A stretch of 32,000 nt of DNA from Zygophlyctis sp. KS116. Taxonomy: Eukaryota > Fungi > Chytridiomycota. Shown piece after piece: positions 1 through 32,000 of the stretch. The DNA lies in NCBI GenBank assembly GCA_054661495.1, contig BAAFSQ010000004.1:1-32000 (forward strand), read 5' to 3'. A program made the position numbers and the translations under genes. The notes beneath the pieces are model-generated. The model searched no databases. It was not told where the DNA came from and saw nothing but the letters and a program-made list of their open reading frames with translations. Positions within the stretch are counted from its first letter, which is position 1, and every line of letters begins with the position of its first letter.

Positions 1-994
1 AAATTTCCAATATTGGCTGGAATGGACCCAGTGAATTCATTTTCGTAAAGACCACTTTGCATAAATAATGGAAAATAATTACAGATAAGTTAAATTATTC
101 AAATTCCAAAGGTCTGCTGGAATTGGCCCAGAGATCTGACTCGTGCCAATGCCACTTAAAATTAAATTGAAGAAAATAATTACAACTCGACCAAATTCGT
201 TAATTTCCCAATACCTTTGAATATTTCCTCCTTATTTTGATTCATAACAATCTTGTCAAGATAACTTTAATTGAGTTAACAGAATTAATTACAGCACTTC
301 TAATTTTTTCAAATTCAAAATCACGGTAGGGAATGATCTACTGAGTGAATTGTCCATAAGATCCCTTTACTTCAACATAGGATAGAAATTACAAATAAGT
401 CAGACTTTCCAAATTTTGAAATTCTCGAGGAACCTCCCCAACTAATTTATTGGTCAAAAGATCTCTGCTATATCAGTTATTCTAATAGTTACAGTTTTTT
501 CAAACTTGTCAATTTTCCAATTTCTTTTGGAATTGATCCACTGAGTTCATTGAGCGACAAAACACTTTAATATCAATTAGACTAATATTTACAGTGTCTG
601 CAAACTTGTCAATTTTCCAATTTCTTTTGGAATTGATCCAGATAGTTCTTGCTCTGACCATTCTATCATCAGAATAGTAGTATTTTGGGGATTGCAAGTT
701 ACTCCAGTCATTGGCTTCGTACAACAACTGCTATCATTGGCCGATATTCCAGAAGGAATTTCCTTTTTCATAAGATTCCAGGATCGGACAACCCAACAGC
801 ATTGATGAGATTTTTTACGATCGCACTTTGGAGAGGTAGATTTTACTCCTGAGCTTGATGATCCTTTTTTAGGCTGATTCGATGATTTTCCTTTAGAACG
901 CTTCAATAAATTTCCCATAGACTGATTCGATGAATTTTTTTTGGCTGCAGTTAGCATGCTAGTAGATAAGAGAAGAACCAAGTGCAGAGATCAT
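1..994 (-). CDS. Secreted-type LRR protein, one LRR per exon; paralogue of 21617-25135. Runs off the left edge; the 5' end may be frameshifted
   Basis: Exon 1 encodes the same Cys-rich cap (CCWVVRSWNLMKKEIPSGI..SCCTKPMTGVTC) as the gene at 21617. It is followed by ~72-nt exons (LSGSIPKEIGKLTSL type; one is 81 nt) separated by ~28-nt GT-AG introns. The ATG at 994 is out of frame with the signal-like segment beginning at 981. Confidence 0.8.
501..640. repeat. Exact 40-nt direct repeat (501-540 = 601-640) in adjacent LRR exons
   Basis: caaacttgtcaattttccaatttcttttggaattgatcca occurs twice, 100 nt apart. Confidence 0.95.
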
Positions 995-1271
995 TATTTA
1001 TTTTTTTACAAGATGTCCCACCCGAAATGCTCCTTTTATATCCGTTGCTATCCCACCCAGATGACATTGACTGTCCCACCTATGAATGACGTAAATCAAT
1101 TTAATTACTAAAAGGTGAGATGGACTCTGACAGTAAGTAGATATATAAAGAATAAATATAATCGTACCATTGCTCATGGCAAAATCAGTACGATTACTCC
1201 AAGGATGGAAAGATTATTCTGTCTAGATTTCTTATAATTGTGGATTAAAATAGATTTACAAAAGATAAAAG

Positions 1272-2283
1272 ATGAGCGATGAGGTTTCATGCATTGATAT
1301 TCTACAGGAACAGGAAGAATTAGTTCAAGAAGCAGCGTCTTTATTTGCGTTTAAAACTGATAAATGTTCAATCGGAACTCTCAAAAGACAGAGAATATAT
1401 GCATGTTTAACTTGTTCGGAAAAGACTCCAATTGTAAGTATTATCTATAATTTGTAGGGAATTTGTTATTCTTGTCATATATCATGTCATACAACTCATC
1501 ATATTATTCCACTAGAACTTAAAAGGAATTTCTCTTGTGATTGTGGAGCTAATGGATCCTGTAACTTTAGTCGTGAAATTGTATCAAGATCTAGTAATTC
1601 TTATAATCAAAACTTTACTGGTAAATTCTGTATTTGTGAATCTATATATGACGATGATGAAGAATCAGTCATGTTTCAATGTCTATTATGTGAAGACTGG
1701 GTAACATTGTATTTTTCTTTAATACTAGTTTCATGATCATTGTTTATCTCAAACTCCTCCTATTGAATCTGATGAATATATTTGTTCTGGTTGTATTACT
1801 CAAAATTCTTTTCTTTTAGGATACTCTGGAAATCCAAATTTTGTATTTAGTTCAAATCCATTACTGGTTGTAAAAACCTCGGCGTGTCCATTGGTAAACA
1901 GTCATGATTTTCTTTATGACTCTAAATCTAGAATAGATGCATTCTTGTTAAATAATTGGAAAAGTGCTCTCTGTCAATGTCTAGACTGTATTAAACTATT
2001 ACAAGATTCAAATTTAAATTATTTATTGGAAAAGGAAGAAATTTGGGAGCCAGAATTAGATCCTAGTGCATTAGTAAATCCTTTTGATTTAGGAATACAA
2101 GAATTATCTAGACTAGATAGGAGCATGACATTAGAAGGAATACATGCATTTGATAAACTAAAGGAATCATTGTATGAAAATTTATTAATACCATGCATGC
2201 AAAGACAAGAGACTGTAACTCAAGAACAAATTAAAGATTGGTTTCAGGAATATTTAGAAAAGATGAAATGTATAAACTCTTAA
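1272..2283 (+). CDS. UBR7: UBR7-like E3 ligase (UBR box + PHD-like finger)
   Basis: RQRIYACLTC..GICYSCHISCH..KRNFSCDCG, YNQNFTGKFCIC and MFQCLLCEDWFHDHC after removing introns 1434-1457 and 1701-1728. Confidence 0.9.
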
Positions 2284-2316
2284 TAAAGTGAGAAAAATTT
2301 ACAAAGTGAAAATATA

Positions 2317-4411
2317 ATGGAAAATCTTGATATTCTCTTCCAAAAACAGTCTTGTTTGGACGATACGTTCCCAGTGTTTAATAGGATAAAGGCCGATTCA
2401 GTCAAACTAACGAGAATTCTGTCCAGGACGAATGCAACTGCTCAAAAGATTTCTGGAAAAATTAGAGATTTGGATTTTGAAGCTCAAAACTTACAAAAAA
2501 CTTGCGATTTAATTTCTACTATTTCTAGACTCAAGAGAGAAGCGGTCGCTGTTTGTAAAGCGCTAGAGGAAAATGAATTTGGACAGGCTGCCGATTATGT
2601 TCAAAATTATCTAAAAACAGACAAGAAAATACTGGAAATTTATTCAAAAGGGATTCTAGGAAGTCATTTACTTTCTCAAAATATCTCTCCAATAGATTTC
2701 TTTTTATCGGCGCAAAAGGAATTAACGCTTCGTATCACTAGTGATTTCGATGATGCGATGCAGAGAGGAGATAAGGAACAAATGTCATTGACTTTAAAAC
2801 TCTTTCCTAAAGTTGGTGCTGAAAGTTTGGGAATTGAGAAATTTATTTTATATTTATCTGGTTTAGTCGCAAAACAGGGTCAAGAAATTAAACAAGATCC
2901 AAGTCAAGTTAAGAGATTACATGTTAAATTAATTAATGATGTTTCTGAAACTGTGGCGGTAATTATTGATCAACAAGAGTCATTAGTACAAGGAATTTTT
3001 GGAATAGATAATGTCAAATTAATGATTTCAAGACTTAAAAAAGAAGCAGATAATCAATTTAATATCATATTAACTGCTTTTGCAGAATTTTATCAGTTAT
3101 CTAGGATAATTCATGATATTAAAAAATCAGACAAGGAAGAATCAGAAAAGATGGAAAATGCATTGTTAGAACCTAGGAATTTAGATAATATTCTGGGAGA
3201 TATTGCATTTATATGTCAAAAGAATAGGTTTTTTGAAAAGTTTATACAAGTGCGACTTTCTCTAAAGGATTTGGAACCGGATCCAAGAGTTAAAAAGGGA
3301 ATTGAAGAACTTATAACAGTTTTTATTACTGTTCAAGAGTTTTATGTAAAGATTAGTGTTCAAAAAGCTTTAGAAATTGATGAAAGAGAGAATTCTTGTA
3401 TAACTTCTTCTTCTGTGGATGATGTCTTTTTTATACTCAAAAATGCATCAAGAAGATCTCTGTCTTCATTTAATCCTATTCTATTAACTTCAACACTGTC
3501 TTCTATTAGTCTTGTTTTGGATCAAGTTTACATGACTTTTTTAATTTCAAAGCTTCATCACGCCTCTGGAATCATTGAAGGAAAAGAAGGAAGATCTCAA
3601 TTTATTGTAATGAATTTTATATTAAAATTTAGGTTTTTTTAAATAATCTTGATGCATGTTACGATAATATTAAGACTCTTTCGTCTTATATAGACGGAGA
3701 AGCAAGTAAATTATGGAGTAAGGACCCTGAAGTAACCTCTCAAAAGATAAAGTCTGCCCTTACTTCACTAGTAGAAGAAGCCAATAGTTTTAGAAATGCT
3801 TCAAAGGTATGTCTTTAAATAAATTAAAATAATAGAGCTGGAATGAAAACTTGTTTACTCAAGTTCTTAGATCACGACTAAAACCATTAATAATGCAAGC
3901 ATTTGGCGGTGATGTTAAATATATACTAAATTCTGATGAATATGCTGATATGCAGGCAAACCAAGTATTTTTGAATAGATTTGTTGCTGGATTTTCCAAA
4001 GTTATTGGATTTTACAAGGTTTGTTACATTGTTTAAAAGTCTTAGAGAACCTTGACTACTTTCAACTATAATCATATATTCACATTTATTATAGATCATA
4101 TTTTCAAAGAATGGGAAAATTATATAATGTCTATTCGCTTTAATCTCTTGGGAGCGACTAAATTTGACGAGGATTTAAGAGCTGTTTGCGCTTATTTGGC
4201 AACCATGTCTACTTTTGGTTTTAGGGAGCGTTTTGCCCGTCTTAGTCAGATATCAACAGTATTGAATTTAGATTCTGTACTAGAGATTTATGAGTATTGG
4301 GGATCAAGAAAAGGATCGCTTGCATGGAAATTGTCTGGCGCTGAAGTTAAGAAAATTTTGAATTTGCGAATTGAATTCCAACAGGAAGAAATCAATAAAT
4401 TGAAACTGTAA
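2317..4411 (+). CDS. COG4: Conserved oligomeric Golgi complex subunit 4
   Basis: SSSVDDVFFILK..RRSLSS, FLNNLD, RFNLLGATKFDEDLR, RERFARLSQI..LNL and WKLSGAEVKKILNLR; introns 3607-3632, 3807-3835, 4019-4045. Confidence 0.9.
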
Positions 4412-5849
4412 TGTACGACTCTAGTGAAACAAATTCCGGAAGTAGTATTGCTCCTGATACTTCATCATCCAATCATTGCCATGGGAATCTTGACGCATCT
4501 TTAGCGGTGTCGTTATCGCAGGAAATGGATATATCAGAACTTAATGCATTGAACGACTCTTTATCAGTGACTTTAACACCCATAAAGCAAACTGATAGAC
4601 GAGTCGGATACGTTTTTCATCCTCGATTATTGTAATAATTTCTATTAATATTTAGAGTCGCTGCCGATAGACTGCCTTCAAATTTGGAGAGAGTATGACT
4701 GAATATTTTAATCATAGTCATCATATACTCACAAACTAATAGAGGCATACGGCTTAAATAATTGCATGTCCATAATTACGCCAAAACCAGCAACTAGAGA
4801 ACAGTTGCTGGAATTTCATAGTACAGAATTTACTGGTATTTCCAAGATTAACTAAAAAATAGATTTTATATTAAGTGCAGAGGATCAAGAAGATACTGAA
4901 TCAAGTGAATATTTGGAAAAATTGGAGGAATTCGGACTTGAAAGTGATTGTCCAGTTTTTAAGGGGATGCGAGATTATGTTCAATGGGTTTCCGGTGGAT
5001 CTATTTCTGCTGCACAGGCATTATGTGATAATAGTTTTGATGTCACAATTGCTTGGGATGGTGGAAGGCATCATAGTGGTAGGAGTCATGCAGCAGGTTT
5101 TTGTTATGTTAATGATATTGTATTGGCTATATTTGAGCTCCACAAGGTTTATCAAAAAGTATTGTATATAGATATTGATATACATCATGGTGATGGAGTA
5201 GAGAAGGCTTTTGAATTATCTCCTAGAGTATTTACACTATCTTTTCACAGATTTGATTCAGGATTCTTTCCAGGTAGTTTACATGAGTTTATTTTTAGGA
5301 ACTGGGACATTGGGTGATGTTGGATATGGTAAAGGATTATTTCACTCTTTAAATATACCTCTTCGGTCTGGACTAAATGGTTCGAATTTTTTAAATATCT
5401 TTCAAAAAGTTGTAGAAAATACGATACAAAATTATAAGCCTGATGCTATTGTAATGCAATGTGGTGTAGATGGTTTATTTGGTGATCCGTTGGGAGGAAA
5501 GTGGAATTTAGATATTAAGAGTGTTGGTTTAGCAGTTAAAAATGTTCTTGGTTACAAAATCCCAACACTTTTACTGGGTGGGGGTGGTTATGAGAAGGCA
5601 TTGGCTGCAAGATGTTGGACTTATTGTACAGCTGTGACCCTTGAACTGGAGGAAATTCTGCCAACTGACATACCAGAACATGTTTATTTTTCAGATTACG
5701 GGCCAGATTTTACTATATTTTGTGATCCTGGGAATCAGCAAGATAGAAATGAAATAGGAGAGTACTCTGATAATTTGCTAGAAGAAGCGCTGAATTTACT
5801 AGGAAGATTAAAGATTGATGGGAAGCAACAGAATGAAAATAATACGTGA
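4411..5849 (+). CDS. Class I histone deacetylase, HDAC8/Hos1-like (start at 4411 or the in-frame Met near 4525)
   Basis: DRLPSN..RS, FGLESDCP, WDGGRHH, GFCYVNDIV, YIDIDIHHGDGVE, FFPGTG, QCGVDGL.GDP, LGGGGY; introns 4632-4655, 4693-4717, 4836-4862, 5274-5298. Confidence 0.9.
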
Positions 5850-5864
5850 TTTATTAGAAATAAT

Positions 5865-7166
5865 CTAAATAGTACTCTTGCTTTTTTGATTTTTGAGCTC
5901 CAACTTGTATAAATCAAATGTTCTTCCTAGAGTCTTTTGAACTAAAAGATCGTGTTTAAGTTGTGTACGCCAATTTGAATGACGATGATATCTATGTACT
6001 GCAAAGGCCTTTGGAAGAACCATAAAATCAAATCCTGCGTATTGCATTGCCATCGCATTAGCTCTTTTATTAAATCCATCTTTAAATTAGAATTATAAAT
6101 TAAAGTACATCCTCTAAACCGCTCACTAAACTCTGGTATCAAATCCTTTTGAGCTATAAAGTATGGTTCATAGTAAGCATCCAAAACATTAGCCTTTTTA
6201 TGAACTTGATATACCTCTGAAGAAGATAACCATTTAGTATAATCTGTGAGATTCTGAACTCGTGTAATCTTTAAATGCTTTGGTTCAGAGGAATTCCCAT
6301 GGCACCAGTCCTTAAGATCATGTTTAGAATAACTAATCCGACTCATTTTCTTTGAATGAAACGGAATTAACCTTCCCGTTGAACAATACTGTCGTAATTC
6401 CTTCATATCGAATTCAGATGGCATAACTTCCTTTTCAAATATCCATTCAAAAACCGGAACTACTAGAGCCAAAGGTGATTTGGATTTTTGCAATAAATGC
6501 ATATGATCAGCTATAATATCTTTTGCTTTATGAGACATACTAAAGTCCACATCCAAAGAAAATGCATAATTTGATTTACATTGTCTTAATGCCAAATTCC
6601 GTAAAGCATTAATTGGGTATAAGAGATCATAAGGATGAATAGATGCTTTAGATTGCCTTGTTTTATCATAAGCATACAATAAAGATAAGTCTATTTTTGC
6701 ATCATAGTTTAAACGAAGCTTTAGTTTTGCATCCAATTGTTCCATTCTAACAATCAGTTCTGGTTACTTACATGTAATCTATTTCACCATCCTTTTCAAT
6801 ATACAAAGCTACAGATATGTACGCATTCCAAGACGCTGCTAATTCAATAAATGCATCCAATCTATCAACTGATAGTTGCGTAAATAGACATACGTCGTCA
6901 TTGGCGACTGGTTCCAACGACCCAAAAGACTTGTAATCTTTTTTGATTTTGTAATCAATGACCTGTCCAACATATCGACCATCATCATTGTCGAAACTAA
7001 TCGGCACAGTTTCAGAATACACAAGATCCAAGAGATTTTCCCGTCCAAAATCAGCAGGCTCATTAGGGAAAATAGCACTCATAACAACAAAATAAACTGT
7101 AAGGAATCCAACCACATAAACACTCAAACGGATAACTTTTTTTGCAGTAGAAAATCGTTTAATCAT
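5865..7166 (-). CDS. Type II membrane glycosyltransferase, GT49 (LARGE/B4GAT1-like)
   Basis: N-terminal TM, TQLSVDRL, ISVALY, YPINALRNLA, DVD motif, YYEPY and FSERFRGYGFNK (restored by intron 6108-6080); a second intron lies at 6771-6747. Confidence 0.85.
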
Positions 7167-7167
7167 A

Positions 7168-8766
7168 TTATTCTTCAGCTAGGGCCAAATCGTCAAAGTC
7201 GTCCAACAAATCATCAACATCAATGACTGGGAAATCATGTTCAGAGGCTTCTTCATCTTGATCCATATCTTGATCATTTTCTGTCTTGACAATAGCCTTT
7301 TTAACTGGGACAGGTGCTTTGTAAAGGTTAATCATTGAACGAAGTTCTGGATCTTCTTCAATGTCACGTAAAAAGGTTTCATAGTCTTGTTCTGCCTTTG
7401 ACTTTTCAGCTTTTGTCTTTGTTGTTTCTAATTCAGCTTCTTTAGCCATATTCTTTAGTCTCCAATTTCTTCTCTTTGACTTTTTACGTGCATGAGGATA
7501 AGATTTTTTAACCAAGACTATATCTGGAATAGTTCCTTGAGCTCTTCCAACATTCAAAACTTCCCAATTCTCATTATTGAAATTTGCAAGAGTTAAATCA
7601 TAACCAAGAACATGATCTCCAGGATTTAAAATATATCCCAAATGAGTTCTAGTGATAAATGTTTTAGATAAATCATTTGTTTTGGCCAATTCAACAATAG
7701 CTAATGCATTCTTTCCAGATCTTTGAGACTCTAATTGTACATCAATCACATAAAATTCAGTCAATTCTTTTGAGTCACAAAGAGGTTTAAATGGTTCATC
7801 CCAGTATTGACTTGTACGAAGTTCCACAACTTTATATCAGCATTAAGAAAGTACCTTGCAATGAATTAAAATCTAATAAATTTAAATTATTACTAACTCT
7901 TGAGCAAAGAACAAGAGGACTAATGCATGATAATGAACGTGCCATTTTAGGAGACATACAAATTAAATCATCCTTTAAAAAATTTAATTAAGTCTAATTA
8001 CCTTGCATAGTGGGACAATTTCTACTGAATAAGTAAATTTAAAACTTGAAGTTCCTGAATGAATATCTGATGATAGTAATTCTTCAGATGTTTTCATTCT
8101 AATTGGTACTACTGATTGTAAAAATTCAACCATTTTTATCGCATGACCTCTTTGAACATAATAAAAATCTAATCCATCTTTAAATTCCTTAATATTTGTA
8201 GTATCTCTATGCGCATTATGTCGAAGTATAATCTGTTCCAACCAAAAAAAAGTTCTTTTATGTAGCACTTTTTGTCTGACTTGTACAACTGCTTTCCATG
8301 TCAATTGTGCAGCAATTCTAGTACATTCATCACATATTTGACCGCAAACAATATATTCAACCACAAAAACTTGTTGTAGAATAGTATTAGCATAAACCTG
8401 CTGTTGTATACTTAACTTAACCTTGATCCTCTTTGAATGCGGTTCAGTCCAAATAAACCCAGCATCTATGAGCCTTACTTTTGAAAGACCTTTTAGTTTT
8501 TTCAGACAGATTGATAGTAATTGCCTTGATTCCAACTCTGCATTGACCCATTGATGAGGCGGTTGAAGATAACGATTGCATCCTTTACAATGATGAAGAG
8601 TCACTTGTTTAGGAATTCCTTCTGAAATATCGACTTCTGATCTGATGCAATGAATGCAAAGATTAGATGGATTGGGAGGGATCAATACTCCGCATGCAGC
8701 ACACAAGATCCTTTCCTGTCCGGTTGAATAGCTGTTTACAATTTCCATTCCACTGTCGATTTCCAT
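7168..8766 (-). CDS. NMD3: 60S ribosomal export adaptor NMD3
   Basis: ILCAACGVLIPPN..LCIHC, RLIDAGFIWTEPHSKRIKVK, VQVRQKV.HKRTF, acidic C-terminus with NES-like LLDDFDDL; introns 8001-7973 and 7854-7830. Confidence 0.95.
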
Positions 8767-9005
8767 TTTTGAATTTTTTATAGTGTCTGGGCTTGAGCAT
8801 GAAACTTATAGTAGCCCACCCATTTACAATTTTACTTTTTACTTTTACAGCACTTGTCCGATCTTGTCCAATGTTGCCATACCTTGTCCAATGTTGTCTG
8901 ATAGCAAAAAATCCATAAGTAAGATTCATGTCTCCATCAGAGGACTTAACTCCATCCCGTGTATGGCCAATACTAAATTTCCGATTTTTAGTAAATTTCC
9001 AGATA

Positions 9006-9648
9006 ATGGGAAGGAAAGAAGCCAAACAAGAGACTCCTCTCCATAAAGTTATCATGGTCGGCACAGGAGGAGTTGGGAAATCTGCTCTAACTTTACAATA
9101 CATGTATTTTAAAAATATTAATTAGAGGTATGGGGATTTTACAGAAGATTATGATCCAACTAAAGCTGATTCTTATCGTAAATTAACTTCATTCGATGGA
9201 AAAGATACTAATATCGACATTCTAGATACTGCCGGACAGGTAATGTTTGGATTTTTAATTTAAGGAGGAATATGCGGCAATCAGAGATAATTATTATAGA
9301 TCAGGAGAAGGATTTATTTGTGTTTTTTCAATTATTGAAAAGGAAAGTTTCTCTAGAACTAGAGATTTTAGAGATCAGATTTGTAGAGTATTAGATAATG
9401 AAAAAGTTCCATTTGTACTAGTTGGTAATAAATGCGATTTAGCGGCAAAGAGGCAAGTTTCTAGAAAAGAAGGTGAAGCATTGGCATCAGAATGGGGTTG
9501 CTGTTATATTGAAACATCTGCAAAAACAAAGGAGAATGTTAATGATGCTTATTTGAAAATCTTGCGGTTAATACGAGATAAAAAGGCCGCTGATGGTTCC
9601 CATCATACAAAGTCAAAGAACAAATCTAGAAAATGTACCATTTTATAA
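9006..9648 (+). CDS. RAL: Ral-family small GTPase
   Basis: [20 protein letters not shown], effector loop [45 protein letters not shown] and C-terminal CTIL CaaX box; introns 9104-9127 and 9240-9264. Confidence 0.9.
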
Positions 9649-9670
9649 TGAAAAATAATCTATTATTGCA

Positions 9671-12600
9671 CTACTTTCGTAATTTCTTTTTGGATTTCTT
9701 CTTGTTGATTAGTCCTTTAGGATCATAGATTCCATTAGACTCTCCAGCATGCTTAGACGCTAAACTAGCAGCCAAATCTTTTTGTAATTTACGCTTTTTT
9801 TTAGAATCTGGATTTTTAATAGAAACAATGTTGGATCCACCATTGATCTTGACATTTCCCCAATCTTCATCTGTGCCGCCAATTTTAAAACTTGTGTAAA
9901 TTTAGTAAAATCTTACTTTGAAAGATCGAGATTATTTAGAGCTTCAAGTTGTTTAGCTTCATAATTCTTTAATTCTTCATTTCCAGCCTCGTCCAAATCA
10001 TCATTCAAGGACTTACTTAAAGGATCCCAGGCTTCTTCATCATCAACATCTTTTGATGCCTTTTCATCACCCTTGTATTTTTGTGCCATTTGTATTTTAG
10101 CCTTGTCATCATTCTCCTTAATTTCTGTTTCTATCCCTTTTTCAACAATCGAATTTAGATATCCACTTGCCTTTCTAATAGATTTTCCTAATAATGCGAG
10201 AATTTGACTGACAGGAATTTCCAAGTCTTTTGACAAATCATCAATAGTCTTCTTCTGTAGACCAACGCCTGCAATAATTGCAGATTGAACTGCAGAGAGC
10301 TTGACTATGCTTGACTCACTTGCTATTTCTGCTTTTCTTTGGAGTCGGTTCATAAAATAGCATTTGGCCAATGCACAAAGCAAATCCATAATGACATGAT
10401 AATCTAGCAAGTTTTGAGAGTAAGAACTAAGGCGCTTCAAATCAAAGGGCGTGAAGTGGCGGAACACCTCATCATAATTATCGATATTGGCTAATATGTC
10501 AAATGAATAAAAAATTACATGATACTCGGTCATTTTCTGAATTGATAACCTTACTCGAGACTTGATTTGAATCAGATGAAGCGTCAATAATACTAAGAAC
10601 GAGTAGAGGAGAAAATGTTCGGAACTGATATGCAAGAAGTTCAAGGAATCTACGCCTAAAATCTTTTGAAAAATCAGAAAGCCATGATCCATTTCCTACT
10701 ACAACGTCGCTTCCTGGAGCCTGCAAAGTTTTGAGCATAATGCAAGTATGCTCTCCCGTTAGATCATTAGCTGTTTGACGCAAATAAACTGGCTTATATC
10801 CCGAGCGCTTCCAGAACTTATGAAGCGGTGCAGTGAGCCCATAAGAAACACCCAACCATTGAAGCTGTTCTTTTAGTGGGCGCTGTGAGAGCTTGAGGAG
10901 CATAGGAGGCATAGATGAAGCATCACGCACCTTGATGTTTTCAGTTAAAATATTCGAATCTTCCATTTCTTCATCAGTAACTCGCGGCATTTCTTGAATT
11001 ATAGAGTCTTCTTCAGCCAAGGACTGAATTTTTCCCGAAAAATATTCTTCTAATTGTTCCAGCGCCCTACTACCGTATCCCATACTACTATAATCAGGAT
11101 GTGTTGCGATTCTCACTACACGGCCTCCTGACAATGTTGCAAAGTCATCATCTTGAAACTGCTGTGCCACTACCCAAGGGATTAAATCTCCAGAAGAGCG
11201 AACACCACGAGACAAAGATGATAAAGCTGTGCCTTTAGAAATTGCACCTTCAAGACACACTTGAAGTACACATAGGGGTTCTGGTAGAGATGATGCATTT
11301 TTCTCGTCAATAGGCGGTAGCAGAACAAACAAATGATGCGCAGGAGCGTCACTAAATATCAAAACAAATGAACATACCTGAGTAACTGCAAATCATTTGG
11401 GGAGTTCTTATAATGGCTAGCAACGTACAATGACATCATTTTTTGAAGGAAAGCTTCGGAAACAGGATGATAGCTGAATAAAGTGTCACGATTAACATAG
11501 TATAGCTCACACATTGATGGATGAGGACATCCAACATTAGCGCGCATTTTACTAAAATCAGGATTGCAGCAGTTTAGACATAATAAATTATTGAGCCAAT
11601 TTTCTACAGCATCATTTCGACCATAACGAATAGGCTCTTCTAGTTTGACTTCCCGAAGAGTTCGTCCACCAATTGAAGGAGAAAGAGTATCTTTCGTTTC
11701 CTTTCCATCTCGTCCCACGTTAACACCATTCATGGAATCACTCTTAACAGTTCGGCTCTGTTCTCTTAACTGCTGAATCAGTTTAAGCGACAATGAACGG
11801 CCTGTTCCTTCATAACCATTTATAGTAGAAGCCATAAACACAAGATAAGGACCCATTAATTTCTTAACAACCGGAAGAGGAATAGCTGCAGCCTCATCTA
11901 TAACTACTAATTCCGCCTGTGCCAATATATGGTGATCAGATGGTTGAATCCACTACAATATAAATCAAAAAAAAATTAATACCTGAATAGTTTGCCGATG
12001 CTCCTTGAAAACATTAACTCTTACAATTGCCTTTTGAAAATCTGGATTATTTGATTGAATAATATCATAATCCAAATGTTCTTTATAATCAAGAGCATCA
12101 AATCCCTTAAAAATAAACTCAAATAGAGTCTTTAAATTCTCTGGTGTTGGAGAGGTTATAAAGATATTAGAATAGCCATATGCCACAGCTGAAGCTATTG
12201 CTAATCCCAATGCAGCAGATTTCCCTCTACCTCTTGCAGCTGTTAAAGTAACTGTAGACCTGAGAGTCTTTTCAGAAATTGCATCTATAAAAGTCAAAAT
12301 TGCTTTTGCCTGATCAATAGTTTTTGCACAAGAGACTAAACTTCCTGTAGGAGACACATCCTTTAAAGAATCTTTCAAATCTACCAATTCCTGATCAACT
12401 TGTTCACTTTCTTCTTGATCCTTTTTAATCGGTTTAACACTTTTACCAGCACTTAAAGGAAGAACATTTAGTTCATCATCAACCACTAAACAGTTTGAAC
12501 AACCACCTAGAGAAAGAATAAATCTCTCATTAAATCTAGCAACCATTTCTTGATGAGATTCAGTTCTATACCTATTTTTTCAAAACATAAACTTGTATAC

Positions 12601-13106
12601 CTAGAATGCACATCCATAGTCATTGCATATAACTGTTTTAGAGATTGCATAGTCTTTAAAAGTAATACAACAATCCCACCACCTTGCACTGTTTCAATAG
12701 TTTTTGCTAGTAAATTTGGAGTCACTGCTTCAAAATCCTGAAGCACCAACATCCCAAAAGTCTGTCCTAGTATTTTATCAGACTCTTTATAGTAATTATA
12801 TCTTATTTCTGTTGAAGACACAAAAAGCTCAAAAGGATTTTCCTGATCCACTTCTCTTATTCCTTTTGCCACTTGTTTCTTGATAAGATTCATTCTCTTT
12901 TTTCTATGAGAAGTAAATCCCAAATCTTTTTTGTAGCACCATAGCACTGATGGTCTTTTTAATTTCAATTTTGAGAGCAAGAAATGCAGAGTCACAACTT
13001 GTTCTCTGCCCTGATCGCCCACAATCACAAAAAAAGATCGATGATTCTGCAAATGACAATTATTAATTAAAGTTGGGATTCTAGAGTCAAGTTTCTTCTT
13101 TTGCAT
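9671..13106 (-). CDS. NAT10: RNA cytidine acetyltransferase NAT10/KRE33
   Basis: [83 protein letters not shown]; introns 12600-12572, 11982-11953, 11377-11352, 10518-10491, 9916-9891. Confidence 0.95.
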
Positions 13107-13236
13107 TTTCTTTGACAACAAAAATTTCTTGTTTTTATCAGTGACCGCCAACCCTGCCCGTCGAACCGTCGGACCGCCCAACCGTTCAACCGTCGTCTCA
13201 ACCGTTATTGACAGGAAAAGTCTCTGGATACTGACA
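13107..13236. promoter_or_regulatory. GC/CpG-rich bidirectional promoter between NAT10 and ING
   Basis: 130-nt gap between divergent ATGs, containing repeated AACCGT/ACCG motifs in an otherwise AT-rich region. Confidence 0.6.
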
Positions 13237-13950
13237 ATGGAATGCTTGGAGGATATACTTTTACAGCTTCAAGACTCTTCTCAAGACATAAATTTCCAAT
13301 TCAAGGAATTAAAGGAATTGGATGTAAATTATCATGAAAAGAGAGATTCTTTAGTTGGAATAGACTCGATTTTAAGAACTCATGAATTTGAATTTGGATC
13401 TTGTACTTCTCATCCAGAACAAGACTCTTTTATTGATCAAGCTCAAAAGACTTACAGGGAATTGTCTGATATTTCACTACAAAAAATTAATATTGCTGTA
13501 AAAACTAGAGATATGATTGATTCTATTCTTTTAAAAATAGAAAAGGAATTATCAGAAAAAAAAGAAATTATAGATGATGAAGAAACTCTTACTGAATCTA
13601 CTAGGCCTAATATTCCTCTGCAAAAATCAGGATCATTGTCTGGAAATAGTATGACTACTGGAATTTCTTCAAATATCACAACTACAGCATCTACAATTAA
13701 GAAGAAGAAGAGAACAAGTTCAATACTTAAATCTCTGAATACAATTCCAATCAATATTAATCAATTTGAAGAAGAAACACTCTACTGTTTTTGTAGATTA
13801 GGATCATTTGGAGATATGGTTGGATGTGATGCTACAGATTGTCCAATTGAATGGTTTCATTATTCTTGTGTAGGATTAACAGAACCTCCAAAAGGATCTT
13901 GGTATTGTCATAATTGTGCTATAAAGTTGAAAATTCCTGTTTCTAGATAA
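13237..13950 (+). CDS. ING-family chromatin reader (C-terminal PHD finger)
   Basis: N-terminal helical ING domain, basic NLS and [42 protein letters not shown]. First ATG is at 13237. Confidence 0.92.
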
Positions 13951-13978
13951 CGTCACCTTCGGAAAGTATTTTAATAAT

Positions 13979-14770
13979 ATGACTGGATTACAAGTGAATC
14001 CTTCCTTTTCTTATCCATGTCTAAGAAATAGTCTAAATAGACCAAAGACTGAGATCAAGAGGAAAAGATTAAACTTAAAATCAGGAATTACAAGAAATAC
14101 AAGAGATCAACAAGATAATTTACCATTGTTGGGACTATCTGGAATTTATGTTGGAAAAAATCATTACAATTCATTACAAACTAATCAGATTAAAAAGGAA
14201 TTAGAGATCCCAATGCTGGACAAGAGAAACTCTATTAAATCAAACATTACAAGAGAGATTATGAATGAAAGAAATCTTAGAATTCATAATGATGAAACGA
14301 GAAGAGCATCGCTAATCTCAAATTTAGAAAGGATTTCTCAATGGGCTAAAAGTATTCCACATTTTGAACCTTTGGATATTTATGCAATTGATAAAGTTAG
14401 TAATGAATTATTGGAAACAAATATTATGCCATCTAGTAGATTACCTTCTCCGATGTCTCAAAATGTTACTAAAATGATTGAAAGAGCTCAAAGCTCAAAA
14501 GAACAATCAAGGTTACCATGTTTAACTAGAATAGACTCAGAAATTAGTAGGACATGTCTAAAAACTTCAAATCATAAAAAAGAAAGACTATTATGTTGTC
14601 TAAAAGTAGAAATTCAATCTGGAGTTTTCAAAATGCTTCCAGTACATTCAAATGATGATCCGATAACATTGGCAACAAGTTTTTGCAAATCGTTTAATTT
14701 ACATTCGTCAATAACAAATCTATCAGAACATATTAGGCAATCAAAAATCAAGTTTTCAAAACTCTACTAA
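13979..14770 (+). CDS. Hypothetical protein (263 aa) with a small C-terminal globular segment
   Basis: Uninterrupted ATG-initiated ORF filling the space between ING and CFAP300; no family confidently recognised. Confidence 0.7.
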   Translation: MTGLQVNPSFSYPCLRNSLNRPKTEIKRKRLNLKSGITRNTRDQQDNLPLLGLSGIYVGKNHYNSLQTNQIKKELEIPMLDKRNSIKSNITREIMNERNLRIHNDETRRASLISNLERISQWAKSIPHFEPLDIYAIDKVSNELLETNIMPSSRLPSPMSQNVTKMIERAQSSKEQSRLPCLTRIDSEISRTCLKTSNHKKERLLCCLKVEIQSGVFKMLPVHSNDDPITLATSFCKSFNLHSSITNLSEHIRQSKIKFSKLY

Positions 14771-14847
14771 AACTAGTATATAGATTCAACAAGATTTATA
14801 TTTACAGTTGAAGATTCAAACTAATAATTTAATTTTTGTCGGAAAAC

Positions 14848-15658
14848 ATGTTAAACACTGAATCAAAGTTCCAATTTAATACGTTTGAGAATTACAAGTT
14901 TCCAGGATATGAGAGTAAAGACTTTCAAGAATGCATGTACAAGTGGTAATTTTTAGATTTAAGATATAGGGGAATGAAGGGGAATTTGAAGATGATAAAG
15001 TTTGGATATGATCAGTTCTTCAAGCCTTTTCAGATTGAAAGCTTTCTATTGGATTTTTTTAATGATGATGGTGTCCAGTCGCTATTAAAGATTCAAGGTG
15101 GAAGATTGGGTCGTGTTGACCGTGTGTTTCATGATGAATTAAGACATAATGTGACTTCTCTATCCTTCTTTAATATTCTCAAACCAGATATTGTCCGTGA
15201 AAATGGGAATATCTTAAAGTGTTTGGATGAATACTATGAATCTTTTGTGGTTTCGGACCAACTCCGCAAATGTTTACTCATGGAAGAGGAAGAAGTATAC
15301 TCTACATTCTCAGAATTGGATCGTAAAGAATTTATTTTTCATGTATTTAAAAGTCTTTGTTTGGGCGGTACATGTTGTCAATACGAGGATGATCTTGAGC
15401 CGTATCTAGATGCAACAAAGAAAATTTACAAGGATTTGATCACGTAATCCATTCAAAGCTTTAACTTTTAGAGTTGTTAAAGACAAGGAAACAGAAGAAA
15501 TCAAGGTTGCATCATATGTGTATCAAATTATGGGATTAGAGTCTAGTCTGTCACCTCTTTTTCCTATTAAACATCCACAGAATTTTTGTTATATAAGTAT
15601 TGATCCAATCAAGCGTCATGTAAATATTTTACATCATGCTTCGGACTCTTATTATTAA
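14848..15658 (+). CDS. CFAP300: Cilia/flagella dynein assembly factor CFAP300 (C11orf70)
   Basis: KWGM, FLLDFFND..V, SDQLRKCLL.EE, EFIFHVFKSLCLGG.CCQYED...YLDATKKIYKDLI, HPQNFCYI.IDP.KRHV; introns 14946-14969 and 15444-15471. Confidence 0.9.
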
Positions 15659-18292
15659 TAAGAGTCTAAGATTAATTCAGATTCTTCTTCCACAGATTGA
15701 AAGCCTGTTTTAGCGTCTTCTATAAATTTGGCTTTAGCTTCATCCAATAAATCATTTTGAAGTTTACTGTATTCTTGCTTGATTTCCTTTAATAGGTTTT
15801 TAGATTCGGGTAGCCTCTTTTTCAACTCTGAAAATTTCAGAACAGACGAAAGATCTAATTCAATTTTAGTTATTCTGTTTTCTACAGAATCCATCATGGA
15901 TTTGAGATTCATCAATTCATCCTTATTTTTCGAGTCTAAAGGAGGTTTACTCTTAATTCTTTTAATAGATATTTTTCCAGGCTTTTTATGAAATTCACCT
16001 TCGCTTAGCCGGGTATTGGCTATGGCGGATGTTATTATTTGATGAATCGATGTTGGATCATTATTGTCATTCGAAGGTTTCCTAATTCCTTCGTTATTTG
16101 GGTCATCAGTTCGATTATTTGGAGTAATAATACTGTTTGCAGGTGTCCCCCTGACTGAAGTTCTACTACCACCATAAGCAATAACTTGCTCTTGCATGGA
16201 ATTCGTTTCTAACAAATCATTGAATTGGTCTTGTAGATTCTCTTGTTGAGTTTCGGTCGCTGAAAAATCAGATTGAGGCTTTTGATAAACTTTTCGATTC
16301 AGAGAGGCTGCCGTTGGTCGGACATATGAATCTTCAAGAACTCTCCAATATGACGTAGGATTTAAAAGAGCATGTCGAAGTGACTTAACAGCGATTTGAA
16401 CACTCAAAGGAAGTGGGTAATGAGCTTTAAATTCCCTCTCTCCATCTGAATCATCATCACCTTCAGAACTTTCTTCTTCGGATTCAATTTTTGATGATTG
16501 TTCTTCATCTTCTGTTATATGAACACCCGTCATGAATGTGCCATCTTGTATTTCTGCATCATAAAGCATTTCTTTCGCCCCGATTTTTACAGGATCCTCT
16601 ATTTCCTTTTCCATTTTACGTCTAGTCTCTCCAAATACTCTCAAATCTCTAATTTTTGGAATTTGTCCCATCCTAATAATATTGGCGATATCATCGTCGT
16701 TAAATGAATATGTCCTTCTAATTTGGCGCATCGCTAAATCGGTCAAAGAATCTTGATTTTGATTGACTTTATGTGGTGAAACCAGATGAGATCCTCTCAC
16801 GGCCGCTTTTCGCAAAATCTGACCAATAAAATGTGGAATTTCTTTTTTGTGTGTTTTCTTTACAACTGTCATTCCATACTTTGTAGATTCCACCGCATAT
16901 TTTGTACCCAAATTAAGTCCCTCATTTGCTTTATTGGGTAAATCGGCAATATTAATATTGTATAGCGAAGAGAAAATGTGAAAAGGGTCATCCTCTAAAA
17001 ATCAAAAGGTTAATTATTTACCTTTAGCTGCAGCTTTAGAATAAGAGCAATATTTTAACACTGAATTTCCCTCTAAATACACATTTTTGATTTTTGGAAG
17101 ACATAAAAGTCCCATCAAATTATCCATTTGTGGAATTTTGTTAAATTTCAGTGATAGCTCTTCCAATTTTAAAAATCCGTTATACTTGATTAAATTTTTA
17201 GGGTCATCATTCAGTACATCAGTCGGTCCATTATATCCTTTTGGAATTAGTGCATTAAGAGCCATTAGCATATTTTGGTTCAAATTCAAATTTATCAAGT
17301 TTGGCAAAGCCCCCAAAGTATCAAATATATCGCTAGATGAAATATTATTTCCTTCTAAAACCAATGTTTGCAGCTCTGGAAAGCCTGTTTTGGCAATGAA
17401 ATTCGCCAAACGTTGAACTACAGACGAAAGTCTACTTTCAGCAATTTTCATATCTTCCCTTTGATCAGCTGTTACGGATAATCTAGATTTTGATCTGGAT
17501 ATAGATACTGTTGATTTAAATGACCTTTTTGACCCATGGACATCTTGGCTTAGAAACCCATTACTCTCTGGCTTGCTTTCTACAGCAAACGAACTTTCAT
17601 CTAACGCTGCAACTTGTCTTGGTAATAATCTTTCAATCACATAATCCTTCCATTTTTGCATAGTCTTGATGACTGATGGAAAGCGAGAAATCCCATTTCT
17701 GGTCAAGTCTAGATATTTTAAAGAAGGCAAACTGGCAAGAACAGCAATCGCAGAGATATCCAGTGAATTATATGATATATCTAAATACTTGATGTTAAAT
17801 ATGAATCGAAAATAAAGATTTGATGATTCAAATTGATGTATCACATGTACAAGTGGTAATAATACTTACCTCTAAATAATCAAATCTCCCTTCAACTTCC
17901 AAGTCTAAAAATAATATTTCATTGCATGGTATTACCAGCTTTCTTAAACTAGGAATAGTCCCTAATTTGCTGAATTTGAGCTTATTCTCGCCTGCTTTTA
18001 GTGTTTCTAACCGAGTAAACATCTTTAGATCATCCTCCAATACAAACTTAAGATCTTGACGAGAAATATCAACTGAATATACATAATCAGGATCTTCTGA
18101 TAGCGCTGAATTAAGCAGTCTAAATCCGTCTAGAAGTTTTGGTATTTCATAGTATTTATCATTATGTTTTCCACCATCAGTTATGGTTGTATTCTGATCA
18201 ATGGTTGAATGATCGTCGGTTTTTAGCTCTTGATCTATTGTATTGATCTTTAAAGGGACTTTATTATATGGAATATTATATCTCGCACTCAT
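15655..18292 (-). CDS. XRRA1-like LRR protein
   Basis: LDGFRLL, SVDIS, several LRRs, acidic linker, TFMTGV and LPLSVQIAVKSLRHALLNP resemble XRRA1; introns 17869-17788 (82 nt) and 17021-16995. Confidence 0.75.
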
Positions 18293-18397
18293 AATTCTCC
18301 AGTGACGTAAGCTGAAATAGGAACTTAACTATTACCACGTAGAACTACGTCGTCGGGTCCATTAATCATGATGATATATTTGACAAAAGACCACAAA

Positions 18398-21205
18398 TTA
18401 TGTTTCTCTAATAAGCTTCAAAAAGACCTCTTCTAAGGTCGATTGACTGATTCCCCAATTCTTGATAAGGTCGCCTTTAGATTCTTCAACCCATTTCACA
18501 AGCTTTGGAATGTTACCAATAGATTCCATAGGGAATTGATATATTAATGCACCTGCAGAGTCATCTTCTAAAACTGAATTTGGGACCAATTCCGAGATTT
18601 TCTCCTTTACAAAATCAATTTTATCCGTAACAATTGATATACGATATCCAGATCCAAACTTATTTTTCAATCTTATTGAGTTTCCAATAGCTTTAAAGCT
18701 ACCTTTAGACATCACACCAATACGATCTCCTAAAACATCTGCTTCTTCCATAGAATGTGTTGTAAGGATAATAACACGATTCTTTTTGAATTTTTCTATA
18801 AAGGACCACACATGTCGCCGGTTTACAGGATCCATACCAGTGGTAGGCTCATCCATAAAAATAATCTTCAGGTTAGTATCGTCAGTTTTAATTACCTTTG
18901 GGTCACCAATTGTCGATATCACTAGCGATAGCCTTCTCTTCATCCCCCCAGAATATGTGCCTGCTCTAACATCCGCTACAGTTGATAACTTTACAGCTTC
19001 TAATCTGTCCTCAATCAGTTGTTTTCTCTCTGAAGGTCCCACACCTTTTAAACCAGCATATAATTCAATATGTTCTCTAGCCGCTAAAGATTAAAACATA
19101 AGCCACATACTTAGATCATCAAACAGTATATCGTGCTGAGGACATATACCCATTATTGATCGGATTTCAGATATTTGTGATTTAACAGAAAATCCGTATA
19201 TAAGTGCATCACCAGAAGTGGTCGGAGTTAGACCAGATAACATGGATATAGAAGTCTAATGGATAAATTTATAGAACAAATTACCGTTTTTCCAGCGCCA
19301 TTTTGTCCGAGTAATGCAAATCTATAATTAATGAGGTAAAAGATCTTACAATTCACCCTCCTCAAAAGTAATACATGAATTTTTTACGGCAACTTTTGTG
19401 GAATCTTTTTTTCTCCACTTCAAAAGAGGCGGATTATATATTTTTCGAAGGTTTACCACCTTGACAGCCGGCCACATAGTATTACTCAAAGCCTTTTTAC
19501 GCTCTGCAGCTACATCATCATCTTCTTTATCATCAAGATCTAATGATACTTTATATTGATCCAACCAACGATCCTGCTCTGTTTTGTTCCCTTCTTTCTT
19601 TAAGCCCCAATAGCTAGGAAGAAAAAAGAAGTACAGTGGTTGTCTAGCCCCGAAAGCATCTGGAAGTATGTTATCCAGATACCATGCCAATATCCAATAA
19701 ACAAAAACGTCCATGATCAAAAAATACCTTGATATTATAAAAAATAAAATTACCATGCCTGCACTGGAACAGGTATATTAGGGTATTTCCCATCATATGG
19801 CGTTAGCAAATTATTTGGCAGTTTTTCATATAGAGTAGACCAGCTAAAGCCTGGACCAGGTATGAAAGTATTGGTTAAAACGTCTAGCTTTCCTGTAGTT
19901 AAACTGGAAATATCCAAGAGCATATGACCAAAATTGAAGAAAGGAACAAACATTAAAATCAGCCATCCGACATTACTTATTGTATTCTCTGACCACCAAA
20001 TATATCCAACAAAGCTTCCAGAAAACACTACAGTCTCAAAAAGCAATCCAACAATGAAGAAGAAAATACCGATTAAAATAGCTTGTCTGGTTTCCCGTAC
20101 CAATGTAGTAATGAAAAATGCTACAGCGATTAATGCTTCTCCAAATAAAAAATATGTAAAGAACAGCACTCCAAAATCACAATTCTTAAAAGTTTGAAAC
20201 TGAAACATAATCCCAAAAATACATGTAAATAAAGCGTTAAGTGCTACTAGCAAACTATTTGAAATAAAATGAGTAAACCAATATATGAAAGGCTTCAACC
20301 CCATGAGCTCCATACCATGTCTTAGTTTCAGTTCCTTTTCTGTCATTATTGAATTCAAAACATTGATAAAGATAATCATTTCAGAACAGAAAAAGAAAAC
20401 TGGACCCAGTTGTTGAACTACTGAATCCGAAAGAGTCGCAGCTGGAACTGTAGGCCAATCCTTTAATTTAACATTTATAGAAGCATTAACAGATCCCGAA
20501 ATAGGATCATTCAGATATGATATAATAGCTTCATCAATACCTCTAGTAAATGCCAAAATATCTCTTCCAAAAACATCACCAGTCCCTGAAGTACTATTTA
20601 GCGTAGATGTTGCATTATACCATAGCTGATACCTAATGTTCAAAGGAGAAGTGACTTCAGGCTGACTAAAAGTTATTCCCCATCTCGTAGAATTAGGATG
20701 AGTTAATGAATAATTGTAGATAAAATCAGGGCTTGGAACATCAACAATCCCAAGTTGAGATGAAGGTGCCACTTTATAATCTAAAATTTAGTCGACTAAA
20801 TAATATTAGGTACCTGTTAGCCCAGATCCAAAGTTTAGAGAAACGCCAGTCCTTGCGGAATTAAGAGCGGCAAACTTTTCCAAAATACTTGTATAATTTA
20901 TTCCATTTTCAACAGTTTTGGGATAATACATCAAGGTAATACAAGGATCTCCCGGGTTTCTACCCTGACATGCCCCAACTCCCGAAAGATCGGATAATGG
21001 AGGATGTTGAATTGCTTTTGATTGGTTTGCGTAATCAGCCTGTTGTAAAACAAAAATCAATAACAGAAAAATAAATGGAGCAATTATAGTCTGCGCTAGA
21101 GTGGAATTCCAATATCTAATCTATAATGTGACAAATGATTTATACCTGAAGGATTGTATTCCTCCATAGACCAATCTTTAACTGATCAAACCAAGAACTT
21201 CCCAT
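18398..21205 (-). CDS. ABCA-subfamily half transporter (TMD + NBD)
   Basis: [16 protein letters not shown] start, [15 protein letters not shown], Walker [44 protein letters not shown]; seven introns of 25-33 nt. Confidence 0.92.
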
Positions 21206-21212
21206 TCCAAAC

Positions 21213-21321
21213 TGAAGCGCGTAAATTCTCCGATCCGATCGAAGGACTAGTCGATTCAAAGCCACGTTGTAAGACACGGGAGTCCAGCCAGCCCGTCGGA
21301 AGTTTCCTTGGTGGATGCGAA
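21213..21321 (+). repeat. 109-bp GC-rich direct repeat, copy 1
   Basis: Matches 25431-25538 except for one indel and two substitutions; lies 7 nt from the ATG of the minus-strand ABCA. Confidence 0.95.
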
Positions 21322-21512
21322 GTTTTTCTCGTTAAATGCTGATTAGTTTTGAGCAATTTATCAGTGCACTTTTTTATCGGACAGCATTTATATGTTTAGA
21401 TAAATGAAATACTAAAAATTATTAACGGTGATTAACAAATGATTTTGATAAAATGTCAAAACATCTTTATCTAAAAGTCAGACTGGATATGAACAGGAAT
21501 AATTATTTACCG

Positions 21513-21572
21513 ATTTTAGGTAATGACGACATCATGTGAAATGTCTCTATTTTGGGTAATGACGACATCATG
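21513..21572. promoter_or_regulatory. Duplicated motif upstream of the LRR gene (GGTAATGACGACATCATG x2)
   Basis: Exact 18-nt copies at 21519-21536 and 21555-21572, ending 45 nt before the ATG at 21617. Confidence 0.5.
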
Positions 21573-21616
21573 GCACTTGAGGCGTTTCCACGACGACGTT
21601 TCAAAAGAAAAAGCAG

Positions 21617-24600
21617 ATGATCACTACCCGATCAATGGTACTGATTCTCTCCACACTGGTTGTAGCAGTTCAGTCTCAATCTTTTTGCAATTCAACTTCC
21701 CCTCAATGCTGTTATGTTGTCCGATCATGGGAACTGATGGGTCTAATGATTCCTAAGGGCATATTAGCCTATGACAATTCTTGTTGTACCAAGCCTATGT
21801 CTGGTGTGACTTGTGATTCTACAGATACCAGAGTTATTAAGATTGATTGGAATAGTAAGTCTCTTACCCGATCAATTCCTTCAGAGCTTGGAACTTTACC
21901 AGATTTGACTTTGCTGTAAATAATTAACACTAAACATTTAAGTGATGTGAGCAAAAACACTGGTCTCAATGGAACTTTTTCTCAAAAAAATACGATGATT
22001 GTGTAATAACCCTTTATTTTTGATGCATAGACGTGTTGCGTCGACATTGGTCAAACTACAATGCCCAGGGGGATATTTCTCCTCCACCTCATCTGGATCT
22101 TCTAGTTGTATCCAGTGTCCAGCCGGTCAATTTTCTTTAGCTGGGTCGTCAAGTTGCACGCCTTGTCCGGCCGGTCATTATTCTTCTTTAGCTGGGTCTT
22201 CTAGATGTGCTCAGTGTCAATCAGGGGAGTATTCTTCTGTGCCTGGGTCCACTTCTTGTGTTAAGTGCATAGCTGGTCAATACTCTCCATCTGGGTCTCC
22301 TAGTTGCACTAAGTGCCCAGCAGGACAGTTCTCATCTATAGATGGCTCTTCCAACTGCGATGCTTGTCCAGTAGGACAATACTCGTCTTTAGAGGGATCT
22401 ACTAGCTGTACGGTGTGTCCAGCTGGTAAATTTACTTCTTCAACTGGGTCTTCCAGTTGTGGTTTGTGTCCAACAGGAACATACTCCTCTGTCGATGGAT
22501 CCTTGTGTTCTTCCATGTGTCCAGCAGGTCAATATCCTGCCATTAGTTCATCTAGTTGCGCTATTTGCCCAGCAGGTCAATATTCTGCCTCGGCTGGATC
22601 CTTCAATTGCGCTAGTTGCCCAGCAGGTCAATATTCTGCAGCAAATTCTTCCAGCTGCTCTTTATGCCCAAAAGGATATTTCTCTTTGCCTGCGTCTTCC
22701 AGCTGTTATCAAATTTCTTGCGGCTTAACATTAGCTGATTGTTGCTGGACTGCTCTTTCTTGGTCGCTAATGGGGAAAACGATTCCTTCTGATATAAGAA
22801 TCTCTGACAATAGTTGTTGTACTAAACCTTTGGCAGGAGTAACTTGTGATTCTACACAAACAAAGGTTACAAAGATAAATTGGAAAAATCAGGATCTATC
22901 AGGATCTATTCCTTCGCAGATTGGAAATTTAAGTAACTTGCTTGAACTGTAATAATTTATGAATTAATAATTTAAGTTGGTTTTCGGACAACCAAATATC
23001 TGGACAGATTCCACGAGAAATTGGAAAGCTAACGAAATTGATTTACCTGTAACTATTTTTTTATTTATGTTAGTGCCATTGATGGAAATCGGCTCACCGG
23101 AACGATTCCTCCGGAAGTTGGACTCTTGACAAAATTGAATCGCCTGTAAATATTTTTAAAATTAAAATTTAAGTATCCTAGGTGACAATTTACTTAACGG
23201 ACCGATTCCTCTGGAGATTCAAACCTTACAGAATTCGCTTGAACTGTAATCGCCCTCTAATTAAAAAAATAGCCGTCTGCCCAACAATAAACTTGAATCA
23301 ATTCCTTCGGAGATTAAGAACTTAATAAGTTTGACTCATCTGTAAATAATTTCTGAACTTAAAATTTAAGTTATCTTAAAAACAACCAATTCAAGGGATC
23401 AATCACCTCATGGATTGGAAATTTGAAGAAATTGCTTGAACTGTAACTTTTTGAATTAAAATTGAAGGGATTTAAGCAGCAATAAATTTAAAGGTGCAAT
23501 TCCTGAAGAGATTGGAAATTTGAAAAGTTTAACTTACTTGTAATTAAATTACCTTAAAATTAAAGAGATCTTAGTAACAATTTATTTTCAGGATTACTTC
23601 CTTTGGAGATTCAAAACTTAGCGATGTTGACTCAACTGTAAATATTTCCCAGATTTAATATAAGTTTACTGATGAATAATGAAATTTGTGGACCTATTCC
23701 TTCAGGAATTAAGAATTTAAAAATGTTGAAAGAGCTGTAATTATTTACCCATTTCAAATTCTAGTCGTCTTTCAAACAATCTATTCAATGAATCGATTCC
23801 TTCAGAAATAGAAAACTTAAAACTTTTGACTTATCTGTATATATTTATTTTTAAATTTAGTGATATAAGCTGCAATCAACTTTCTGGATCCATGCCTAAA
23901 GAGATTGAAAGTTTGACAAGCCTGTCTCATCTGTAATAAGGTTATTCTTCTAACATTCAAGAAATCTTAGCAATAACGAGATAAAAGGATCTATTCCTGC
24001 AGAAATTGGAAACTTACGGAAATTGCTTGAAATGTAAATATTTTCTAAATTTATAATTTAAGCGATCTGAAAAGCAATAAGTTCAAAGATTCCATTCCTA
24101 TAGAGATTGGAAATTTGAAGAATTTAACTTATCTGTAACTATTTTATACAATTGAAATACCAGTTCTCTCGATGATAATCAACTTTATGGTCCGATTCCG
24201 TCAGTGATTGGAAGTTTAAAAAATTTGCTTGAACTGTAAGAATTGCCTTATTTTATAATAAGTCGTCTTAGTAAGAACCAACTGAATGGATCCATCCCTG
24301 AAGTGATTGGAGGTTTAAAAAGTCTGACTTTTCTGTATTTACTTTTTAATTAAATATTTTAGGGATCTTAGCAATAATTTATTCTCTGGGTCGATTCCTA
24401 GAGATATTGGAAATTTGACGAATTTGATTGAACTGTAAGCGTTTTTTATTCTCAAATAAAAGTAAACTCGGAGTCAATGATCTAGGTGGACCCATTCCTC
24501 CTGCAATTGGAAATTTAACAAATTTGAAGAGATTGTATTATAATCTTTATTTAAATTCAAGACATCTTATTGACAATTTACTCACAGGGAAAATCCCTTC

Positions 24601-25135
24601 AGAACTTGGAATGTTGATAAATTTGGATATTCTGTGGCTTGAGAAAAATCAACTTTCAGGGAAAATTCCTAAAGAGATTGGAGAGCTTCCAAATTTGGAT
24701 AATCTGTAATTATTTTATTTAATTTAATTTTCAGCTATCTTTCTAAAAATCCTGGCCTGAATGGTCCTTTGGTGGCGAATTGCGGGGTTAAAGTGTAAAG
24801 CTCTTGCATTTCTGATAAATAGTTTTATCAAGGAAACTAAAATTCAATTGTGTGGTTGTGCGGCTGCTTCTAGTCCTGCAGACCTTTTCCCACCACTAGG
24901 GACGCCTCTTGCCTGTCTTTCTACTGGCCCCGCTACAACTATGACAAAGAGAGTTCAGGTATATTCTCAAAACATTGGAGATTCAAAGGTCACTTGCAAC
25001 ACTGATAATCTTGGAAATCCCTTCCAGGATTGTTTAAACGCTATGGTTGCAGTATGCGATCCGTCATATATCAATAAAAATGGTAAAAACAACTGCAGAT
25101 ACATTATTGATAACTTAGCTTGGAAAGTGTTCTAA
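21617..25135 (+). CDS. Secreted modular protein: signal peptide, Cys-rich cap + capping exon, 13 Cys-rich repeats, second cap, 18 plant-type LRRs, capping exon, Cys-rich C-terminal domain
   Basis: 21 inferred GT-AG introns of 24-29 nt, all phase 2, give one open frame from 21617 to TAA 25133-25135. LRR consensus is xLxxNxLSGxIPxEIGNLxxLxxL. Confidence 0.88.
22062..22706 (+). repeat. 13 Cys-rich CPAGQYS-type coding repeats (ephrin-receptor-like/GCC2-GCC3-like)
   Basis: 16-18-aa units CxxGxY/FS....GSSSCxx within one intronless exon that is higher in GC than its surroundings. Confidence 0.85.
22977..24705 (+). repeat. Array of LRR exons with ~99-nt periodicity
   Basis: Fifteen 72-nt exons, one 69-nt exon (23273-23341) and one 144-nt double exon (24562-24705). 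Confidence 0.92.
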
Positions 25136-25289
25136 CGCAGAGTTACTTTTAGTGCAAAACGCATATTACAATAGTAGAACTGGCCCTATCTATGTAACAA
25201 CAGATCAAACTGCATCCTGGAAAGAATTCCTATGGAATAATCAAGCCCTTAAATGACCACAGTGATTATATATTTCATAAACCGAAAGT

Positions 25290-25382
25290 CTTAAAAAATC
25301 TACAAAACAACAAAAAAATCTACAAAATCTACAAAAAAACAAAAAAACTTAAAAAATCTACAAAACAACAAAAAAATCTAAA
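25290..25382 (+). repeat. A-rich low-complexity tandem repeat
   Basis: cttaaaaaatctacaaaacaacaaaaaaatcta occurs at 25290-25322 and 25348-25380, with AAAATCTAC subunits between. Confidence 0.85.
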
Positions 25383-25430
25383 GAGGTTCTTCTGAATTAA
25401 AATAAAATGGTTTATGAAATAACCAACCCA

Positions 25431-25538
25431 TGAAGCGCGTAAATTCTCCGATCCGATCGAAGGACGGTCGATTCAAAGCCACGTTGTAAGACACGGGAGC
25501 CCAGCCAGCCCGTCGGAAGTTTCCTTGGTGGATGCGAA
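25431..25538 (+). repeat. 108-bp GC-rich direct repeat, copy 2
   Basis: Near-identical to 21213-21321 and in the same orientation; overlaps the ATG at 25532 of the plus-strand ABCA. Confidence 0.95.
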
Positions 25539-28500
25539 ATTCTAAAACGACCTACCCTCAAGACTTTATGGACAATCAGGCGACTACAAATGAGGTCCCC
25601 GAGCCTTGTGACAATGCTCCAATTATCCCAGGAAAACCAAGGCAAGTCAAGGCATTGGCAATGAAGGCGATCTCTGCTCAAAAGAGGGCCGTATTCACAA
25701 ATGTTTGCTGTATTCTGTTGTGTCCTTTGCTGATGGTGGCATTTTCGTCTATTTTAGGAAAGGTTATTTTGTCTCTTATTCAGCGATCCAGTGTCATTGA
25801 AGGTATTTTTCCATTTTTTACGACTTTAGAGATCCTCTATTGCTCCAATGTAAATGCTATGGATAAAGCATTAAATATACCAATCTTAAACAGATCACTT
25901 TCCACTATACCTGTGACTGATGCGAGTGGGATTACTGGTGCTACAGCGGAGACTATTAAGCATGTTAATTATAATTTATTACGTGTGTTATCTACCAGAG
26001 GGCCTCCTGGTGCTGCTGCTTTAGGTTTTCAACAGCCATGTGTTCATTGGTTCGGGGAGAATTATCCTAAATCAGCGTTATATGAGCAGCCAGTGGACAA
26101 TACGAGCTCTCCTTTGCTGTTAAGAGATAGGTACTATTAGATTTGTTAATTTTAGTACTTTCACTGCAGAACCCCTAAAAGGATGGTTTTTATCTCTCAA
26201 TGCAGTAGGTGCAGATCCGATAAATAATGTTTTCTTTTCTTCTAAACAATTAAGATCAAATTATTTGTTTGGAAACGATCCTAACGTTGTTAATGATGCA
26301 CTATTAGGTAGCAGGCAAATTACAGAACAACTCTCATCTAATCAATTTACTTTATTAGCGAGTACAAGCGCTAATAGCTCAGCCTTTGTCTCTCCAATTT
26401 CAAATTCTGCAATTGGTATCCTGGGAACAATTCCAACAAGATATTGGTTGAATTATTCACTAGCTGGTGGATTTAGTCTGAATGGATTTCAACAAGTTCC
26501 CATATTTTCAAAAATTAGCGCAAATCCGGATGATTTAGATACTCAAATCACTGATAGTATAACTGTAGCATTACAAAAAATTGCTTCAGTTGATAAATCA
26601 ATCCTTACTACACCTAATAGGCCTTCAGGGGAAACTGCTGCTTTTCTTCTAAGTTTGGAAAAGTATCTCGCACCATTACCTTATGGGGGTGTATTTTTTT
26701 CAAATATTAAACATGCTGAAAAAATTTATGAATGGATTGTCAATATTGGATCTGACAAGAGACTTGTGTCTTCGACAAATTTTCCGCCACCTGGAATCAG
26801 ACAGCTGTACCTACAGACAGCTTTGGATAATGGTATTTTTAGAAATGGAAATGTTTCGAGTTTTGGAGATGCTACTATAACTCAGGGGTTCAGATCTATG
26901 CCTCAACTAAGAAGTACCAAAATTGAAATTGCTTTTGATGGACTTATCGGTGGTATTTTGTACCCGTTAGGGATTTCTTTTCTGTTGCCTATCTTTGTGG
27001 TGACTCTAGTAAAAGAGAAAGAAGATAGGATAGCTGTCATGATGAAGATGAATGGGTTGAAAACTGCAGTTTATTACTTAAGTCATTTTGGTACGGTTTT
27101 TAATTACTTATGAATAGTTACGTTTTTCATCTTGTCTTTTATTTCTTTCGCAGTTTTTATTATTTCAGGCTCTCGTTTGGGGCTGTCTATGTTCACTGCT
27201 ACTCAGTCATCAGTCATAATTGCTCTATTTTTTCTATGGGCAATAGCTCAAATCTCATTAGCATTCTTCTTCGGATCATTGTTCAACAGATCAAGATTTG
27301 CCAATATTGCTGTGATTTTATTGGTATTGTGCTCTGTCATTATATCATTGGGAATTGACAATCTATATCCTGATGATCCACTGTCTAATGCTTATTTTTT
27401 GTGGCCACCATTTGCGTTTTATCGTGCTCTGGGCATCATAAATCGGGCATCATTTACTGCAACCCAGATTGTATTTAACTTTCTATTGACATTTTAGCCA
27501 TATAAAGGGTCAGACCTGATTCCTGGTAGAGAAGTCTCAAATGCTATGTTATTTCTATTGTTTGATTCAATCATATATTCAGGGCTGGCTATATATTTCA
27601 GTATTGTGCTCCCCAAAGAATTTGGAATACAAAAGCCTTGGCATTTCCCCGTGACTGGCATCATCAATAGGTACAAATCTGACAAAAGAATAAAAAAGGA
27701 CGGTGTTGTAAATTGTAACTTTATAACTTACTATTAGGATAAAGATTCCGAAAACTATCAGGCAGTGAATATAAATATGGATGAATCTGAACTTAAGTTG
27801 GAAGATCAAGATGTTAAGGATGAACGTTCGAGCGTAATGAAGAATGAATATAATCCTAACTGTCCGCTGATAATGAAGAGTATGCGCAAAATATATCCTG
27901 GCAGAGGTGGTCTTGGACCAAAATTGGCCGTAAAAGATGTCACATTAGCTGTAGAAAGTGATTTAATTTTTGGGCTCTTAGGACCTAATGGTGCTGGTAA
28001 GATTTGAAGAAAAGGTTCTAATTATTAAGGCAAAACGACACTGATAAGCATTTTGGTTGGCCTTTATGAAAAATCATCAGGTGAGGCAAAGCTTGCCGGA
28101 TATGATTTGGAGACACAGTCTGAATATGTGTACCGTAAAATTGGAGTATGTCCACAGTTTGACATTCTATGGGAGGATCTGACTGTTGAAGAGCATTTAT
28201 ATTTTTACGCAAGATTAAAAGGAATATCCGCAGCTGACGAAGCCAGTGCCGTCAATGAGTCTCTTAAAAGGGTATCATTGGTTGATTTGCGCAGAAACCT
28301 CTCAAAGGCACTTTCAGGTGGAGAGAAAAGAAGACTTAGTATTGCAATCGCTTTGGTTGGTAATCCCTCTGTCGTATTTCTTGATGAACCCACTACTGGG
28401 CTTGATCCTGAAGTCCGACGACTTATTTGGAACATTATTAGTGAGGCTAAAAGTGGAAAGAGTATTGTTCTTACCACTCATTCAATGGAAGAAGCAGAGG

Positions 28501-28865
28501 CTTTGTGCGGTAGGATAGGTATTATGGCCAAGGGAACTTTACGATGCCTTGCTAATCCAACCCGCTTGAAGCAGCTGTACGGATCTGGATTCAAACTATT
28601 TTTCAATTCTTTGGAAAGTTCGACTGAAGAAGCATCAAAGTTTATTGAATCTTTACTCCCAGAAGGTTGGACGAAAATAGATGCATTTGCAACCAATGTA
28701 TCCTATGAATTCCCTGCTGTAGATGGAACTATAGGATCTCTCTTTGAACAGATTGAACAAGAAAAATCAAAGCATGGGATATTAGATTGGGGGCTTGGAC
28801 AAACCACGTTAGAGGAAGTCTTTATTCGTCTTATCGGCGATGAAGATGCGCAAGCAGCATACTAA
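25532..28865 (+). CDS. ABCA-subfamily half transporter (start 25532 or 25568)
   Basis: [78 protein letters not shown]; introns 25803-25829, 26131-26155, 27091-27117, 27471-27497, 27708-27737, 27997-28029. Confidence 0.93.
27736..28520 (+). repeat. Segment apparently identical to 31216-32000 (NBD-coding region, including an intron)
   Basis: Line-by-line match at offset 3480; the ORF track gives identical translations in both copies. Confidence 0.93.
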
Positions 28866-29022
28866 ATTGAAATATTTTATAGTTTCTATGGAATCGTTAA
28901 AAATCATGATATATTGACATTTAAAATGTTTGGGTTTGAGTTCATTTCAGGCGCTTTTAGCCTTCAAAAGCCTCAGTGCAGACTCATCGAGACTGAGATT
29001 TAGGATATTAGATCGAAAATAA

Positions 29023-32000
29023 ATGAATATGAAAGATTCAAAGTCTCCTATTCTCAGTAAACATACATACCAGCCGATCGCCCCAGGAAAACCAAGGCAA
29101 GTCAAGGCATTGGCAATGAAGGCGATCTCTGCCCAAAAGAGGGCTGTATTCACAAATGTTTGCTGCATTATCTTGTGTCCTTTGCTGATGGTTGGATTTG
29201 CTGCAGCATTCGGAAAAGTGATCTTGGGACTTATTCAAAAATCAACCCCTATTAGTGGTAATGCCGTCATTCTCTAAATTTAGAAATTGTTTATTGTTCT
29301 AATGTAAATGCAATGAATAATGATTTAAATATCCCAATCTTCTCTCCTCTAGGAGCGGCTAATGCATCCACTAATGTGATAAATCATGTCAATTTTAACT
29401 TGCTGCCTGTTTTTTCTCGTAAAGGACCGCCTGGTGCATCAATATTTTCGTTTCAACAGCCATGCGTTCATTGGTTTGGGGAAGATTATCCTAATTCGGA
29501 TTTATACGAGCGTCCTGTTGATATGGATCTCTTGGCAAAGGTTCATGCAGCTCAGTTTCCAAATTTAACTCAAGCCTCTATAAAGTCGTCTAGGATCGAA
29601 TTTAGAGACAGGTAATCTAATGTTAATAATTTAAGTGTTTTCTCTGGCGAACCTAAGATTGGGTGGTTTGCTTCGTTGACGGTTCAAATGGATCCTTTAG
29701 TCAATCTTTTCTTTTCTGGGAAACAACAGAGATCTTATTATGTATTTGGAAATGATCCCAGTGTTGTAAACGATTCGCTTTTAGGCAGTAGGAATAATAC
29801 AGAGCAAATAAGTAGCAGAAAGTTTTTGGAGATGGCTATATCTGGAATGGATATACCTGATTTTGTTAGTCCAAAAGATAACAAATTTGCTGGTATTTTG
29901 GGTACAATTCCAACACGATATTGGCTGAATTATTCACTTAAGAATGAAGGTTATCCTATTGTTAACGGCTTCCAACCTGTTCCTCTATTCAGACGAAAAA
30001 GTGATGTGGCGACCGATTTGGATGATTATATATCGGAGGAAATTGAAAAAGCATTGTCTAAAATTTCAAGTGTGGATAAGAGTATTGTGATGAACAATAA
30101 TGCAGATAAACTCGCTATCAATTCTTTTTTTCTAGATCTTGAGCAATATCTGGCTAATTTGCCGTATGGAGGCGTTTTCTTCTCTAAAATATCTCATGAA
30201 GAGAAGAATTATGAATGGATATATAACATTGGAATGGATATGAGACTAGTATCGTCTAGTAACTTCCCTGCACAAGGTATTCGCCAGCTTTATTTACAAA
30301 CCGCTCTTGACAATGGCATACTTCGAAATGGGAACATGTCGAGTTTGGGTGCCGCACAGATTACCCAGGGTTATCGCTCAATGCCAGAAGTAAGAAGCAC
30401 TAAAATAGATTTCCCCTTTGATGGACTAATTGGTGGAATTTTATATCCATTGGGTATATCCTTCTTACTTCCTATTTTTGTTGTAACTTTGGTAAGAGAG
30501 AAAGAGAGTAGGATTGCAGTCATGATGAAGATGAACGGTTTAAAAACTTCTGTATATTATTTAAGTCACCTATGTATATATTTATCAATCTTCACAAGTT
30601 AGTTACCTTTTTGGTCCTATCAGCATTTTCGATGAGTGTTTTCATTATAGCTGGTATCAAATTCAATTTGTCAATGTTTACTCAGACGGATGTATCTGTA
30701 ATTATTATAACCATGTTTCTATGGAGTATTGTACAAATATCAATGGCATTTTTCTTTGCTTCACTTTTTAATGGATCCAGAATTGCAAATATCTCTGTTA
30801 TACTTACAGTATTATGTTCTGTTATAATATCTTTGGGAATAGATAATCTTTATCCCGATGATCCATTGTCTTATGCTTACTTTTTGTGGCCGCCATTTGC
30901 ATTTTATCGTGTTTTGGGTATCATTAATCGTGCATCTTTTAGTATCTCCAAAAGGGTAAATGTTACTTATAACATAAAAGGGGTATACATTTTCCAATAT
31001 TATTTCTGAAAATGAAGCAGCTGTGGCCTTGCAGTTTTTGCTTTTGGATTCCATTATTTATTTGTTGATTGCAGTGTATTTGAATTTAATTCTTCCAAAG
31101 GAGTTTGGAACCAGAAAGCCATGGCATTTCCCAATAACTGATCTCATCAAACGCTATAATAGTAGCAAAATTATCAAAAGTGAAAGATTTGTAAATAATA
31201 TGACTAAACATTAGGAGGATAAAGATTCCGAAAACTATCAGGCAGTGAATATAAATATGGATGAATCTGAACTTAAGTTGGAAGATCAAGATGTTAAGGA
31301 TGAACGTTCGAGCGTAATGAAGAATGAATATAATCCTAACTGTCCGCTGATAATGAAGAGTATGCGCAAAATATATCCTGGCAGAGGTGGTCTTGGACCA
31401 AAATTGGCCGTAAAAGATGTCACATTAGCTGTAGAAAGTGATTTAATTTTTGGGCTCTTAGGACCTAATGGTGCTGGTAAGATTTGAAGAAAAGGTTCTA
31501 ATTATTAAGGCAAAACGACACTGATAAGCATTTTGGTTGGCCTTTATGAAAAATCATCAGGTGAGGCAAAGCTTGCCGGATATGATTTGGAGACACAGTC
31601 TGAATATGTGTACCGTAAAATTGGAGTATGTCCACAGTTTGACATTCTATGGGAGGATCTGACTGTTGAAGAGCATTTATATTTTTACGCAAGATTAAAA
31701 GGAATATCCGCAGCTGACGAAGCCAGTGCCGTCAATGAGTCTCTTAAAAGGGTATCATTGGTTGATTTGCGCAGAAACCTCTCAAAGGCACTTTCAGGTG
31801 GAGAGAAAAGAAGACTTAGTATTGCAATCGCTTTGGTTGGTAATCCCTCTGTCGTATTTCTTGATGAACCCACTACTGGGCTTGATCCTGAAGTCCGACG
31901 ACTTATTTGGAACATTATTAGTGAGGCTAAAAGTGGAAAGAGTATTGTTCTTACCACTCATTCAATGGAAGAAGCAGAGGCTTTGTGCGGTAGGATAGGT
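29023..32000 (+). CDS. ABCA-subfamily half transporter, tandem paralogue of 25532-28865 (3'-truncated by the window)
   Basis: Same exon-intron layout (29258-29283, 29612-29635, 30574-30602, 30956-30980, 31191-31214, 31477-31509) and the same motifs. Confidence 0.93.

Follow-up and report, generated by a model that had tools for sequence, protein, structure and literature searches.

In the window examined here, the whole analysed stretch of 32,000 nucleotides from Zygophlyctis sp. KS116, a 4.1-kb fragment carrying one complete LRR gene probably entered the spacer between two divergent ABCA genes in this lineage only, in a host-repair event that left a 112-nt target-site duplication.

Architecture of the locus

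A GC-rich direct repeat brackets an insert of 4,106 nt between the two ABCA genes (Table 1). The preliminary description of this DNA had reported direct repeats of about 108 bp around the LRR gene, and these proved to be real. The two copies (112 and 111 nt) are 96.4% identical over 112 aligned nucleotides, and their four differing columns comprise two substitutions (T/C at 21283 and G/A at 21322) and one TA-versus-G indel site (21248-21249). The GC content of the repeat is 53-56%, compared to 35% for the 32-kb window. Copy 1 begins 7 nt from the start codon of the minus-strand ABCA gene (21203-21205), and the last 10 nt of copy 2 hold the start codon of the plus-strand ABCA gene (25532), being the first 10 nt of its coding sequence. 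From the empty sites in related species (see below), we conclude that the repeat consists of the former divergent spacer together with the initial 10 nt of the plus-strand ABCA coding sequence, both having been copied at the arrival of the LRR gene, and copy 1 is the putative promoter region that now serves the minus-strand ABCA gene. The repeat is not a dispersed element, which by the preliminary description would have refuted the insertion: there are exactly two copies in the 12.7-Mb assembly, both at this locus. Within the window, it is the sole direct repeat at a spacing of 0.8-9 kb that reaches at least 20 nt and 88% identity. These data come from a fragmented metagenome bin (1175 contigs) of an uncultured lake chytrid, and the structure of the locus is known from the assembled contig.

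Both flanking genes were assigned to the ABCA transporters by Pfam matches to ABC2_membrane_3 and ABC_tran, with a weak ABCA1-like R1 domain below the cut-off. The minus-strand gene starts with exon 1 (21146-21205), followed by a 25-nt intron and exon 2 from 21120; it includes a large exon (19753-20772) and continues to the left to about position 15655. For the plus-strand gene, the upstream ATG at 25532 is considered the true start, since the related species L026 and L027 share the N-terminal peptide pattern. Orthology of the ABCA genes is indicated by 89% identity to P0001, versus 56% for the best own-genome paralogue of the minus-strand gene.

The insert contains the LRR gene alone, with no extra ORF. 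This gene is composed, in order, of a signal peptide, a cap, a Cys-rich Ephrin_rec_like block, a second cap, about 17 one-repeat exons of 72 nt and a 124-aa C-terminal domain. Its approximately 19 introns, of 22-40 nt each and mostly in phase 2, are needed to hold the frame. The LRR assignment is based on at least 13 in-register 72-nt repeats, corresponding to 24-residue units, and the Ephrin_rec_like match reached 110.6 bits against a Pfam cut-off of 23.1. The gene is therefore predicted to encode a plant-type LRR protein with Cys-rich (Ephrin_rec_like/GCC2_GCC3) repeats.

In the 5' flank of the insert, a tandem 24-nt motif (21513-21536 and 21549-21572) resembles the TATA-like core promoter region of the LRR paralogues. 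In these paralogues a TATA-like box lies about 55 nt upstream of the ATG, within the moved unit; the motif in the window is similar but weaker. The 3' flank (295 nt) includes an A-rich tract that ends 46 nt short of copy 2, and the family tail stops 8 nt before that copy. The A-rich tract was rejected as an insertion scar, since it belongs to the 3' tail common to many LRR paralogues. No donor for the LRR gene was found in its own assembly, in which three DNA queries over the whole insert retrieved only paralogues of 64-81% identity, the DNA identity of the best paralogues being 64-76%, and region 21325-21636 had no match at all in a DNA search of the same genome. Thus, copy-paste, cut-paste and an origin from another strain all fit equally. 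With the Cys-rich ORF as query, no orthologue was found among public proteins, only generic repeat proteins of at most 47% identity.

Table 1. Features of the ABCA-LRR-ABCA locus, in positions of the window
Feature	Position	Strand	Basis or description
Minus-strand ABCA gene, 5' part	19753..21205	-	Translation; Pfam ABC2_membrane_3; chytrid ABCA homologues
Repeat copy 1	21213..21324	+	Putative duplicated divergent spacer, upstream of the LRR gene, beside the minus-strand ABCA gene
Orphan start codon copied from the plus-strand ABCA gene, with a 6-codon ORF running from repeat into insert	21315..21335	+	Homology to 25532-25541
5' flank of the insert	21325..21616	+	292 nt, AT-rich (32% GC), unique in the genome
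Intact LRR gene	21617..25135	+	Frame, exon pattern, Pfam match of the Cys-rich block
Conserved LRR-family 3' tail	25273..25422	+	A-rich tract (25279-25384) and AATAAA-containing end block
Repeat copy 2	25431..25541	+	Spacer that has stayed attached to the plus-strand ABCA gene
Plus-strand ABCA gene	25532..28865	+	Pfam; start conserved in relatives

Empty sites in related species

An insertion at this locus, as the preliminary description pointed out, should leave relatives in which the two ABCA genes are adjacent across a single spacer. Such relatives exist. Three related species, L026, L027 and L028/L029, have head-to-head orthologous ABCA genes with no LRR gene between them, and their ATG-to-ATG spacers are 133, 109 and 92 nt, respectively. 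In an ENA contig, both ABCA orthologues are adjacent called genes. Because L028, which has the empty site, branches as an outgroup from the group of the window, L026 and L027, the parsimonious reading is one gain, in the lineage of the window. One further relative, L051, counts against this pattern, showing no ABCA adjacency within 760 nt.

Hardly any alignment with the repeat is possible for the relatives' spacers, which have only a short CGATCGA-type motif in common with it; between species, the mean column identity of the spacers is 56%. Since spacers of different species can hardly be aligned whereas the two copies in the window are 96% identical, the duplication is much younger than the species splits, the only yardstick for its age being species of about 75-80% DNA identity. 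Together with the empty sites in three species, this upholds the earlier proposal of a recent insertion that duplicated the divergent spacer.

A metagenome scan with the minus-strand ABCA exon returned three loci, none informative on the empty site: L023 (62% aa) and L025 (84% aa) lack synteny at the 5' end, and for L024 the match is confined to the gene body. No match was obtained in the bacterial/archaeal genome collection scanned.

Parallel insertions and the route of entry

The preliminary description had also raised the idea that other LRR paralogues are flanked by locus-specific direct repeats. A survey of the paralogues for flanking repeats, covering about a dozen evaluable genes, uncovered two such cases. 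On contig C117, an LRR gene is bracketed by an approximately 205-nt duplication of the promoter and 5' coding sequence of the neighbouring gene. The C117 insert matches the C580 locus at 91-94% identity; its left breakpoint falls inside the C580 neighbour gene, and on the right the homology runs out at the conserved LRR 3' tail. The duplicated copies on C117 are 93.5% identical, on par with the identity of donor (C580) and copy, and the junction shows possible microhomology. On contig C80, an LRR gene is bracketed by a perfect duplication of 25 nt, and the insert is without the conserved 3' tail. This signature at three LRR genes (25, 112 and about 205 nt) suggests that the family expanded and was scattered by repair- or replication-based events, not by transposons.

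The insert in the window was assayed for the features of mobile elements and retrocopies. In the search for terminal inverted repeats, local alignment of its first 150 nt with the reverse complement of its last 150 nt gave a score of 13 (shuffled sequence: mean 13.1, maximum 21); the insert ends showed no inverted pair running end to end, and the insert no transposase. A TIR DNA transposon, including the Pack-MULE type, has a fixed short target-site duplication and identical termini in several copies, whereas the duplications here are of three lengths and the 5' flank has no second copy. Retroposition was considered since the insert ends just past the AATAAA block, and was dropped because the introns and, to judge from the TATA-like motifs, probably a promoter were carried along; a LINE-mediated processed retrocopy was rejected on the retained introns, about 19 in number, and the lack of poly(A) at the 3' junction. 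A Helitron inserts without target duplication, unlike the insertion here with its 112-nt duplication. Taken together, the absence of TIRs, of a transposase and of a poly(A) junction and the retention of introns point to a DNA-level, transposase-independent insertion. We infer that the LRR gene was inserted by host repair rather than by transposition. The 'transposase-less' movement put forward in the preliminary description would fit the lack of TIRs and of any extra ORF as well as the variable duplication length.

The target would have been a 109-nt divergent spacer between the two head-to-head ABCA genes, into which the fragment would have brought its own upstream region and the family-typical 3' tail. 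As the duplication spans nearly the entire spacer, along with the first 10 nt of the plus-strand coding sequence, each ABCA gene would still have the shared 5' region next to it in full length. Two routes may be envisaged: 1) the two strands of the open promoter region would be nicked at sites about 112 nt from each other, the overhangs filled in on either side, and a free fragment the size of a gene captured by end-joining; 2) a replicative template switch, of the SDSA or MMBIR type, would copy an LRR locus and re-enter the target 112 nt upstream. Where spacers measure about 100 nt, as in this genome, both neighbours would stay functional only if the duplication spans the promoter, which would explain why long duplications are seen. 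As expected for break repair or template switching, the relatives have the empty site with one copy of the duplicated segment, and an arbitrary donor breakpoint is seen in the C117 event, where the left end lies inside the neighbour gene of the C580-like donor. Counting against such an origin, the right end of the window's insert lies only 8 nt past the family tail, which may point to a defined 3' end instead of a random breakpoint. Recombination between the repeat copies could plausibly remove the cassette scar-free.

A dedicated, recurrent route for whole LRR genes, in which, for example, excised circles or copied fragments are caught at widely staggered promoter nicks, perhaps guided by the tail, is in our view rather unlikely. 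We regard it as more doubtful still that the LRR cassette is a non-autonomous element mobilised in trans, either by a LINE endonuclease/reverse transcriptase that nicks with variable stagger or by a DNA transposase recognising the LRR 3' tail. The varying duplication length (25, 112 and about 205 nt) does resemble target-primed insertion, and the conserved tail with its AATAAA block both ends close to the window junction and bounds the C117/C580 homology on the right. However, mobilisation in trans accords poorly with the kept introns and the junction without poly(A), with the TATA-like promoter included in the moved unit of the paralogues, and with the lack of TIRs and the unique 5' flank; nor does it agree with the C117 left breakpoint inside the neighbour gene of the donor-like locus or with the tailless insert on C80.

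It is very unlikely that the arrangement is an assembly artefact or reflects a mixed population, in which an empty chromosomal site and an LRR gene with one repeat copy, located elsewhere or circular, were joined through the 111-nt repeat. A fragmented bin invites such an error, and mis-threading can occur at repeats below read length, but the copies differ at four spread-out columns, one of them 2 nt from the right junction, the repeat is absent from the rest of the assembly, and the same architecture with different repeats occurs on two other contigs. Slightly less credible again is an ancestral LRR gene that the relatives lost through repeat recombination, with gene conversion or selection holding the copies alike. 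Direct repeats of 111 nt can drive clean deletion and promoter constraint may act on both copies, yet at least two independent losses would be needed (in L028 and in the L026/L027 clade), and no LRR remnant was found in the spacers of the relatives examined. Moreover, promoter constraint cannot account for the 96% identity, because the spacers evolve fast (56% mean column identity). Scarcely to be entertained is a GC-rich element that was duplicated on its own account, whether it be a small RNA gene or a portable regulatory module, with no connection to the LRR arrival. The element does stand out in an AT-rich genome and its short CGATCGA-type motif recurs in the relatives' spacers; against this, it gave no Rfam match at the gathering threshold or at E<=10 and an empty tRNA scan, and on either strand its fold was poorer than that of shuffled sequence (z = +1.1 to +2.3). 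A family match, a stable fold and conservation in relatives, as expected of a structured non-coding RNA, were thus all absent, and the element exists in two copies only, with boundaries that fall at the starts of both ABCA genes and take in 10 nt of coding sequence.

Significance and comparison with known systems

Insertion by host repair, the reading we favour, makes this locus a natural example, with empty sites, of how a gene may enter a genome with spacers of about 100 nt without wrecking its neighbours: the bidirectional control region, whose promoter function is putative, was apparently duplicated whole, so that each neighbour keeps one. The locus offers a testable model for promoter capture, for antisense transcription from the second copy and for scar-free loss. 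Plant-type LRR repertoires are reportedly absent from fungi (PMC2939053), which makes the spread of such a family in a chytrid relevant to fungal genomics. If a dedicated LRR-moving route did exist, the long duplications would keep the neighbours' promoters, give the newcomer a ready-made promoter and keep the insertion reversible; it would amount to a transposase-less cassette system supplying a fast-evolving recognition repertoire in a near-spacerless genome.

Our literature search provided context but no description of such a promoter-duplicating LRR insertion. Transposon-independent gene insertion during double-strand-break repair, through 'filler DNA' capture or synthesis-dependent copying, has been described for the non-collinear genes of grass genomes. 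Related work includes PMC3445842. The LRR insertions are similar to the grass cases in the gene-sized segment without transposon features, the empty site in relatives, the target duplicated at the junctions and, in the C117 case, arbitrary donor breakpoints. What sets the present case apart from the grass insertions is the great length of the duplication (112 nt, and up to about 205 nt on C117), which takes in a whole putative bidirectional promoter, and the recurrence of such events within a single gene family of a highly compact fungal genome. The inserted genes are also complete and seem functional instead of being fragments. Template-switch rearrangements of the FoSTeS/MMBIR type can also give an insertion flanked by duplicated target, and are comparable in placing a templated copy of a distant locus between two target copies, with possible microhomology at the C117 junction.

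A geometric likeness links the locus to the duplication of the CRISPR repeat on spacer integration and to casposon integration (see, for example, PMC5137440): a whole functional unit is duplicated since two nicks flank it, the repeat in those systems and the promoter spacer here. The likeness is geometric only, as those reactions are enzyme-directed, site-specific and prokaryotic and no integrase is known here. With the target-site duplications of transposons and LINE retrocopies, the insertions share staggered cuts that would be filled on both sides to give direct repeats of host sequence and, as in LINE-1 insertions, a variable duplication length. Unlike those elements, they have no TIRs or LTRs, transposase, poly(A) or intron loss, and their duplications extend over 25-205 nt instead of the fixed few bases typical of transposons.

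The LRR insert and its bracketing repeats

The window belongs to a compact, AT-rich eukaryotic genome (35% GC, introns of about 25-30 nt). In a protein search, the named matches to its ABCA genes were chytrids, e.g. Borealophlyctis, Kappamyces, Rhizoclosmatium and Batrachochytrium, consistent with a chytrid source, and Pfam domains in the flanking genes comprised ABC2_membrane_3, ABC_tran and a weak ABCA1-type R1 match. The preliminary description had placed an LRR gene between near-identical direct repeats next to both ABCA starts, and alignment bore this out: the copies match at 96.4% over 112 columns and differ by two substitutions and a single TA-versus-G indel site. The repeat (53-56% GC) is the only one of its kind in the whole 32-kb window, and a genome-wide check for a dispersed element put its copy number at exactly two in the assembly of 12.7 Mb and 1175 contigs. 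A recognisable RNA was ruled out by zero Rfam matches even at E=10, a tRNA scan that found none, and folding of both strands of both copies that was worse than that of dinucleotide shuffles (z = +1.1 to +2.3).

Coordinates of the LRR insert, its repeats and related features
Feature	Position	Strand	Remark
ABCA- start codon	21203-21205	-	copy 1 begins 7 nt away
Repeat copy 1	21213-21324	+	direct-repeat alignment
Orphan ATG with 6-codon ORF	21315-21335	+	retained in copy 1
LRR gene	21617-25135	+	crude splice parse
LRR 3' tail	25273-25422	+	ends 8 nt ahead of copy 2
Repeat copy 2	25431-25541	+	direct-repeat alignment
ABCA+ start ATG	25532	+	within last 10 nt of copy 2
Repeat on contig C117 (L037)	6936-7117 and 9731-9935		93.5% identical over 155 nt; ~205 nt in intact copy
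Repeat on contig C80 (L043)			perfect 25 nt; brackets 1,703-nt LRR insert
LRR 3' tail, L037	8795-9022
LRR 3' tail, L049	~2611-2721

Two candidate starts, 25532 and 25568, had been proposed for the plus-strand ABCA gene (ABCA+). Because the related-species loci L026 and L027 share the peptide pattern M-R-x4-T-Y-P-x-D-[FY]-M-D, the upstream ATG is evidently the true start, and the downstream one did not hold. The duplicated segment therefore takes in 10 nt of ABCA+ coding sequence, in addition to the divergent spacer minus 7 nt. Further along the plus strand, an exon at 29068-29226, about 200 nt past the ABC_tran/R1 ORF (28053-28865), encodes protein 83% identical to residues 28-80 of the ABCA+ N-terminus, which suggests a tandem ABCA paralogue or half-size ABCA genes duplicated in tandem.

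Within the 4,106-nt insert, one LRR gene is flanked by 292 nt of AT-rich sequence on the 5' side and 295 nt on the 3' side. In a crude splice parse, the gene is readable across about 20 exons with phase-2 mini-introns, and it looks intact because the parse meets no unsplicable stop; its long LRR exon is an Ephrin_rec_like (GCC2_GCC3-type) Cys-rich block in Pfam. No other ORF was found in the insert and no inverted-repeat signal at its ends, no poly(A) was seen at the insert junction, and the 5' flank had zero other matches in its own genome. A tandem 24-nt motif (21513-21536 and 21549-21572), situated 45-105 nt before the LRR start codon, is similar to a TATA-like core promoter block upstream of LRR paralogues on contigs C117, C580, C55 and C41.

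The A-rich tract reported between the copies is present, and it belongs to an LRR 3' tail, in which it is followed by an AATAAA-containing block, that is kept in at least 10 paralogue loci (among them L037, L049, L044, L036, L041, L045 and L046). These tails are 81-94% identical between paralogues, compared with 72-74% for coding ends, and in several pairs homology ends within about 10 nt past the tail. The tail could act as a signal in the 3' UTR, or as a site of recombination or priming.

Empty sites in related species

A protein search with the large exon of the minus-strand ABCA gene (ABCA-) found the 89%-identical protein P0001, and one with the ABCA+ N-terminus found P0044; the two are called as adjacent divergent genes on a single 9,814-nt ENA contig. 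We compared DNA from four related contigs (L026, L027, L028 and L029), all from species other than that of the window, set in window orientation. The ABCA starts lie 133 nt apart in L026, 109 nt in L027 and 92 nt in L028 and L029, which have the same arrangement, and no LRR-like sequence was found between them in any of the four, so that the anticipated empty sites exist. When both copies in the window are collapsed, the gap is 109 nt from the upstream ATG, close to the lower end of the predicted range of about 110-145 bp.

Orthology between the window and these loci is sound, because the best paralogue of the ABCA- exon within the window's own genome reaches only 56% identity. In a short comparison of exon 2, the window, L026 and L027 are 77-92% alike and each is 65% identical to L028, and this equal distance marks L028 as an outgroup. 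A single gain in the window's lineage would account for the data, and ancestral presence of the LRR gene would require at least two losses. The duplication is far younger than the species splits, because the copies match at 96% while alignment of the relatives' spacers to the repeat is poor (mean column identity 56%, a short CGATCGA-GAA-type motif being the sole shared part).

Two further loci differ in arrangement. In L051:1-900 (ENA ERZ19400705 scaffold_14780), from a related species, at least 760 nt run beyond the ABCA- start without ABCA+ until the contig ends: about 105 nt of GC-richer spacer and about 350 nt of AT-rich sequence precede another gene, one with a homologue on contig C374 of the window's genome. 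Either an independent second insertion into this spacer or a rearrangement may lie behind this. In L025:2500-2600 (metagenome contig Ga0315908_10057269), an ABCA- homologue (84% aa) without its first ~90 codons lies at most 60 nt from where an unrelated coiled-coil gene starts, and further on come a LIM-domain gene and a hydrolase; it is either a truncated paralogue or a rearranged locus of another species.

Repeats around other LRR genes

The expectation that LRR paralogues have their own locus-specific repeats was met on C117 (~205 nt) and C80 (25 nt), two further cases among the flanks of about a dozen genes surveyed. On C117, the gene downstream carries a trypsin-like GDSGGP motif; the intact copy consists of its promoter plus its first ~55 codons, and the second copy is a truncated pseudo-5' end. 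The insert is 91-94% identical to an LRR locus on C580, and on the left it breaks off within an exon/intron of the gene that neighbours the C580 locus upstream, an arbitrary breakpoint. Identity between the repeat copies matches that between donor and copy; both features are predicted by a single copy-paste event with target duplication. The 708 nt from the LRR tail to the second repeat copy (L037:9023-9730; C117:21022-21729), whose sole match in its own genome is a 91-nt stretch (86%) on C185, may be a second captured fragment.

In the ~200 kb examined, further repeats of this kind were limited to segments common to tandem paralogues (L040, L046 and L047). On C112 (L040), two LRR genes 5.3 kb apart share a 708-nt direct repeat (795-1496 and 6122-6828, 93.5% identity) over their C-terminal domain and 3' flank, evidence of recent segmental duplication or gene conversion between the two paralogues. 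In a non-LRR region of C55 (L047), the pairs 6469-6507/8307-8345 and 7115-7177/8594-8655 (39 and 63 nt) are ~90% identical with differing offsets, and are probably tandem paralogous genes.

Nature of the insertion

From the geometry, the target segment must have been copied to either side of the inserted LRR gene. The genome is a fragmented metagenome bin, in which mis-threading during assembly, or an empty chromosome alongside a circle, might produce such an architecture; this is unlikely, however, given the four differences that separate the copies and the recurrence of the architecture at other loci. An RNA intermediate was considered since the 3' tail ends so close to copy 2. The window's LRR gene retains all its introns, and the unit moved in the best-sampled LRR subfamily carries a TATA-like box ~55 nt ahead of the ATG; an mRNA copy would have neither, which argues against this route.

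We therefore read the insertion as a DNA-level, transposase-independent event. The open spacer, transcribed divergently, could receive two nicks on opposite strands at points ~112 nt apart; both overhangs would then be filled in and a free gene-sized fragment captured by end joining. Alternatively, a replicative template switch could copy an LRR locus and re-enter the target upstream. These routes fit better than any integrase with duplications that vary in length (25, 112 and ~205 nt), with the absence of defined termini and with the arbitrary breakpoint on C117. No donor for the window's LRR gene was found in the assembly (best paralogues 64-76% identical) or in public proteins, so the two routes are inseparable.

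Selection probably filters the outcomes: with spacers of ~100 nt, only insertions duplicating the control region would leave both neighbours working. With copy 1, a plus-direction ABCA promoter would lie ahead of the LRR gene, with copy 2 a minus-direction promoter would face into its 3' end, and the 111-nt repeats could allow scar-free loss of the cassette. With the repeat confirmed, the empty sites in relatives support the earlier reading of a promoter-duplicating LRR insertion between the ABCA genes. The evidence supports gene insertion through repair or replication, accompanied by target duplication, a known kind of process; what distinguishes this case is the duplication of a whole bidirectional promoter and the recurrence within one fungal LRR family.
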